A DNA stretch of 64,000 bases from a virus, in the IMG/VR virus record IMGVR_UViG_3300030202_003733, positions 64,001-128,000 of that record; one strand, given 5' to 3'. A model generated the notes under the pieces. It ran no database searches, was not told where the DNA came from, and worked only from the letters and a program-made list of their open reading frames with translations. The stretch's first letter is position 1; every line of letters starts with the position of its first letter. This document shows, piece by piece, positions 1 to 64,000 of the stretch. Position numbers and translations under genes: made by a program.

Positions 1-231
1 AGCCTTAAGCCTGCTAGTCGCTAGACCCCAGTCCTTCTTTAAATCTTCAGGGCATACCTGATCGATTCGCTTGCCGCAATATAGATCAGCACACTCGATT
101 TTATGACCATCTACCGATAAGGGGTGAGACCATGTCCGTGTGAGCCCCTGTGGAAGCGGGCCATAAATAATTGACTTGTCGTAATAATAGCCTCGACATT
201 CTTTCTTATCGTCAAATGCTTGGAAATACAA
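1..231 (-). CDS. 5' part of a gene running off the window (hypothetical; possibly a replication protein)
   Basis: Not in ORF track. Open frame from TTG at 231 to base 1 (LYFQAFDDKKECRGYYYDK...CPEDLKKDWGLATSRLKA), G-rich SD-like sequence upstream, directly after the stop of the preceding gene. Confidence 0.55.
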   Translation of the reverse strand, partial: MYFQAFDDKKECRGYYYDKSIIYGPLPQGLTRTWSHPLSVDGHKIECADLYCGKRIDQVCPEDLKKDWGLATSRLKA

Positions 232-243
232 GACGCCCCCATG

Positions 244-1539
244 CTAGTATTGTGTCTCACGACTCAGTGGTATGGAATTTAGTAACACATTGTCTAACTC
301 CCGTCTAGAAATTTCCACACCTTCTTCGAGTTCTGCTTTCGAATACACATAAGCATTATAGCCACCAGTATCGTTAAGGAAACCTATAAAACACCTGCCA
401 ATATACCGCAAAGCACCAGGGTAGTCCCCCTTAGCTAGAAACCCTCCGAAGTTTCTTGACAGGTTTGACATAAACGCTTTGGTATAGCGATTTTGGCATT
501 CAATGTTTCTTATTTTAGTATACCTATCCAGCCAATACTTTTGCTTTTCCAAAGTAGTCGGGGCATAATCTTCAAACTTGACCCTTGGCCTTTCTTTGAA
601 AGTTGTTACTTTATTTCTACCCTCGCCCGTCACTTCTTTTAGGTTCGGTCTCGCATTGACGAACCTGTTGTAGAACTTGATGCAATATTTAATGAACACA
701 TCAATATCCTCTGCGTGCGCCAGCCCATAATAGTCCTCAAAGACAAGATCACTATCTGTATCATATTTTTTCATATAGTTCTCCATCTCCACGGATCCTA
801 TATTGGCCACCAACCTAAAAGGTAGGTTTTTATCAATCAAAAACCCATATTTAGTCGCGCAAAGTTCAAAAAAGTTGAAGTTTGGGCTGTCAATTATTTC
901 AGCTATCTTTTCTGAGTCTTTGTCGTAGCTAATATCGGCTATTTCAACATGTAGCCCACTAACCAGGGGGGTACAATACTTGCTAGTTAAAAAGCCTGTG
1001 CGGGTGAATGGAATGCCGATTAAGTTTTCCTCCAGATATGACATGAGCGAATCAACAAAGTCTTCAAAGTTTTTTATTTTATTCTCCAGGGATCTCGCTA
1101 AAATATAGTTATTAAGAAAATCCTTTCGGAAAGGTAAAACATGTTGGTTATAAAGAACATTTAAATCTACCCAAGATTTTTTTGCGCTCAAATCACTTAA
1201 ATACGGATCTTCATCGCTAATTCGCCTAAGGTTAGTGTGTTTATCAAATTCTTTTTTCATGTCCGCGAAAGCATCGCATACAAAGTCTAAGGCCACCGGA
1301 GAATTATTTTGACTTGGTACCAGAGACTTCAATCTATCGCGTGGTGCTATGATGGGCCTGTGATCTCTGTCTATCCTACCATAGTAAAGATTCTCTATAA
1401 ACCAAAAATCTCTTAGTAAACCAGGATACCCCTCGTCTGCGGCTGCGCTATACGCCTTGCCGGCAAACTTCGACCTGGAATTGAATACCTCACGGGCACC
1501 AGAAGAGTTGCTACCCTTAAAAAACCGTTCTCTAGCCAT
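244..1539 (-). CDS. Hypothetical protein at the end of the tail/baseplate operon
   Basis: Long ORF; ATG at 1539 (MARERFF) has a GGAGG SD and overlaps the upstream stop, so it is more likely than the track start at 1584. Confidence 0.75.
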   Translation of the reverse strand: MARERFFKGSNSSGAREVFNSRSKFAGKAYSAAADEGYPGLLRDFWFIENLYYGRIDRDHRPIIAPRDRLKSLVPSQNNSPVALDFVCDAFADMKKEFDKHTNLRRISDEDPYLSDLSAKKSWVDLNVLYNQHVLPFRKDFLNNYILARSLENKIKNFEDFVDSLMSYLEENLIGIPFTRTGFLTSKYCTPLVSGLHVEIADISYDKDSEKIAEIIDSPNFNFFELCATKYGFLIDKNLPFRLVANIGSVEMENYMKKYDTDSDLVFEDYYGLAHAEDIDVFIKYCIKFYNRFVNARPNLKEVTGEGRNKVTTFKERPRVKFEDYAPTTLEKQKYWLDRYTKIRNIECQNRYTKAFMSNLSRNFGGFLAKGDYPGALRYIGRCFIGFLNDTGGYNAYVYSKAELEEGVEISRRELDNVLLNSIPLSRETQY

Positions 1540-4105
1540 TTCTAACTTCCTCCCCTGTAGCCGGTTTAGTTGTGTTTGGATCACTGCCTATTTCATCATC
1601 AGCTATGATAAAGGTTTCCTCTCTCCACCCCTCGTGACGACAGTTTATTGAAGTCTCAAAAGAGTCTTTTGTGATTGTGGAGCTAACTCCCGTAATAAGA
1701 TGGTAGCCGCCGAGACCCATCATATTCGCGTAACTTTTTAATTGTCCGTACTCCGTTCCCTGAAACGGGCTGCCTAACCTGTCGGAACCTAAACCCATAG
1801 GATTTAGATAAATTCTAGTGCCAGGTACAAATAGCCCATTACCTATTAAGTTTATGTCCACATTATAAACATCAGAAAGCTGCGCCTCCGGGTTCATGTC
1901 CGCCTGAGTGAACCTGATTTCCCGAAGGCCCTGCACTTGCGTTTTTGAAAAGGTTGCGTTTTTAACTATTCCATCTGATTGCCCAAGCGTGAGATGATAT
2001 CTCCCTTCTTCATAATCTTTATTGTATCGAGCTAGATCATCAAGTTTAGGATCTATTTTTAAATTAGGTGAATTAACTGGATATATGACGACATAATTAT
2101 AAGTTTCGTCCGATGGGACATTCAGGTCTATTCTTGGAAAAAGTAAGTTAGACGAACCATCTATGTCGCTCTTAAATTGACCAAGGTCAATCCTACCGTC
2201 TTTCGAGCGAAATTTCAATAGCCGGTCTTTCTTATCTCGACCCTCAACCAAGCCTCTAATCTGAGACGTGTCGAAGGTTGTGCCCACTGTCCCATCTCCA
2301 CATGCGGGACCTAAAGACTCAAAAACTAGATCATTTATTACCTCTCTAATAAAAGTAAAGAGGGGGTAGGTCTCCTGCTGTGTGTTTACAATTTTGTCTC
2401 TCATAAAAGAAGAAAACAATTCCACAGAAACGGGAATATCTGCTAAATTAGCGTTCCTAACCTCGTTGGTTTCAAGATCGCGGTACTCAAAAGTGGGCGT
2501 AATAAGCCTTACCCTATCCAAGTCATTATCATTTTCTAGTGCTGCATCAAAAGCCGCTGAAAGCAAATCACCTAGAAAAAAGAATGTTATGTTCCTAGTT
2601 CCCGCCTGCATTATATCCTCTGGTGGTACAAGGGTCTCGTCGTCCTTGGATTTTTTAAGAAAAAACTGCTCCGACGTGGCGTTCTCCCCCAGTTTTCTAG
2701 ACTCAAGAGGGGGATAAAGTTTAACAGTTTTTTTGACCTCCTTCAGCCTCCCGTCTACTACCTGCTGGGTGGTTATTTCGACATCTTCAGCGGGTCCGAG
2801 CGTTACACAATAGATATTTGTTTTTCTTTTTGACTGATCTTTGGGAAACATCAAGCGATTGAGTAAAGACTTATATGATTCAACTTTTATTTGTCTAATT
2901 TTATCCGCTCTTTCTTTTTTTATTGTTTCAACGATCAACGCCGTATCCAGCTCCAGGGCAGTATTCCCAACTCGGACTACCTCGGGCTGCTCGACCTCAG
3001 AGGAGAACTCGGCCAGGACGGGATCGAACTCTTCCTTAATTCCACGAACAGCGGGGGAGGTCATAACGTTGGCACTAGGGTGGAAACCAGAAGTTTCAGC
3101 ATAAGGTCTAAGAGTGAGCGTGAGTCTTACCGAGCCGTCGTCATTAATATCGTATACATGATCAACAAGACCTAGATCAAAAGTTTCAACCATATTTTTT
3201 AAAGCATTGTCAAGCTCTTTTGTGGTTACGGTGCCACCAGGTGAAGTTGCCCAGCCAGCCGATATTTTAGTTCTAAAAAATTCTGGGTTGTTGGCTAGGC
3301 GGTCTTCGCCTGCCTTGACAGTTATGGGTTGCCTCACAACGAGATCAATAATCCTATAAGTCCGTGGTTGGCCAGTAGAGTCAACGCCAGTCCTGTCTTT
3401 TAGAAGCTCATTAAAGTTTTGTGCGTATATTACTAAAGTTGCCTCTAGATCTTTGTGGGCAGTAAATGGATTCTGGCCGATGTACGTCCAAGAAAAGGAT
3501 TCTATGCCTACACCTATGCCCCTCTGGAGACTGCTATCGAGCATAGATTGCAAGTCCAAGGTTGGGTCTATAAAGTTTGGAAATTTTATTTCAAGTTCCG
3601 CATCGGGCTCATAATATTGTTTGTGGAGTCTTATAAAAGGCATCAACTGAGATAATTCGTGGGTTTTGACACTTAAAAAAGTGCTGACACCATCTTTTAA
3701 TGTCATCTTGGATATTATTGTCGATGGGTTTCCTGACAACATATGTATTCTTTCGCCTAAGCGTTGCCCGTCTGGTCTCTGGGATGCGAAGAAGTCCATA
3801 TTGCGAACAAGCCAACACTGATCGTAGGTATCCTCAGGGCAATCACCCACTTCTTCTTGATCCTCATCCTTGGGACTGGGGGGCTTGGTGGCCAGAATAG
3901 CCTTCCCTTCGGGCGAGTTTGGGTCGACTGTACCCGTAAAGGCCCCCTCGGGAGCAGCCGTGATCTCTAACTCATTCTTTTCTGGATCAAAGGAATATTG
4001 ATACTCGCTACCGTCCGACCAAGTTTCAACAGTATTCTCTGTCTCTGCTGGGGCCGGGGTTTCTGGTTGCGGTGCCGTATCTTGGGGGGTTATTTCGTCA
4101 GCCAT
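1532..4105 (-). CDS. Baseplate hub-like protein (gp27/late control D-like)
   Basis: 857 aa; C-terminal YNVDINLIGNGLFVPGTRIYLN...GYHLITGVSSTIT...FETSINC resembles hub beta-barrel ends; follows TMP, tube initiator and LysM genes. Confidence 0.55.
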   Translation of the reverse strand: MADEITPQDTAPQPETPAPAETENTVETWSDGSEYQYSFDPEKNELEITAAPEGAFTGTVDPNSPEGKAILATKPPSPKDEDQEEVGDCPEDTYDQCWLVRNMDFFASQRPDGQRLGERIHMLSGNPSTIISKMTLKDGVSTFLSVKTHELSQLMPFIRLHKQYYEPDAELEIKFPNFIDPTLDLQSMLDSSLQRGIGVGIESFSWTYIGQNPFTAHKDLEATLVIYAQNFNELLKDRTGVDSTGQPRTYRIIDLVVRQPITVKAGEDRLANNPEFFRTKISAGWATSPGGTVTTKELDNALKNMVETFDLGLVDHVYDINDDGSVRLTLTLRPYAETSGFHPSANVMTSPAVRGIKEEFDPVLAEFSSEVEQPEVVRVGNTALELDTALIVETIKKERADKIRQIKVESYKSLLNRLMFPKDQSKRKTNIYCVTLGPAEDVEITTQQVVDGRLKEVKKTVKLYPPLESRKLGENATSEQFFLKKSKDDETLVPPEDIMQAGTRNITFFFLGDLLSAAFDAALENDNDLDRVRLITPTFEYRDLETNEVRNANLADIPVSVELFSSFMRDKIVNTQQETYPLFTFIREVINDLVFESLGPACGDGTVGTTFDTSQIRGLVEGRDKKDRLLKFRSKDGRIDLGQFKSDIDGSSNLLFPRIDLNVPSDETYNYVVIYPVNSPNLKIDPKLDDLARYNKDYEEGRYHLTLGQSDGIVKNATFSKTQVQGLREIRFTQADMNPEAQLSDVYNVDINLIGNGLFVPGTRIYLNPMGLGSDRLGSPFQGTEYGQLKSYANMMGLGGYHLITGVSSTITKDSFETSINCRHEGWREETFIIADDEIGSDPNTTKPATGEEVRNG

Positions 4106-4108
4106 TAT

Positions 4109-4441
4109 TTAAACTCCGTAATAACTCAAAGCCTTCTCTAAGGGTATTGGTACATATATCAAGTCACCAAAATTAACATGCGCCTCGGTTGGCTTCTTAT
4201 TGAACCAGGCTATAACCCACCAAAGGGAAGAGTCGCCATAATATAATTGAGCCAATTTATAATATCTGTCCCCTTCCGACCAAACATGGGGCACTTTTTC
4301 CAATGACGCAATTTGGGCTTTTGTCAATCGTCTGAACTTGGGCAATGCGTATTGACGCACAAAATTTTTGCCTCGGTTCTCAAGGGCTTCCTCATAAATG
4401 GGCTCTTTGTTTCTTATTATTTTGTTTCTTCTATATCTCAT
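4109..4441 (-). CDS. LysM-like baseplate protein (gp53/tail X-like)
   Basis: HVWSEGDRYYKLAQLYYGDSSLWWVIAWFN...GDLIYVP motif; canonical position. Confidence 0.8.
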   Translation of the reverse strand: MRYRRNKIIRNKEPIYEEALENRGKNFVRQYALPKFRRLTKAQIASLEKVPHVWSEGDRYYKLAQLYYGDSSLWWVIAWFNKKPTEAHVNFGDLIYVPIPLEKALSYYGV

Positions 4442-5334
4442 GAGTCTGGGGCTCCATCGGGGTCTAGGGCTGTGTCGGTTTCAGTATTGGAAACAATTTC
4501 TTCAGTGGAGCCCTTTTTTGCGCCGCCTGTGCTACCTAATTGTAAGCCCGCAGGTGGTGACAGGGCTCGGCTCCACGGAAAGTTTTGACCGCCCATCCAC
4601 TGTGGAGAGGAGGCGTCGTGTTTTTTGGCAGCCCGATAATCTTGCTTGGCCGCCTTGTCTACTTGTTTTGTGGTTCCCTCTCCACCTGCCAAATCGCCTA
4701 AAGCTTCCGAAGTTTTGTCCCAGGAGAATGCACCAGCAGACTGCCAACCGAGAGGATGCTGGTGAAGAACATTGTAATTGATGCTTAAGTCTATAACTTT
4801 GGGGTAGAGCCTCGTGTCGGGGTCCAGAAAGCCAGAGTCGAGGTTTGGAGTCCAAGTCAAACTAGTTATAACCCCCAATAAACCAGTTGTTCCAGCACTT
4901 GCACCATATGTCTGGTTGCCGTCATAGATCAAATTTGAAAATCTAAGTTTAATCAAAGGAGCCTTTGATATTGTAGAGGCATTCCCCACATCAGTATACT
5001 GTGGATATAGCATTCTTGCAAGCGTGGAGCACTTGGCCATATTATTTTCTGCGCTAGTTTGCCCGTCGAGGCTAAATGCCACGACCTCCCATGACAGCGA
5101 TAAGGAGCGCTGTGTGCCTTGAAAGTTTTGTATGGGATCGCCCCTACCAAAAACAGAGACGGGTGTCCAGTTGGAAGTATAGGTCTCATTATAGGTTTTC
5201 AAGATGGCCTGGAAGTTGACGGACGTCATTGACGGGACGTGGTAAAACTCAAGTTTTTGTCCCTTTGACTCTAATATATTTCCCGCGTCGTAAGCACCAC
5301 CATTCGTAATCTTATCTAATAAAGTGTCTGACAT
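4438..5334 (-). CDS. Tail tube initiator (gp48/gp54-like, contractile-system tube-type)
   Basis: YTSNWTPVSVFGRGDPIQNFQGTQRSLSLSW and APLIKLRFSNLI motifs; between TMP and LysM genes. Confidence 0.65.
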   Translation of the reverse strand: MSDTLLDKITNGGAYDAGNILESKGQKLEFYHVPSMTSVNFQAILKTYNETYTSNWTPVSVFGRGDPIQNFQGTQRSLSLSWEVVAFSLDGQTSAENNMAKCSTLARMLYPQYTDVGNASTISKAPLIKLRFSNLIYDGNQTYGASAGTTGLLGVITSLTWTPNLDSGFLDPDTRLYPKVIDLSINYNVLHQHPLGWQSAGAFSWDKTSEALGDLAGGEGTTKQVDKAAKQDYRAAKKHDASSPQWMGGQNFPWSRALSPPAGLQLGSTGGAKKGSTEEIVSNTETDTALDPDGAPDS

Positions 5335-5340
5335 TTATCG

Positions 5341-6999
5341 TTATCCCCCTAATCCAATTTTGCTCATTACAACACTTGCGATCTGGCCGTCTAACAGGCT
5401 AAGGAAGCCTCTCCCATCTATTTTTAGTTGTAGATTTTCTACGGTAATCGGAGCACCAGCAGGAGTGCCCGTCAAGGCGGGAACAGCCGTAGCAGCAGCA
5501 GCCCCGGCAGCCGCAGCGGTTGGAGCGGAGAACATCTCTATTTTCCTGGCTTCGGTTTCGAACTCTCTCATAAGTTCCAACGACGCAAACAAGTTTTCCC
5601 GCACACTGTCACTGAACTCAACGGCATAACCCACTGCTTGATCCTTTAACCCACGAAGACCATCCGCTCCTTCCTGACCAAGTTTTGCAAAAAATTCTGC
5701 GTTCTCTTCTGCCATGGGTCCATACACATTTTCAGTAATCTCTAAGGCAAATTCTTTTGCCACTTCACGCACAGGTGTGATAAATTGGGAGGCCCCCACT
5801 GCTGCTTGGTCTTTCAAAATATTAATTTGATCCGCTGTGGTCCTGCCAAACTTTGTTGCTCCCTCTAGCTCTTCAAGGCTAGTAGAAGCAGCCGTCGCAT
5901 TTTTAGCAAACTCCTCGCCGGATTCAGACATCAACTTATTGAAATCAAGGACAGACATTCCCATCCTTTCAGCGAGTGTGCTCCTGAAATAATATGCTTG
6001 CGTTTCGCCCATAGCAGAGATTTTTTCTTGGGTAAACCCGGCATCCTCAACCGCGCCTCTTATTTTTAACATGCGCTCCGTGGGATCAACCGTCATCATC
6101 ATATCAATAGTGTCAAGATATGTGCCCCCCAAGAGTGCGTTAAGTTCCTGTACTTTATCCGCAGCGCCTGTGAAAGTATCGAATTGGGCTGTGACATTGA
6201 CCATGTTCTCCATCGAAACACCAGATCTTCTAGACTCAGCCGCCAACCTTCTAAAGTGATGAACGCCTTGATCCCCAAAAACAGCAAATTTATCCGCATT
6301 TCTAGTGAATTGCGAGGTGAGTTCACTAGCCTCCATACCCATTTCAGCCGCCATAGCAACCATGTTTGGGAACGTTTCGCGTGCAGCTTCGTCGGACATG
6401 CCCATGCCCCTAGTCATCATCTCAAAGCCTTCTGCCGTAGTGAATTGACTCACACCAAACTTTTCTAAAACTATCATAGTGTCAACTAGCGCGTCCTGCT
6501 GGTCGCCACTCATTCTAGTAAATTCGGTGGTATTCCTTAGGACCGCTTGTAGGGCTGTAGACGAATCTCGCAGTGTGCCGCCGAACTGGACGTTTCTAAC
6601 AAAAGCCTCTGACAAGGATTGGTTGAAGTTACCCATTTGTCCAGTTAATTTATTAAAACTAGCTTGAGTTTTTTCTGTTTCTATGCTCAGTTCAAGCGAC
6701 CTGTCAGCGACCGCAAGCAATCTCTCAGCGGCAATCCTAGCAACGCCGTCTAACTCACCGAGAGCCCCAGTAGATCTCATAAAATCTGAAAACGCTGAGC
6801 TTGAATTGCCAAGTCCAAGGAAAGCCTCGGTTAAGCCAACAGTCGCCTCTGATAAAGACTTTATCGACTGGGTGCTCTTCGTGGTGTCAGCGATAATACT
6901 AGGCTCAGGACCCAGAATTTTAACTATTTCTTTAGCTTGCTCTTCAGTATAGCCTAGCTCACTGACTAGTCTATCTATAGTTTCTTGTTTGGTTGCCAT
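5341..6999 (-). CDS. Tape measure protein
   Basis: 552 aa, Ala/Glu/Gly/Met-rich helical sequence; downstream of tube and chaperones, upstream of tube initiator. Confidence 0.75.
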   Translation of the reverse strand: MATKQETIDRLVSELGYTEEQAKEIVKILGPEPSIIADTTKSTQSIKSLSEATVGLTEAFLGLGNSSSAFSDFMRSTGALGELDGVARIAAERLLAVADRSLELSIETEKTQASFNKLTGQMGNFNQSLSEAFVRNVQFGGTLRDSSTALQAVLRNTTEFTRMSGDQQDALVDTMIVLEKFGVSQFTTAEGFEMMTRGMGMSDEAARETFPNMVAMAAEMGMEASELTSQFTRNADKFAVFGDQGVHHFRRLAAESRRSGVSMENMVNVTAQFDTFTGAADKVQELNALLGGTYLDTIDMMMTVDPTERMLKIRGAVEDAGFTQEKISAMGETQAYYFRSTLAERMGMSVLDFNKLMSESGEEFAKNATAASTSLEELEGATKFGRTTADQINILKDQAAVGASQFITPVREVAKEFALEITENVYGPMAEENAEFFAKLGQEGADGLRGLKDQAVGYAVEFSDSVRENLFASLELMREFETEARKIEMFSAPTAAAAGAAAATAVPALTGTPAGAPITVENLQLKIDGRGFLSLLDGQIASVVMSKIGLGG

Positions 7000-7009
7000 C
7001 GACTAAACC

Positions 7010-7300
7010 TCACACCAGAGGCCATTTGGCCTCAAGAACTCGCTCAAGATCATCAATCTTGGACTGCAACTCAGCTTTTGTTTTAGTAGCCATGAGGGAG
7101 TCTTCTCCTTGCTGGTCTATCATTTCTAAATACTTCTTTTCGGCAGCCATAACCAAAGCGAACTTAGCTATTTGATTCTTTGTGCCTTTGATTTTTACCT
7201 TGTCAAGGGACATGCCTTCACCAATCATAGATTCCACAAGTATGGAACGTATGCCGTTTTCAAACTGTGCTTCATTGGGGTTGTTTAGATCAATATACAT
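7010..7300 (-). CDS. Hypothetical protein
   Basis: 96 aa ORF with GGAG SD and an upstream ACTAATTA motif. Confidence 0.7.
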   Translation of the reverse strand: MYIDLNNPNEAQFENGIRSILVESMIGEGMSLDKVKIKGTKNQIAKFALVMAAEKKYLEMIDQQGEDSLMATKTKAELQSKIDDLERVLEAKWPLV

Positions 7301-7326
7301 GAGTGCGCTCCTATAAGTTCATATTA

Positions 7327-7334
7327 TAATTAGT
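7327..7334 (-). promoter_or_regulatory. Candidate late promoter ACTAATTA
   Basis: Intergenic, 26 nt upstream of 7300. Confidence 0.55.
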
Positions 7335-7363
7335 ATACAGCCGCAAAATAGCATACAAACTTT

Positions 7364-7603
7364 CTATTCGCGTTTTAAGTGCTGGACTGCTTGGTACGGG
7401 GCCTGTGAGGAGGAAGATTTTTGTGCCTTTTTCCTAGCCTCTGCTTCCATTTCCTTTTCTTTCACCAACCTCTTCATAAACCATCTTCTAATCTGTGTTG
7501 GCAACGAGTAGGCCTCATGAAAATTCCAATTTCCGTGATATTTGAGCATAAAAAATTCTTCGTAAAGAACTTCGGAATACTTAGAGTCTAGGCCAAAAAA
7601 AGT
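7364..7603 (-). CDS. Tail assembly chaperone, frameshift-accessed second frame (GT-like extension)
   Basis: Frame opens after a TAG at 7604-7606 exactly at the T7 run and reads FFGLDSKYSEVLYEEFFMLKYHGNWNFHEAYSLP; track ATG at 7549 is internal. Confidence 0.65.
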   Translation of the reverse strand, partial: TFFGLDSKYSEVLYEEFFMLKYHGNWNFHEAYSLPTQIRRWFMKRLVKEKEMEAEARKKAQKSSSSQAPYQAVQHLKRE

Positions 7604-8423
7604 CTACGGTGAGCGGCACCTCCATGGGCGCTCTATGGTTGCAATTAGTGCAGGTAAACTCTTGTGTTAGGTCAATATTGGGCACAACTTTGCTGTACAT
7701 ACCGCGAAGGTACCTAGAGTCCAAAACTGGCATTTGATCTACAAATTTTTCTATGTCTCCGCGTATGGTCGATCCGTTAATTGAAGCTATAATGATCTTT
7801 AGTCTATCAGTCAGCGGAGTTTCGGGGAGATTGTTGTCTTTTTTACTGTTATTAAGCCTAGTCAGATATTGCTCGTCTTTACCATCCAAAAGGCGAACCT
7901 CTGTTCTAACTTTGGACACTGGCAAGTCGAACACAAAAGTATTTTGCTCAGTTTGTTCTACCTCAGAAATATCCAAATCATCTATGGATACATTTTTTGT
8001 TTTGCTTAAGTTAAACGTGTACTCCGATCTAGTGGAACACGCTGGGCATGTTACGTTAGCAAGATATTCCTCGCCAAAACCAGTTATGCGTGCTGCAACC
8101 ATAAGCGCATTCTTATCGCCAATCAACATATCGCTGGGAACCAGGGCTTTGTTCACAAGGAGGCTCTGTAGCATTCTATCTACCGCGACACCCTTTTGCA
8201 AAAGACTAATCGAAGACAAAATGTCCTCTTCTTTTGCCGTCATATATTTTATTTCAACACTCTCTACGCCATGAAGCGGGTGTTCCTCACTGTAATACTT
8301 GCCTTTAGACGGTAGTTCCACAAACGTGGTTGGCAAAGTAAAATTAAAGGAATCGTTTTGCTTCTTAGGTGGCTGTAAATCAAGATTAGGAGCAGAAACT
8401 CTCGAACTATTATCTCTAGACAA
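7581..8423 (-). CDS. Tail/baseplate assembly chaperone (T4 gp26-like)
   Basis: VELPSKGKYY, MTAKEEDIL, GDKNALMVAARITGFG, two CxxC pairs, ends VDFFWPRL; follows tail tube. Confidence 0.8.
   Translation of the reverse strand: MSRDNSSRVSAPNLDLQPPKKQNDSFNFTLPTTFVELPSKGKYYSEEHPLHGVESVEIKYMTAKEEDILSSISLLQKGVAVDRMLQSLLVNKALVPSDMLIGDKNALMVAARITGFGEEYLANVTCPACSTRSEYTFNLSKTKNVSIDDLDISEVEQTEQNTFVFDLPVSKVRTEVRLLDGKDEQYLTRLNNSKKDNNLPETPLTDRLKIIIASINGSTIRGDIEKFVDQMPVLDSRYLRGMYSKVVPNIDLTQEFTCTNCNHRAPMEVPLTVDFFWPRL
7595..7601 (-). other. Candidate programmed frameshift slippery site (GAC TTT TTT T GG)
   Basis: T7 run at the overlap of the two chaperone frames; +1/-2 frame open, -1 frame blocked by TAG. Confidence 0.6.
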
Positions 8424-8440
8424 TTATCACCTCAATAAAT

Positions 8441-8469
8441 ATTATAACAAGAAAATACTATAGTGTCAA
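8441..8469 (-). promoter_or_regulatory. Sigma70 promoter TTGACA-N17-TATAAT with extended -10 (TGn)
   Basis: Exact consensus on minus strand, 18 nt upstream of the TTG start at 8423. Confidence 0.85.
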
Positions 8470-8472
8470 GCT

Positions 8473-9066
8473 CTAAACACTATCTGCCCAGTATTTTCTA
8501 GAGGGAGCACCTCTGCTTGTTGGGCCTTGTGCCGACTCTTGGCCAGGTCCAACTTCAATAGACGCCCAGTCATAGGTAAACGTAATAGTGACTTCGGTCA
8601 TGCTGTCGCCATCGTAACCAAGGTCACCATACTTAACATTAGTAATAAATGGATTGTTAAGTGACCAAGTCTCAATAGCGTTACCTGCGGAGTCAATCTG
8701 CTCGATTACAACCCCTTGAAGGGCCGCCACAGCGTTAACCTTAGAAATCGTAGTGGTGTCATTGACATTAGCAGGTGGCTGGTAACCAGACTCATAAATG
8801 ATTCTAGACAAGTTGATCGATGCATCCGGACTAACCGGGTCTACAAGGGTAATGTCAACATTGTTCCACTTTGCCCTACCTGGATACTTAAAAGTGTGGT
8901 TGAGGAACTGATGTTCCGTAGTTGTGATTTCAATCGCTGGCTTTGTAGCCTTTTTGGCATACCAGGTCGCTCCATCAGGCATGGAACCAATGCGGACCAA
9001 AAATCTATATTGTCTTTTTGGCTCGCGGTCCATCGCGGATGTCCAAAAACCTGCTGAACTTGCCAT
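8473..9066 (-). CDS. gp19: Tail tube protein (T4 gp19-like)
   Basis: EPKRQYRFLV, KYPGRAKWNNVDITLVDPV, YGDLGYD...VTITFTYDWA. Confidence 0.9.
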   Translation of the reverse strand: MASSAGFWTSAMDREPKRQYRFLVRIGSMPDGATWYAKKATKPAIEITTTEHQFLNHTFKYPGRAKWNNVDITLVDPVSPDASINLSRIIYESGYQPPANVNDTTTISKVNAVAALQGVVIEQIDSAGNAIETWSLNNPFITNVKYGDLGYDGDSMTEVTITFTYDWASIEVGPGQESAQGPTSRGAPSRKYWADSV

Positions 9067-9095
9067 TGTCTATGTCTCCCTTTAGTGCTCAATAA

Positions 9096-9103
9096 TAATT
9101 AGT
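9096..9103 (-). promoter_or_regulatory. Candidate late promoter ACTAATTA (tail tube)
   Basis: Intergenic, 29 nt upstream of start. Confidence 0.6.
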
Positions 9104-9125
9104 TGCTAAAATAAATTTGTTCTTC

Positions 9126-9455
9126 TTAAATGTCCATGGCCGTGTCGTCTTTCATATCGCCCGAATCAGAATGATATCTTTCGATCTCATCCATGAGCGA
9201 ACCAAAGAACTCAAGCAGCTCTGTGTTTTTCTCTAGTTTTCCCACAATGTCTTCGTTATACTCGTATCGGTCTTCCTCGCTAAGAGTCATACCCTTTGCT
9301 TCAAAGGCATCAAGTATGGCAGAAGCGATAAACTTAGAAGTGGACCCCATCTCGGCTTGTCTGGCTGCGTGATACGCAAACCCGGCCTCCTGTATACGGC
9401 CCACCTCTTCTTTAATAATACTCTTTATTCTTTCTTTTGTAAGTTTAAGTTTCAT
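9126..9455 (-). CDS. Small protein with the shared N-terminal tag
   Basis: MKLKLTKERIKSIIKEEV...RIQE. Confidence 0.75.
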   Translation of the reverse strand: MKLKLTKERIKSIIKEEVGRIQEAGFAYHAARQAEMGSTSKFIASAILDAFEAKGMTLSEEDRYEYNEDIVGKLEKNTELLEFFGSLMDEIERYHSDSGDMKDDTAMDI

Positions 9456-9456
9456 A

Positions 9457-12400
9457 TTAGTCCTCGAAAGCCGCGCCAGTTCTTGTAATCACAAAGTCGA
9501 TTGCGATAAACTCAATCGATCTCGCTGGCTTGAGGAAAATCTTAGCGTACAAGATATTGCGATCAACCAAGTCAGGAGTTGTGGTCGTCTCATCGAGGAC
9601 AACTTTAAACTCAGTCAGGCCAAGTCTTGATTTAACAGAACCAAGGAAAGGCTCAACTTGTGACTTAAATCTTTGCCACGTCGCTCTCACGTTCTGGTCG
9701 AACAGGATGCGCGAGGCAATGAACGAAATTCTCTTCTTGAGGAATATGAGAAGCCTACGAACATTGATTCTGTCAAGGGCCGAGGGCGTAACTTGAAGTG
9801 TCTTCTGTCCGAAGATGACTATTCCCTCATTCGGGAAAGAAGCAATCGGGTTAATATTAGCAGCATACAGCGTGTCCCGGTCCTTCTTGGTGAGCCTTTC
9901 AGTGACTCCAGTGACCGCAAGGCCAGCATTGCCTTCGGAAAGTCCGCCTCTTGTAAAGCCAGCAGGAGCGAACCAAAGCTCAGATTTAGCTTGCGATGAA
10001 CCAAACGTGCCCAGTGCTACCACAGAAGGTGGCACCCAAAGGATTGCGCCATTTAGTGAATCTCTCACCTGGACCCAAGGGTAATATGTGCAAGCATAGC
10101 TAGAATTAATATTTCTACTTTTGAGTTGCTTCGCAGCCGTGTCAACGTTGCCAACTCTGTTAGAGAAAGACTCGGTGCTTTCAGTTTTTGGTGTATAAAC
10201 ATCCTCGATGTCTATGACTGCCATCGCATCACCACGACTCTCAGCAGTTGAAATCATGAACTCAGTCAATTTCTGATTAGTGACGCCAGGAGCAGCGATC
10301 ATGTTACAATCAACAACTTCTGGATCTGCGACCGCCTTAATACCTCTCCTAACAGAGTAGTATGCATAATTATTCTGCTCAGTTGCGGCTGAGGTCATGA
10401 CGTGATTACCAAACGGCTCTTTTTCTGTGATGTCCAAGCCGTCGTATCCGCCATAGAATGGGCTAGTGAAGCTGTTATATCCAAGTTCAAGGATAGCCGA
10501 AGACGATCCGTGGACCTGCGACATTGCAACACCCCGCACGCGCGAGCCTGAAGCCCAGAATGCTTCAGCACCCGAGGATCCGGTAGTAACGTCGTCGAGC
10601 GAGAACACCCACTGGAACTCCAAGCCAGACTCCACATCCCAAGTGTTAGTGGCGCTCGGGAAGCCAATGTTTAAGGCATCAGGCTCCGGCATCGCTCTGA
10701 GGTAGTCTGGGTAGCCCTCGTCATAGGTGGTGCCAGTAGCGGTTCTAGTGGTTATAAGTCCAAAGTAAACGTCTCTTGGATCACTAACATCTGCCTGTGA
10801 CGCAGATTTGCGAAGTCTCGTTCCCGGATAGACAAACGACGCTGTATAGCTTGCTAAATCAGGACCACCGGGCGCGTTGGCAGCAGCAGCCAAAAACTGC
10901 TGCACTGCAAGGGAGTAGGTGCCATAACGACCAACATTGTCATCAGTTATAGCGCTGTTAACATTTGCTGCACCCGTAACCCAGACGTTTTCGTTGTTGG
11001 CCAAGGTTGAACCGTCGCCGGCCAAGCTTGGGTTGAGATCACGGGGGAATGCATTACCACTTTGCGCGACAAACCCTCTAAATCTTGGCGGGCCAAACAC
11101 GCCAAATGGGAGGTAACCTGAATCCGTAGAGCCAGCGTCAACGTCAGAATGCATTTCAATGCGGACATATCTAGACTGGTTGTCAAACTGCCCGTATTCC
11201 CTCAGTAAGCCAGTATTATCATCATAAGTCATGAATTTGTCGCCTATCTTCCGAGCGACATAGTTTACAGAGGAAGGATTTAAGTTGCAGTTTGTGTACT
11301 TTTCAACAATACTCTTAGAGCCGTCCGTGTCATTTGATCTTCTAAACTCCACCGAGAAAGTGCCGTAAGGATCACTTTGATTGGTTGACAGCTTGATGTC
11401 AGTGATAGAGATTTTTAAGTTGTTTTGAACCCATTCGCCGTGGTCTAAGCCGTGGAACTTAAACAGTCTCTGCATGCTTTCACAAGTATAAGACGCGTGA
11501 TTAGTTGTAAGATCCTGCGAGAAGAACCAACCGGTTTGACCATTTACATAGCCGGCTCTCATATCCGACCTGTTGCGAGTACCGGACAAAATAGGCGCTA
11601 TGAAAGCAAAAGTGTCGCCCGCTGTAGAGCCACTGGCGGCGAGGTTGTGACCCACGTTACCATAAGGGTCTTGGCTCGCGTCAAGCCAGCTCTCAAAAGT
11701 TTCACCAAGGAAATAGTAAGCAGAGCCAGTAGGTTTCATACCAGCAGTATCAGTAACACTAGTGTTATTGAGTACTGGGTTGGTGTTGAAGACTTTTCTA
11801 ATATATTTATCAGAGTTTCTGTCAAAGTTGAAATTAGTGGTATGAACAGCAGCGTCGTCAGGGGCTGATGTTCCGTCCTTAATAATCATTTTAAATTCCA
11901 TGCTTGGCCCAACAGATTTAACCAGAGCACATGTCCCAGTAATCGGAATATCGAGCTGTGTCGAGCCTGACTGTGGGGAATTACCGGAAAGCACAATGGC
12001 AGCACCCTGTGCGTGATTAAGGTAGAATATAGCAGCTAAACTTCCAGTATTGTCAGTGTTTTCAAAAGCATGCGCGTCAGCAGCTAAAACATCCACCCCA
12101 ACACCACCACCAGAGGGGATTAAGAAGAGTCCATATGCGCCACCGTTTGAAGACGTTGCAACAGCGTGGTTCAGTTCGGTGTCCCAGCCAGCCTGACCGG
12201 CGGCGGTGGCGTTCTGGTGGTCTGCACCGAGAAGCCTAACAACCGTAGCAGGCCCAACACCAGATCTTAACCAAGCAAAAGCAGCATATGCAGCATACGT
12301 CGGGCCCATGTGGTTGCCCTCACGCCAAACATCACCGCCGCGACCTCCGGGGATTGGGTTGCCGAAAGTCTCGACAAACTCAGAACGTGATTTGATTTTT

Positions 12401-12543
12401 ACGGGCCTTAAGCCGGGTCCTTGAGGAAGGCGGCCAATAATCGCCGGGCCACTATTAATTGGTTCAGCCGGAAGCTGTGAGTTGTCAATCTCCTGGATCG
12501 AAATCCCTGGGGAAACAAAATTGAATCTGCTGCTAATTGCCAT
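9457..12543 (-). CDS. gp18: Tail sheath protein (T4 gp18-like) with large insertions
   Basis: FVSPGISIQEID N-terminus; YYPWV, WFAPAGFTRG, RDTLYAANINPI, GQKTLQ...ALDRINVRRL, KPARSIEFIAIDF. Confidence 0.95.
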   Translation of the reverse strand: MAISSRFNFVSPGISIQEIDNSQLPAEPINSGPAIIGRLPQGPGLRPVKIKSRSEFVETFGNPIPGGRGGDVWREGNHMGPTYAAYAAFAWLRSGVGPATVVRLLGADHQNATAAGQAGWDTELNHAVATSSNGGAYGLFLIPSGGGVGVDVLAADAHAFENTDNTGSLAAIFYLNHAQGAAIVLSGNSPQSGSTQLDIPITGTCALVKSVGPSMEFKMIIKDGTSAPDDAAVHTTNFNFDRNSDKYIRKVFNTNPVLNNTSVTDTAGMKPTGSAYYFLGETFESWLDASQDPYGNVGHNLAASGSTAGDTFAFIAPILSGTRNRSDMRAGYVNGQTGWFFSQDLTTNHASYTCESMQRLFKFHGLDHGEWVQNNLKISITDIKLSTNQSDPYGTFSVEFRRSNDTDGSKSIVEKYTNCNLNPSSVNYVARKIGDKFMTYDDNTGLLREYGQFDNQSRYVRIEMHSDVDAGSTDSGYLPFGVFGPPRFRGFVAQSGNAFPRDLNPSLAGDGSTLANNENVWVTGAANVNSAITDDNVGRYGTYSLAVQQFLAAAANAPGGPDLASYTASFVYPGTRLRKSASQADVSDPRDVYFGLITTRTATGTTYDEGYPDYLRAMPEPDALNIGFPSATNTWDVESGLEFQWVFSLDDVTTGSSGAEAFWASGSRVRGVAMSQVHGSSSAILELGYNSFTSPFYGGYDGLDITEKEPFGNHVMTSAATEQNNYAYYSVRRGIKAVADPEVVDCNMIAAPGVTNQKLTEFMISTAESRGDAMAVIDIEDVYTPKTESTESFSNRVGNVDTAAKQLKSRNINSSYACTYYPWVQVRDSLNGAILWVPPSVVALGTFGSSQAKSELWFAPAGFTRGGLSEGNAGLAVTGVTERLTKKDRDTLYAANINPIASFPNEGIVIFGQKTLQVTPSALDRINVRRLLIFLKKRISFIASRILFDQNVRATWQRFKSQVEPFLGSVKSRLGLTEFKVVLDETTTTPDLVDRNILYAKIFLKPARSIEFIAIDFVITRTGAAFED

Positions 12544-12584
12544 TAGTATTATCTCCGAAAAAGCATATATAAAGTATACACAAA

Positions 12585-12592
12585 TAAATAGT
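12585..12592 (-). promoter_or_regulatory. Candidate late promoter ACTATTTA (sheath)
   Basis: Intergenic. Confidence 0.6.
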
Positions 12593-12615
12593 ATAGAAAA
12601 GGCTCAACGGACGAA

Positions 12616-13533
12616 TTACTCTCTATAAAATCCCTTGCCTATATACTTGCTAGTCACAAATTCATTTATATCACCCATCATAACTTTTTCTCTAGGCATC
12701 TTAACTTCTACCGCGTTTTCCCTCACAGTTATTTTGGGTCGTTCCGCGTTTGTGTCCTGACCTATCAGATAGCCAATGATTTTAACGTTAACTGTGGTGG
12801 CATAAACTCTCTCTTCCTCGCCAAGATTTTTTACATTATACTTCTGCCCAAAGTCATTTTGGATGAAGCCTTCGAATTTATGCCCCTCCTCCGTAATAAA
12901 GAAGTTATTTATCTGACCGGTCTTGGTTATGAATGGTGTAAATATTTCGTTCGCTTGCTGTTGGTACTCGGCTTGTATGTGTACTTCGTAGTTTGCCACG
13001 ACATAGGTTGGTATTGGCATGCTCACTGTTTCATAGACTATTTTTTTGTTATCATATGGGAAGTTATGCTGTCCAACACCAACTGATTGTCCGCTCATAC
13101 CCCCTTTGAGCCTAAACGAATCAGCGTTAGCAAAGTTTGCAGTTTTGTCCTGCTTGATCCGCCTAGCCACAGTTATGGCTCCGCCTTTCTCATCATTGTA
13201 CTCTGGGATATGTGCCCACGCGACACCCTTCATCTGTGGGTCTTTGATCAAAGAGGTTCTTTCGACGGTCATTAGGGGCAATCTTAAGACACCGGCGTCG
13301 TCCCGAAGCTCTTTATTATTTTTTATCTGAAACGCTCTCTCGGCAGAGACCCATAAAACAGGAACCTTATCCCAACCTTTATTTGTTGTTGAGTGGATGT
13401 TTAAAGTCCCGTCAACCCAGCTAAAAAAAGCCTTATCTATTGTCTCTATGGTAGATGGCATGATTGCTATCTCGCCTAGTACTCCATCTGCGTTGTTTAC
13501 TTCGGTGTAATCTCTTCTGTATCTACGTGGCAT
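12616..13533 (-). CDS. Tail terminator / sheath stabiliser (gp15-like)
   Basis: RLPLMTVERTS motif; between neck genes and sheath. Confidence 0.65.
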   Translation of the reverse strand: MPRRYRRDYTEVNNADGVLGEIAIMPSTIETIDKAFFSWVDGTLNIHSTTNKGWDKVPVLWVSAERAFQIKNNKELRDDAGVLRLPLMTVERTSLIKDPQMKGVAWAHIPEYNDEKGGAITVARRIKQDKTANFANADSFRLKGGMSGQSVGVGQHNFPYDNKKIVYETVSMPIPTYVVANYEVHIQAEYQQQANEIFTPFITKTGQINNFFITEEGHKFEGFIQNDFGQKYNVKNLGEEERVYATTVNVKIIGYLIGQDTNAERPKITVRENAVEVKMPREKVMMGDINEFVTSKYIGKGFYRE

Positions 13534-14011
13534 CGAACAGTCCCTCCCGTGCTCTTATACACTTCGCTGATATTTCCAATTTGTGATCCACCTGACCAAA
13601 CAACCTTTTGGGTTCAGACAGCGTGACGATCTCATAATACAAATCGCCATAATACACAAAGTCACCCTCTCGGACAAACAAGTCTTGATCTTCGGTCAAC
13701 CTTCTTTTATGGAAATGAATATTAATTGATGACTCTTTGTCCAGACCTATAGAGTCATTATATTTAGTTTTGTACCCCTCCCACGCTATAAGAGCCTGGA
13801 CTCTGATGGGCGGCAGGAACGTTTTGGTTATAGCCTCGCCGTATAAGTCGTGAAAATTAGTTCTAGAGATATCAATGGGATAGTATATGACAGTCTGGCC
13901 TATAACCCTTTCGATAAGCTCATCATTAACTTGTTTTACAAGGTCTCTCTCCTTCTTACCAGTGAACAAGGGAGGGGGCGGTGCTTCAGGCTGTGACCAT
14001 TCATTACCCAT
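13523..14011 (-). CDS. Neck / head-closure protein (gp14-like)
   Basis: GQTVIYYP, FHDLYGEA...F, REGDFVYY...YYEIV. Confidence 0.75.
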   Translation of the reverse strand: MGNEWSQPEAPPPPLFTGKKERDLVKQVNDELIERVIGQTVIYYPIDISRTNFHDLYGEAITKTFLPPIRVQALIAWEGYKTKYNDSIGLDKESSINIHFHKRRLTEDQDLFVREGDFVYYGDLYYEIVTLSEPKRLFGQVDHKLEISAKCIRAREGLFDAT

Positions 14012-14017
14012 AACTTA

Positions 14018-15361
14018 TCACCCCACAAAGACAGGAAGGGGAATATCTTTCTGCATACTTTTTATAGAGTCTAACATCTCGGAGTCTGTTTTCATAGCAG
14101 CGGCATATGTGAGTTGGTCCAGTATACCGGTTAACTCATCTTTGAGAGCCTTCTTTTCTGTGCTAGCCTCCGTGAGAAGTGCCGTGCCGTTCAATGTGAC
14201 AGACTCCCCAGGAATAGGAATTGTGCCAAACTTGCTTCTTATTTGCCCAAGAGTCTCTTTTGATAGAGCAAGAGCATACTTTCTTATCCATTGTTTACCT
14301 ATTGAGTTAATGCTGTTGAACGGTATATTTTCAAATGGTATGGTGTTTAGGTTGTTTACTCCGTCAATGCCTGTCTTTCTTATACCAGAGTCCTCTTCAT
14401 CCCACGAGTCTCTATCGACAGTGAACTCAACCCACATATTTTTGATCAGTTCACCCTCCGGGGTGGGATACAGCTTTAGGTTATTATTGTGTATCTCATA
14501 GGAGTAGTGGGATATTCTGGTGTATATGTGGTCCTCATAGGCCATAGCTTGAAGCTTGTTTTGCCAAGTTGGTATTACTTCAAAAGTAGAGTCATCTGAA
14601 AATTGACCATACGTAGACATGTTTCCTACAACATTTAACCCACCATAATAGCCAAAAAATCTCCACATTGCTTGGGGGGTCTTGTAATAGACTCTCCTAA
14701 TTTTAACCTTGTCGCCCCCGATCTTCCCAGAATACGGAACAGGGTCATCGTTGGCCGCATCCGAATTATTGACCGCAGATGATGAAATAATGTTCTGCAA
14801 GTCGTAAATTTGCTGGTCAGACACAACATCAAAGGACGCTGAGTATGTTGTTTGTGTCCCGCCAAAACCTGCTTCTTCAGAAACTCCTTCCGCCACTCTT
14901 GTGGCATATGTAAATTTAAATCTTGGGTACTTTAAAGCAATATTCTTACCATATAGCGACTCACCCGAGCCCGATATGGTTCCATCATGATCAAAAGTGC
15001 CGGTTGCGGCACCGAGGACCTTCGTAAGAGTGTTTTTAGACTGGTGCAAGTTGATTATGTAGGAATATTCCATGACGGCGTTTTCATAGGACGTATAAAC
15101 ACTTGCAACGCTCAATTCTATATCTAAAACATCCCCACCAAGTGCTTTGTGAGTATAAGAAACCTGATCAGAGGCCCCAGACACAAAGTTTCTATCAAAA
15201 AAGTTGTTAGTTCCGCCAAAATCGTCGGCTGTCTTTACATATAGCCCAATCGGGTAGTTGCTGGAGTTGCCGGCACCGTCGTTGGTGGTAGCAACACTAC
15301 CCGTAGAGGGTAATATTGACTTGCTGGTTTGACTAGTTGGTAGAAGATTGGGTTTTGCCAT
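14018..15361 (-). CDS. Neck / head-tail adaptor (gp13-like)
   Basis: ALGGDVLDIEL, WIRKYALALSKETLGQIRSKF...IPGESVTLNGTALL. Confidence 0.85.
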   Translation of the reverse strand: MAKPNLLPTSQTSKSILPSTGSVATTNDGAGNSSNYPIGLYVKTADDFGGTNNFFDRNFVSGASDQVSYTHKALGGDVLDIELSVASVYTSYENAVMEYSYIINLHQSKNTLTKVLGAATGTFDHDGTISGSGESLYGKNIALKYPRFKFTYATRVAEGVSEEAGFGGTQTTYSASFDVVSDQQIYDLQNIISSSAVNNSDAANDDPVPYSGKIGGDKVKIRRVYYKTPQAMWRFFGYYGGLNVVGNMSTYGQFSDDSTFEVIPTWQNKLQAMAYEDHIYTRISHYSYEIHNNNLKLYPTPEGELIKNMWVEFTVDRDSWDEEDSGIRKTGIDGVNNLNTIPFENIPFNSINSIGKQWIRKYALALSKETLGQIRSKFGTIPIPGESVTLNGTALLTEASTEKKALKDELTGILDQLTYAAAMKTDSEMLDSIKSMQKDIPLPVFVG

Positions 15362-15385
15362 GTATACAAGTTCCTTATAACATAG

Positions 15386-15393
15386 TAATTAGT
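15386..15393 (-). promoter_or_regulatory. Candidate late promoter ACTAATTA (neck)
   Basis: Intergenic. Confidence 0.6.
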
Positions 15394-15429
15394 TACGGAT
15401 AAGCAAAACCCCCCGACATTAGAAGCATA

Positions 15430-15768
15430 TTACTTCTTAGTTGTTGATTTGCGGCGCTTCCTTGTCGGGGCTTTTGCTTTGGTTGTCGTTTTTTTGCTGG
15501 CTGCCCTTGCTTTTGGTTTTGCAACCTTTTTAGGTTCAGGCACCTTTTCGACTGCCGGCTCTGGGGCTTCCGCCTGTACGGCGGGCTCTTCTGCTAGTTC
15601 TTCTGCTACAGCATCAAGGATAGGTGTTGCGGGTTCAATCTCTGCCTCTGCCGCAGCAGCCTCAAGCTCTTCCGCTGTTGGTTCCTTGTTCGTAAATAGA
15701 TGTGGAAATCTCATTTTTCTTACACTAGCAAACTTTGGGTTGCTTAAAATTCTTCTTTTCTTGCCCAT
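15430..15768 (-). CDS. Low-complexity Glu/Ala/Pro then Lys-rich protein
   Basis: Start revised to ATG 15768 (GGAGG SD, motif at 15789-15796); track start lies within a terminator hairpin. Confidence 0.6.
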   Translation of the reverse strand: MGKKRRILSNPKFASVRKMRFPHLFTNKEPTAEELEAAAAEAEIEPATPILDAVAEELAEEPAVQAEAPEPAVEKVPEPKKVAKPKARAASKKTTTKAKAPTRKRRKSTTKK

Positions 15769-15788
15769 TTTTCCTCCAATGGATATAA

Positions 15789-15796
15789 TAATTAGT
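15789..15796 (-). promoter_or_regulatory. Candidate late promoter ACTAATTA
   Basis: Directly after a terminator, 20 nt before ATG 15768. Confidence 0.6.
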
Positions 15797-15802
15797 CTAT
15801 AA

Positions 15803-15839
15803 ATAAAAGAAACCCCCAACCAATTGGAAGGGGGTTTTT
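15803..15839 (-). terminator. Rho-independent terminator
   Basis: AAACCCCC...GGGGGTTT stem followed by CTTTTATTT, downstream of ORF ending 15871. Confidence 0.7.
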
Positions 15840-15870
15840 CAAACGCCAAATTGCTGAATTTGTATTTAAA

Positions 15871-16383
15871 TCAGGAACCCACCATGATTGTGGAACCATC
15901 TTGATGATCGGAGTCGGCGATACATACATAATTCGTGCCATCACAAAAGATTCGTACCCTTGAACCAACAGGCGCGACTGCGCCTGCACTCGAATCAAAC
16001 GTAAGAGTGGTAAAGGTATTTGTCGTGTGGCGCTGTGCAGCACCTGACGCTGTGAAGTCCCTGGCCGACACAATCATATTATCGCCGGGAGCGGTGATAA
16101 TAAGATCTCGTGCGGCTGAACCAGCTACAACTGTGACGATAACTTCAATATTAAACCCAGCGGTCAGGGCTGGCAGCGTCATAGTGTGAGAGCCGGACGC
16201 CAGAGAGACGAAAAAAACACCTCCGGAATCAGCGGCTGTGAGCGTGGTAGAGCCGCCGGCACCTGTTACAGTTGTCGTCTTCTTTAAATGTCCGACGATA
16301 GTTGATCCTCCCAGACCAATCTCTCTCTTCAAATTTTCCATTAATGCCTCAATTCTCGCGAGGCCTATTCTTTTACTTCCCAT
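15871..16383 (-). CDS. Probable head decoration/fibre protein
   Basis: Immediately downstream of MCP; Thr/Gly-rich beta sequence (TTLTAADSGGVFFV...TLPALTAG). Confidence 0.55.
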   Translation of the reverse strand: MGSKRIGLARIEALMENLKREIGLGGSTIVGHLKKTTTVTGAGGSTTLTAADSGGVFFVSLASGSHTMTLPALTAGFNIEVIVTVVAGSAARDLIITAPGDNMIVSARDFTASGAAQRHTTNTFTTLTFDSSAGAVAPVGSRVRIFCDGTNYVCIADSDHQDGSTIMVGS

Positions 16384-16478
16384 GTTAAAAACCCTCCTTT
16401 TATAATCGTGTCACCGCAAAATTGCGGCTGTGCCTTCAAGCACATAATAACTTAGGATGAATCTTGATGATTCACCAG

Positions 16479-16486
16479 TAAATAGT
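16479..16486 (-). promoter_or_regulatory. Candidate late promoter ACTATTTA
   Basis: Directly downstream of the MCP terminator. Confidence 0.6.
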
Positions 16487-16521
16487 TTATGGTAAAACCT
16501 TAAGCATATATATGTTACAAT

Positions 16522-16552
16522 AAAAAAGCCCGCTCTCCGAAGAGAGCGGGCT
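16522..16552 (-). terminator. Rho-independent terminator after major capsid gene
   Basis: AGCCCGCTCTC-TTCG-GAGAGCGGGCT stem, UUCG loop, then TTTTT. Confidence 0.92.
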
Positions 16553-16575
16553 GAGTGATTAGCTAAGCTTAATTA

Positions 16576-18522
16576 TTAAGCAGTAGCGCCAGCCTCACCA
16601 AGCAGACCACGACAGATCACAAGGCCATACATGTCCGGACGAACCATTTTCTTGGCGTACCGGGTCATGACACCCTTGCGGGGCACGAAGTCCTCGACAC
16701 CGAAGATGGTGGGAGTCGTCTGAAGCGGCACATACGGAGCGTACACGTAGCCAGACTCAAGGAAGCTGCCTCCACGGCGGCCAACCAGAATGACGTTTCT
16801 CGGGAAGTAGGGATCAACGTAAACGTCGAACTTCTTCGAGAGTGAGCCAGTGTTGACAGCACCAATGGTGCCCTTGTCCTTATCGGCAGTCACGTTGGCA
16901 CGGAAACCAGCGGTGAACTCAAGGATGTTGGCAACCTCGGGGCCACAGACCACGAAGTTAGCACCACCACGCAGAGTCTTGCGATGGATCTGAGCCGACA
17001 CGTCATTAATCGTCTCGATCAGAGTCTCATACCATTCGCTAACCGTACCGGTGAAGTCAGGAGCAGCCGAAGATGCACCAATTTCTTGACCAGTTGTACG
17101 GTTCACAAAGAGACCTGGCGAACGCGACCAATAGAGCGTTCCAGCAGTTGCGCCGTTGATAAGGTCAGCAATGATCTCACGATCGATTTCAAGAGCAATC
17201 TGCTCAGAGAGAATCGAAGTAAGTTCAACCTCAGCATCCAAGTTATGGTATGCGTTGAGGTCCTGACCAAGCTCGGGCGACCACTTAGCCTTCAGCTTCT
17301 TGGTACGAGCGGTGACAGCCACCGAATCGACCTTGATGTCGATCTCAGGGATGGTAGCCTCGGCTTCAAGAGCCCAGTCTGCCCGACCACGAATCGATCC
17401 AAGAGCCCCTTCAGTCGCGAAGTCATCAGAGACGGGGTAAAGCACCTTGGTCATCCCATCGGTATTGCCAAGGTTAGCAAACGACTCAGAAACACCAACG
17501 GAAGCGTTAGCGGCTGTCTCAGAAAGGCCACCCTTCAGAACGAACATGATGTGCGTCTTGGGATTGCCAGCCTTCCAAACACCGTTATTAGCGGCAGAAC
17601 CCGACCACTGGGTCAGTCTGCGGAGCTGAAGAACTTCGGTGTCGTCGCCTCTATTGGCGAATTGACCAAATGGTGCATTGGCAGACTTATCAAAAGCGTC
17701 ACCGCCAGAGAGAATAAGTGAAACCAAGTTATCATTTGTTGCAGAACCAGAATCAAACTGATCCAAGTTCGATGCAGCCACCTTAAAGATGGCGAAAGCA
17801 GAACCCTGCTGTCCGGCACTAGCCGAAGTGAACGCCGGGTCATGACGCAGAATGGAGTGAATTGCATCATTCACAACAGTGCCGCGAGCAAAAGTGGTAG
17901 CACCACCAACCTCAGCACCATCAACGTCCACAACCTTCACAACACCACCAAAGTTACCAGAGGCAACACAAGAGTAGCCAGTGGACAGAACGTGGGCAGC
18001 AGCAATTGTGCCTGGCTGGAAACTGCCAGTAGCAGAAGCATAACCATTGCTCAAGCTGTAGAAACCAAGCTCTTCATTGCGGCCATCGAGGCTCACACCA
18101 CCAGTAAGCTGCGAGGCAACAACCCCACCGCCGTACAATGACTCATCTTGCACTGCGTGCAGGCGAGGCATCGAAGATCCATCCGCACTGTACACAAAAT
18201 CCAAGAAGAAAATGAGTCCAGCAGGAAGGCTCATTGGCTGAACACTAACAAGATCGTTAGCAATCAAACCGGCAAACACGCGACGAACGATGGGGAATGC
18301 TACGGAAGCAAATCCTTCAACGTCACCTGCCTGCATTGTCGAAGCTTCACGCAGAAGCTCCTTGGCCTGGTTTTCCAGCAAGCGGGCCATGCTTGCTCTT
18401 TGTCTTTCATCGCCGAGTCCTTCCAAAAGTCCGGTTTTCTCCCACTTTCCAAGCAGAGCGGAACCTTCCTTAGCAAGGTCGCGATTGACAATACCTTCTG
18501 TAAGTTTATCTAAAACAGACAT
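16576..18522 (-). CDS. gp23: Major capsid protein (T4 gp23-like)
   Basis: VSVQPMSLPAGLIFFLDF, RTKKLKAKWSPELGQDLNAYH, EIDREI, YAPYVPL, GVMTRY; strong AAGGAGG SD. Confidence 0.97.
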   Translation of the reverse strand: MSVLDKLTEGIVNRDLAKEGSALLGKWEKTGLLEGLGDERQRASMARLLENQAKELLREASTMQAGDVEGFASVAFPIVRRVFAGLIANDLVSVQPMSLPAGLIFFLDFVYSADGSSMPRLHAVQDESLYGGGVVASQLTGGVSLDGRNEELGFYSLSNGYASATGSFQPGTIAAAHVLSTGYSCVASGNFGGVVKVVDVDGAEVGGATTFARGTVVNDAIHSILRHDPAFTSASAGQQGSAFAIFKVAASNLDQFDSGSATNDNLVSLILSGGDAFDKSANAPFGQFANRGDDTEVLQLRRLTQWSGSAANNGVWKAGNPKTHIMFVLKGGLSETAANASVGVSESFANLGNTDGMTKVLYPVSDDFATEGALGSIRGRADWALEAEATIPEIDIKVDSVAVTARTKKLKAKWSPELGQDLNAYHNLDAEVELTSILSEQIALEIDREIIADLINGATAGTLYWSRSPGLFVNRTTGQEIGASSAAPDFTGTVSEWYETLIETINDVSAQIHRKTLRGGANFVVCGPEVANILEFTAGFRANVTADKDKGTIGAVNTGSLSKKFDVYVDPYFPRNVILVGRRGGSFLESGYVYAPYVPLQTTPTIFGVEDFVPRKGVMTRYAKKMVRPDMYGLVICRGLLGEAGATA

Positions 18523-18548
18523 ATTATTAATCCTCCTTATAGGCTAGT

Positions 18549-19796
18549 CTATCTATCCATAATACCAGCAAGAACCTTCATCCTGTCATAGCCAGGACTT
18601 GGGGCTTTTTTCTTGCTTCTTGACGGCAAAGACATCGCAGGCTTACTAACAGCTTCGCTAAGTGATTGTGGCTTACTCTTTTGAGTAGAACCCACTGCGC
18701 TTTGAAGTGTTTCATAAATAACCTTCGTTTCTTCGACCGTCTTTGTATTTGAAATAGCCTCGACAATTTTATTTTTTTGCCGCTCATTCAGGGAGGTGCT
18801 ATTCAAAACATCATTAGTATACAAAAGCTTCGCATTCGAAAGGTTAACTTCCTCCAGCTTGTCCTTTGCAACCAAAACTAGTTGTTTAAGCTTGTCGTTA
18901 TTTTCAGCAAGCTTATCGTATGCGCCTTTAAGTGCGTCATACTTCTCTTTAAAATCATCATCTTGGGCTTTAGCCATCATAAGCTCATCGTTGTGTTCAG
19001 CGTCTTGCTCTGGAACACCCGCGTAGCCACTATTATTCGGGGAAACATCAACTTTAAGGAATTCTTTAACGATCTCCTCTAAGTTATCCTCAGTGATTTC
19101 AATCTCTTCTTCTTGGACGGCGGGACTACCATCAGGGTTCTTATGTCTCCTGCCTGGTTTCGCTCTGTCGGCCTGAGGGGTGAGAGATTCTTCCATCTCT
19201 TCTTCGTCTTCCTCGTGGAGACGATCGGCGTGCATACGATCACGACCTTGGTCGCGGTCTTCGTTGCCAGCGCGAGCCGCTGCCCCACCTTCATCAAGAT
19301 CAACGCCGCGACCCTTGAGAACATCGGCCTGAGTGGTCTTGCCGTCTTTGTTTAAATCTGGAAATTCTTTTTTCTCTTCGATTTCTTCGTCATCGGCACT
19401 TGTCATTATTTGGTTAACAAGCTCATCGCTTAATTCAGCAGCTTCTTCAAGACCCATGGCTTCGTCACCGGCGTCATCGCCCATCTCGCCACGAATTGCG
19501 TCTAAAAGTTCTTTGGCCGAGATTTCAAAGCTCTGTTGCTCTCCGTCCTCCGGGCATGGGCAAAGTTCTTCGCCAGCTTGGCCCGCATCGGGTACCTCGC
19601 CAACGTCCTCTTTGGAGTCAGAACCAAACATAGCGCCTGTTTCCTCTCCCTCATCCTCCGGCTGCTCCAAAAGAGCATTGACGGCCTCTTTAATTTGTGT
19701 AGCATATTTGCTTACGACCACGGCTTCAGCATTTTTCAAAGCTGCTTCTCGTAGTGCATCAGCATCAACTATTGCTTGTTCTAACAAAGATGACAT
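18549..19796 (-). CDS. Prohead scaffold/core protein (gp22-like)
   Basis: Acidic coiled-coil, upstream of MCP; C-terminal RMKVLAGI; LNERQKNKIVEAI. Confidence 0.8.
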   Translation of the reverse strand: MSSLLEQAIVDADALREAALKNAEAVVVSKYATQIKEAVNALLEQPEDEGEETGAMFGSDSKEDVGEVPDAGQAGEELCPCPEDGEQQSFEISAKELLDAIRGEMGDDAGDEAMGLEEAAELSDELVNQIMTSADDEEIEEKKEFPDLNKDGKTTQADVLKGRGVDLDEGGAAARAGNEDRDQGRDRMHADRLHEEDEEEMEESLTPQADRAKPGRRHKNPDGSPAVQEEEIEITEDNLEEIVKEFLKVDVSPNNSGYAGVPEQDAEHNDELMMAKAQDDDFKEKYDALKGAYDKLAENNDKLKQLVLVAKDKLEEVNLSNAKLLYTNDVLNSTSLNERQKNKIVEAISNTKTVEETKVIYETLQSAVGSTQKSKPQSLSEAVSKPAMSLPSRSKKKAPSPGYDRMKVLAGIMDR

Positions 19797-19831
19797 ATTG
19801 GTTTCCTCTAGAATAATTAAAACTTCACAAA

Positions 19832-19839
19832 TAAGTAGT
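19832..19839 (-). promoter_or_regulatory. Candidate late promoter ACTACTTA (scaffold-MCP)
   Basis: Intergenic variant. Confidence 0.55.
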
Positions 19840-19870
19840 AGTCAAATAGCTTAAATTCCAATTTTAGCAG

Positions 19871-20176
19871 TTATTTGTTTTCTTGTGAAGCGTTATGTTT
19901 TTCTATGGCCCTCTCTCTTTTGATTCTTTTCTTTCTTCTTTTTACAGAGGGCTTCTCAAAATACATTTTTTCTCTAAATTTATCAAGAATACCCTCTTTC
20001 TTGCATTTTTTCAAAAATCTTTTAACTGCCCTCTCAGGATTTTCGTTCTTCCTTGGTATCACAGTCATGTTGCTGGGTTTGTTACCGGAAGAATATGAGC
20101 GAGAACGATACTCATAACTTTTCATTCGATCGCGTTCTTCTTTGGAGGTGTGTCGGTATGTTTTTCTAGTAGACAA
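19871..20176 (-). CDS. rpsU: Phage-encoded ribosomal protein bS21
   Basis: ENPERAVKRFLKKCKKEGILDKFREKMYFEKPSVKRRKK matches the bS21 signature; start uncertain (TTG). Confidence 0.88.
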   Translation of the reverse strand: MSTRKTYRHTSKEERDRMKSYEYRSRSYSSGNKPSNMTVIPRKNENPERAVKRFLKKCKKEGILDKFREKMYFEKPSVKRRKKRIKRERAIEKHNASQENK

Positions 20177-20185
20177 AGAAACCTC

Positions 20186-20656
20186 TTAGCCAACACCGGT
20201 AGAACCAGAATAATTATTACCAGAAGTGCCAGACAAATGTGCAGCACGAATACCGGTTAACCCAGCAATAACAGTCGCCTCTTTAACGGTCTGGTCGCAC
20301 GACAGTAGGTATACCTCGGTGCATTTAATTTCCATGGTCACTGACTCACTGCCGCTAAGCTCAAAGAAAAAACGATCTTGGCCGGCAACACCAGCTTCGG
20401 AAAAACCAACCCTAATACCGTTGTCGGGCCCCACACCATAGTTAGATCCCGTAGGGTCATGCCTAACGGTAATAAATTTTGTAACATAAGGAAAAGATAC
20501 TTTAGCCGCAGCTATAGTACTGGTGTGGCCTTTTCCTTCCCCGCTCGAAGCCGGCACTAAAACCGACGACGTAATATAGGGCATCCCGCTCACCTGGTAC
20601 GACCCAACATTGTTGACTCCTACATCGTACCGGCCATTAAATCCATCGTATGCCAT
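20186..20656 (-). CDS. Hypothetical, probably virion structural protein
   Basis: 156 aa beta-rich, AAGGAG SD, upstream ACTATTTA motif. Confidence 0.65.
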   Translation of the reverse strand: MAYDGFNGRYDVGVNNVGSYQVSGMPYITSSVLVPASSGEGKGHTSTIAAAKVSFPYVTKFITVRHDPTGSNYGVGPDNGIRVGFSEAGVAGQDRFFFELSGSESVTMEIKCTEVYLLSCDQTVKEATVIAGLTGIRAAHLSGTSGNNYSGSTGVG

Positions 20657-20678
20657 TTATAACTCCTTCGCTACTAAA

Positions 20679-20686
20679 TAAATAGT
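20679..20686 (-). promoter_or_regulatory. Candidate late promoter ACTATTTA (upstream of 20656 and rpsU)
   Basis: Intergenic. Confidence 0.6.
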
Positions 20687-20689
20687 CTA

Positions 20690-21088
20690 TTAAATTAAAG
20701 CTTTCCAATTTTTTCCACCAACAGATAAAATACCTGAGATATCTACCCCTGGGTCTGACGGATCAGTATCAGCAAGGGGATCCGCTGCTACTTGTGTTTT
20801 ATTTTTTTGTGCCGGTGCAGGTGTCAGACCCTCAAAAATATTTACACCGTTAAAAGCATCAGCCCCTATAGAATCTATGAGCTTCTTTTTTCCAGCAGAT
20901 AAATTATTATTGATAATCCTCTCTGCCTTAACAGGCACGACTCGTGCCGATTCCTCAATCACTGGACTGCCTAACCCAGTGACCACCTCGGATACAATAC
21001 CAGAGAGGATTCCCTCTTCTAATATAACTTCTTTAATACATTGTTTAATCAAAGGCTTCAATACCTTCTTCAAATCCCCAGACTTCAT
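20690..21088 (-). CDS. Hypothetical head-region protein with tag-like N-terminus
   Basis: MKSGDLKKVLKPLIKQCIKEVILEEG. Confidence 0.7.
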   Translation of the reverse strand: MKSGDLKKVLKPLIKQCIKEVILEEGILSGIVSEVVTGLGSPVIEESARVVPVKAERIINNNLSAGKKKLIDSIGADAFNGVNIFEGLTPAPAQKNKTQVAADPLADTDPSDPGVDISGILSVGGKNWKALI

Positions 21089-21690
21089 TTTTCCTTCCTT
21101 AATATTTCATTTAAAGCGTAATTGATTCTATCTTTCTTGGAGAGACCCAGTGATCTCTTTTTTCCCTCTGTATACATATATGCCTCAAAGGTCGAGGGCT
21201 CGGACACAAAGTCAAAACATATTAGCTGGAAGTCGTCTTGTACAATTGTATTGCCGTTCCTATCTGAAACAGAGCCCATCCCCCTGGACGATATGCCTAG
21301 CTTTGCGCCAGCCTTAGCAAGTTCTTGCAGAACTTTACCGCATGGTGTATTTAAAACTTTAACTTTACCCATCACCTTATTACCTTCCCACCAAGAATCA
21401 ACAACCATGTGAGAAACCTTTTCCAGAGTAATGACAGAACTATCAGGGTGGTCTAGTTCTCCAAGGGCTCTACCCTGCTTGATGAGATCATTATATTTCT
21501 GCATCTCTCTTTTAAGAATTTCTTCACTATATATCCTTCCATTCCCATTTTTCTGGTCTGAAGCTTGCATGCACCCGGTCATAAAAAAAGCAGTCCCATC
21601 AGACATTTGCCTTTTTTCGCTTTCAGTTAGGTAGTCTTGACATATACCACCGTCACACAATTCATAGTATTCTCTTAGTAAGTTCTTCAT
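21085..21690 (-). CDS. gp21: Prohead core protease (T4 gp21-like)
   Basis: NGNGRIYS, ALGELDHP, VSH, LGISSRGMGS, ICFDFVSEPST. Confidence 0.93.
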   Translation of the reverse strand: MKNLLREYYELCDGGICQDYLTESEKRQMSDGTAFFMTGCMQASDQKNGNGRIYSEEILKREMQKYNDLIKQGRALGELDHPDSSVITLEKVSHMVVDSWWEGNKVMGKVKVLNTPCGKVLQELAKAGAKLGISSRGMGSVSDRNGNTIVQDDFQLICFDFVSEPSTFEAYMYTEGKKRSLGLSKKDRINYALNEILRKEK

Positions 21691-21692
21691 TT

Positions 21693-21821
21693 TTAATTCC
21701 TAGTGATAGCGGGCGCAACCCGCACGATACTCTTTCCTTTGCAGCAAAAACGGACTCTCTGGAGCATCCAATCTCTCCGAGCCCAAGCAGATTTATAAGC
21801 TGTCTGCGTATTCTGTATCAT
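21693..21821 (-). CDS. Small 42-aa overlapping ORF with a Cys-Cys motif
   Basis: Not in track. AAGGAGGTGA SD before ATG 21821; MIQNTQTAYKSAWARRDWMLQRVRFCCKGKSIVRVAPAITRN; stop 2 nt before the protease ATG. Confidence 0.55.
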   Translation of the reverse strand: MIQNTQTAYKSAWARRDWMLQRVRFCCKGKSIVRVAPAITRN

Positions 21822-22137
21822 CTCTCACCTCCTTTATATAGAAAATATTAAGGCCAGAATCCCCATAAAGGTTAACCAGCGCATAGGTTGTGGCTGAAGA
21901 CAGCCACCCACATATGAAAAAATTTGCTACCGTGTATTCAAAAGTAAATAGTTCAGTAAAACCATTTATGGTAAATAAAAACCAGCCCACATGAAAGCCA
22001 AGACACATGGGGCAATGGAAAAGTTTCCCAAGCCCATATAGCCATTCTCTAGACGGCCTAATTTTATCGAAAATAGTTCCGTAAAGAAGTGCCTGTGAAA
22101 GACCCCAACAAGCTAATACAAAATATAATAACTCCAC
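21793..22137 (-). CDS. Small membrane protein, DUF1360-like
   Basis: Hydrophobic helices with LFHCPMCLGFHVGW. Confidence 0.7.
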   Translation of the reverse strand: MELLYFVLACWGLSQALLYGTIFDKIRPSREWLYGLGKLFHCPMCLGFHVGWFLFTINGFTELFTFEYTVANFFICGWLSSATTYALVNLYGDSGLNIFYIKEVRDDTEYADSL

Positions 22138-22138
22138 T

Positions 22139-22726
22139 CTACCTCTCTTTATCTTCTTGCAGATAATAATTATAATAATAGGGACTATGCATAACAGACA
22201 TGCCGGTTATCATAGCGCCTTTCTTGTCTTCGTGCGGGACATCGCCAAGGGCTGTGGATTTTTCCTCTTCGGGATCCGTAAAGTGCTCCTCTTCCATATC
22301 CTCTAAATAATCCATTGTCTCAAAATACGGTCTCTCAGTACCAATCCATTTTGATATGTTCAACATAATAAGTTTAATTGGAGAGGGGTGGTTCGATACG
22401 GGTATCTCGGCTTCAATAGAACCATAAGCGTTGCCGCCCCTAACACTGCCCATGGTGACCAGGCCTTTCTTTTTTAAGTAAGTGAAAAGCCTATCTTGAG
22501 CACCATAAATTATATCGTTCATTACCTTTTTAGGGAACGCAATAACTTTACTCTTCTCGGGCATAATAACTATATCTATATCGCCGTGATCAAATATAAT
22601 TATATTTCCATCCAAAGTCTTTCTAGCATCCAGTTTAAATTTTAGTACTTCCCCTTTCGGGCCCGGACCTACATCAATTTTCAGCGAAGGTTTATTTTTT
22701 TTATCTACGTTAATCTGAATCGGCAT
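22139..22726 (-). CDS. Hypothetical protein
   Basis: 195 aa ORF in the head operon, overlapping the upstream stop. Confidence 0.7.
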   Translation of the reverse strand: MPIQINVDKKNKPSLKIDVGPGPKGEVLKFKLDARKTLDGNIIIFDHGDIDIVIMPEKSKVIAFPKKVMNDIIYGAQDRLFTYLKKKGLVTMGSVRGGNAYGSIEAEIPVSNHPSPIKLIMLNISKWIGTERPYFETMDYLEDMEEEHFTDPEEEKSTALGDVPHEDKKGAMITGMSVMHSPYYYNYYLQEDKER

Positions 22727-23549
22727 CGGACTTTGCCTCCCTCACAAGACTTTGTATGTGGAGTATGTCTTTCACAGCAACGGCATCGATGTTTCTATCA
22801 GAAAAACTATCTAGCACCGACAAGACCTCTTGAGTTTTTTCCATAATTCTGCTGTCTTCTTTCACCTCGTCCAAGGACAGAATTTGCTCAACCTCGTTCT
22901 TCAACCGGCCCAATTCTTCGTTTAAAAATATTTTAAACTTAATACCATTGTCCGCAAAAGATGTTATGAAATGATTAAGAAGATATTTTTGTTCTTGGTG
23001 TAGATTATCTTCATTAGAATATTTATCATTAAATTTTGCTACAAACTTACCATATACAAGATTATCGATCGGCTTCATTTGCTTAGGCTCACCAGATGTC
23101 TTGGAGAGGAGACCAGCCAATCGGTCTTCAAGAATAACCCTATCTTTGATAGTGGTGCCCTGATCTAATATCCTGTCTATCGTGGCCAAATATTTATAAT
23201 TTGGCACAAAATTACTAAAGACAGAACTATCAAGCTGTTTGTTTATTTTATTTATAAGTCTTGTTTGTTCTTTGTAAACCGTTTCAGGATCAACATTTTT
23301 ATGAAGCATTTTTGCCTCAAGTATAAGCTTTTCAGCCAAGATACGATTTAAACCCTCACTATCCTTCAGTGCATCAAAAACTTTTAATTGTTTACTAAGA
23401 GGCGAACCAGTAGGGAAGTGTTCTTTAATTATAGATAAAACCTTTTCCTTTCTTTCGTAATCTTCTTTTATAACAGACTTGGTCAGTTCCCTAACCAATG
23501 CCTCATACAAAAAAGCAGTATTTCTTTTTTTATTATGTTTAAGTTTCAT
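22710..23549 (-). CDS. Hypothetical helical protein downstream of portal
   Basis: 279 aa, coupled to the portal stop. Confidence 0.75.
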   Translation of the reverse strand: MKLKHNKKRNTAFLYEALVRELTKSVIKEDYERKEKVLSIIKEHFPTGSPLSKQLKVFDALKDSEGLNRILAEKLILEAKMLHKNVDPETVYKEQTRLINKINKQLDSSVFSNFVPNYKYLATIDRILDQGTTIKDRVILEDRLAGLLSKTSGEPKQMKPIDNLVYGKFVAKFNDKYSNEDNLHQEQKYLLNHFITSFADNGIKFKIFLNEELGRLKNEVEQILSLDEVKEDSRIMEKTQEVLSVLDSFSDRNIDAVAVKDILHIQSLVREAKSDADSD

Positions 23550-25530
23550 CCGTGTCCGGCTCCATTTCCATTTTTTTCAAACTTTCTATCAAAAATTTAG
23601 CATCACCAGATGCGATAGATATGTCTTTTTCGCCCTTAAGCTTTTGTTCTACATTATAATTAGGTGACAAATCTTCATAAATCCTAGTCATTTTGCCTAG
23701 CCCCATTAATTCTTTTGCACCCGGTATCTCTTTGTTGACCCTAATGTTGGCACCAGTTCTCATATTCTTCCTTTGGGGCACCCTAAACTTTCTTTGATCG
23801 GAGACGACTGGCCTATAAAGTTTGCCCTTCGACTTAGCAGTCGTCGTGGCTGGCTTTCGCTTTCTGTCGTCAGTATCCCTTTTCGCTGGAGACGGCGTAG
23901 CTAGGAGAGTATCTTCCCCAGCCGCCGGGGCTTCTTCCCCACCCAGCGCACCTTCAGGAGGTGCTGCTGTCTCTTCTGGTTCTGAGAGAGCTTCACCGGT
24001 GTCGTCAGGTAGCGCCCCCATGCCAAGGTCGTCGCCACCAAGTCCTGCCATACCACCAGCAGCCAACTCCTCGCCGGCCATTTCGGCTATAGCATTAAGT
24101 TCAGCATCAAATTTACGATCGTAGAACATTTCTCTTTGGTTTCTAAGGAAATCGTCCTCAGAAAGTCCAAACATATTCTTAGCAACCCAACGCCTACTAA
24201 AGTAACCCTCAGTAGCAGAGGCAGCCGTATCGAACTTAGTCCTCCAGTGCTCCAGTTCTTGAAGTTCTGCCAATTTGGACGGGTTGTTAAGGGAGAGTTT
24301 AAAACCAATTAAGTCATCGCCTCGATACCCCAAGGTATACAAGTGTACAATCCCTATTTTTTCCATCTCAGAAACTAGCGCCCGCTGGAGTCTTTGAATA
24401 GTTCTAGCAAATCTAATGTCCTTTTGGGCCAACGTCGACTTATCTTCCTCGCCGCCCTCACCAAGGGTAAGATACGATTGAGGAACTTTGAGAGCCGCAA
24501 ACAATTTGTCTCTAAGGTATTTTACATCATCTATGTCAGAGGCGTGATTACCCCCAGGTAATGTGTCAACGGAAGCAAATTTTGTATCCCCTCTTGTAGG
24601 GATATATATATCTTCTTCAACACTAAGAGGATTATATCTAACGTCCACTCGACCACTGTTTGAATCAACTACTTGGTTCCTCTTCATCTGAGTCATTACT
24701 CTCTGCATATATTGTTCAACATCTTGTGGAGCAATATTCCCAACATCCACATAAAATATTCTTCTCTCCGGAGCCCTAACGATTCTGTAGGCCATCATCG
24801 CGTCCTCCATCAGAGTAAGCTGACGCCATATTCTCCTAGCTGGCTCTAGGACAGAGGTTCCGTAAGGGGACCATTTATCGTTCCCTAAAATTCTAAAGTG
24901 GGCGATCTGCCAATTCTCAAAGGTCATCCCGGCTGCGTTCCATTGATATTGAACATAGTTAGGGTTGGTTTTGTCCTCACCCTCAAGCCTTTCCAATTCA
25001 TTCGATGGAAGACCCACAGCAGCTTTAATTCCCATAGTATCGTCTATATCAAGATATAAGAAGAAGTCTCCAAACTTACACATGGAACGCGACCACCCAA
25101 ATAAATTAAACTCCACATTTAAAATATTATGATAGAGGGAATCTAATATTTCTTTTATTTCCTCATTTTGGCAGTCGATTGAAAGCATGCGAGTTAACTG
25201 CGAGGAGGTTGTCATCTCGTCAGCATATATATCCAGCGCAGATGCGATCTCGGGTGTGTACTCCATAGCGTCAAAGTCTTTGTACCTCTCGGCCCGGTCC
25301 TGCTGCGCCATCATATTCGACTGCATAGTCTCGAAGGGGTTGTACCTACTCTTCTTGAACTGCTGACCACTTGCGGACTTAAACGTACTAGCGAATTTAT
25401 CTATTTCTCTTCGCTTTATTCGTCTACCCGTCTGTGTTCTCCTGCCTACAATCGGGCCAGAGAATATTCTCGTTAACCTTTTAAAAAGGTCCGATGAGGA
25501 GTTTCTTGGATTTCTATCATTGTCTGCCAT
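23539..25530 (-). CDS. gp20: Portal protein (T4 gp20-like)
   Basis: EIASALDIYAD, LMEDAMMAYRIVRAPERRIFYVDVGN, YNPLSVEED, IDDVKYLRDKLFAALKVP. Confidence 0.95.
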   Translation of the reverse strand: MADNDRNPRNSSSDLFKRLTRIFSGPIVGRRTQTGRRIKRREIDKFASTFKSASGQQFKKSRYNPFETMQSNMMAQQDRAERYKDFDAMEYTPEIASALDIYADEMTTSSQLTRMLSIDCQNEEIKEILDSLYHNILNVEFNLFGWSRSMCKFGDFFLYLDIDDTMGIKAAVGLPSNELERLEGEDKTNPNYVQYQWNAAGMTFENWQIAHFRILGNDKWSPYGTSVLEPARRIWRQLTLMEDAMMAYRIVRAPERRIFYVDVGNIAPQDVEQYMQRVMTQMKRNQVVDSNSGRVDVRYNPLSVEEDIYIPTRGDTKFASVDTLPGGNHASDIDDVKYLRDKLFAALKVPQSYLTLGEGGEEDKSTLAQKDIRFARTIQRLQRALVSEMEKIGIVHLYTLGYRGDDLIGFKLSLNNPSKLAELQELEHWRTKFDTAASATEGYFSRRWVAKNMFGLSEDDFLRNQREMFYDRKFDAELNAIAEMAGEELAAGGMAGLGGDDLGMGALPDDTGEALSEPEETAAPPEGALGGEEAPAAGEDTLLATPSPAKRDTDDRKRKPATTTAKSKGKLYRPVVSDQRKFRVPQRKNMRTGANIRVNKEIPGAKELMGLGKMTRIYEDLSPNYNVEQKLKGEKDISIASGDAKFLIESLKKMEMEPDTDET

Positions 25531-25533
25531 TTT

Positions 25534-27120
25534 TTATCCTTTCATTAGCCATATAAAATCGCTATTGTTTTTAAAGTAGTCTTCTCTTTTTTCTTCGATG
25601 GATCTCTTTTCTGTATATGAACTGCCAAGCTGTTCGTGTTGAAACCTCGTTGTTTTCATTGTGATCGCTCCAAAAAAAGCTTTCCTGTATTCCAAGTCGC
25701 GCTTGTTTACAGTAAGTGCAGTATCTCGAACCCAGCAACCAACCGCAAGAGCCATGACAAGGTCATCATTATAACCTCTCATTGCCTCCGGCTTGCCGCC
25801 ATTCCATATAAATGTTTCAAGCTCCTTGTGTGTCCTACTAGAATATATAGTAATTAGTTTATTTCTTATAAATTCTTCTAGCTTTGCTATAATAAGCGGC
25901 CTAGTCTTTGTAGATGTAGTGAAGCCTGGGACCGAGTCTCTTTTCATCCCAGCAAGAGCCGGGTCTATGAAGTCGTGTGAGCCTTTCAAAGAATAATATA
26001 TACTTGGATAGCCTAAAACCTCTAGCTTCTCTAAAACGGATATACCTATCCCAATATTATCTACAACCAAAAGACACTCGCCATACTCTTTCCCACACTG
26101 GTTTAGTATATTCGCGTACTGATCTAGTGTCGGCTTGCCACAATATTCAGCCACAACCTCCATAGTCTCTAGTTTTATTATGTGAAAAGCTGAGCTGTCT
26201 CTGCCGTCGCCACGCGCCACATCTGCTGTCAGGAGGTAACTGAACTCGGGGCTGAAGTCCTCCCAGATCCAGTAATTTCTGTCTAGCCCGGTCTTATATT
26301 TTGGGTCAGCCAAATTATTTCTCATGCCCTCTAGTAAATCACCATGTATTACGGTTTCACCAGAGGTGTTAAAGTTACACTCAAGCTCTTGTGCTATTTG
26401 CCGAGTGGACATATTCCTTGTTTCTTTCTCGTACCACTCTTCATCCCTTTCCGGGTGTACATCCCACGGAAGTATAGAGGGGAAAAAATCATTATTTTCT
26501 TGATCAGCGTCCACATATGTTTTGTGAAACCAATTCCCCACACCGTTAGGGGTAGAGAGAGCGATACATCGCCCACCAGTAGAAAGAGTAGGGTAGAGAC
26601 CTGTCCACAACTCATCAAGCCCCTCAACGTGTGCAGCCTCATCAATCACAAGGAGAGACAAGGCTTCGGAACGACCAGCATCGCCGCTAGTTGAGGTTGC
26701 TTTTATTTGCGAGCCGTTCGAAAGCTCAAATGACGCCCTATTATCTATTCTTATTTCTGCGACTCTTATCCACTTAGGCAGGCCTTTTACAATTGACTTT
26801 ACTTTTTTGACAAGGTTGGTCGCTGTTTGAAACTTGGTGGCCATAACAAGAATATTTTTTTCTCTATGGAAAAGCATAAACCAAACAACATAAGCAGCCG
26901 TTATAGTGGACAAGCCAAGCTGCCTCGCTTTCAAAATTACGTTAAAGCGGTGGTCGTTAAACCTCTCCAGCATCTCATCTTGGAACGGATAAGTTTTAAA
27001 CGGTATCAGTCCCTCTATCGGATGTGAGATCCTAACATAATTATTTATAAAGTAGCTAGGATCTTTGCCGGATTTTAAAATTTCCGACATCATTTGATTT
27101 TTGGATAACTGATATGCCAT
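25534..27120 (-). CDS. gp17: Terminase large subunit (gp17-like)
   Basis: ILKARQLGLST (Walker A region), LLVIDEAAH (Walker B), STPNG, ADVARGDG and DDLVMA nuclease motifs. Confidence 0.95.
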   Translation of the reverse strand: MAYQLSKNQMMSEILKSGKDPSYFINNYVRISHPIEGLIPFKTYPFQDEMLERFNDHRFNVILKARQLGLSTITAAYVVWFMLFHREKNILVMATKFQTATNLVKKVKSIVKGLPKWIRVAEIRIDNRASFELSNGSQIKATSTSGDAGRSEALSLLVIDEAAHVEGLDELWTGLYPTLSTGGRCIALSTPNGVGNWFHKTYVDADQENNDFFPSILPWDVHPERDEEWYEKETRNMSTRQIAQELECNFNTSGETVIHGDLLEGMRNNLADPKYKTGLDRNYWIWEDFSPEFSYLLTADVARGDGRDSSAFHIIKLETMEVVAEYCGKPTLDQYANILNQCGKEYGECLLVVDNIGIGISVLEKLEVLGYPSIYYSLKGSHDFIDPALAGMKRDSVPGFTTSTKTRPLIIAKLEEFIRNKLITIYSSRTHKELETFIWNGGKPEAMRGYNDDLVMALAVGCWVRDTALTVNKRDLEYRKAFFGAITMKTTRFQHEQLGSSYTEKRSIEEKREDYFKNNSDFIWLMKG

Positions 27121-27126
27121 ATTCCA

Positions 27127-27756
27127 TCACTTTTCTTTTACGTATTTGCTGTTGATAGTCTCTCTAGCGAAAACACCTTTCTCTCTGAAAACAGGTTGCC
27201 CAGGCGTGGGCTCTTTGCGTTTATCATTTTGTGGCCTCTTGCCCTTAAACCCACCAAGTTCCAAAAAGCTTCTAAAGTCTTTGTCTAGTTTTCTATCAAG
27301 ATCCTCGCCCACGGGACTGGCATCACTTATGTTGCCTATTACATATTGTTTAGATGACTGCACCCATGTTCTAACCCTGGACGTGTTTTGGACAATTGCG
27401 CCCACATCTCCATCAGGGGTCAAGGTCAGGGAGTTGCCCGTAAGTTTCCTATATTCTTTTTTCAAGTAAGATGCAACATTTTCTATCATTTGTTCCACTT
27501 CGCTCTCAAAATTGCCCGAGTAAACATCTTTTAACATTACTTCGGACTGATAGGTGATGACCAGTTTATTGCCGGCAAACTTAACCCCGAAGCCGTCCAT
27601 AACCCTATAGTCTAAGATTGGATCCCCTTCCTCTCTCTTAAGGCCAATTTTTTTGGCCTCACCATCGGCGGAATATTTTTCATTGTGCGAACCATCGTAA
27701 GCGTTTGCAGCAGCTTGCGAAATGGCCCTTATTATTTCTAGTGTTTCAGCGGACAT
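27127..27756 (-). CDS. Hypothetical protein
   Basis: 209 aa ORF upstream of terminase. Confidence 0.75.
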   Translation of the reverse strand: MSAETLEIIRAISQAAANAYDGSHNEKYSADGEAKKIGLKREEGDPILDYRVMDGFGVKFAGNKLVITYQSEVMLKDVYSGNFESEVEQMIENVASYLKKEYRKLTGNSLTLTPDGDVGAIVQNTSRVRTWVQSSKQYVIGNISDASPVGEDLDRKLDKDFRSFLELGGFKGKRPQNDKRKEPTPGQPVFREKGVFARETINSKYVKEK

Positions 27757-27772
27757 GCTATTTCTTCTCCTT

Positions 27773-28123
27773 TTATTCGCGGTGTTCTATATTCTTAACA
27801 TAGCACAAAAAACAACAATTGTGTCTATTCATATACAAGTCATCCTTTACGGTAAAAGAGTATATGTTACAGACAGGACAGGTTCTATCTTGCGCCTCTT
27901 TAATAAGTAGTTTTTTTGTTATTAAAACGCCATCTACTTCAATTTTCTCTTCACCTTCTTTTCTAGCTAGGTGTTTTTTATCAAACTTTTTTATTTGTTC
28001 TTTATACTCTTCTTCCTTGGATTCATTCCAGTGCTTTTGTGGATTCTGGATTGCTTCCTCGCCATATTTGCTCGCTATGGCCCTTTCAAATTTAGCTATT
28101 ATATTTGGATCTCGGTTACCCAT
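27773..28123 (-). CDS. Small zinc-finger-like protein
   Basis: CPVC...CCFLC at the C-terminus. Confidence 0.7.
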   Translation of the reverse strand: MGNRDPNIIAKFERAIASKYGEEAIQNPQKHWNESKEEEYKEQIKKFDKKHLARKEGEEKIEVDGVLITKKLLIKEAQDRTCPVCNIYSFTVKDDLYMNRHNCCFLCYVKNIEHRE

Positions 28124-28137
28124 TTTGAAATTTCCCC

Positions 28138-28572
28138 TTACTCAATAATGTATATCGCCCCAACACCGACTGCAACGCCTGCCGCTACACTTGTTAAAAC
28201 AACCACAGGAATGTTCATCCTCCTGTTTTTTTTGATAATTCTTCTTAACTCTTCTAATTCTTTATCCCTCGTATCAATCTCAACTTGATAACGAACTTGG
28301 GTCTCGTCAAGAGTGATTTGCATATTTTGGATTATCAGTTCCGAGTCGAGGGTAAGCGCTCGTTTTTCAAACTCACACTGTGCTTTTGATTCTTCAGCCA
28401 AAAACTCTTTCCAAGTTAATAGTTTTGCAGTGGCTTCTGTGTCGAAGCATGTCGCTTCAAAGCGGACGGTCCCACCCTGAGGGACAAGAGTGAATTTCCC
28501 TGTACCGCCATAAGCCGTGGGGATCGCAAGGAAAAACAAAAATAATGTTTTAATCAGTGTATTCAAAACCAA
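28138..28572 (-). CDS. Spanin-like partner protein (signal peptide, coiled coil, C-terminal TM)
   Basis: TTG start with GAGGAG SD; overlaps upstream gene; no lipobox Cys. Confidence 0.5.
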   Translation of the reverse strand: MVLNTLIKTLFLFFLAIPTAYGGTGKFTLVPQGGTVRFEATCFDTEATAKLLTWKEFLAEESKAQCEFEKRALTLDSELIIQNMQITLDETQVRYQVEIDTRDKELEELRRIIKKNRRMNIPVVVLTSVAAGVAVGVGAIYIIE

Positions 28573-28930
28573 ATTTCTCCTCGATTTCTAAAATTAGTTG
28601 ATCCGGGTTATCCTGGCGCAAGGCCACAAAATCCTGCACACGCTCCACCTTTGCCTCGGCGACGGCCTGTTGGTACACTATGTATTCTATCTCTAGTTCT
28701 TCCAGCTTAGCCTTATATTCTTCAAGTGCGGCAGCTTTACGCTCAGTCTCGCGCTGATGGCTTTCTTTTAGTTCTTTAATCCGAGTCTCGTAACTCTGGA
28801 CAGATGCGTCGTATGCGTCAACAAGACCCCTCCGGTCCTGCCACCAAAAGAAGGAGACCACAAAGAGCAAAACTGCTAATGTGATCTCCTTCCAATAGGT
28901 GCTTATGAATTTCACAAGACTTTGCATCAC
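28550..28930 (-). CDS. i-spanin-like protein
   Basis: One N-terminal TM (ITLAVLLFVVSFFWW) then coiled coil; ATGA overlap with holin-like gene. Confidence 0.55.
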   Translation of the reverse strand: MMQSLVKFISTYWKEITLAVLLFVVSFFWWQDRRGLVDAYDASVQSYETRIKELKESHQRETERKAAALEEYKAKLEELEIEYIVYQQAVAEAKVERVQDFVALRQDNPDQLILEIEEKFGFEYTD

Positions 28931-29118
28931 GCGCCCTTAAGCTTGACGACAGCATCGATGACAGCTTGGCCACCAAGATAAAGGGCAGAGATTGTTACCC
29001 AATCTCCACTAGTCAGGAAACCGCCGGCTGCTAATCCAGTTGCGGTGGCCCAAACAAGTAGCTTTCTCGATACAACTTTTTCTAGAGTCTTATCGACCGC
29101 TCCTTTGATCATGTTCAT
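28927..29118 (-). CDS. Holin-like small membrane protein
   Basis: 63 aa, SRKLLVW then two hydrophobic segments; GGAGG SD and upstream motif. Confidence 0.6.
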   Translation of the reverse strand: MNMIKGAVDKTLEKVVSRKLLVWATATGLAAGGFLTSGDWVTISALYLGGQAVIDAVVKLKGA

Positions 29119-29136
29119 GTTACCTCCAATGTAATA

Positions 29137-29144
29137 TAAATAGT
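29137..29144 (-). promoter_or_regulatory. Candidate late promoter ACTATTTA (lysis-terminase block)
   Basis: Intergenic, directly after the SbcDC stop. Confidence 0.6.
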
Positions 29145-32100
29145 TTAAAAATTAACAAAAGCATAGTCACCTTTTTGCTCTATGCTTATTTGTGCATCCA
29201 CACAATCCTTAAGTGCTTCAAGGTGTGATATCAACAACACAGTTTTAAAGTGTGATTTGATCATATTCAACATTCTAGTGAAACCCTCCATGTTCTCTTC
29301 GTCTAGGGCTGTGCCCGGTTCGTCCAAAATAAAGACGTCACCTTTGGGAAGGTTCGACACGGAGAGCATGGCCAAGCGAATAGCCATCGCAGCAATTGTT
29401 TTTTCTGCACCTGAGCCCATCTCAAGCGGTCGCGGGTCTTGGTGGAAATGTTGGATATGTATATTTAGTCTTTTGCCGTCATCTTCAAAGAATACACCAA
29501 AATCTACAATGTTAACAAGGAATTTAGCTATCTCCTCATTAATGATTGGTAGTTTTTTCTTAATAATATCGTAGGCAATCCCATTGCTATGCATACACTT
29601 GAGGTACAAATCATAGGCGGAATATTCTCTCCTTAGGTCCTCAAGTTCCTCTTGTTGTTCCTTGAGGTTTTCAATTCTTTGTTCTAGTGAACCAATTTTC
29701 TTGATACTCATTCTTAATTTATTATCTAAGTCATTATCCAGTCGCTTAGCTTCTTGAAGACTCGAACTCTGCAACGTGGACTTTTCAGTTAATAGTCTTT
29801 CTAGATTTTCAATCGCATCTTTGTTTTGTTCATATTCTCTTCTTTGTGCCTCTAGCCGGACTTTGTCGGCTTTGGCCGAGGCTATGGAATTTTTAGCCCG
29901 CTCCATAGAAAGCTCAACCCTGTTCTTTTCAATAATCGAAGTGTCCCTCTTTCTGCTAAGTGTCTCGTGTTTCTCAATGTTGCCCACTGTAACCTCGGGG
30001 TCCAAGGCTAGGCGCTGTTCCCTTAACCTTCGAACAGAGTCTTCAACGCCCGGCTTCTTTGTCAGCGACTGTTCAGCTTCACGTAAGCATTTACATCCCC
30101 TAAGAAATTCAGGGTCTTGTAATGAAGATATTTTTTTCTCAATCTGAGCTAATTCTCTGTCGTAGTTCTCGATCTTCGTTTGTAAGCCATCCATTTCTCG
30201 TTTTCTGTCTTTGAGTAATGGCATATCTAGTAAAACCAAAAATTGATTTATGTTTTCCACTAACTCTTCTAGCCCGATCAGTTCGCTAGCCCCTTTTGAC
30301 AGGAGTGCTTCATGTTCGGTTATTGACCGCTCAGCCGACTGTATATTACTAATGACTGAGTTGATATCAATGGGCTCAGCGGGAACATTATCAATTTTTT
30401 GTTGTAGGTCTGATATCTGGCTGGTGACATCTAGGACAGACTGCTTTGATTTCTTTTTATCTTCGACTAGTTCCTCGTGTTCAATCGAAGCATCAGACAA
30501 GTCAGACACCACATCGTCGATCTCAGATGAAAAATCCTTACCCTCTAATCTTTTTAAAGCTCCTTTAAGATCGGAGGCATCTTGTTTCGCATATTTAAAT
30601 TTTTTATCAAAAAGTTCAAGATCAAGAAATTTAGCAAAAATCTCTTTTCTTTTTGTTGAACCCTCGCGAATAAAAGACAAAGAGTCCAATTGAGATGACA
30701 TCGATGTTAAAAGAAAGTCGTCTACTGTTCCAAACTTACTTCTGATTATTTTGTCCGTCTCGGCTCTAGTCATCCCGTTATGGTTTTCGACAACGTTACC
30801 ATAATGTGAATTAAATTCAACACTTGTCTTGGCCTCTATTATTTCCTCGCCTTTTGACTTTTTGGTATATTTTTCTAATGATCTGTCAATTGTCCATTGG
30901 GTGCCATCCGCCGTTTGCAAAACCGCCTTTCCAAACGCGGTGTCTTTGTCGTAATTAATTACATTGACACTTTTTCTTTCGTTTTTAGAGGTAGTGTTGA
31001 ACATCGTGTACAACAAGCCATCAATTATGCTAGACTTGCCCGAAAAGTTTTTACCAAAAATACCAACAATGCCATTTGTATTTTCAAAATTAATTACATT
31101 GTCTTCGCCATAGTTGAATAGGTTATTGAAAGTTAGCTTTTGTAGCTTCCAATTAACATTTCTTTGTACCTCTTCGTTCTCCTCTGCCATACGATTGTAT
31201 TTATCGTTAAGGTCTAAAATCTTTTTTAGAATCTCTTCCTCTAGTTCGTACCCCTCAAGGAAGTCTTTTATAAGCTTTCTTTGAACCACAATGTTACGCA
31301 GGTCATCGTGTCGTATACTATCAACAACTTCCTCTATATCTCCACGAGAGTGTATATTTCTATTTAGAAAAGTTAAGCTCTCTGGGGAAAACTTGTGCTT
31401 GGCTATGTCGACAGCCCTTTTCATACTCTCTAGAGTAATGCTCTCTGTAGAGGCCAACCTCAGCCTAGAGCCCTCTGGGACATCCACCTCAGGCAGCTTT
31501 CCGTTCTTCAGTTCTATGGTTACGAAGGGCTTTGGATTGGAAAAAACTATCTGTTTAACTGTAAAGTTATCCCTATCTTGAATGTCCCAAATTAAAATAC
31601 CTTTATCAACCTCTTCCCCAAAATTTTGTTGTATTGTCGAGCCTGCGTATCGGACACGACCCGCCTTGTCCAATTTTTGTGCTTTGTGTATGTCACCCAA
31701 AAAAGCGTAATCAAACTCTTCAAATATTTCTACTTCATTTTCTCCACTATCCATCACCCAACCACTGTCCGTCTGACAGTTGGATATTGAGCCGTGATAA
31801 AGAGCTATGTTGACGTTGTTATAATCTGTTGGATCCTGCCAGTTGTCCTCATCAAACACAGAGAGAACGTTTAAAGCAAACCTATCACGCAAATAAACCT
31901 CGCAAGAGTTTTTCAACAAGTGCAAGTTGGGATGCTCAAGGGCCTCCACAATGGGCGAAATCGCATCGAGTCGCCCCGAGTTTTTGAGGTTCCCATCATG
32001 GTTGCCTAGAATGATATATGTTGGGGCTATATCTGCTAAACTCGACAGGAAGTCAGAACACATGTTTACAAACTCAGGGGATATCTGAGTCTTGGTATGG

Positions 32101-32237
32101 GCGATATCCCCACAGTGAATTATATAATCAACGTTCTCGTTCTTAATTGAATCATACAATTGTTTAAAAACAGATTTATATTCTGCATGGTATCGCAGGT
32201 TTCTAATGTGTGTATCAGCTATGTGAGCAAACTTCAT
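29145..32237 (-). CDS. Fused SbcD-SbcC (Mre11-Rad50; T4 gp47-gp46) nuclease-ATPase
   Basis: HIADTH, GDIAH, GNHD phosphoesterase motifs; GKNFSGKSS Walker A; coiled coil; MGSGAE signature; FILDEP Walker B; LISH. Confidence 0.93.
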   Translation of the reverse strand: MKFAHIADTHIRNLRYHAEYKSVFKQLYDSIKNENVDYIIHCGDIAHTKTQISPEFVNMCSDFLSSLADIAPTYIILGNHDGNLKNSGRLDAISPIVEALEHPNLHLLKNSCEVYLRDRFALNVLSVFDEDNWQDPTDYNNVNIALYHGSISNCQTDSGWVMDSGENEVEIFEEFDYAFLGDIHKAQKLDKAGRVRYAGSTIQQNFGEEVDKGILIWDIQDRDNFTVKQIVFSNPKPFVTIELKNGKLPEVDVPEGSRLRLASTESITLESMKRAVDIAKHKFSPESLTFLNRNIHSRGDIEEVVDSIRHDDLRNIVVQRKLIKDFLEGYELEEEILKKILDLNDKYNRMAEENEEVQRNVNWKLQKLTFNNLFNYGEDNVINFENTNGIVGIFGKNFSGKSSIIDGLLYTMFNTTSKNERKSVNVINYDKDTAFGKAVLQTADGTQWTIDRSLEKYTKKSKGEEIIEAKTSVEFNSHYGNVVENHNGMTRAETDKIIRSKFGTVDDFLLTSMSSQLDSLSFIREGSTKRKEIFAKFLDLELFDKKFKYAKQDASDLKGALKRLEGKDFSSEIDDVVSDLSDASIEHEELVEDKKKSKQSVLDVTSQISDLQQKIDNVPAEPIDINSVISNIQSAERSITEHEALLSKGASELIGLEELVENINQFLVLLDMPLLKDRKREMDGLQTKIENYDRELAQIEKKISSLQDPEFLRGCKCLREAEQSLTKKPGVEDSVRRLREQRLALDPEVTVGNIEKHETLSRKRDTSIIEKNRVELSMERAKNSIASAKADKVRLEAQRREYEQNKDAIENLERLLTEKSTLQSSSLQEAKRLDNDLDNKLRMSIKKIGSLEQRIENLKEQQEELEDLRREYSAYDLYLKCMHSNGIAYDIIKKKLPIINEEIAKFLVNIVDFGVFFEDDGKRLNIHIQHFHQDPRPLEMGSGAEKTIAAMAIRLAMLSVSNLPKGDVFILDEPGTALDEENMEGFTRMLNMIKSHFKTVLLISHLEALKDCVDAQISIEQKGDYAFVNF

Positions 32238-32251
32238 CCAGGCCTCTAATA

Positions 32252-32280
32252 AGTATAGCCTTTTAGTTAGAGTGTGTCAA
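32252..32280 (-). promoter_or_regulatory. Sigma70 promoter TTGACA-N17-TATACT for SbcDC
   Basis: Near-consensus, -10 box 14 nt upstream of the ATG; -35 lies in the last codons of the upstream gene. Confidence 0.8.
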
Positions 32281-34222
32281 GAGAAAGTTCAAGCTCTTCT
32301 TCGACCATAGTTAATAACTCTTTTAGGGCTAACGGATTAGCAAACGGTCTATGCTCACCACTTACATCTGCCCCGGTGACAGGGCCTATCAACCCTAGCC
32401 TGGCCCGGTAATTACTAACTGTTTTGCCTGGGTACAACTTCCTGAAAGATAGATTTGGCACAACGTGCAACTCAGGCTCGCCACCTTTTTTTGTGGGTCT
32501 TCTTAGGAGTTCTGCCGCATAATAATCTCCGGGATTATTAATTTGAAATGCCACTATTTTAGTCCAAAAATCCCAAAGCTTTTGTGAGTCGTAACCTATG
32601 TCTGCCAATTCATTTAAAACGTTAATGTATTCCTGTGCAAACGCTCTTAGGTTCTTAGGTTTAGACTTAGACAAAACCTTAGGTATGTCGTCTCCGTAGA
32701 ACATTCTAGAGTTTATTGAATCGACACAGCCTAATTTACCGGTCACCATTTGTGTTGCAAATCCTGCTTTCGCCAGCCCTAAACCCTTGATTGTTAGAAA
32801 TACCGTCATGACATCCAGTGGGTTAGTATCAGCAGATTTAAGTAAGCCTATCATATTATTATATACTTCTTGTCTATTTCCCCATAGTTCAAAGTATGTC
32901 TTCGTTGCGGGCACAGCCGAAACCTTGCTCACACCGTTTGATATTACAATCAATTCTTCCGGCGGGAGCTTCCTGTACTGCTCGTGTTTTAATAAGTCTA
33001 AAGATATTAAATATGCCTTAGGGCTACCAAAACCCATTCCCGAACCGACCAGGTCAGGATTTTTATTCATCGGATAATTTTCTCTCATCTTCCGATTACG
33101 GGGCGATGACCAACCCGATGGATTGGCTGCATTTGGGTCGGCGTCCTTCGTGGTTATCCACTCCATTAAGTGTGGGAAGTATGGCATGACTGTGGGCCAG
33201 TCAGTTCTTTGTGTTGCATACACAAACAAAATTGTCTCTGCTAGGTTCTCTGGGCTTTCCTTGACCCATTCATTAATCTGTGGGTTGTATTTACAAAAGC
33301 CGCTCTTCCCTAAGGCGTCCGGCGTTAAGCTTACCAGTGGCACCTCTCTGCCAACATCTTGAACTTTTGCTGGTACCTTCTCTGGTCCACCTTCTTCTGG
33401 TTCTGGAACTTTATAAGTTCTAAGTGACGGCAAAGGCAAAGTCTCTTCGGGGTCCTCGTCCTCATCTGGGTCCGACAGCGGGAGATTCATTTGAGTAGCC
33501 TCAGATAGGCCAGTAACATCCTCCGGCGGGACGGGCTCAAACCCCAAGTCTAGAAGCGTTTGCTGCCAGAGTGATTTAATATCCTCACCTTGTTCCTCAT
33601 CCATAACCTCACTGACCATTGACATTAGATCGTCTTTTGACAATTCTTGGCTTGGCTCTTCTTCCGGCATGACATCTGACGCGAGCACAGGGGCCCTTAC
33701 CATAAGTTTCCAATCCCCAGCCTCCGAAGCGTGGAAGTATATCTCCTCCCCAGATAAAATTTCTTTTTGTTCTGGATCCGTAACACTGAAGAAATGGCCA
33801 ACTGCTGGGTGAAAGCTAGCTTCTTCGAATTCGGACAAAACAGCGGGGTCCACCTCATTTGTTTTTGTCACCACTCCAGAGACACCAGCAACTAAAGTTC
33901 TCTTACCTGTTTTTACAATTTGCTTAGCTCCCGACTCGGATGTTTGGAATCTAATCGGGGGCTCAAGTCTAATTGCGTTTGTATAAGCTATAGGCGACCC
34001 TGTTCTAGTGCCACGGGGGCTTGAATTATATATGCCCACCATACCATTGCGACCCTCGTTACGGTTGGTTCTATTGGTGTGCAGCCACACTCGTTGTCCA
34101 ATAAGATCATCGCCCTCCACATATGCAGCCTCGGGGGCTGTGGGGACAATTCGAGGAGGCTTAAGAGACTCGTAATATGCCTCCCTTATCATTTGTAGAA
34201 GGTCGCTCTTGTTGATTTTCAT
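32267..34222 (-). CDS. Tagged multidomain protein with C-terminal HhH glycosylase-like domain
   Basis: MKINKSDLLQMIREAYYE tag; LTIKGLGLAKAGFATQMVTGKLGCVDSIN motif. Confidence 0.65.
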   Translation of the reverse strand: MKINKSDLLQMIREAYYESLKPPRIVPTAPEAAYVEGDDLIGQRVWLHTNRTNRNEGRNGMVGIYNSSPRGTRTGSPIAYTNAIRLEPPIRFQTSESGAKQIVKTGKRTLVAGVSGVVTKTNEVDPAVLSEFEEASFHPAVGHFFSVTDPEQKEILSGEEIYFHASEAGDWKLMVRAPVLASDVMPEEEPSQELSKDDLMSMVSEVMDEEQGEDIKSLWQQTLLDLGFEPVPPEDVTGLSEATQMNLPLSDPDEDEDPEETLPLPSLRTYKVPEPEEGGPEKVPAKVQDVGREVPLVSLTPDALGKSGFCKYNPQINEWVKESPENLAETILFVYATQRTDWPTVMPYFPHLMEWITTKDADPNAANPSGWSSPRNRKMRENYPMNKNPDLVGSGMGFGSPKAYLISLDLLKHEQYRKLPPEELIVISNGVSKVSAVPATKTYFELWGNRQEVYNNMIGLLKSADTNPLDVMTVFLTIKGLGLAKAGFATQMVTGKLGCVDSINSRMFYGDDIPKVLSKSKPKNLRAFAQEYINVLNELADIGYDSQKLWDFWTKIVAFQINNPGDYYAAELLRRPTKKGGEPELHVVPNLSFRKLYPGKTVSNYRARLGLIGPVTGADVSGEHRPFANPLALKELLTMVEEELELSLDTL

Positions 34223-34231
34223 AAAAATACC

Positions 34232-35158
34232 TCATGCTTCGATGATTTTCTTTAGTAAGTAGTTGTCAGAATTCATAATTTCTGAACTGTTTTTCTTATC
34301 ATTGAAAATGTCTCTTGGCATAACAGCGACATCTTCATAACCATGCGTGTTAACTTTGTGTACCTCAACACCGTAACCGTTAAGTTTATCAACAATTCTC
34401 ATAGCCTTTTTATCAGCGTCGGAATCTAGTGCAACATATACGGCAGGACTCTCTAAAATTATTTTTTGAAACAAGCGCGACTCCTCTCGCAAAGTAGAAC
34501 CTAGCAGAGGTATTGCATTACCTGCTCGTATAGCATCAAACACACCCTCTACAAGAACAATGTCCGAATCCCAATCAACATATAGGTCATTAAAAATTAT
34601 GTTTCTGCTGACCTTGGGGTTTGTATATTTTTTCCAATCATTCGAGTACGACCTGGCTACGAAATAATTCACTTCCCCCGTATAATCAAACGATGGAATT
34701 ATAATCCTACCAGCATATTCTCCACGAACACAATGACCTATCTTCCACTTAAGGATGTCTCTTTTGGTTATGCCACGGCTAGTGAGATAAAATATTGCCT
34801 TCTGTGCCGTGAGTGATGCAGGGTTACCCGTAAGTGTAACAAATTCTTTTGGCAAAGAAACACTCTGTCTCTCCTCAGGCTTACCATCAAAGAATAGATC
34901 AAACTTGGTCAGATCAACCTGGCCTGTGAGATTCTTCCATTCTCTAACCTGGTCGTATGTGCCGGACTTTCGCACAAGGCGAAGTATGTTCCTGCCGCTA
35001 GTATCGCATACCCAGCATTTGTACGCGTTTTTCTCAATGTTGACAGATAACTTTCTCTTGTGGTGATCACAAAAAGGACAATAAAATAGAAGTTCGTTAC
35101 CCGAGTGGTAGCATGAGCCAAGAGCGTCTTTTAGGATTTTTAATTTTTTATTACCCAA
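34232..35158 (-). CDS. DNA primase (DnaG/gp61-like, Zn finger + TOPRIM)
   Basis: CPFC...CWVC; GRIIIP; LVEGVFDA; ALDSDA. Confidence 0.9.
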   Translation of the reverse strand: MGNKKLKILKDALGSCYHSGNELLFYCPFCDHHKRKLSVNIEKNAYKCWVCDTSGRNILRLVRKSGTYDQVREWKNLTGQVDLTKFDLFFDGKPEERQSVSLPKEFVTLTGNPASLTAQKAIFYLTSRGITKRDILKWKIGHCVRGEYAGRIIIPSFDYTGEVNYFVARSYSNDWKKYTNPKVSRNIIFNDLYVDWDSDIVLVEGVFDAIRAGNAIPLLGSTLREESRLFQKIILESPAVYVALDSDADKKAMRIVDKLNGYGVEVHKVNTHGYEDVAVMPRDIFNDKKNSSEIMNSDNYLLKKIIEA

Positions 35159-35164
35159 TTTTAT

Positions 35165-35965
35165 TCACTCTCTAAAGTCCCCGTAAATATATACCATTGG
35201 CTCATCAATATCAAGAGACTTTTTTGTTAAGCCTGACATCGCCTTAAACGAGTGCTTGTAAAAACCATCGCGCATTTTGTAATCTACAGAAGGACCACCA
35301 TCAAACAAAATACCGTCTTGGATATTGAAGTCTAGTCCGATTGATACAATATCCTCAATAGTAACCAAACCAAGACGACTGCTTGAAACCACAATGACAA
35401 TATTACCCGATGAATCTTCCCCAACAAGACTTCTGTAATTTTTCTTCTTGGCAGATTCCGCTTTCATGATGTTCCTGTTTGCTTTGCCATTGTTTATACC
35501 AACCAATAGTGTCTGCGAGTTATGCTCCGTCAGTGGTGGGCTGCTGTAGGCTTGAACGTGTGGGGTGCCATTCTTTACATAGAAGTATCCGCCGCCCCTG
35601 ACACGGCTTGAGCGTCTTTTTTTATCAATCACTACAAGCCCTATCGGGTCTTGTTCGCCAAAGAAATTACTGTTTAGAAAGAAATCCTTATCTGTAGGCT
35701 TCTCTGTGGAAACTCCAAATTTCATCTTGTTTTTGGGAATCACAAAAACCTTTAAAGATCCCAAAGGTAGATATCCTCCGATGCATGAAGTCTCATACAC
35801 TGTCATGTGTTCTGTTTTGCTCAGAGTAGTGTAGTCATAAGACTCGCGTTGATCAAAGAACAAGTTGTTGTCAATCGCAGGCCAAACAAGCGGATCAATC
35901 ACAGGTGTTTGTGGTGTCGCGTAAAGCATTGCGGCAATGAATGTTGTAATGGTTTTAATGTTCAT
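35165..35965 (-). CDS. Phosphodiester glycosidase family protein (NAGPA/DUF2233-like), probably exported
   Basis: FFLNSNFF, NYRSLVG, GILFDGGPS; hydrophobic N-terminus. Confidence 0.65.
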   Translation of the reverse strand: MNIKTITTFIAAMLYATPQTPVIDPLVWPAIDNNLFFDQRESYDYTTLSKTEHMTVYETSCIGGYLPLGSLKVFVIPKNKMKFGVSTEKPTDKDFFLNSNFFGEQDPIGLVVIDKKRRSSRVRGGGYFYVKNGTPHVQAYSSPPLTEHNSQTLLVGINNGKANRNIMKAESAKKKNYRSLVGEDSSGNIVIVVSSSRLGLVTIEDIVSIGLDFNIQDGILFDGGPSVDYKMRDGFYKHSFKAMSGLTKKSLDIDEPMVYIYGDFRE

Positions 35966-35971
35966 GCAAAA

Positions 35972-35999
35972 ATGATAACATAAATTTTAAAAAAGTCGA
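35972..35999 (-). promoter_or_regulatory. Possible sigma70 promoter TCGACT-N16-TATCAT (TGn extended -10)
   Basis: Near-consensus, just upstream of ATG 35965. Confidence 0.45.
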
Positions 36000-37786
36000 T
36001 AGATTTCTTTGTATGTTTTCATATTTTGCGCCACTTCACTTATGTAACCAAGGGATGTAAGGAAACTATCGCCTCGTGGTGTTTTGAACGCTGGGATATA
36101 GTTTTGTGCGACAGGCTCCTGCTCAGTCTCCTCACATTTCTTTTTTATCTCGTCAGTACCGCAGTAGCTTGTGACATTGTCTGGGCTTGTATTATATCCG
36201 ACAAGTGCCATATCAAGAGCGGCTCGGCCAGTTGAAGTAAACTTCTGTCTAGAAACGCCGGGGGAGTCCGTGCTATAACCTATCTTAGCGGCCTTTTTAT
36301 ATAGCAAGGCGAGAATGCCTATCGCGGCTATTACCGCTTTAGAGTAATTCGTGACAGACATAGCTCCTTGAATTTCCATTTTTTTAGCGTAATCAGCAAG
36401 CTCAGCATCTTCATCACCAAAATGTTGACCATATCTCACTTGAGCAGGGCCTATAGATGTGTCCCCTACCGTCAGAAGAAGCCAGCCAAGTGCGCCGTCT
36501 CGATATGCTATTGATTTAGTAATCGGATTATTGGCAGTGATCGATGCCATGTTTTCAACCCATTTGAGGACATTGTATCTTTTGCCTTTGCCAAAGTCAC
36601 TCTCTCTGCCAGTGACGCCTACCGCAGCATTTGTTAAGAGCCGAAGAGTTTGTTTATCAATTCCCAAAGATTTCATTATGGACCCTTGACTAAGTGTAAC
36701 TGCGAGCACGGCGTTTTTTATATTGTCAGGCAAGTTAGTATCATTAATTTTACTAGTCGCCACGTCTGCCTTGGTGGGGCGCTGGGCCATCGACCCCTTC
36801 TCCTCTGAAAGCACCTGGGGTGACTTGTTCCACATAATCTTAATTGACCCTCTGCCACTACTATTTTTTATGTAGCTTAGCGGTTCTGCCTTCACGGTTC
36901 CCTCGGCTTGATGAAAAATAACTGGCTCGCCATTGCTTATAGCCCCTACAAACCCTAAGTGTGTATTCATGCCAAAACCCTTACCAGATAGGATGGTATT
37001 ACCCGGCACCCATTTGCCGCCCTTTTGAACAAAAAATGGCCCGTCTCCAGCCTTTGTCTCTCCCCCTTCTTGATTTGGGCTCATGCCTGTGGCCCCCTGT
37101 TTAAAAGCTGCCTTAAAGTTCGAACTACCTTGATAATAAAGCCCCACTATATCTCCGAGCTTCAAAGCGCGTTGCCACATAGATTGATCTGGTATAAGTT
37201 TTTTTACAAACTTCTCCACATCTGAGTTTCGCTTTGCTCTGATATTTGCAAAAAGCTCAGTGGCCTCAATAGCAAGATCCTTGCTTATATTTTTAAAAGC
37301 AGAATATTTGACCTGGCTTAAGCGGTGTTGGTGCCACGCATTGCCCCTGCTACCTCCGGTTGTTTTCAGCGTATCAGAAACCCACTGAGCGCATCCCCGG
37401 TCTTTACATTGTAGCACATTACTTTTTTTACCCGCCTTAATGTCTTCCTCGGCGGTCTTTAGGTTTTCAGGCAAGCCCTTGTAATACTGTATGCCCTCTT
37501 GCCCGAATATATAATTATAAATTGATTGAAGTACCCCTGGTCCTCCCTCTTCACCGGCAGCCTTCAGAACCTTGCCTAAACTTTCGGCGTCCGTAATCCC
37601 TTTTCTTGCAAGTTTGTTGCCTTCTCTCTTATAAGCGTCATAAGACTTTTTGTCGGGAGATAAAATATAATAGAAAACGCTATCACCCGGCAGCTCAATT
37701 GCACCACGGGGCAACGAGGCCTCCTTCAGGTAGGCCTTCAGTTCTTCTTCAATGATAGATTCTATATCGGATTTAGTTACTATCAT
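35987..37786 (-). CDS. Tagged dual peptidoglycan hydrolase (NlpC/P60- or CHAP-like + lysozyme/SLT-like)
   Basis: MIVTKSDIESIIEEELKAYLKE tag; GCAQWVSD...GDIVGLYY...NTHLGFV; GRESDFG...SIGPAQV...GYN. Confidence 0.7.
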   Translation of the reverse strand: MIVTKSDIESIIEEELKAYLKEASLPRGAIELPGDSVFYYILSPDKKSYDAYKREGNKLARKGITDAESLGKVLKAAGEEGGPGVLQSIYNYIFGQEGIQYYKGLPENLKTAEEDIKAGKKSNVLQCKDRGCAQWVSDTLKTTGGSRGNAWHQHRLSQVKYSAFKNISKDLAIEATELFANIRAKRNSDVEKFVKKLIPDQSMWQRALKLGDIVGLYYQGSSNFKAAFKQGATGMSPNQEGGETKAGDGPFFVQKGGKWVPGNTILSGKGFGMNTHLGFVGAISNGEPVIFHQAEGTVKAEPLSYIKNSSGRGSIKIMWNKSPQVLSEEKGSMAQRPTKADVATSKINDTNLPDNIKNAVLAVTLSQGSIMKSLGIDKQTLRLLTNAAVGVTGRESDFGKGKRYNVLKWVENMASITANNPITKSIAYRDGALGWLLLTVGDTSIGPAQVRYGQHFGDEDAELADYAKKMEIQGAMSVTNYSKAVIAAIGILALLYKKAAKIGYSTDSPGVSRQKFTSTGRAALDMALVGYNTSPDNVTSYCGTDEIKKKCEETEQEPVAQNYIPAFKTPRGDSFLTSLGYISEVAQNMKTYKEIYRLF

Positions 37787-37798
37787 CTAGGAAGTTCC

Positions 37799-40018
37799 TT
37801 ATGCTACGCCAGTGTCGCCACGGCCAGCGCGGCCAGCCCTCTTTGCAAGTCTGCCTGCGGCTTTCTCGCGACCTGCGCCAGAAGCAAGCTGTGACAATTT
37901 ATCTGCCCTAGCGGCTCTAACTTGTTTTGCAATATTTTTAAGCTGCGGGTCTCCGACGCCATACTTGTCTTCTGCATTGGCAAGAATCCTATCTGCTGCC
38001 CTTCTTACTTCGCCAGGTGTATTAGCTTTAGCAATCATACCACGCCAACCTCTTGCCTGTGGGGCCGGGGTCTTAGCTTTTGGCATCGGCACATCTGAGG
38101 TCATGGCGACCTGACGTGGCGGAGTTGTCATTTTTACAACGTCATCGCGGTCAAGCTTGACACCTTTGCCTGCTCTTTGTGCAATAGATGCAGGTGGTTT
38201 GGGTGAGGGTCTATCCGCGACCGTCTCAATATCACCGTAGGTCTTCACTGGAAGGGTAAGCTTTTGGCCAACACGAATCAAGTCAGGATTTTTCTCCAGT
38301 TCTGGATTTGCCATGATCATATCCCGGACAGTTATGCCGAGTCTTTGTGCGATCTTGGAAACAGAGTCACCCGACTTAACAGTGTATTCCTCATTAAGGT
38401 TGATCTTTCTTCTGTGAGTTTTCATCACATCCACGGTCTCTTCTTTAACCATTGACTCTATAAGTTGTTTGGTGATTTTCATTGTTTTAGTTCCTTCTTG
38501 TATACCTTTGTCATCTGCATAAGCTTGTGCAACCCTACCCCTTGCAGGGGTGCCTGGTGCTGGTGCTTTTTTAAATCTTTGTTTACGAGCCCTATCAGCG
38601 CGTTTACCAGCTTTTCGGTCAGCCGATGGTCTAGTTTCTTGTCTCGTGAGCCTAGCCTTTTTTGTTTTGAATTCTTCAATCTTCTTGTCTGCTATCCTAA
38701 CAATATCTGCTGGCAAGTAATCGGTTTTGAGGCTAACATACCTTTTCATAATAGCTGGTAGATTGCGAGGCTTCTCCGGTATTGCTCTTCTGTCCGGGTC
38801 CCTTCCTTTTTGAGCATACTCTGTTCTTATCCTCTGTAGGTCCGCAATTGCGCGATCATACTCTTGCATAGCTTTAGAGCCCGTGAACGTAGGGACCGGA
38901 ACGTTTTCTTTTTTCTCTTTCTCTACTTTAGCCTGTTTTGGCTCAACTTTTGTTTCAGGTGTTTTTGGATCGGCTTTACGCTTAGGAGTAGGGCCGCCTT
39001 TGAGAGACGCCTTGTATTCCTCCCCATACTGTGCCCATGCTTTTCTTATATATGAATTATTGTATGGTCCGCTTGGGTCAAGATCAATTTGTCTAGCGTA
39101 GTCCGAGTGGGTCTTATTTACCCATGCTCTGAATTTATCACCAGTGGTTCGGTCTACAATAACACCGCCAGTAAGAACTGCCATAGCGACTCTGCCGCCG
39201 CCGCCCTTCTTGTCATCTTTCTCTTCTTTTTCCTCTTCGGGCTCTTCCTCTTCACCACCAAGTATTTTATTTTCATCTAACGCTCCGGTCTTAGGATCCC
39301 ACTGATCTATCTTATGACCATCGAGCAGGGCCAGCGCGATTGTTTGAAGGTTTTTACCAAAAGCCTTAACTAAACCACCCGCAGCGAGGCCAGCGCCGGC
39401 TGCACCGGCTGCTCCTCCCGCAGCAACACCGGCAGGTATTGATAGACCACCAGTAAACCCAGCACCAGCGAGGCCAGCAACCCCTCCGGCAGCAGCACCT
39501 CCAATACCGCCAGCAACAGCAGCAGCGCTGCCGGCAGCAGCGGCTTGGATCGCCGCGTTGGTCAGTTCACCCTTTATGTGTCTCCTCAGGGGCGCACCAG
39601 CATATTCTTTGTATGCGGCCTCAATTAATTTGTTAGTGCCTTCATCATTAGCCAAGTTACCAATAAGTTTTGATTCATTCGTGCCAATACCCGTGCCGCC
39701 TTTCATAGATTGGTAAAGTGCTCGCACTCTAGCATTTATTAGAGCTGTCCCGGATTTACCAGCGTGCTCGTTATAATAGTCCATGGAGGACTTGCCTCCA
39801 GCAATACCTCTTGACGTCATTTTCCAAGCAGCCAGCAGATGTTTCCATTTGATTTTACCCTCTCCGGGGACGAGCCAGTACTCCTCACGCGCTTCCTGTG
39901 GGTCCTCTGCGGCGGGCGCGGCCTCTTCCTCTTGTTCAGATATTTCGTTTAAGTATCTTTTATACTCTTCTTTAACAATCTTGTTGAGGTCTTGAGGGTT
40001 CATTTTTACTTTGCTCAT
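37799..40018 (-). CDS. Tagged multidomain protein: annexin-like repeat, glycine zipper, LysM
   Basis: ALYQSMKGGTGIGTNESKLIGNL...IEAAYKEYAGAPLRRHIKGELT; Ala/Gly hydrophobic tract; YTVKSGDSVSKIA...NPDLIRVGQKLTLP. Confidence 0.75.
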   Translation of the reverse strand: MSKVKMNPQDLNKIVKEEYKRYLNEISEQEEEAAPAAEDPQEAREEYWLVPGEGKIKWKHLLAAWKMTSRGIAGGKSSMDYYNEHAGKSGTALINARVRALYQSMKGGTGIGTNESKLIGNLANDEGTNKLIEAAYKEYAGAPLRRHIKGELTNAAIQAAAAGSAAAVAGGIGGAAAGGVAGLAGAGFTGGLSIPAGVAAGGAAGAAGAGLAAGGLVKAFGKNLQTIALALLDGHKIDQWDPKTGALDENKILGGEEEEPEEEKEEKDDKKGGGGRVAMAVLTGGVIVDRTTGDKFRAWVNKTHSDYARQIDLDPSGPYNNSYIRKAWAQYGEEYKASLKGGPTPKRKADPKTPETKVEPKQAKVEKEKKENVPVPTFTGSKAMQEYDRAIADLQRIRTEYAQKGRDPDRRAIPEKPRNLPAIMKRYVSLKTDYLPADIVRIADKKIEEFKTKKARLTRQETRPSADRKAGKRADRARKQRFKKAPAPGTPARGRVAQAYADDKGIQEGTKTMKITKQLIESMVKEETVDVMKTHRRKINLNEEYTVKSGDSVSKIAQRLGITVRDMIMANPELEKNPDLIRVGQKLTLPVKTYGDIETVADRPSPKPPASIAQRAGKGVKLDRDDVVKMTTPPRQVAMTSDVPMPKAKTPAPQARGWRGMIAKANTPGEVRRAADRILANAEDKYGVGDPQLKNIAKQVRAARADKLSQLASGAGREKAAGRLAKRAGRAGRGDTGVA

Positions 40019-40545
40019 TAGCTGTTGTTCCTTATCTCTTGTAAGCCTGCTCTGGCTATTACCAAACTATCTGCTCTGTCGTAATATTCAGGCTTTGGGT
40101 TTCCAAATTTAGTATATTCGATTGCAAAGTTAGGTTCATTCTCAATTAAATAGTTCATTACAAACTGTTTTGCCTTAATTCCCCTGGGAACTTTTATACC
40201 ACACAACTTTCTCGCACTAGTCGCTGCAATGTACTGTGGCTCAATATCAAATTCTTTAAAGACCATCCATGAAACAACACCGTTAAATCTTGATAAAGTG
40301 GATAAAGTTTTAGCAGACGAGAAGCCACTTCTAAAAGACTGTAGCGACTGTTCTATAAAAACACTCGCTATATCAAAGCGGCTATCTTTCGCTAGTTTTA
40401 TTATCTGCTCGTTGACAAAATTAGCCTTATCGAAAAAATTCTTGTATTTTCTAAGATCCCAAGCTTCATTCAACAATATGTCATCATCGTCCGAAACGAT
40501 AGTGACGCCAGTTATGCTTGTAGAAATATCTAACCCTAAAATCAT
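40018..40545 (-). CDS. ruvC: RuvC-like Holliday junction resolvase
   Basis: ILGLDISTSITG, FIEQ, DRADSLVIA. Confidence 0.85.
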   Translation of the reverse strand: MILGLDISTSITGVTIVSDDDDILLNEAWDLRKYKNFFDKANFVNEQIIKLAKDSRFDIASVFIEQSLQSFRSGFSSAKTLSTLSRFNGVVSWMVFKEFDIEPQYIAATSARKLCGIKVPRGIKAKQFVMNYLIENEPNFAIEYTKFGNPKPEYYDRADSLVIARAGLQEIRNNS

Positions 40546-42023
40546 TATATATCCAATTTTAATTTAAATGTGTAGTCTTGCTCTTCGGACTTTCTTATAG
40601 GCTTGTTAACTGTGGCTATGCCAATTAAATTCTTGTCCTCATCATAGATGCCCACCTTTGAAATAAATGTTTGCTTAGCATAGCTCCCACTGGGATCTGC
40701 AAATGACGAACTAACCGTATTGACCAATTCGAGTTCAGGTTCCTTATACATGTAGGACGCCGTGCGAGCCGTGTAAGCTTCGACAGAAGAAGTGTATTGA
40801 ATAGCTGTTGGGTTGGTTGTATAATTTAGATGCCCCTTTCTGGCATGTGCCATCATTGTTACAACAGGAACAAAATTAGTCCCTTCAAAAGACAGACCAA
40901 AACTAGACGAGTTTCTATGGAAGGACAGGCCGGCTGCCTTCGTTGCGGAACCAGATATTCCATCGTTAGCACCTATGCCCCAATAAATCCACTTTTGAAG
41001 TACGCGGTCGTCGGGGTCTAAAGCACTTGTCAATATCCTAGTTTCGAGGTCATTGGTGAAAGTCCAACTCCCGGTCAACACTATCACGCCTTCGTTATAT
41101 AGCACAACACCAGCGACACTTGCTGATCCGAAGTCGGCCCCGAGATCATTGGCAGTGCCGCTAACCTGTATCAGTTCTCCATTAAAATTTTTATCTTGCA
41201 CCGTGCCAGCAAGCGTACCAGATATATAGTAATCAAGCCTGACTGAGCCTTTTTTTATCGAAGAGCCATAAAATATTGATGGGATATTTATAATGTTCAC
41301 AGCTTGTTGGTCTTTGTCCCCAAGGTTTGATGAGTAAGCATAGTGCGGGCTAAGAGTTTTATAGTGGTTCAAAACATTTTCTAAGGCTTGAATTCTTGAA
41401 GCAGTAAGAAGACCTCTTAGTCTTCTATATCTCTCGTGGCTTGTTCTTGTTGTGCCGTCTGTGGCTTCAAAGATTGTGTCCCTGTCGAACTCAACACCAT
41501 CAGGGCCAACCATTCCGGTAGATAATAACAAATTACCACCCGTGTCGCCCTCCGGGAGATCATGGGCAAGACCTGCACCTGCCTCTCTCCTCTCTTTATC
41601 AAGCAAAAAAGCGTTAGATGCAGCTATACTTGCGGAGTGATTTTCAGGATAAAAATCTCTTACTATTGAAGCAGAGTAGGGATACATTGTGCCGCTTATT
41701 TGATCGCCGTAATCAAGCGCCATATAGTCTTCTGTGGAGATCGTTTTAAATGAATTCATGGTTGCATCTTTAGTCATGAAAGTATAAATTCTGTTTGGTG
41801 CCTCAAACGATGGACTTATAGCAGAACCACTTCTGTCAACATTTATTTCGTATAAACTTATATGCCCAGGTGGAACACAACCCACACTCGATGTAAATAC
41901 ACCGGAATGATGAGGTTTCATATTATGATAGATTACGGAGTCATAAATAAAAAACTCGTGATGCGGATGAGTTTTTATTGTATTCCGAAATATATCGTTG
42001 CGGCCAAATTTATAAAGAGACAT
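40545..42023 (-). CDS. Baseplate/tail-fibre adaptor (tail-collar fibre-like C-terminus)
   Basis: TFISKVGIYDEDKNLIGIATVNKPIRK; AAGGAG SD and motif. Confidence 0.6.
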   Translation of the reverse strand: MSLYKFGRNDIFRNTIKTHPHHEFFIYDSVIYHNMKPHHSGVFTSSVGCVPPGHISLYEINVDRSGSAISPSFEAPNRIYTFMTKDATMNSFKTISTEDYMALDYGDQISGTMYPYSASIVRDFYPENHSASIAASNAFLLDKERREAGAGLAHDLPEGDTGGNLLLSTGMVGPDGVEFDRDTIFEATDGTTRTSHERYRRLRGLLTASRIQALENVLNHYKTLSPHYAYSSNLGDKDQQAVNIINIPSIFYGSSIKKGSVRLDYYISGTLAGTVQDKNFNGELIQVSGTANDLGADFGSASVAGVVLYNEGVIVLTGSWTFTNDLETRILTSALDPDDRVLQKWIYWGIGANDGISGSATKAAGLSFHRNSSSFGLSFEGTNFVPVVTMMAHARKGHLNYTTNPTAIQYTSSVEAYTARTASYMYKEPELELVNTVSSSFADPSGSYAKQTFISKVGIYDEDKNLIGIATVNKPIRKSEEQDYTFKLKLDI

Positions 42024-42039
42024 CTACTCGCTCCTTAAA

Positions 42040-42047
42040 TAATTAGT
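42040..42047 (-). promoter_or_regulatory. Candidate late promoter ACTAATTA
   Basis: Intergenic. Confidence 0.6.
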
Positions 42048-42056
42048 TGGCTAATA

Positions 42057-43169
42057 TTAATAGTCTAATCTGACTCTAAATGTTAACTCATTGGATGGAG
42101 TCTTTTTCAGCGGCTCGGACAACTTAGCAACCGCAAGCAATTCGTTGTCTGGTGAATAAAGTCCAATAGTAGTAACATATGAGGCAGGCAGCGCTCTGGG
42201 ATCTCCGTTCTTCACAACGATTTCACTAGCGCCGTTAGTGCCAGAAAGGTAAGTTGGGTTTGAACTGTAATTAAACTCATTGTGGTTACCTCTACAGAAA
42301 TAAACTGTAGAATTTAACTCTGTGGTATTGTTAAACTCTATGTTAAAAAGTCTATTCCGGAACGCATCACAAGAAGAGGAGATATTCGACCCAGTAAACA
42401 TTATATTAATAGAGCCTGTGTCGAAGTGGTTGGCCACTAAGTTCGGCCCAAATGGTGTGACAGCGGGGCCATGCGCTGTAAACAAAGAAGCCGTTAACAC
42501 AGCAACTCCCGCTTGATAGAACACCAGTCCAACCGGCTGATGGCCTGCTGGGGCTGCTGCCGAGGAAGTATAAAGCAGACCATACTCACCAGCAGGTGAA
42601 TTTGTTTTATAAGTTGTAGAAGCACTAAAATCTGAACAGGTTATCATAGTGTCTACAGTGAACTCTGGGATTGTGCCCAGGGCTCCATCAACAGACCCTG
42701 TGTCAACCACCAATTGGAAGCTTTCTTTTTTAATCTCATCTTTTACAAGAAGTCTTGAGAATGTGATAAAAATGGCTTCATTGATTTTGGTGCCGCCAGC
42801 AATAATATTACCATCCTGATCAAAATTTCTTATAGAGCCAGTCTCATCATAGCCAACTAAAAGCTGTGCCATTTGGTTGTAAATATTAATCTTTTTGCTC
42901 TGCTGGTTGGGCGCACCCGCACCAGACAGCGCTGAGTCGCTGGAAAAGCCGACTGTCAAATCATATATGTGATTTGCAGAAGAACTTAAAAAGGGGTAAT
43001 CAAACACACTTTGAAATATACCATGAGAGTAGTTCTTAATATTCGTTTCTGTCGTCCCCTGCACGTAGGTGCCCGAGGAAATAGTTCCTGTGAGGGGTAT
43101 AGCCTCGTGTAACAACGTTTTGGTTGTTGTTACATCGGTCGCCCCCATTTCTTTAAAAGTAGATGCCAT
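42057..43169 (-). CDS. Baseplate/tail-fibre adaptor, paralog of 40545-42023
   Basis: YVTTIGLYSPDNELLAVAKLSEPLKK. Confidence 0.6.
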   Translation of the reverse strand: MASTFKEMGATDVTTTKTLLHEAIPLTGTISSGTYVQGTTETNIKNYSHGIFQSVFDYPFLSSSANHIYDLTVGFSSDSALSGAGAPNQQSKKINIYNQMAQLLVGYDETGSIRNFDQDGNIIAGGTKINEAIFITFSRLLVKDEIKKESFQLVVDTGSVDGALGTIPEFTVDTMITCSDFSASTTYKTNSPAGEYGLLYTSSAAAPAGHQPVGLVFYQAGVAVLTASLFTAHGPAVTPFGPNLVANHFDTGSINIMFTGSNISSSCDAFRNRLFNIEFNNTTELNSTVYFCRGNHNEFNYSSNPTYLSGTNGASEIVVKNGDPRALPASYVTTIGLYSPDNELLAVAKLSEPLKKTPSNELTFRVRLDY

Positions 43170-43195
43170 TTTTTTACTCCATTGTTCCTTTTATA

Positions 43196-44095
43196 TTACT
43201 TCTTAATAAACCTAACAGGTACATCCACGCTATACCCGGTTGTGATGCCCGTTACTCTCACATACGTATCGATAAATTTAACTGAGGTTGATACACCATC
43301 TTTATTGTTTATAGATGTCGTTCCACCAAGCCTACTAAACAAAGTGTCACTTGAGTTTAATTCAACAGATATATTTAATTTAAATTCAAGTCTAGATCCT
43401 CTAGGACCATTAAACGCGCCGTCTGTGGGATCAGTGAGACTTGATATCCCCCTCACATATCCCGTACCGCCACCCATGGTAAGGAAATAAGTTGCCTTTT
43501 GATCATCATCAACAAAAGACACTGGTGTCTGGCGGCCCCCTATAGACGATATTCCACCGAGTCTATTATCAATCTCAATAGAAAATTGAGTTTCAATTAG
43601 GTCACTCGATATGCCAATTGTAGCCGGCGGACTTCCATTTGTGTCTAAGCCTTGGTCGAGGCGCACAAATCCTTCGCCGACACTTGGTCTCTCACCAAAA
43701 AGAACACCGGTAACAGTGTCAAAATCCTCTTCCGTGGTACGATTAGCACAAACTAAAAAAGTGCTGCTTGAATGCTTTTGGCTTGCACCATTTTCGTAAA
43801 GTTGAATTACCGGTAGGTACAGGTGGTCGGTCCTAGCAAGGCTCACAAGTCTGCTTTTCATAGTGGACCTATTATCTGTAAATGATTCTAAAATTGGTGT
43901 TTGGAGTATCTCTAGGTCGTAATACGCACTGCCACTAGGGTGGTTCCCGTTGAACGTCCTGTAATTGATCTCCTCATCGCCAAAGGAAAATTTTGTTACG
44001 TTAAAACTACCATCACCTCTGGCCAGTCTTTGCCTGCCAGAATCTGTTAAAACGGCGTCTAATATGATATCGCCACTGTTGTCTAAGAAACCCAT
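43196..44095 (-). CDS. Virion structural protein (baseplate region)
   Basis: DAVLTDSGRQRLARG...FSFGDEEINY N-terminus; GAGGAG SD; two upstream motifs. Confidence 0.6.
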   Translation of the reverse strand: MGFLDNSGDIILDAVLTDSGRQRLARGDGSFNVTKFSFGDEEINYRTFNGNHPSGSAYYDLEILQTPILESFTDNRSTMKSRLVSLARTDHLYLPVIQLYENGASQKHSSSTFLVCANRTTEEDFDTVTGVLFGERPSVGEGFVRLDQGLDTNGSPPATIGISSDLIETQFSIEIDNRLGGISSIGGRQTPVSFVDDDQKATYFLTMGGGTGYVRGISSLTDPTDGAFNGPRGSRLEFKLNISVELNSSDTLFSRLGGTTSINNKDGVSTSVKFIDTYVRVTGITTGYSVDVPVRFIKK

Positions 44096-44112
44096 GCTAT
44101 ACTCCTCACAAA

Positions 44113-44136
44113 TAATTAGTATTTTATATAATTAGT
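44113..44136 (-). promoter_or_regulatory. Tandem candidate late promoters (2 x ACTAATTA)
   Basis: Copies at 44113-44120 and 44129-44136. Confidence 0.6.
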
Positions 44137-44149
44137 TCTATTTTTTTTA

Positions 44150-47100
44150 TTATTCGTATTCTGTTTTCGTCTTAAAGTTGACATTTAAATCTATTTTCTT
44201 TCCAGTCTCAGTTGATCTAATCCTGAATTTAAACTTTTTGCCCCACAATGTATTTTCGTCGTAAAGACCGCCGCCTAATTTTGCAGTGTTTAAAGTGTCA
44301 GGCGTGTTTGTCGTGCCATCTAAAGCTTCGCCCCATTCGTTTTTAATTCCGCTGTCCTCAGTAGTTAACATACTCTGCTGCATGTTCGGTCTTATTAATA
44401 GTAATTTTTTAAAGCTCTTTGTTCCATCTACCGTTGCAGTGCTCTCAGGGCGGAAGGAGTTAATCAATGGATAAACACTACCACCGTCGTCGACCATTTC
44501 TACTTCATAAATAGATGTCGGATTCGAGAAAGTCCCATGAAAATCGACACATCTAAATGTGTAATAGTATTTAGTGTTTGGTATTAAATTATCCTCCAGT
44601 GAAGGAGACAAATTGCGTATAACGTTTGGCTTTTCAGAGAAAAAGGTACTCAATTTTTTACGAAGTTTCCCGGCAAAGTCTTGATATGATGTAGGTTTTG
44701 TAGTTGTCCGGTAGATTTCTATGTATGAAGGATAATCATCATACCCAGTTGTATGCCCATCCTCTATCCTTTGACCAGTAGCGTAAATGACCTGTGACTC
44801 GTCTGCCGGGTTCCTGGGTAGAGAATTGATAATGTTCTGATCCCCAGGTTCAATAGCTATAGGGACTTCTGTGCTTATACCAAAGGCGCATGTAAAGTTT
44901 AAAAGTATTTTATCGCTGACCGATCTGTAAGATACAATATTTACATCCGGTTTCCTGGGTGGTTTATCTGACACCTTGGATATTGCGCTGCCATAGGGCG
45001 CAAGCACAATACTAGACTTTGGACGTATTTCCAAGTCAACTGTTGCGTTATAACTTAATACTTCACCTGCGCCTTCTACTATCTCTTCTTCAGAATATTC
45101 CGCATTCATGTCGAAAGGAATTACAGACTCGGGCACAAATACTGTCGAAGAGTTTGTCCAAGAACCATTCTCCTCTGTAAAAAGGTCAGGAAACCTATTA
45201 AGATACTCTCGAAATTCTGCTCTAACTTCAGCTATGCTAGTGTAAGTTTTGTCGGGGTCTAAGACAGGTTCATTGCTATCGTCTAAAGCAAGATTGTGTG
45301 TTTGGAGCCACCTGATGGGTATCCGATATCTATAAATGTTTATAACCCCGCCATATGTATCGCCAGCCCCCACAGTTGGGTTAATCTCCAGATCTTTAGA
45401 ATCTCCGATATTTGGGTAATCTAAAATTTCCAGATCGTCAAGAACAGTTAGGTATGCTATATTTGGCGGGGCTGCAAATGCGTTATCCGGCAGATCTCCG
45501 ATCAGTACATCATAAAGAGAAACGAAGCTAAACCCCGACTCAAACAAAACCGGTCCCGGCCTTGGTTGAACAACGCGCTCGACGCACAGATCTCCTGCGC
45601 CTGCACAGGACCACGTATTGAAAGGTGCGATTATTCCGCCTTCGTTGTCTCCCAAATTCATCATCCTTGGAAAATAACTCCCCCAACTAGAATCCTCATC
45701 AGCGTTATATATATATGCACGTTCAGGCAACCCAATCTCATCTGTGTGTTTCCACCTGTTGAAACCACCAACACGCTCAGTAGAACCTTGATCCCACATA
45801 AATGGGTCTCTAGAATTTGGGGATGGGCTATCTTCATCGATGCCATCTAATGGCGAAGCAAATGTGAATTCTACATGAGTTATGACTGGTGCGGCGTCTC
45901 TATTTGTCGCCACAGACTCAACAGAAAATTGGTACTCCTGTCCTAACACATATTTTGCTTCATGCACTTCATAGTAATATTGTTTTCCAAACTTAACCTG
46001 CGTATCAACATATGAGATATTATTATCAGGTACATCAAACAAAGAGTTGGCGATATATATTTGCTGTATCATTTCGCCATTTTCATCATTATCTTTTTTA
46101 GTAATTCTGTAGCCTAATGTCTCAGTGTAAGCTAATTCGCCTTGCTGAAAGAGGGCGCTAAAGCCTCTAGCTTTTCCTTCCTCTATAAAATATATATCAT
46201 CTATAAAGTTATTATAGTTACCTTCGCGGAGATATCCTCCATCTAATTGGTTTTGTATGTACAACTCTTCGTCTTCGGGACAAACGGAGTAAAAGTTTTG
46301 TAAGGGGATCCCAGTAGCAGTAGGCTTATATATATGATATCCTTGTGTATCTTCGGAGGAGAAAAAATTTGGAACAGTAGCTCCTGACTCTGGATCGCTA
46401 TATAATTCCGGATCTTCCGCCCATAAAATAGAGTTTCTGTGACCAAAAGATATAGTTTCATTGCTGGCATCTGAGGCCCTGTAGACCTCAAATAATTCAT
46501 TGAAAGAAGTATAGTGAGCCTCAGGCGAAGAAAGATTATACAGCACTGGCCGGGTTGAGGCTTCGGATAAGACCCATGAAGAGAAAGCAAAAGTTAGATG
46601 CCTGGAGGCGAGAGACGCGGCATAGCTGCTACCGGCTGCAACCGTACCGTCCTCTCCTGCGTAGTCTTCGGGAAAATCTCGGTTGAAAGATACCCCACCA
46701 TAGAATGGGTGACGCCAAGAGTTCTGTGGGACCATCTCAAAATTATATGCCCACGAATCTTTATATGCTTTATTATCAAATACAAGTTTCTCATTTTTTT
46801 TATTAATTTTATTGATCTTATCTACAGATATATCCTCAAAAGAGTTGGCAAAATCATTGTAATATGTTTTTAACGTAACATCCAGGTCCGCACTGTCTTC
46901 CGGCAAATATTCTAAACCTTTAGAATCCACAAGATCAAAGAGGGTTGTGTGTTCAAATAAATCCGGGTAATCAACACGATCATCTATAATCGGCTTATCC
47001 GCATTTGTTACATAATATAAATAATTGAAATAAGCATTTGGCAATGACCGCTCATTTACGCTTAGACCTAAAGAGAAATCTTCATATTCTTCTTGGAAAT

Positions 47101-47569
47101 AATTATAAGAAGATAAACCTTTTATAGATTCGGGCTCGAAGCAAACAAAGGTTCCGTCGTAATAGCTTTCGCTTTCTTGAAAATAAGCCTTCATCTCTGC
47201 TTCAAAATCCTCTTGTGATGCATATTGAGTCGCGTCGGCAGTGACTAAAAACTTATGTGATTTTATGGGCCGTAGCGTCCCACCATCGTCCACATATGAA
47301 CCCTCATATTCTGTTGTATCCTCCATTCGCACAACAAATTCTCCCGAAGAAACATACCCATCTGACCCGGCATACCCGGCAGGCACGACAAGTGCGAACC
47401 TATCAGCGGTGCCATCAAAAGCAATAAAGTTGCCCAGGCTATCAGTTCTGTACAAAGCTGTTGATGAATCCCACAGGTAGCCCATAGATTTTCTAAAGTT
47501 AGAAAATGTTGAGACCCCCTCAGGGTTACTTATTGAGTGTTTATGAAAATAGTATTTTGCGTTTGACAT
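44150..47569 (-). CDS. Large acidic probable virion protein
   Basis: 1139 aa in the baseplate operon; upstream motif; fibronectin-like DTQVKFGKQYYYEV and PNTKYYYTFR segments. Confidence 0.6.
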   Translation of the reverse strand: MSNAKYYFHKHSISNPEGVSTFSNFRKSMGYLWDSSTALYRTDSLGNFIAFDGTADRFALVVPAGYAGSDGYVSSGEFVVRMEDTTEYEGSYVDDGGTLRPIKSHKFLVTADATQYASQEDFEAEMKAYFQESESYYDGTFVCFEPESIKGLSSYNYFQEEYEDFSLGLSVNERSLPNAYFNYLYYVTNADKPIIDDRVDYPDLFEHTTLFDLVDSKGLEYLPEDSADLDVTLKTYYNDFANSFEDISVDKINKINKKNEKLVFDNKAYKDSWAYNFEMVPQNSWRHPFYGGVSFNRDFPEDYAGEDGTVAAGSSYAASLASRHLTFAFSSWVLSEASTRPVLYNLSSPEAHYTSFNELFEVYRASDASNETISFGHRNSILWAEDPELYSDPESGATVPNFFSSEDTQGYHIYKPTATGIPLQNFYSVCPEDEELYIQNQLDGGYLREGNYNNFIDDIYFIEEGKARGFSALFQQGELAYTETLGYRITKKDNDENGEMIQQIYIANSLFDVPDNNISYVDTQVKFGKQYYYEVHEAKYVLGQEYQFSVESVATNRDAAPVITHVEFTFASPLDGIDEDSPSPNSRDPFMWDQGSTERVGGFNRWKHTDEIGLPERAYIYNADEDSSWGSYFPRMMNLGDNEGGIIAPFNTWSCAGAGDLCVERVVQPRPGPVLFESGFSFVSLYDVLIGDLPDNAFAAPPNIAYLTVLDDLEILDYPNIGDSKDLEINPTVGAGDTYGGVINIYRYRIPIRWLQTHNLALDDSNEPVLDPDKTYTSIAEVRAEFREYLNRFPDLFTEENGSWTNSSTVFVPESVIPFDMNAEYSEEEIVEGAGEVLSYNATVDLEIRPKSSIVLAPYGSAISKVSDKPPRKPDVNIVSYRSVSDKILLNFTCAFGISTEVPIAIEPGDQNIINSLPRNPADESQVIYATGQRIEDGHTTGYDDYPSYIEIYRTTTKPTSYQDFAGKLRKKLSTFFSEKPNVIRNLSPSLEDNLIPNTKYYYTFRCVDFHGTFSNPTSIYEVEMVDDGGSVYPLINSFRPESTATVDGTKSFKKLLLIRPNMQQSMLTTEDSGIKNEWGEALDGTTNTPDTLNTAKLGGGLYDENTLWGKKFKFRIRSTETGKKIDLNVNFKTKTEYE

Positions 47570-47581
47570 TTTTTACCTTAA

Positions 47582-47589
47582 TAATTAGT
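47582..47589 (-). promoter_or_regulatory. Candidate late promoter ACTAATTA
   Basis: Overlaps the stop of 47585-50764, 12 nt upstream of 47569. Confidence 0.5.
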
Positions 47590-50500
47590 ATCCACCACCA
47601 GAACTTCCGCCCCGAGAACCCCCGGATGTTGTTCTTCTTGGCCTCGTGCGCCCCATCTGCGTCTCAAGTCCATTTCTAGTCCTAGCCGACATCACAAGAT
47701 CGTATGGCGAAAAGGTAATTGTCATCCCCCTTGGGCCAGTATTGATAATCCCTGGGGTGTCCGAATACGAGTAGGCAGGCGTCACTGGGGATCCGGGAAC
47801 CCCCGCCACTTCTTGGTTGCGAATTAAATAAGTTGCTGTCGGTTCGGAGACAAATCTAGCAGTTGTCTGCACCTGTTGTTCCGTTGCCTGCGGTTGGGAA
47901 GAAGCGGGTGGGGCATCTGAGGGGAATGCATACGCGCCATCAAGCGCAAATTGATCTTCCAAATAGACTTCCTCTGCATCATAAAAATCCCTTTGTTCGA
48001 TCAAGACGACGTCTGGGTCTGGGCTGGACTCCTCGGCCTCGTCATATGTGATCTCTATACTACCGTAGCCTGCTGCTTGTAAATCGTCAGGCTCCTGTGC
48101 CTCTGAACTTTGACTGTCCGGCAGCACAAGCACTACCTCGTCAAATGCCCCTATTAATGCACTCTCTAAATTGCCTGTCTGTACTCCGCGATTATTTCCC
48201 ACCAACCTCACGAGAAAGGCTTCATCGGAACCATCGTCAGACAACACAGACCTATTGAATGCTTCCCAAGAATCATCCGCCACCCCACCGGGGCCGGAGC
48301 CTCTGTAATACTCGATCCCTATACTAAGATTTCTTAGATAGTCTTTGCCCCCGCTAATAGATAGTTGGGACGCCAAATCTCGTATAGCGCGTGCTTCAAC
48401 ATCTGTTATGGACCCGCCTTGCCCTTTATGAGAGTCTTGTAAGTCTAAACCTTCTTTGTGGAATTTATCACTTTTAGAAAAAATATCCTCCGAGTCCGTC
48501 TGATCGGAGGTCATCGTGTCTTGCTCTTCCTCATAGATGTCAATCGTCGCATCGAGCGGTATATCAATAAGTCCCGAATTAGCTTCTACAAAGGGATCTG
48601 GGGCCGTCAGCGAATTTGAGGCAACATCATATGCAATTCCTTCGCGAGCGCCAGCAGGCGGCAATGAGTGCGATCTGGAGCCTGCTTGGCCGTCTATAGC
48701 AGCTATCGCTGCGTTCGCTGTAATGGCCTGGTCCCCTAAGCCCTTAGAAGTCAGCAAGTTAACTTTGCCTATAGAATATCTAACCTCTGTTGGTGTGAGA
48801 CTACTAAATGTTCTTTTACCGCTCTGTCTAAATCTTTCTCGAAGAGAGTTTTTAGTCAGATACGTCAAGCCAGAACGTGAGCTTTTTGCAGCGCCCCCCC
48901 AATAATCATAACCTAAATTGTTTATAATAGATGAATTGAATACCTCATCAAATGTATATTTAATAATCATTGCACCCCTAGTCATAGAACCGTGCGCCTT
49001 TTTAAGATCTGCTCGGTCTTGAGACGAGGATTCTTTGCCTGGTTTGCTGGGGCCTACCGCCCTTGTCAGAATATCTTCCGCGTGTTGGATTAATTTTATA
49101 AATTCTCCAATTCCTTTAACTGTGCCAGTCGACGGTCTAACCATATAACTTAATTTTTTATAATACACACGAAACTTTTTGTTAGTTAATGTATTGAGTA
49201 TATTTAAGAACTCATAAACAGACCTGTTCCACACAGCAGATTTTATTGCAGAGATATCTTGTGAACCATTAAATTCTGTGGCGGTTGGTATACCTTGTTG
49301 TTTATTAATTGCGGTAACAAAGGAGGGCGAGAACCGGTTTGATTGATGTATGAATTTCCCAGGACCAGAGGCTCTCCTATAATATTGGGACATAACTTTT
49401 TTTATCTTTCTAAGTTTTCGTAGTTTTTTCAAGAGAAGCTTATGAGTCGGATCTTCCATCAATATTTCTACAGAATAACGATATTTCCCATCATCAGTTG
49501 TAGACATGGAATTGTCAAAAACCATAAAACTCCTATATCGACCACCGTTTCTTAATTTTATCTCCGATATAGAACCAACATATGAATCTTTATTGTTATC
49601 TTTTTTAGAATCAATTTCATTATATTGTTTTTCCAAGATCCCCGCCGCCGAGTCCGCAGAAAAACATATTAGTTCTTTTGAGTTATTTGAGCCTTTTGTT
49701 GGTGAATAATTTTCCTCAAAGACTCTCTCTCTAAATACCTTTATTGATTTAATGCGTGCTGACCTGAACCCCTGTGGCATGGATCTGGTGAGGCCCGCGA
49801 ATTTGTTGTTATCTTTAATGGCCGACAAATAATCAAAACTAAATATAAAGCGGCAGGCGTTATTTTTATCTCTACTAATGTAGGACTTTGAGAAATAAGT
49901 TCTTGGCGCAGAATCTTTTTGAGGTAATTTAATAGCTGTCTTAAGAGTGTCGTACAACGTGTAATCGTGTATCTTACTATTACCCACCCTAACTCGCCTG
50001 AGATTGTTTATGTCGGCTGTACCTGCACTGGTTGGGCCAGGACCAAAATTAATCGGACCCTGCCAAATTACGCCAGTCTGATCTACGAACGCCGCTCTAT
50101 TTTCTACTTTTCTTCCCCTGATTGTTAAAGGTTCCGCAGCAATTTTGCCCCGGTATCGTTGCAGTTTTCGGGGTGGTTTAGACAAATAGCCATCCTCTAG
50201 CATTGACTCTACGTCTAAGTAGCAAACTGCAAAGTAATACAGGTGATCATAATCCTCCACGTCAAAAGATGCTTCGTAAGGAATTTTATATATTATTCCA
50301 TTACCAGAACGATAGTTATAATAGTCAGTTATTTTGCCTCGCTTGGCGGCTGATAGAACAACCTCTTTAATACCTTGTATCCTGCTTAGCCTTTTTGAGT
50401 AAACATCGATTTCTCCTGCAATTAACTTTCTTGTAACCTCCGGTGAACTACATTGTATGACTCTGACTTTAAGATATTTTCTCTTTTCCTCGTCGTCAAA

Positions 50501-50764
50501 CCAGATTCCCTTATCGACATCCCGAATAGAAAGATTTAGTCTCGCAACAATGGGTTTATCAACAGCAAATGCTTTTGGTTGCACGTCTAGTTCATATACC
50601 AAAGATCCATATTTGTTCCTTGTCATATTTGCTTTAATAATATCTTTTTTCCCGTTAGTTCCCGATGAAAAGAGTGTGTTTATTTTATCTATAGTAACAT
50701 CCGGCACATAACTTTGAGTCCTACCAGAGCTTACGATAATTTTAGCCTGCTTTTTAGTAAACAT
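47585..50764 (-). CDS. Large hypothetical protein (baseplate operon)
   Basis: 1059 aa, translationally coupled to neighbours. Confidence 0.65.
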   Translation of the reverse strand: MFTKKQAKIIVSSGRTQSYVPDVTIDKINTLFSSGTNGKKDIIKANMTRNKYGSLVYELDVQPKAFAVDKPIVARLNLSIRDVDKGIWFDDEEKRKYLKVRVIQCSSPEVTRKLIAGEIDVYSKRLSRIQGIKEVVLSAAKRGKITDYYNYRSGNGIIYKIPYEASFDVEDYDHLYYFAVCYLDVESMLEDGYLSKPPRKLQRYRGKIAAEPLTIRGRKVENRAAFVDQTGVIWQGPINFGPGPTSAGTADINNLRRVRVGNSKIHDYTLYDTLKTAIKLPQKDSAPRTYFSKSYISRDKNNACRFIFSFDYLSAIKDNNKFAGLTRSMPQGFRSARIKSIKVFRERVFEENYSPTKGSNNSKELICFSADSAAGILEKQYNEIDSKKDNNKDSYVGSISEIKLRNGGRYRSFMVFDNSMSTTDDGKYRYSVEILMEDPTHKLLLKKLRKLRKIKKVMSQYYRRASGPGKFIHQSNRFSPSFVTAINKQQGIPTATEFNGSQDISAIKSAVWNRSVYEFLNILNTLTNKKFRVYYKKLSYMVRPSTGTVKGIGEFIKLIQHAEDILTRAVGPSKPGKESSSQDRADLKKAHGSMTRGAMIIKYTFDEVFNSSIINNLGYDYWGGAAKSSRSGLTYLTKNSLRERFRQSGKRTFSSLTPTEVRYSIGKVNLLTSKGLGDQAITANAAIAAIDGQAGSRSHSLPPAGAREGIAYDVASNSLTAPDPFVEANSGLIDIPLDATIDIYEEEQDTMTSDQTDSEDIFSKSDKFHKEGLDLQDSHKGQGGSITDVEARAIRDLASQLSISGGKDYLRNLSIGIEYYRGSGPGGVADDSWEAFNRSVLSDDGSDEAFLVRLVGNNRGVQTGNLESALIGAFDEVVLVLPDSQSSEAQEPDDLQAAGYGSIEITYDEAEESSPDPDVVLIEQRDFYDAEEVYLEDQFALDGAYAFPSDAPPASSQPQATEQQVQTTARFVSEPTATYLIRNQEVAGVPGSPVTPAYSYSDTPGIINTGPRGMTITFSPYDLVMSARTRNGLETQMGRTRPRRTTSGGSRGGSSGGGY

Positions 50765-51939
50765 TATTCGCCCTCCTCATCGCAGTCATCATCTAGCTCT
50801 GGGCATGCCTCATAAGCCGACTCTGTCTCATATATATCCACGAGGGCTATTTCTGTTGTTGTGCCGCTTTCAATACCCGTATCAACATAGAAACCCTTGG
50901 ATTTCATAAATTCAAGTGATTTTATTAAAACGCTTTCATCTATTTCTTCATCCACGAGGATATCAAAATATGTGCTAGTCAAAAGATCAGAAGGGTAACT
51001 GCCCTTTGTCGCCCTAATCTTAGCATTTATCTGTTCATCTTCTAACAATAAGTTGTCTTCTACTACTTCTACTTTTTTATTAAAGTATATCTTTCTAAGT
51101 CGTTCCTCTATTCTGCTCCTGGCTGTGCCTGAGGTTTCGCCAACATTATGAGACACGTAATCACCAAGACTTAAGTCCTCTACTTCAAAAACTTCTATTT
51201 CAAATTTATCATTAATATATTTGCTTCCATCCTCTTCGATGCTGAGTAAAAGATAGTCTGGCCTGATATCCAAAGTCTTTCCGTCAGGAAACTGGACCGA
51301 CAACTCAAAATCACTTTTAAACTTTGGATCATCTATTAAAGATATAGTATATTCCACGCTGGAGCTAAGTTGAGGTATATTAGTCGTGGGCTGTGATGAT
51401 ACTGTAGTGGCGTCTGAAGAACCAGTTAGTTCACCATTTAAATAATAAATTTTCCAAGATGCATTGTTTTTGGTCAAATTATCAGTTTTTCCCAAAACAT
51501 CAGACATACAATAATACGGCACTTTCTGGGGTGTCGCCGAGAAGGTAGAATATTTTACGGTCTCGCCAAATTGTGTTGTTAGTTCAACTCCCGCCGGGCC
51601 TGCTGCCTCGGGGCCCGGTGCGAACATGCCTGTATCAAATTTAACTCCCTCAAAATCAGCGCCCTCATCAAATGCTAAAAGATAATAGTCAGTGGTATAT
51701 GTTTCAGAACTCTTAAATACTGCCTGTGTCCTGAGTTGTGGGGTGTCGTCTTGGATTCGTTTTTGTATATCTTTAGTAGCGGTTGCAGCGATCCCTGGTG
51801 CTTTTCTTGAATCATACAGTACGTTGTTGTCATGAAAGGAATAATACACAGGTTTTAGTTTGCCAAGAGACAGTAGATATTCTCCCCACGGGGTGAGTTG
51901 CAAATCTAAGACATCTTCTTTCTTATCCATAAATTTCAT
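50764..51939 (-). CDS. Virion structural protein with N-terminus paralogous to 43196-44095
   Basis: DLQLTPWGEYLLSLG...YSFHDNNVLY. Confidence 0.6.
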   Translation of the reverse strand: MKFMDKKEDVLDLQLTPWGEYLLSLGKLKPVYYSFHDNNVLYDSRKAPGIAATATKDIQKRIQDDTPQLRTQAVFKSSETYTTDYYLLAFDEGADFEGVKFDTGMFAPGPEAAGPAGVELTTQFGETVKYSTFSATPQKVPYYCMSDVLGKTDNLTKNNASWKIYYLNGELTGSSDATTVSSQPTTNIPQLSSSVEYTISLIDDPKFKSDFELSVQFPDGKTLDIRPDYLLLSIEEDGSKYINDKFEIEVFEVEDLSLGDYVSHNVGETSGTARSRIEERLRKIYFNKKVEVVEDNLLLEDEQINAKIRATKGSYPSDLLTSTYFDILVDEEIDESVLIKSLEFMKSKGFYVDTGIESGTTTEIALVDIYETESAYEACPELDDDCDEEGE

Positions 51940-54900
51940 TTAATCGCCCACCTTTCGTACAGCCTCGTTGTGTGCGTCCCCAAAGGACATCCCGGCTTCC
52001 ATAGAGTTTACCATTTCTAATATGTGTTCCGAAGAGTGGTGTTGGGAGTGGGCTCTAAGATCTGATTGCTGTTGTATGGTCAATCTAGACACGTCTATAT
52101 TGTTAACTGTTGGTACAGAATCAGATTCAATGCGACCGGTCGCAGAATTTCCGGTATCTAAAGTAATTTCTGTATCCAATTTAACAAACTCAACTAAAGA
52201 AAAGAAATCATATGGCCAGTTGTAGCTGTATTTTTCCTTTTGTGTCCTTCCAAGGGTAACCCCAAAATCATAAACATCACTCTTCCCCTTACTACTAATT
52301 ACCTGCTCATAGTAATTTGTCTCTGCTTTTTGCTTAACTTTAAAGACCATAAATTTCATATTGTTCATATTACTTGGCTTGAGCATCTCACCGACCATCA
52401 GAGGGTGTGTGATAGTAGATTCGGCTTGCTCAAAAGAGGCTCCAATATCGGGTGGTATATTTTGCCAGATGTATGATAAATCATCTTTAGATAGAGTCTG
52501 TGAAAACTCAAATACATACATGGCCACAGGTTTGACCGCGTTAGGGAAATTGATAAAGTCCATATATGGAGGGAATACATACTCATTCATAGCTGTAACT
52601 AGCTTCCCAACTGAAGACTCTGGCGTGGCATTTCTAATGGTATTTTTGGGAATATTAAAAAATTTCTTTCCAGCGCCTGTTTCCATAAATGGAACAACAA
52701 CCACTGCCTCTTTAACAACTTTGCTGTCTGAAAGTTCGCCCAGCCTAGTAGAGGTTTTCTCGAATGGTACAACATCCAATAGAGATTTAATTCGACCGCT
52801 ATCATATTTATTAGTCACTAAAGCTGGGGCATACGACAATCTGTTATGAATCCAGTTTCTTGGAATCTCTTCAATTTCAAGAAAGATGCCTTTGTCGGGT
52901 GCATCTGGCATAAGCCCAAACTGGTGCCACATACCTCTTGGTACCGACTCGGAGCCGTGCTGTGGAATAGTTAAAGTTCCTTTATTTATATCGGTTTGGA
53001 ATCTACCGTCTGACGCGGTTATGGGCCTGACGCTATTATCGGCAAAATTAAGCATTGGTGTTTCAAATTTTGGCTGTATTACCCACACACCCTTGTTGTC
53101 AGTCTCGGTATCAGACACAGATGTCACATTGCCAAATTCATCATATTCAATATTTTTTTCTGTAGCCCGACCAAAGATGTTCAGTGAAGCTGAGACTTGC
53201 ATCGCGTTCTTATTGATATTTTGTCTCGAATAAATACTACAAAGTTCTGTGGTTGGCCCTCCATTGGGGCCGGTCATTGTGTGTTCATCAAATCTAAACG
53301 GCACTTGGCTTGCACTAGTAAAAATTTCTCTTAATGTGTGTCTGTCCGACGATGCAGAGAATATTATATCGTACCAAGCTTCCCCATCATAGTATGGTGG
53401 AGTGAACCCAGGGTTTAAACCACCAAGAGAGTCCATCCGAAGTCTATTAAAATTACCATCCTTTCTGCCGGAGCCCGGTGGACCAAAAGCGCTCGGCCTA
53501 CTGTACATGGTAAATGTTTCTCGTATATTGTTGTTCAATACTTCACCAAGTGTAAGGTTCGGAACAGGGAATGGGCTAATAGTAGTGTTGTCCGCGCCAG
53601 TACCAGAAACATAAGTTCTTGGCTGGTTGTAGCTTCTTCTAAGCTTAATTCTTGCGGCGTAGTATTGCCCAGGAACAAACTGTTTAAATTCATTTTCCGG
53701 CTTGGACCTAAGAGTGGTAAACTTTCCGTCTGGAAGGAAGAAAGACGGAACTTCAGCAAAAAAATTGCTCGCCATCATACTATAAAGACTGTCCCCATCT
53801 CCTGTCCAAGAAGCTGTAACATTTAGGCGACAATCAGTATGTGGTTCCATATCGACCATAGTCATATTTTTAACGTGCCTTTCTGGATTGACGATGGCCT
53901 CAAACGGTATTCTCCTATCAAAACTTGCTGTACCCAGCCCAGTGCTGCCGGGGTCTGGCCCTCTAGGCGATCCGGAAACTATCATGTGATAGTCAAAACC
54001 TTTTGCTACTCCCGAGGTTTGTACATAATACGACCCAGTGAATATTGGGTAATCTACTGCAAGACCGGACTTTATAGAGTTATACATAATGCCAGGCGCA
54101 TATGCCCAATTCATAAATGGTCTCCATGCGGCTTTTGGATAAAGCGTAGCATCTTGTACAGTTTGACTTGAAGTTGCATTTATATATTTGCCATAGGACT
54201 TCGAAAATTGCGAGGCCAACTCTAGCGTTCTCTCCGCTGGGTAGAACCCGTTGTAGGGTAAGAATTTTTTAAGCGCTTTCATTTTTAGTGTTAATGAAGA
54301 GGGCTTAGCCAGCCGCCTATGATCGGTTTTCATTATTTCAAAATATTTCATGAAATCGCTAAAAGAGAAAATGGTGTAAAAATTATCAACACTACTATTA
54401 TTAGGAACATCCGAACTGTCAGGAATACCAAACATACTAAATGATGATGTGTTGTCTGCCAGGAAGTTGTTACTAGAAGATACAACATATTTTTCTATAT
54501 GTTCGCTTATTCTAAATTCAGGTACTAAACTATAATCTTTATTTAGAAGTCTTAAACTCTCTGCGTAGTCTTGGTAAGAGTCATACCAAGGATTTCTTGA
54601 AGCCGAAACAAAAACACCATCAACGACCTTGCCTGCGGTGCGACCAGCATCCCAAGCAGCGTTTCCGCCGGAAATCTGCATAACTCCCAGAGGGAAGTTG
54701 CCGGCGGGTATAGCAACAGAACGCGTCTCAGGTATGTTTATAACGCCACCCGCGTTACCGTATCCCACTACAGAGCCTGTTGCAGATAACATGTGTTTTC
54801 TGGCATACAACGCTGAAGCTGTCAGGTGTGTTTTGTCAGTATGGTGTACTTGAACATAGTTATTTTGTAGCTCGCCCGACTTCTTATCTGAAGCGCTATA

Positions 54901-57900
54901 GTTTATAGTTGCTACAACGAGACCAGTTTCAAAATCCTCGTTAGGATCAAGTGACCAGGCACTTTGTTCTATCCCGTCCATACCAAAAACCGTCTTTTTG
55001 TCAGCACCAAGGGTGGTCCTTTTCAGTCTATCGTCTCTCCAGAAATTGTTTGCAAAGTCAGTTCTTTCTCTAATTTTATTAGAATACACATTTTTTTCAG
55101 AGGGATAAACGGTTTCCGAGCACACTAGCTTAATAAAATTATCTCTGTTATATTTATCCTTCATAATATTATAAGTTAATTTCTTGTCAGAGACGGGTGT
55201 ATATCTACGTGACAATTCGTCGTTGCTGTACAAAGAAACCACATTTGCATATGAGCTTTTAACAGAGATGGGAACTGAGTTATGCATGATCACTTGCTGG
55301 ACCGGCTTATACTTGGATATAACAGGCGATTCTCTATAGTGTAGTATCTTGCCATACCTTGCCGGGGCCTGTACCTCATACGCGGAGCCAGTATCGGAAC
55401 CCCTTGTATGCCTTGTAATTGTATCTTCTTGTAAAACAGATACCGTATGGTTGGCAACCAATGCCCTGGCAACAGGGTGCTCCCCTGTCCTAATCTGCTT
55501 CCACATGGGGTATCCGTAAGGGCCGTTCCTTTGGAGCATTAAGCCATTAAAAATAGCCACTGTGGCTAGGGCCTCGCTTGTACGCATCCTCTGAACAAAA
55601 GCCTCTGCATTAACGGTCGCGCCTTGCCATAGCTTTCCACCTTCATCGCCATGATTAAGATAATAGCCAACATCGTGGTCAAGGACATAGCCAAGTTGAT
55701 TGTCTGACGCCGTTACAGGGTCCCTTATCCCTAAATTAAGTTTTACAAAAGCAGCAACGGGAGAGTGTTCTCCAAAAGCAATTCCAGTTGCTTCTTTTGG
55801 ATTGTAAACAAAGACCGCTTGGGGAGCCTGTCTCGTTGTTTTGAAATCGCTCGCGCTTGCAAAAGTAATAGCCGAGCTATAACCAGAAGAAGCAGAGTAC
55901 TCACCATCGGGGTGAGCATAACCAAGAATCTCTGCGGATTTAGACCCATGAAGATAGTCAGATCCCTTGTTTGCCAAAGCGCCCGTTATCCAAGCATACT
56001 GCAAGTCGCTCTGGGGAATAGGCATGCTCACAAAGCCATTACTAAACACCGTGCCCGTTGTATAGTTGGCAGGCTGAAAATCTTTTCTGGAGTTGCCGCC
56101 AGCATGGGTGTCTGTTTCTTTGTACACTATTTGCCTACGAGTGTTTCTATTGGTGTTATGGAAGCTCGCAACGGTCGTAGAACCAGATTTATATCCAAGA
56201 CTCTCAGCATGTTCTTTAAGGAACGTCCTGTTCAGAACCTTTCTTACGGACATATTTCTTGTGTTAAGGTCGTTGTAAGGCGAGTATTGTCCAGACTCAA
56301 AGTCCAAGCCAACACCACCAAGTGCATCTCCTGCGGTTTCGGGGCCTCCCGGAGCCGAGAACCTTTCCACAATAACATGCTCCGACTTATCTCGGGCAAC
56401 TTTTTCATAATCATTTACTCCGGAGACAAAAGTTGATACAAGAGCGCCTGTAGTAAAACCCTCAGATTTTATTAAAGTTCTATTGTTCAACGATCTGTCA
56501 GAGGACATGACCAGTTCATAATGTTTTGTAAAGTTGCCTATGCTGCTTACCAACGTACCAGAGACGTGGCGGGTGTGGTCATGTCTATGTTTAATATTTC
56601 TGATATTCACCGGTCTTTTTGCCACCTCTTCCCTCATAAACATAGCCTTTGGCCTTGTGGGGTTACCCCCATGCGCGGGGTGAAAAAAGCTAACGCCCTC
56701 AGTGGGAAGACGAAGATCCCAGGCTTCGGGGCGATCTGGGAATCCAAATGAATTTACGTTGGCATTGTAAGTAAGGTCATTGTCTGGGCGACCTGGGTTG
56801 AGGTTTTGGGTGAGAAATACGTGTCTGTGTTGGTGGCCCCCAACAAATCTTTCGGTGAATGGTCCCTGCATCCCGTGCTCACCAGAGTCGTACCCGTCAA
56901 CGTGCAGGTTATCAATTGATGTAGCCTCATCATTAAGAAGTTGGTGGTAGCCTGTTTGAATGGATTGATTGGACGCTGAGCCCAGCGCTGAGGGGGTGAA
57001 TGGAAGAATTTTAGATGCTTCTAGTAAATTTTCGTCGCGGACGCCACCACCTCCGGAATATTTCCTCACCTGTTTTATCTTATACTTCTGTTTTAAATTT
57101 GGATTTACTTCATCGTTTACATTCACGTTATACAATGAGGTTGAATCCTCAGTATATTTATCTGTGACAAATACTAGGCGTTGGTTGGGGGAGTGGTCAA
57201 AAGGCAAATTGGCCTTGAAAGCAAAGGGCTTCTTGCCCTCAGGGAAATTCACACCATTATGGATATAATTTTTTCTTGTATAATTGCCAGGATTTGTAGT
57301 GTTATAACCATGGGTATCTGACCTACCAGTTATTTTCAATGGAACACTGTTGTTTCTTTTTTGATTCTGTCTTGATATGTTCAGCAGGTTCTTCTTGACA
57401 GAAGTAACAATATTGCTGACCCCTGTGTTTAAGCTGGCGTTGTCTCTCTCGGCCCTGTTTTTCCACCAATAAGCGTTGTCTTTCTCACTTGCGCGGCGTC
57501 CACCAGTGAAACCAGCAATCGTAGTTTGGCTTATGTCGTCGGTAATAGTTGTATTGGCAGAGTCTCCTATATGAGCCTGCGTAAGGGTTATGGACTGCTC
57601 CCCGTCGTCCTCGTCTGGCACAGCAGAGACAGTAATTTTACCATTGTGCCCATTCGCGTGTTCTATTGCAGCCTTGAGTTGAACAAGAAAATCGTTTTGT
57701 GTTGAAACAGTGCCAGTTGTGTTGATGGCGACAGCAATTCCCCTTGCCAGTGCTGAGCCTGCTGTGCTCGCGCCTGTGTCTGTCCCAGCCTCTAAAACAG
57801 TTCCGGTTGCGACAGTCGTCGCGTTATCATCAACGATAACATAAGTTAACTCTTGGCCGTCAGCAGAAGTTATAACTATGCTTTCTTTTTCACTCATGCC

Positions 57901-60900
57901 ACAATTAGCGTCTCCATCTGCGACAGTAATAGTTGCAGTTGCAAAAGCCGGGCTAACAGTCGGAGCGTGTGCGTATCTCCAGTTCAGGGTGTTGGGGTCT
58001 GGATAAAAATAATTTACGCCTTTTATCCCAGCCTCGATCGTTCCTTTTTTAAGTTCAAGACCGGGGAACTTATTGTGATATTTACTTCTTTCTAGGGCAT
58101 GGCTTTCAATAACAGTCCTAACTTCTCCAGAAGAATTAGCAGATATTGGAACCAACTGATTAAGAAACTCTGACAAGGACGAGTCTAACCATTTATAATA
58201 TTTAACATACTTGTCAATGTCTGGGGCGTTAAACTGCTTTTCAAAGAAAAGCTGCCTTAGCTTGCCCATTTCTTTATAATCTTGCCTATATCTGTTGACC
58301 GGGTCTCCGATCAAATTATTAAAACCTACTATCGTGGAAAATAAATTAATCATCTCCTCGGAGATCGTTTGATACATGCTCTTTTCGATAGCAAAGAAAT
58401 TGTTTATTGGTCTGCTTGTTCTATCAAACTGTTCGTCATCAAACGTAAGAATATTAACTGTATCTGAACTATCTAGAACTTCAGGCAGTCTCTGTCTTGA
58501 AGCATAAACAAGCCTCTCATTAATGGACCCAGTATTATCTGTCTCGAAACTATAGCCCCTACCCCCAAAATAAGACTGTAAATTAAATTTAGTATTGGCC
58601 GCCACTATCGGATATCTGTCACCCTTTAGCCCATAGGATCCGGGGTGAGCGGTGCTATAAGCTTCGCTACTGCCAGAACTAAAGTCTCTAACTTGAAACT
58701 GTCCGTCAGTGTCCGAGCCTGTGACATCTGCAAAATTCCAATGAAGCAACAAGGTGTCCATTTCTGGAATATATGAACTACTGATGCCATCCGGGCTATT
58801 TATCAAATGATCCTGTTTCTCACGGAAAAACGCGGCATTTCTGTAAGGGTTTGGAGTCCCGTATGAAAGTGGATCTTTTGCGTGAGCTAAAATAGTATCA
58901 TTATCTATGTTATGTTGCCAAAGTCTAAAAGAAGTTGCCTCAACATCAGAAAATTGTGCGACTGCGCCAGTAAAATTTTCACGGCGGGCACCGACATAAT
59001 ATCGTCTATTAACAGAGATGTATCTCGCAGCCGTTGAGGTCGTAGAACTAGTGGTTAGAAGAAACTCATTTTGAACAGCGCCCAGTTTAGTGTTGACACC
59101 ATAGAATTCAAATTCCATATAATTGTCCCCAGTCTTAAAAACGTTGGAGCCTGTGGTGAGCCCAATTTGAGAGGACTTCTGTTTCGGGTTCAGACGCCTA
59201 ACCGCAAAATTCCATTTAGTATCATCATATACATCCTTAAACAAGCTTGTCGTAAGATGGACCGTTACCGAGCCCGCCTGGAGGCTGCTCGTCAGCAAGA
59301 AGTAGGCATCTTTAGAGCCAACTTCAGGGCGGATTGCAAACAATTGCAAACCCCACTCGGATCCATTGCCTATTCCCAACCACTTGAACGCAGCGGGATT
59401 CTTCGCGCTCTGCACACCGTGGGAACCATAGATTGAAGATGTGATAAACGGAGTTATAAAATAATTTTTAGAATTTACTGGGGGTTTCTTGGGGAAAATT
59501 ACTTCAATTTCTTCAGTGAAATCAAAGTGCTCTCCCAGATTCGTCGCGCTGCCAGAGACATTCGTAACGGCGTGGCCGTATTCTGATTCCCCCGTCGCAA
59601 CGGTGTCAGAGGAGGACTGTTGAACAACAACCCCAGCGAATCTGTTGGGATGGTTGAAGCTGACATAATTTTTTCTAACAGCAGTATCTTTCCGGTTATC
59701 TTCCAATTTATAAGTAACATTATCGCCATACATGTTAATTTTGATTAGCTCATCATCGACGCCATAACATCTAATAAGATTTCTAAAAGATTTTTCTGTT
59801 CCCTTTGATTTATAAATGTAAGTCAGATTATTGTAGATATTTTGATAAATTAGATTTTTTATATCACTTAACTCTTCTTCATAGATCCTTTCTCCGTCTT
59901 TTGATTTGATTCTAGAGACTATATCAGAGTCAACAAAAATTTCCGGTGTCATCATACCCGCATTCTCTAAAAGTTTATTAGAAAACGGATAAGGTTTTAA
60001 ACTTGAGCTTGTATAGCGTGTATCTTTTATATCAGGTATTTCTCGAACTTGTAAATGAAGCTGGTCGAAGTAGCTGGCTATTATCTGGGTGAGATTTAGT
60101 ATCTCACCCTTCTTTTCTTGATGGCTATCTTCATCGATTATCCAAGATGGAAGCGTATAATAAATTGATGAGTTGTTTATATAGTCATGAGCACTGCCGG
60201 ACGATTGAAGTTCTGCGTACAGATTGGCAACATCAGCGTGTTCTTTGTATATTATTGGGTCTCTAAATTCTTTAAAGGCCGCGCTCGCAGATACAATAGC
60301 GGAACCAGTATTTCTAGAATTGGGTGCTCCTCCACCATAACCGGAGCCACTAACCCACGCACCATTTGAGATTCGACCCGAATAGTCTAGCACAGATGCG
60401 TCAACAGAGCTAGTGCCAGTTATACCCTCATTAAATTTATAGTAAACGCCCAACTCTGCGTTAGCTATGTCCTCGTTGGTTCCACCCCCTACTTGTGTGA
60501 ACCAATTCGTTCCTATGTCTTTGCTAGTCCTCTTGGTTTTCCAATATCTAAACTCGTCCAGAGATGCTGACAATTTGCCGTAACCATTAAAATCAGCAGA
60601 GGCAGTTGTGTCGGTGACAGTATAGGGGGCAGTTTGTATTGCTCCAAGGTATGCCTTCATCGAACCGGTTATCTCGCCCCACTGGTCGACTGACGAGGAT
60701 GTGGCCGTTTCTTTTAAAACACCATTAACATAAAATTTTGCCTCAAACGTGTTGTCTGTCTGCTGGAGAAAAGAGAACGCGTAATGGGTCCAACCAGAGG
60801 TCGCTATAGATGCTGTCGTTACGGAGGAGCTATAACCAAAGGACAAATCCCACACATTCGCGTTTGAGTTGGCCCCAGAGGCTATTTGGATTCTAAATGG

Positions 60901-61674
60901 ATCAGCGTTGTGTCCGGTCGTGCCATTATTCGCAGTGCCCGACAGGAATATGTTTAACCGACCAAACTGCTCACTACCAGAGGGTTTACCATTCCAAAGA
61001 TCAAACACGGACTCTTTATAAGAATTAGTTACATCCCATCCTTCCTTATTCATCCAGAACTCTACAGTGACACCCTTAGAAACATCAAATTTTAAGTTAG
61101 ACTCTCTGGTGCCTTTTCTGTCCCCTGCAAGGACACCTTCGGTCTCGTATATGTCTGTGTCGTATATGTTAGAAGACGAAAATGCAGAGTGTATTGTTTT
61201 GCCCACCATGCCGTTAGAAGCGGTATGTGGACCTCCCTTCACAACTATATATTCATAATCAGCGGCGGCGGGAGCACCCCATTGTTCATCGTTTGCTAGC
61301 GTATTAGCTAAGGAGCCCCATGTGTCATCACTAAATTTTATGTAACCAGTGGTTCTAGGGTAGCGCTCATTGAACACATATAGGTCTAAGTAAGAGGAGC
61401 TATTTAAAAATTGGGTTTTTTCAAGGTTTGACCCGTCATATGGATATGTTTTATATATTCTCTCCACGGCATCGGTGTAATACTTTTCGGCAGAACCATA
61501 AAAAGCAAAATTCGAAGCAGAGGAGAAATCAACATTTGGTATAAAACGAGATTTTTCTTCAAGCTTTGCCTCAATATTTTTACGAGACTCTGCCTCCAGA
61601 CCTAGTGTTTGAAGGTCTGTGGACTCTAAAACTTTAAACGAACCCGCTTTGTCAAATAAGTTCTTTGTACTCAT
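51940..61674 (-). CDS. Giant baseplate wedge/receptor-binding protein with LamG (ConA-like) domains
   Basis: 3244 aa; VTVEFWMNK...WTHYAFSF...FYVNG...LDEFRYW; YKSKGTEKSFRNLIRCYG gp7/P2-I-like motif; follows gp6-like gene. Confidence 0.7.
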   Translation of the reverse strand: MSTKNLFDKAGSFKVLESTDLQTLGLEAESRKNIEAKLEEKSRFIPNVDFSSASNFAFYGSAEKYYTDAVERIYKTYPYDGSNLEKTQFLNSSSYLDLYVFNERYPRTTGYIKFSDDTWGSLANTLANDEQWGAPAAADYEYIVVKGGPHTASNGMVGKTIHSAFSSSNIYDTDIYETEGVLAGDRKGTRESNLKFDVSKGVTVEFWMNKEGWDVTNSYKESVFDLWNGKPSGSEQFGRLNIFLSGTANNGTTGHNADPFRIQIASGANSNANVWDLSFGYSSSVTTASIATSGWTHYAFSFLQQTDNTFEAKFYVNGVLKETATSSSVDQWGEITGSMKAYLGAIQTAPYTVTDTTASADFNGYGKLSASLDEFRYWKTKRTSKDIGTNWFTQVGGGTNEDIANAELGVYYKFNEGITGTSSVDASVLDYSGRISNGAWVSGSGYGGGAPNSRNTGSAIVSASAAFKEFRDPIIYKEHADVANLYAELQSSGSAHDYINNSSIYYTLPSWIIDEDSHQEKKGEILNLTQIIASYFDQLHLQVREIPDIKDTRYTSSSLKPYPFSNKLLENAGMMTPEIFVDSDIVSRIKSKDGERIYEEELSDIKNLIYQNIYNNLTYIYKSKGTEKSFRNLIRCYGVDDELIKINMYGDNVTYKLEDNRKDTAVRKNYVSFNHPNRFAGVVVQQSSSDTVATGESEYGHAVTNVSGSATNLGEHFDFTEEIEVIFPKKPPVNSKNYFITPFITSSIYGSHGVQSAKNPAAFKWLGIGNGSEWGLQLFAIRPEVGSKDAYFLLTSSLQAGSVTVHLTTSLFKDVYDDTKWNFAVRRLNPKQKSSQIGLTTGSNVFKTGDNYMEFEFYGVNTKLGAVQNEFLLTTSSTTSTAARYISVNRRYYVGARRENFTGAVAQFSDVEATSFRLWQHNIDNDTILAHAKDPLSYGTPNPYRNAAFFREKQDHLINSPDGISSSYIPEMDTLLLHWNFADVTGSDTDGQFQVRDFSSGSSEAYSTAHPGSYGLKGDRYPIVAANTKFNLQSYFGGRGYSFETDNTGSINERLVYASRQRLPEVLDSSDTVNILTFDDEQFDRTSRPINNFFAIEKSMYQTISEEMINLFSTIVGFNNLIGDPVNRYRQDYKEMGKLRQLFFEKQFNAPDIDKYVKYYKWLDSSLSEFLNQLVPISANSSGEVRTVIESHALERSKYHNKFPGLELKKGTIEAGIKGVNYFYPDPNTLNWRYAHAPTVSPAFATATITVADGDANCGMSEKESIVITSADGQELTYVIVDDNATTVATGTVLEAGTDTGASTAGSALARGIAVAINTTGTVSTQNDFLVQLKAAIEHANGHNGKITVSAVPDEDDGEQSITLTQAHIGDSANTTITDDISQTTIAGFTGGRRASEKDNAYWWKNRAERDNASLNTGVSNIVTSVKKNLLNISRQNQKRNNSVPLKITGRSDTHGYNTTNPGNYTRKNYIHNGVNFPEGKKPFAFKANLPFDHSPNQRLVFVTDKYTEDSTSLYNVNVNDEVNPNLKQKYKIKQVRKYSGGGGVRDENLLEASKILPFTPSALGSASNQSIQTGYHQLLNDEATSIDNLHVDGYDSGEHGMQGPFTERFVGGHQHRHVFLTQNLNPGRPDNDLTYNANVNSFGFPDRPEAWDLRLPTEGVSFFHPAHGGNPTRPKAMFMREEVAKRPVNIRNIKHRHDHTRHVSGTLVSSIGNFTKHYELVMSSDRSLNNRTLIKSEGFTTGALVSTFVSGVNDYEKVARDKSEHVIVERFSAPGGPETAGDALGGVGLDFESGQYSPYNDLNTRNMSVRKVLNRTFLKEHAESLGYKSGSTTVASFHNTNRNTRRQIVYKETDTHAGGNSRKDFQPANYTTGTVFSNGFVSMPIPQSDLQYAWITGALANKGSDYLHGSKSAEILGYAHPDGEYSASSGYSSAITFASASDFKTTRQAPQAVFVYNPKEATGIAFGEHSPVAAFVKLNLGIRDPVTASDNQLGYVLDHDVGYYLNHGDEGGKLWQGATVNAEAFVQRMRTSEALATVAIFNGLMLQRNGPYGYPMWKQIRTGEHPVARALVANHTVSVLQEDTITRHTRGSDTGSAYEVQAPARYGKILHYRESPVISKYKPVQQVIMHNSVPISVKSSYANVVSLYSNDELSRRYTPVSDKKLTYNIMKDKYNRDNFIKLVCSETVYPSEKNVYSNKIRERTDFANNFWRDDRLKRTTLGADKKTVFGMDGIEQSAWSLDPNEDFETGLVVATINYSASDKKSGELQNNYVQVHHTDKTHLTASALYARKHMLSATGSVVGYGNAGGVINIPETRSVAIPAGNFPLGVMQISGGNAAWDAGRTAGKVVDGVFVSASRNPWYDSYQDYAESLRLLNKDYSLVPEFRISEHIEKYVVSSSNNFLADNTSSFSMFGIPDSSDVPNNSSVDNFYTIFSFSDFMKYFEIMKTDHRRLAKPSSLTLKMKALKKFLPYNGFYPAERTLELASQFSKSYGKYINATSSQTVQDATLYPKAAWRPFMNWAYAPGIMYNSIKSGLAVDYPIFTGSYYVQTSGVAKGFDYHMIVSGSPRGPDPGSTGLGTASFDRRIPFEAIVNPERHVKNMTMVDMEPHTDCRLNVTASWTGDGDSLYSMMASNFFAEVPSFFLPDGKFTTLRSKPENEFKQFVPGQYYAARIKLRRSYNQPRTYVSGTGADNTTISPFPVPNLTLGEVLNNNIRETFTMYSRPSAFGPPGSGRKDGNFNRLRMDSLGGLNPGFTPPYYDGEAWYDIIFSASSDRHTLREIFTSASQVPFRFDEHTMTGPNGGPTTELCSIYSRQNINKNAMQVSASLNIFGRATEKNIEYDEFGNVTSVSDTETDNKGVWVIQPKFETPMLNFADNSVRPITASDGRFQTDINKGTLTIPQHGSESVPRGMWHQFGLMPDAPDKGIFLEIEEIPRNWIHNRLSYAPALVTNKYDSGRIKSLLDVVPFEKTSTRLGELSDSKVVKEAVVVVPFMETGAGKKFFNIPKNTIRNATPESSVGKLVTAMNEYVFPPYMDFINFPNAVKPVAMYVFEFSQTLSKDDLSYIWQNIPPDIGASFEQAESTITHPLMVGEMLKPSNMNNMKFMVFKVKQKAETNYYEQVISSKGKSDVYDFGVTLGRTQKEKYSYNWPYDFFSLVEFVKLDTEITLDTGNSATGRIESDSVPTVNNIDVSRLTIQQQSDLRAHSQHHSSEHILEMVNSMEAGMSFGDAHNEAVRKVGD

Positions 61675-63332
61675 TACTCAACCCTAAACTTAAATTTTTC
61701 CGGTTGCTCAACCCAGCTTCCCAGGCCCCCGTTGTAATATGAAAATTTTATACCGTATGCATAACCTGGCTCTAGCATATTCATGTCTATATCAAAATAA
61801 TTACCAGACACATCAAAAGACATAACGGTTTCATTGTCATCAGCATATACAGATTTGTTACCTCTGAGATCATTTCTTCTCCTGCTGCCTGTCCCGTGCG
61901 ATATGACCTCTAAGTCATCTATTATTCTATATACCAAGAACGACGCGCTATCCGGGGTAGTCATCTCAACATCAGTGCTCGCCTTAGTGTAAATAGTTGG
62001 ACTCCAGTCTTTTGTTCTTGTGAATGTTCTGAACCTTGCCCTCTCGTTTCGTGAATATGTTGGTTTTAAATTGGTCACAGAGGTTACATAATCCGTAGAT
62101 GGATTTATATTAAATGAATCAAATGTTTTTGGTTTAATTGAGCCGGTTCGAAAAATTGTCGCATTAACACCGCCGATGCCAGCGGTGCCCGCTTTTTCTA
62201 AAAGAGGATCTATGCCAACACGTAATGCACCCGCCGCAACCGAGGAAGTGTACCACACATCAAATAAATTTGTTAAAGTTGTGCCATTAGATGTCCCTGT
62301 CAAAGAAACAGAAGCAGTGTATATACCTGTGTCTATCCTCGACCCTGTGGCGACTGAAGTCAAGGCATTAGTTGTATTGCTGACGTCGCCGCCAACTGAC
62401 ATAAGAAGGGCCGCTCCCGACAATTCTGTGTTTTCAGCGTTACCAGAAAAAATACTAACAAATATTTGCTCTCCATTTGTTGCTATCGTCGGAATATCCC
62501 GTAACTGCCCCCTTACATAATTATATAAGAACAGGGTGTTTAGATTTTCCTCCAAAGGAACCATAGAAGAACTCAAATAAAAATTATTTCTATCGTCGCG
62601 GTAAGAAGAATTCCACCGCGCTTCGATCACTGGCCTTTTAAAGAAAAACTCGGAGTCTCTACCAAAAAACTTTTTGGTATAAAATGATCTAGCATCCGAC
62701 GAGTGACTAGACGAAAGCATTATCCCAAAACCATAGTTGGGCTTACCAGTGCTACCCGTTACATTTTGCATCCATTGTTCGACAAGCGAAGTGACATCAA
62801 CTTCAAGATCTTCATTACCAACCGGGAACGATGCTGTAAAAGACGAAGACACATCATCAGCGCCCCAGTAGTCCCCACCTTGGTTGAGCCATGGTACGCC
62901 GGACTGACCATTTGTTGAAGCACTGCAATTGATCCAGTTAGAGCCAGTCCCATCGTTTGTTTCGTCCGTGTAACCGTCCATATCGAGCCCATAACCCTCT
63001 TCCCAACCAGACTGTACAGGCCTTAACTCCAATACATAATCTCTAGGTAAAGTTCTGCCGTGCTCGGCGTTAAACATTTTTAGATAAAAACTAACACTTC
63101 CGCTCTCAGGCAATGAACCACTGACCCTGCTTGAGGATATTGGAGTCATCGGAAAATTTATTAGTATTCTTGATTCTTCAGTAGAAGTTGAGTCAGCCTG
63201 GGCGTATATGGAGAACACTTCCAAAATATCAGACAGCCCCATGTTGGCACCCGTAGCTCTAGTTATTAGATCACTCTTGAATGCATTCGTAATAGTGTTG
63301 TCAGCGCTCGCTGTAAACCTTGCAATACCCAT
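61674..63332 (-). CDS. DNRLRE/CBM96-like domain baseplate protein
   Basis: ADNTI...SRILINF...WEEG...W...GGDY...VDVTSLVEQWM...NYGFGI...RPVIEARW. Confidence 0.6.
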   Translation of the reverse strand: MGIARFTASADNTITNAFKSDLITRATGANMGLSDILEVFSIYAQADSTSTEESRILINFPMTPISSSRVSGSLPESGSVSFYLKMFNAEHGRTLPRDYVLELRPVQSGWEEGYGLDMDGYTDETNDGTGSNWINCSASTNGQSGVPWLNQGGDYWGADDVSSSFTASFPVGNEDLEVDVTSLVEQWMQNVTGSTGKPNYGFGIMLSSSHSSDARSFYTKKFFGRDSEFFFKRPVIEARWNSSYRDDRNNFYLSSSMVPLEENLNTLFLYNYVRGQLRDIPTIATNGEQIFVSIFSGNAENTELSGAALLMSVGGDVSNTTNALTSVATGSRIDTGIYTASVSLTGTSNGTTLTNLFDVWYTSSVAAGALRVGIDPLLEKAGTAGIGGVNATIFRTGSIKPKTFDSFNINPSTDYVTSVTNLKPTYSRNERARFRTFTRTKDWSPTIYTKASTDVEMTTPDSASFLVYRIIDDLEVISHGTGSRRRNDLRGNKSVYADDNETVMSFDVSGNYFDIDMNMLEPGYAYGIKFSYYNGGLGSWVEQPEKFKFRVE

Positions 63333-64000
63333 TAACTTACGGCCCCTTTAATGTCGTTATCGGGGAATTTAATTTCTAACACGACGTTTTCTGGGACACT
63401 CACATACCTGCCGTCAGCGGACATAAGCGTGTCAATGTCCAGTGCTACACTAGCGTAACTACCCCCAGTTTTCTGCACGACTTTAACATTTTTGGTATCT
63501 ACAACTCCCCTAACCTTATTAAGTATGCTGTAGACTTCCGATACGTACATCGGCTCTCCTATATACAGTGGTTCGCGATAGCGCTCTCTCAATGCCAATA
63601 CACAATTGGACAAAACATCAAAACGGTTCTCTTGATCACCCACAACAACTTCAAACTCAATACCAATATTTGCTATTTTAGCATCTAAAATATCAATCGT
63701 GTCATTAATCATTTTATATTTAGAAAGCCAAGTTTTTAAATTCTCCTTGATGGTGGTATTGGCACCAGTCAATTTTTTAAATGAATTTTCAGCTATGACA
63801 TATAAATTTAAATTTCTTTTAAGTGAATCTGGGTCGCGAACAATCCTACACCGTTTTATAGAACCAAATTTTTCCGGCATGGCGTAGACTGCTGCCTCAT
63901 AGTCTTGCTGGGTTACTGCCCTGTTCTGCGTGGCAAAATGATCAATAGTTCTTCTTCTTAGTTCTTCGGCAGTCGGTAAAGAAATATCTCCCACAATTGG
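63332..64000 (-). CDS. Baseplate wedge protein (gp6/baseplate J-like), C-terminal part, truncated by window
   Basis: FATQNRAVTQQDYEAAV...KFGSIKR; LKTWLSKYKMIND. Confidence 0.85.
   Translation of the reverse strand, partial: PIVGDISLPTAEELRRRTIDHFATQNRAVTQQDYEAAVYAMPEKFGSIKRCRIVRDPDSLKRNLNLYVIAENSFKKLTGANTTIKENLKTWLSKYKMINDTIDILDAKIANIGIEFEVVVGDQENRFDVLSNCVLALRERYREPLYIGEPMYVSEVYSILNKVRGVVDTKNVKVVQKTGGSYASVALDIDTLMSADGRYVSVPENVVLEIKFPDNDIKGAVS

Follow-up and report, generated by a model that had tools for sequence, protein, structure and literature searches.

A bacterial-type annexin repeat and a LysM domain in one protein of an uncultured marine T4-like myovirus

A protein of 739 residues (P0001), encoded by an uncultured, marine, T4-like myovirus, contains a single genuine annexin repeat (residues 96-155), which belongs to the bacterial MKGG(x)TGxGT subtype, and a LysM domain (residues 545-590). 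Annexins are textbook eukaryotic Ca2+- and lipid-binding proteins, with bacterial examples numbering a few dozen. The finding touches the dispute over where annexins came from, since phages could be the carriers by which they became scattered among bacteria. The annexin repeat shown here in a phage protein is statistically solid; the sole systematic survey had found no annexins in viruses (Kodavali et al., 2014; PMC3894181). The window, that is, the whole stretch of DNA that was analysed (64,000 nucleotides, positions 64,001 to 128,000 of IMG/VR record IMGVR_UViG_3300030202_003733), belongs to a viral record of 183 kb with a completeness estimate of 81%, and the habitat of the source samples was marine. 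The start of the P0001 gene overlaps the upstream RuvC-like gene by one base (position 40018), a case of translational coupling; replication genes (RuvC-like, primase, SbcCD) surround it and the head module is located elsewhere. An earlier note had reported an annexin-like repeat followed by a glycine zipper at 39360-39735, which corresponds to residues 95-220 and comprises the annexin repeat (96-155) and an Ala/Gly tract (156-220); the string quoted there was recovered as residues 99-153 in the translation of the open reading frame 37799-40018. The features of the protein, together with the gene for a prohead protease, are as follows.

37799..40018, minus strand: whole gene of P0001, 739 aa (ORF translation)
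39938..40018, minus strand: N-terminal amphipathic tag, residues 1-27, ending L23-N-E25 (motif recurrence)
39884..39937, minus strand: acidic linker of variable length, residues 28-45 (indels between orthologues)
39734..39883, minus strand: helical segment preceding the repeat, residues 46-95, with W58, L61, A64, W65 and M67 invariant (alignments; low-confidence model)
39554..39733, minus strand: annexin repeat, residues 96-155, helices A-D and D/E turn (profile, phmmer, model)
39674..39706, minus strand: AB loop M105-K-G-G-T-G-I-G-T-N-E115, predicted extended bacterial-type type II Ca2+ loop, GxGT being G110-T113 (invariant block)
39566..39568, minus strand: acidic cap residue E151 (invariant in alignments)
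39359..39553, minus strand: Ala/Gly-rich tract, residues 156-220, a lineage-specific insertion of variable length (composition, orthologue alignments)
39260..39358, minus strand: conserved block, residues 221-253, G-K-N-L-Q-T-I-A-L-x-L-L ... D-x-W-D (alignments)
39200..39259, minus strand: acidic linker, residues 254-273 (sequence)
38999..39199, minus strand: conserved domain, residues 274-340 (89% mean column identity across the 221-345 alignment)
38492..38893, minus strand: conserved basic helical region without known relatives, residues 376-509 (alignment)
38387..38491, minus strand: second tag copy, residues 510-544, flanked by conserved I506-Q-E508 and L541-N-E543 (motif)
38249..38386, minus strand: LysM domain, residues 545-590 (Pfam PF01476, PDB chains)
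37802..38248, minus strand: C-terminal region, residues 591-739, a Pro/Lys-rich stretch followed by a conserved basic helical tail (alignment)
21085..21690, minus strand: T4 gp21-type prohead core serine protease, Peptidase_S77, PF03420 (91 bits, E 8.5e-26)

Sequence, calcium site and fold of the annexin repeat

A profile of residues 1-260 from four family members was searched against the PDB, and 60 of 60 chains among the matches listed were annexins or annexin A2 fusions, the best being annexin VI (E 1.2e-21) and the eukaryotic annexins A4, A5 and A6 ranging from E 1e-21 to 1e-8. A single annexin A4 repeat scored 27 bits with the family profile, and single repeats of bacterial annexins scored up to 55 bits. 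Ten matches, at E 2.4e-10 to 3e-4 to Pfam-positive annexins, were returned when residues 45-157 were compared with 1.84 billion representative proteins using phmmer; seven of the eight tested were Pfam-positive annexins (Pfam E 7e-30 to 7e-141). Alignment with P0007 using hhalign gave E 8e-6 and a probability of 83%, and the repeat aligned cleanly and at full length with 16 bacterial repeats. P0001 contains one repeat, the core of four being absent; bacterial annexins with one or few repeats count as accepted members of the family (PMC3894181). No shorter homologues of residues 40-160 turned up in a word-indexed search, and a degenerate DNA pattern for MKGGTGxGT(D/N) yielded only two chance matches in species-representative genomes, both in non-coding frames. 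A weak match to EAD1 (E 0.016-0.054) overlaps the annexin repeat.

The search for Pfam family PF00191 that the earlier note had proposed gave a divided result. Single sequences scored below the gathering threshold of 25 bits (P0001 15.9, P0003 17.8 and the segment alone 16.7) and P0004 had no match to the Pfam Annexin model, but the profile and phmmer similarity was specific to annexins. The low scores of single sequences are explained by their MKGG(x)TGxGT subtype, since the Pfam model mainly reflects the eukaryotic loop, which is shorter. These scores would also be expected if the annexin likeness were a chance or compositional match; however, such an origin was refuted by the profile and reciprocal searches and retains a negligible probability. 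The original identification of the repeat was therefore borne out by the family profile and phmmer, by the invariant GxGT loop and E151, and by superposition of the structure model.

Within the AB loop, residues G107, G108, T109, G110, G112, T113 and E115 are unchanged in all relatives; in place of the GTD Asp, the P0001 clade has Asn, and P0008 and P0026 retain the Asp. The identical 12-residue loop string occurs in repeat 2 of the bacterial annexin P0025. E151 lies at +38 from T113 (39 in annexin A4) and aligns with the cap Glu of annexins A4 and A6 across a one-residue gap. Nowhere in the N-terminal module is conservation higher than in the loop and cap Glu, even among relatives that are only 35% identical. 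As judged by sequence, the type II loop and its acidic cap are intact and constitute a predicted Ca2+ site.

A first structure model, calculated from four family members without annexins, had a mean pLDDT of 36 and was unusable. The second, calculated from an annexin-containing alignment, showed helices A-D with pLDDT values of 63-85 over the repeat, helix D continuing into the Ala-rich tract and helix E not being resolved. VIA superposition matched it to annexin V (Z 8.7, rmsd 1.2 Å over 58 residues) and to an isolated annexin I domain (Z 7.7), with a best Z of 10.4; this fold match is not independent, because the input alignment of the model contained annexins. Foldseek with the second model gave no match at E <= 0.001, nearly all of its top rows being annexins, and a search of the ESM Atlas gave no usable match. 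The five-helix annexin fold anticipated in the earlier note was thus recovered as far as helices A-D, which superpose on annexin repeats, but not for helix E, and the Foldseek matches stayed above E 0.001. A lone annexin repeat could require a partner for folding, and residues 46-95, modelled at low confidence, may pack on it. The conserved 221-253 block, which adjoins the repeat directly in the positional orthologue P0026, is a possible helix E, in which case the tract would be inserted into the D/E loop; splicing its LQTIALALLDG block to the repeat gave 52.6 bits, as compared with 53.0 for a control splice and 51.8 for the native sequence.

The Ala/Gly-rich tract

The tract of about 65 residues that had been described directly after the repeat is present (residues 156-220; 26 Ala, 20 Gly and 13 large hydrophobics). 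It starts immediately after the membrane-facing D/E turn and contains no tandem DNA repeats. Among orthologues it is poorly conserved, with lengths of 65, 66, 36 and 0, the positional orthologue P0026/L005 having no tract at the corresponding position. It is best read as a lineage-specific insertion that separates the D/E turn from the conserved helix that follows, and a role as a conserved channel is not supported.

The earlier note had assigned the tract a different role, as a glycine zipper that oligomerises into an inner-membrane channel (a DNA conduit or a depolarising effector) after ejection of the protein, with the annexin repeat docking it and LysM anchoring it. The position of the tract after the membrane-facing turn would suit such a channel, and some contractile machines do deliver pore toxins of the glycine-zipper kind. 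In the orthologue P0003, Gly at i+4 and i+8 exceeds the expectation from composition (GxxxGxxxG 8 vs 1.7, P 0.0006), P0004 has 2 vs 0.33 (P 0.056), and in P0026 a separate Gly/Ala stretch precedes a hydrophobic segment whose Kyte-Doolittle mean is 1.64. However, the GxxxG content of P0001 itself is that of its composition (lag 4, 7 vs 5.6, P 0.28; GxxxGxxxG, 3 vs 1.5, P 0.20), the best 19-residue Kyte-Doolittle means of the tract (1.49 in P0001, 1.42 in P0003 and 1.08 in P0004) are all below the transmembrane threshold of 1.6 that was used, and its length is variable. Pfam detected no glycine-zipper family in P0001 up to E 10, the only matches elsewhere being the insignificant ones to DUF1269 (E 0.47, P0004) and SlyB (E 0.49). 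A channel is on this evidence given a small probability, and the pore-forming claim should not be taken further without experiments. The tract could instead contribute weak membrane affinity.

LysM domain, N-terminal tag and proposed function

The LysM assignment is based on 44.2 bits against a cut-off of 20.9 (E 1.9e-11, profile positions 1-43 of 43; Pfam PF01476) and on PDB LysM chains matching at E 5e-9 to 6e-6, with a tail tube initiator containing LysM among the weak matches. It confirms the earlier description of the region beyond the tract, since the acidic linker (254-273) and the second tag copy (about 510-544) are likewise in place. Profiles of residues 376-512 and 595-739 found no match in the PDB. 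A weak profile match of residues 221-345 to fucoxanthin chlorophyll-binding proteins (E 0.0065, through G-R-V-A-M-A-V-L-T-G-G) would have implied an LHC-like identity, which was rejected because the Arg is not kept in P0004 and the acidic low-complexity linker adds to the score. In P0026 the tag and the repeat are present and LysM is missing, so that wall binding does not extend to the whole family. Stop recoding was also considered for L005, where a TAG after P0008 aligns with the invariant Q225, and was rejected in favour of a nonsense variant or an error, because the full-length relative P0026 has GAG (Glu) at this position.

Annexin repeats and peptidoglycan-binding domains are, by their sequence profiles, united in unrelated marine phage proteins as well. 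The marine phage protein L011 contains PG_binding_1 (E 3.4e-19) and an Annexin match of 47.5 bits, above the Pfam cut-off, and the clusters P0044-P0052 (712-795 aa), from a phage-like 30-kb marine contig, contain PG_binding_1 and an MKGGTGIGT repeat. A tblastn search of P0001, P0026, L011 and P0048 against 50,697 GenBank phage records gave no match to the annexin region. Neither P0001 nor P0026 matched any of these records, L011 had PG_binding_1 matches only, and P0048 had PG_binding_1 matches together with one C-terminal match, to Salicola phage SCTP-2. No published report of a phage annexin was found in the literature searched, and the earlier statement that none has been characterised agrees with these records and with the survey cited above.

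This pairing bears on whether the annexin and LysM folds might have been taken over for structural or protein-binding purposes, for instance within the virion, without binding lipid or murein. LysM folds do serve as structural parts of tails and baseplates, and the match to a tail tube initiator, the Asn in place of the GTD Asp and the presence of a single repeat are all compatible with such reuse. However, the Ca2+ loop and cap Glu are the best conserved part of the N-terminal module, as expected of a working site, and annexin repeats are joined to LysM and to PG_binding_1 in unrelated phage proteins; that the partners are wall-binding domains of two kinds speaks for a role at the envelope and not for chance reuse of a fold. 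Structural reuse is accordingly given a small probability. The pairing points to a specific function, namely a bridge between wall and membrane in the Ca2+-rich periplasm.

The N-terminal tag has L11, I14, V15, E17, E18, L23 and E25 invariant among orthologues, and its motif stands at the N-termini of three genes in the window (starts at 40018, 37786 and 9455) and internally before LysM. L23-x-E25, I506-x-E508 and L541-x-E543 are kept in all orthologues. Since [LI]xE tripeptides are not enriched overall (9 vs 5.9 expected, P 0.12), the argument for cleavage sites is one of position and conservation only. The Peptidase_S77 gene sits between the genes for the portal and the major capsid protein, and its product is the enzyme that would cut off the tags. 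In T4, capsid-targeting propeptides are cut after Glu, including that of the large cargo Alt (PMC9026906).

Our preferred reading, held tentatively and at a little less than an even chance, is that P0001 is a tether between wall and membrane, loaded into the capsid by means of a T4-like clip-off tag and freed at infection. It would be packaged in the manner of T4 Alt and internal proteins, then trimmed, and then released onto the host envelope, where LysM would bind peptidoglycan and the annexin loop, with Ca2+, would bind anionic phospholipid of the periplasm-facing leaflet. Loop and LysM would in this way bridge wall and membrane, the Ala/Gly insertion possibly adding to the affinity for the latter. 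Ca2+ is millimolar in seawater and not in the cytoplasm. Capsid loading is the most likely route because P0001 lacks a signal peptide, is nowhere hydrophobic enough to be inserted by Sec, shares the L-x-E tag with other proteins and is accompanied by a gp21-type protease. Against the tether stand the fact that T4 internal proteins enter the cytoplasm, which would offer few ligands to LysM or to an annexin that depends on Ca2+, the location of the gene among replication genes outside the head module, the lack of [LI]xE enrichment, the absence of LysM from P0026, the single repeat with helix E not resolved, and the Asn at the GTD position. As virion cargo, P0001 would be a new kind of entry factor for myoviruses, in which the steps from tail contraction to passage of DNA through the inner membrane are poorly understood.

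The same lack of a signal peptide or strong transmembrane segment would also fit a late accessory of lysis or egress, which would be made in the cytoplasm, reach the wall through holin lesions and bridge murein and membrane so as to disrupt the envelope or hold its debris. Canonical endolysins without signal peptides cross in this way, and wall-binding domains are typical of them. In cultured phages, most of the proteins that the sister family matches through PG_binding_1 bear an endolysin or amidase annotation, and two genes downstream of the P0001 gene lies a gene for a NAGPA-like glycosidase, or for a Peptidase_C92 in the relative L001. However, no catalytic domain was detectable in P0001, no holin or spanin was identified among its neighbours, and a lysis role accounts neither for the gp21-type protease nor for the N-terminal tag that P0001 shares with other proteins; we consider it improbable. 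A neighbouring protein of 599 aa carries no weight here, because Pfam, PHROGs, NCBIfam and PDB sequence searches did not bear out its identity as a double peptidoglycan hydrolase. A broader form of the capsid-delivered tether, somewhat unlikely in our estimation, is that phages of aquatic habitats have, on repeated occasions, taken up annexin repeats of the bacterial type as modules for Ca2+-dependent docking to membranes and fused them to wall-binding domains (LysM in P0001, PG_binding_1 in others), giving an unrecognised, widespread class of tethers that would prepare or stabilise the site of genome entry, with the tract as a membrane-inserting loop at the D/E turn.

Comparison with known systems

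With the eukaryotic annexins A4, A5 and A6, the phage protein has in common the repeat fold and the logic of the type II loop (model rmsd 1.1-1.3 Å over 58 residues); however, these annexins have four or eight repeats forming a disc, whereas the phage protein is without the tetrad and its loop is two to three residues longer. Bacterial annexins (PMC3894181; P0025, P0005, P0010, P0013, P0011) are closer, sharing the extended MKGG(x)TGxGTD AB loop, the helix pattern and the acidic cap at 30-47% identity over about 60 residues, and some of them are, like the phage protein, fused to unrelated domains. P0011, which is named 'annexin', comes from a Candidatus Eremiobacterota MAG. The phage protein differs from the multi-repeat bacterial annexins by its single repeat, an Asn where Asp would follow GT and a B-C loop with one residue fewer, and unlike bacterial annexins it is phage-encoded, fused to LysM and tagged at its N terminus. 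Glycine-zipper proteins (SlyB/17-kDa antigen, DUF1269, pore-forming toxins) resemble the tract in their Ala/Gly richness, and a conserved Pro in it could form a helical hairpin; however, the tract has no significant match to them, is too low in hydropathy and is variable or absent in orthologues.

The phage protein resembles T4 internal proteins and Alt (PMC9026906) in that its N-terminal tag is propeptide-like and ends in (L/I)-x-E, that the phage also encodes a gp21-type protease, and that it is comparable in size to Alt. The tag is, however, about 25 residues long as compared with 10 in the T4 capsid-targeting sequence, is unrelated to it in sequence and has an internal copy too, its packaging and cleavage being putative; T4 cargo works in the cytoplasm, whereas the envelope is proposed for the phage protein. 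The toxins delivered by the phage-tail-like PVC/eCIS particles contain a single annexin domain that was proposed to help breach or dock to the target membrane (PMC3482391; bioRxiv 10.1101/2020.09.22.308684). They resemble the phage protein in having one annexin domain and in being proposed cargo of a contractile injection particle (PMC3482391), loading of the phage protein being putative; an enzymatic domain follows the annexin in the toxins, whose targets are thought to be eukaryotic, whereas the phage protein has a wall-binding partner and a bacterial target. Finally, in L011 and P0044-P0052 only the repeat is homologous to that of P0001 (37% over 57 residues), the wall domain belonging to another family and lying at the opposite end, and no similar tag is present; nevertheless, they combine, as P0001 does, an MKGGTGIGT annexin repeat, a peptidoglycan-binding domain and a basic C-terminal tail in about 710-795 residues.

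Gene and annexin repeat of P0001

P0001, a protein of 739 residues encoded in the window, pairs a LysM domain with a conserved annexin Ca2+ loop on one polypeptide and has no signal peptide or strong hydrophobic segment. The observation is confirmed. The other parts listed in the earlier note were likewise found: the Ala/Gly tract (65 residues, among them 26 Ala and 20 Gly), a linker of acidic residues, the N-terminal motif once more at about residues 510-544 and the LysM domain itself (residues 545-590), which scored 44.2 bits against a Pfam cut-off of 20.9. The string quoted in that note corresponds to residues 99-153, and the coordinates given there span residues 95-220. The window belongs to an IMG/VR virus record of 183,023 bases (estimated completeness 81%). 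All genes are encoded on the minus strand. Among the products of the phage are a sheath for a contractile tail, a T4 gp19-like tube, a baseplate hub, portal, large terminase, major head protein and T4 gp21-type prohead protease. The large terminase shares 44% identity with the Flavobacterium phage immuto enzyme and 33% with the enzymes of T4-like cyanophages, and DNA of the P0001 gene was found in marine and seawater metagenomes. The P0001 gene is surrounded by genes for a RuvC-like resolvase, a 599-residue protein to which annotation assigned no function, a NAGPA-like glycosidase, a primase and a fused SbcD-SbcC protein.

Genes in the window
37799-40018, minus: P0001 ORF, 739 residues
35165-35965, minus: NAGPA-like phosphodiester glycosidase (E 5.9e-7), two genes downstream of the P0001 gene
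29145-32237, minus: SbcD-like (Metallophos) and SbcC/Rad50-like (AAA_23, SMC_N) fusion, one 1030-aa protein
51940-61674, minus: 3244-aa ORF without Pfam or PHROG match
21085-21690, minus: T4 gp21-type prohead core serine protease (Peptidase_S77, E 8.5e-26)

In the relative L001, the position of the glycosidase is taken by a permuted papain-like amidase (Peptidase_C92, L001:3422-4024), and this slot therefore seems to hold exchangeable envelope-acting enzymes. Relatives keep the SbcD-SbcC fusion, with a length of 1030 aa in L001 and of 1047 aa in L014. About 24 kb of large uncharacterised proteins lie just upstream of the P0001 gene, the 3244-aa ORF being followed by ORFs of 391, 1059, 1139, 299, 370 and 492 aa that are likewise blank.

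The proposed annexin repeat (residues 96-155) was borne out by profile and phmmer searches, loop and cap residue, but not by the single-sequence Pfam Annexin (PF00191) score, which was 15.9-17.8 bits, under the cut-off of 25, one orthologue giving no match. The low score of P0001 is explained by its loop: like that of the bacterial repeats, it exceeds the eukaryotic K-G-x-G-T by two to three residues. When 1.84 billion representative proteins were searched by phmmer with residues 45-157, ten matches were obtained, including one orthologue (P0003) and one short relative (P0008); seven of the eight matches checked against Pfam were strong annexins. When the PDB was searched with a profile of residues 1-260 from four family members, annexins or annexin A2 fusions occupied 60 of the 60 rows listed (annexin VI, E 1.2e-21; a single annexin A4 repeat, 27 bits). 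Individual repeats from bacterial multi-repeat annexins scored up to 55 bits with a repeat-only profile; one such protein, from a Candidatus Eremiobacterota MAG, carries the name 'annexin', and repeat 2 of another, P0025, holds the string M-K-G-G-T-G-I-G-T-N-E-S, identical to that of P0001. The P0001 repeat aligned cleanly with 16 bacterial repeats from helix A through the D/E turn. Loop residues G107, G108, T109, G110, G112, T113 and E115 and the cap residue E151 stay the same even in relatives of 35% identity. E151 follows T113 by 38 residues compared with 39 in annexin A4, which is accounted for by a gap of one residue in the loop between helices B and C.

A structure model calculated from the family only was unusable (pLDDT 36), and a second model was calculated from an alignment supplemented with the 16 bacterial repeats (pLDDT 63-85 across residues 91-155). 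Nearly all top Foldseek rows for this model were annexins, with weak E-values and local superpositions of 1.0-2.5 Å over about 60 columns, while VIA-align gave Z up to 10.4 (annexin V, Z 8.7, rmsd 1.2 Å, 58 residues; isolated domain 1 of annexin I, Z 7.7). Of the five helices, A to D were modelled; helix D continues into the Ala-rich tract, and no separate helix E was resolved. The model shows compatibility with the annexin fold and is not independent proof of it, because annexins were present in its alignment. Sequence statistics, the motif, the cap residue and the compatible fold qualify the repeat as an annexin, although it scores under the Pfam cut-off for single sequences and lacks the core of four repeats, which accepted bacterial annexins lack as well. 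The annexin and LysM readings of P0001 are both supported.

Orthologues and the Ala/Gly tract

Full-length homologues are few, comprising one 97% cluster (13 members, contigs up to 183 kb) and two further clusters at 66-67% identity; one other viral contig has the same synteny. The more distant P0026 (1059 residues, L014:4996-8175) keeps the tag and repeat, lacks LysM and lies in the synteny of the window (483-residue gene, RuvC-like gene, P0026 gene, then primase and SbcCD). Residues 520-610 of P0026 contain a second tag, a Gly/Ala/Arg-rich stretch and then its sole clearly hydrophobic segment (586-606; Kyte-Doolittle mean 1.64), so that a Gly/Ala module is present there at a different place. 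On L005 an in-frame TAG (L005:530-532) interrupts the orthologue, leaving a 140-aa ORF (P0008) with a second ORF downstream of it. This TAG aligns with the invariant Q225, and since the full-length P0026 has GAG at that codon, the TAG reflects either an assembly error or a nonsense variant and not stop-codon recoding.

The earlier note had also proposed that the tract forms a glycine-zipper channel, and a conserved pore of this kind is not supported. The tract varies in length (65 residues in P0001, 66 in P0003, 36 in P0004) and is little conserved in sequence; in the positional orthologue P0026 the repeat is joined directly to the conserved block found behind the tract in P0001. The best 19-residue Kyte-Doolittle means in the three orthologues were 1.49, 1.42 and 1.08, below the usual threshold of 1.6, and no significant match to glycine-zipper families was obtained in Pfam and PDB searches. 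Gly spacing at i+4/i+8 was above composition in P0003 (P 0.0006), marginal in P0004 and not above composition in P0001 (P 0.2-0.28). The tract begins right behind the D/E turn, the turn that faces the membrane in annexins, and it may act as a membrane-touching loop. The block after the tract (L-Q-T-I-A-L-A-L-L-D-G) is similar to the A-x-A-L-L-x-G end of bacterial repeats, a likeness that a splice test could not separate from the control (52.6 against 53.0 bits). Residues 270-288 (window 39155-39211, minus; G-G-G-R-V-A-M-A-V-L-T-G-G-V-I-V) resemble a chlorophyll-binding helix of fucoxanthin chlorophyll a/c proteins at E 0.0065-0.04 only; this is probably chance, as the Arg is not conserved in P0004.

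N-terminal tag and proposed delivery

The tag is an amphipathic motif, x-T-K-x-x-I/L-x-x-I-I/V-K/E-E-E, followed about 8 residues on by (L/I)-x-E. P0008 and P0026 also begin with it, and a similar motif is found at the C-terminal end of P0026.

Further tag copies
Window 37700-37786, minus: N-terminus of the neighbouring 599-residue protein
Window 9380-9455, minus: N-terminus of the 109-residue protein beside the sheath gene
Window 38387-38491, minus: internal copy of P0001, just before LysM
Near G000:C1:10143, minus: N-terminus of a 175-aa ORF elsewhere in the genome

In P0001 the tag ends at L23-x-E25 and the internal copy lies between I506-x-E508 and L541-x-E543, all three sites being kept in orthologues. 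The Peptidase_S77 gene lies between those for portal and major head protein. In T4, the gp21 protease cuts capsid-targeting propeptides after Glu, on internal proteins and on the large cargo Alt (PMC9026906).

As its annexin end would bind an anionic phospholipid surface and its LysM end murein, P0001 would act in the periplasm, where Ca2+ at seawater level would keep the annexin site loaded. The protein could enter this compartment with the virion, arriving from the exterior, or could pass through holin lesions from within the cell. We favour the virion route because of the shared tag, the conserved (L/I)-x-E sites and the gp21-type protease with its T4 precedent; the protease would remove the tag as gp21 does capsid-targeting propeptides in T4. 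The same tag and protease argue against entry through holin lesions. Against the virion route, the (L/I)-x-E tripeptide is not enriched overall (P 0.12), the gene lies outside the head module and T4 internal cargo ends in the cytoplasm. Virion delivery of P0001 is plausible.

Annexin repeats in other phage proteins and known systems

A DNA pattern scan of IMG/VR for the same loop type identified a protein on L011 whose gene adjoins that of a family B DNA polymerase; it has two annexin repeats above the Pfam cut-off (47.5 bits), and its homology to P0001 is confined to the repeat. A profile search identified nine further clusters (P0044-P0052, 712-795 residues), an abundant marine family with N-terminal PG_binding_1, sometimes PG_binding_3, one repeat (L-Y-L-S-M-K-G-G-T-G-I-G-T-S; loop M-K-G-G-T-G-I-G-T) and a basic C-terminal tail.

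Phage proteins with annexin repeat and PG_binding_1
L011:148-2385, plus: 745 residues, PG_binding_1 at residues 305-358 (E 3.4e-19)
L016:10001-12358, plus: P0044-P0052-type member, annexin-like repeat and PG_binding_1

One member of this family is encoded on a marine contig of 30 kb together with auxiliary genes typical of phages (ribonucleotide reductase, 2OG-Fe(II) oxygenase), and a hypothetical protein from Salicola phage SCTP-2 was matched by the last 77 residues of a family protein. Given LysM in P0001 and PG_binding_1 in unrelated proteins, phage annexin repeats have been fused with wall-binding domains of two kinds, at least twice. No relatives of the annexin part were found in 50,697 GenBank phage records.

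A 2014 annexin survey reports having found none in viruses (PMC3894181). In agreement with the earlier note, which knew of no characterised phage example, literature searches linked annexins to phage proteins only in the PVC and eCIS cases: PF00191 is among the associated domains in an eCIS survey (bioRxiv 10.1101/2020.09.22.308684), and single annexin domains occur on toxins loaded into PVC phage-tail-like particles, where they were proposed to be membrane-breaching helpers (Zhang et al., 2012; PMC3482391). P0001 resembles these toxins in having a single annexin domain and, putatively, in being loaded into a particle.
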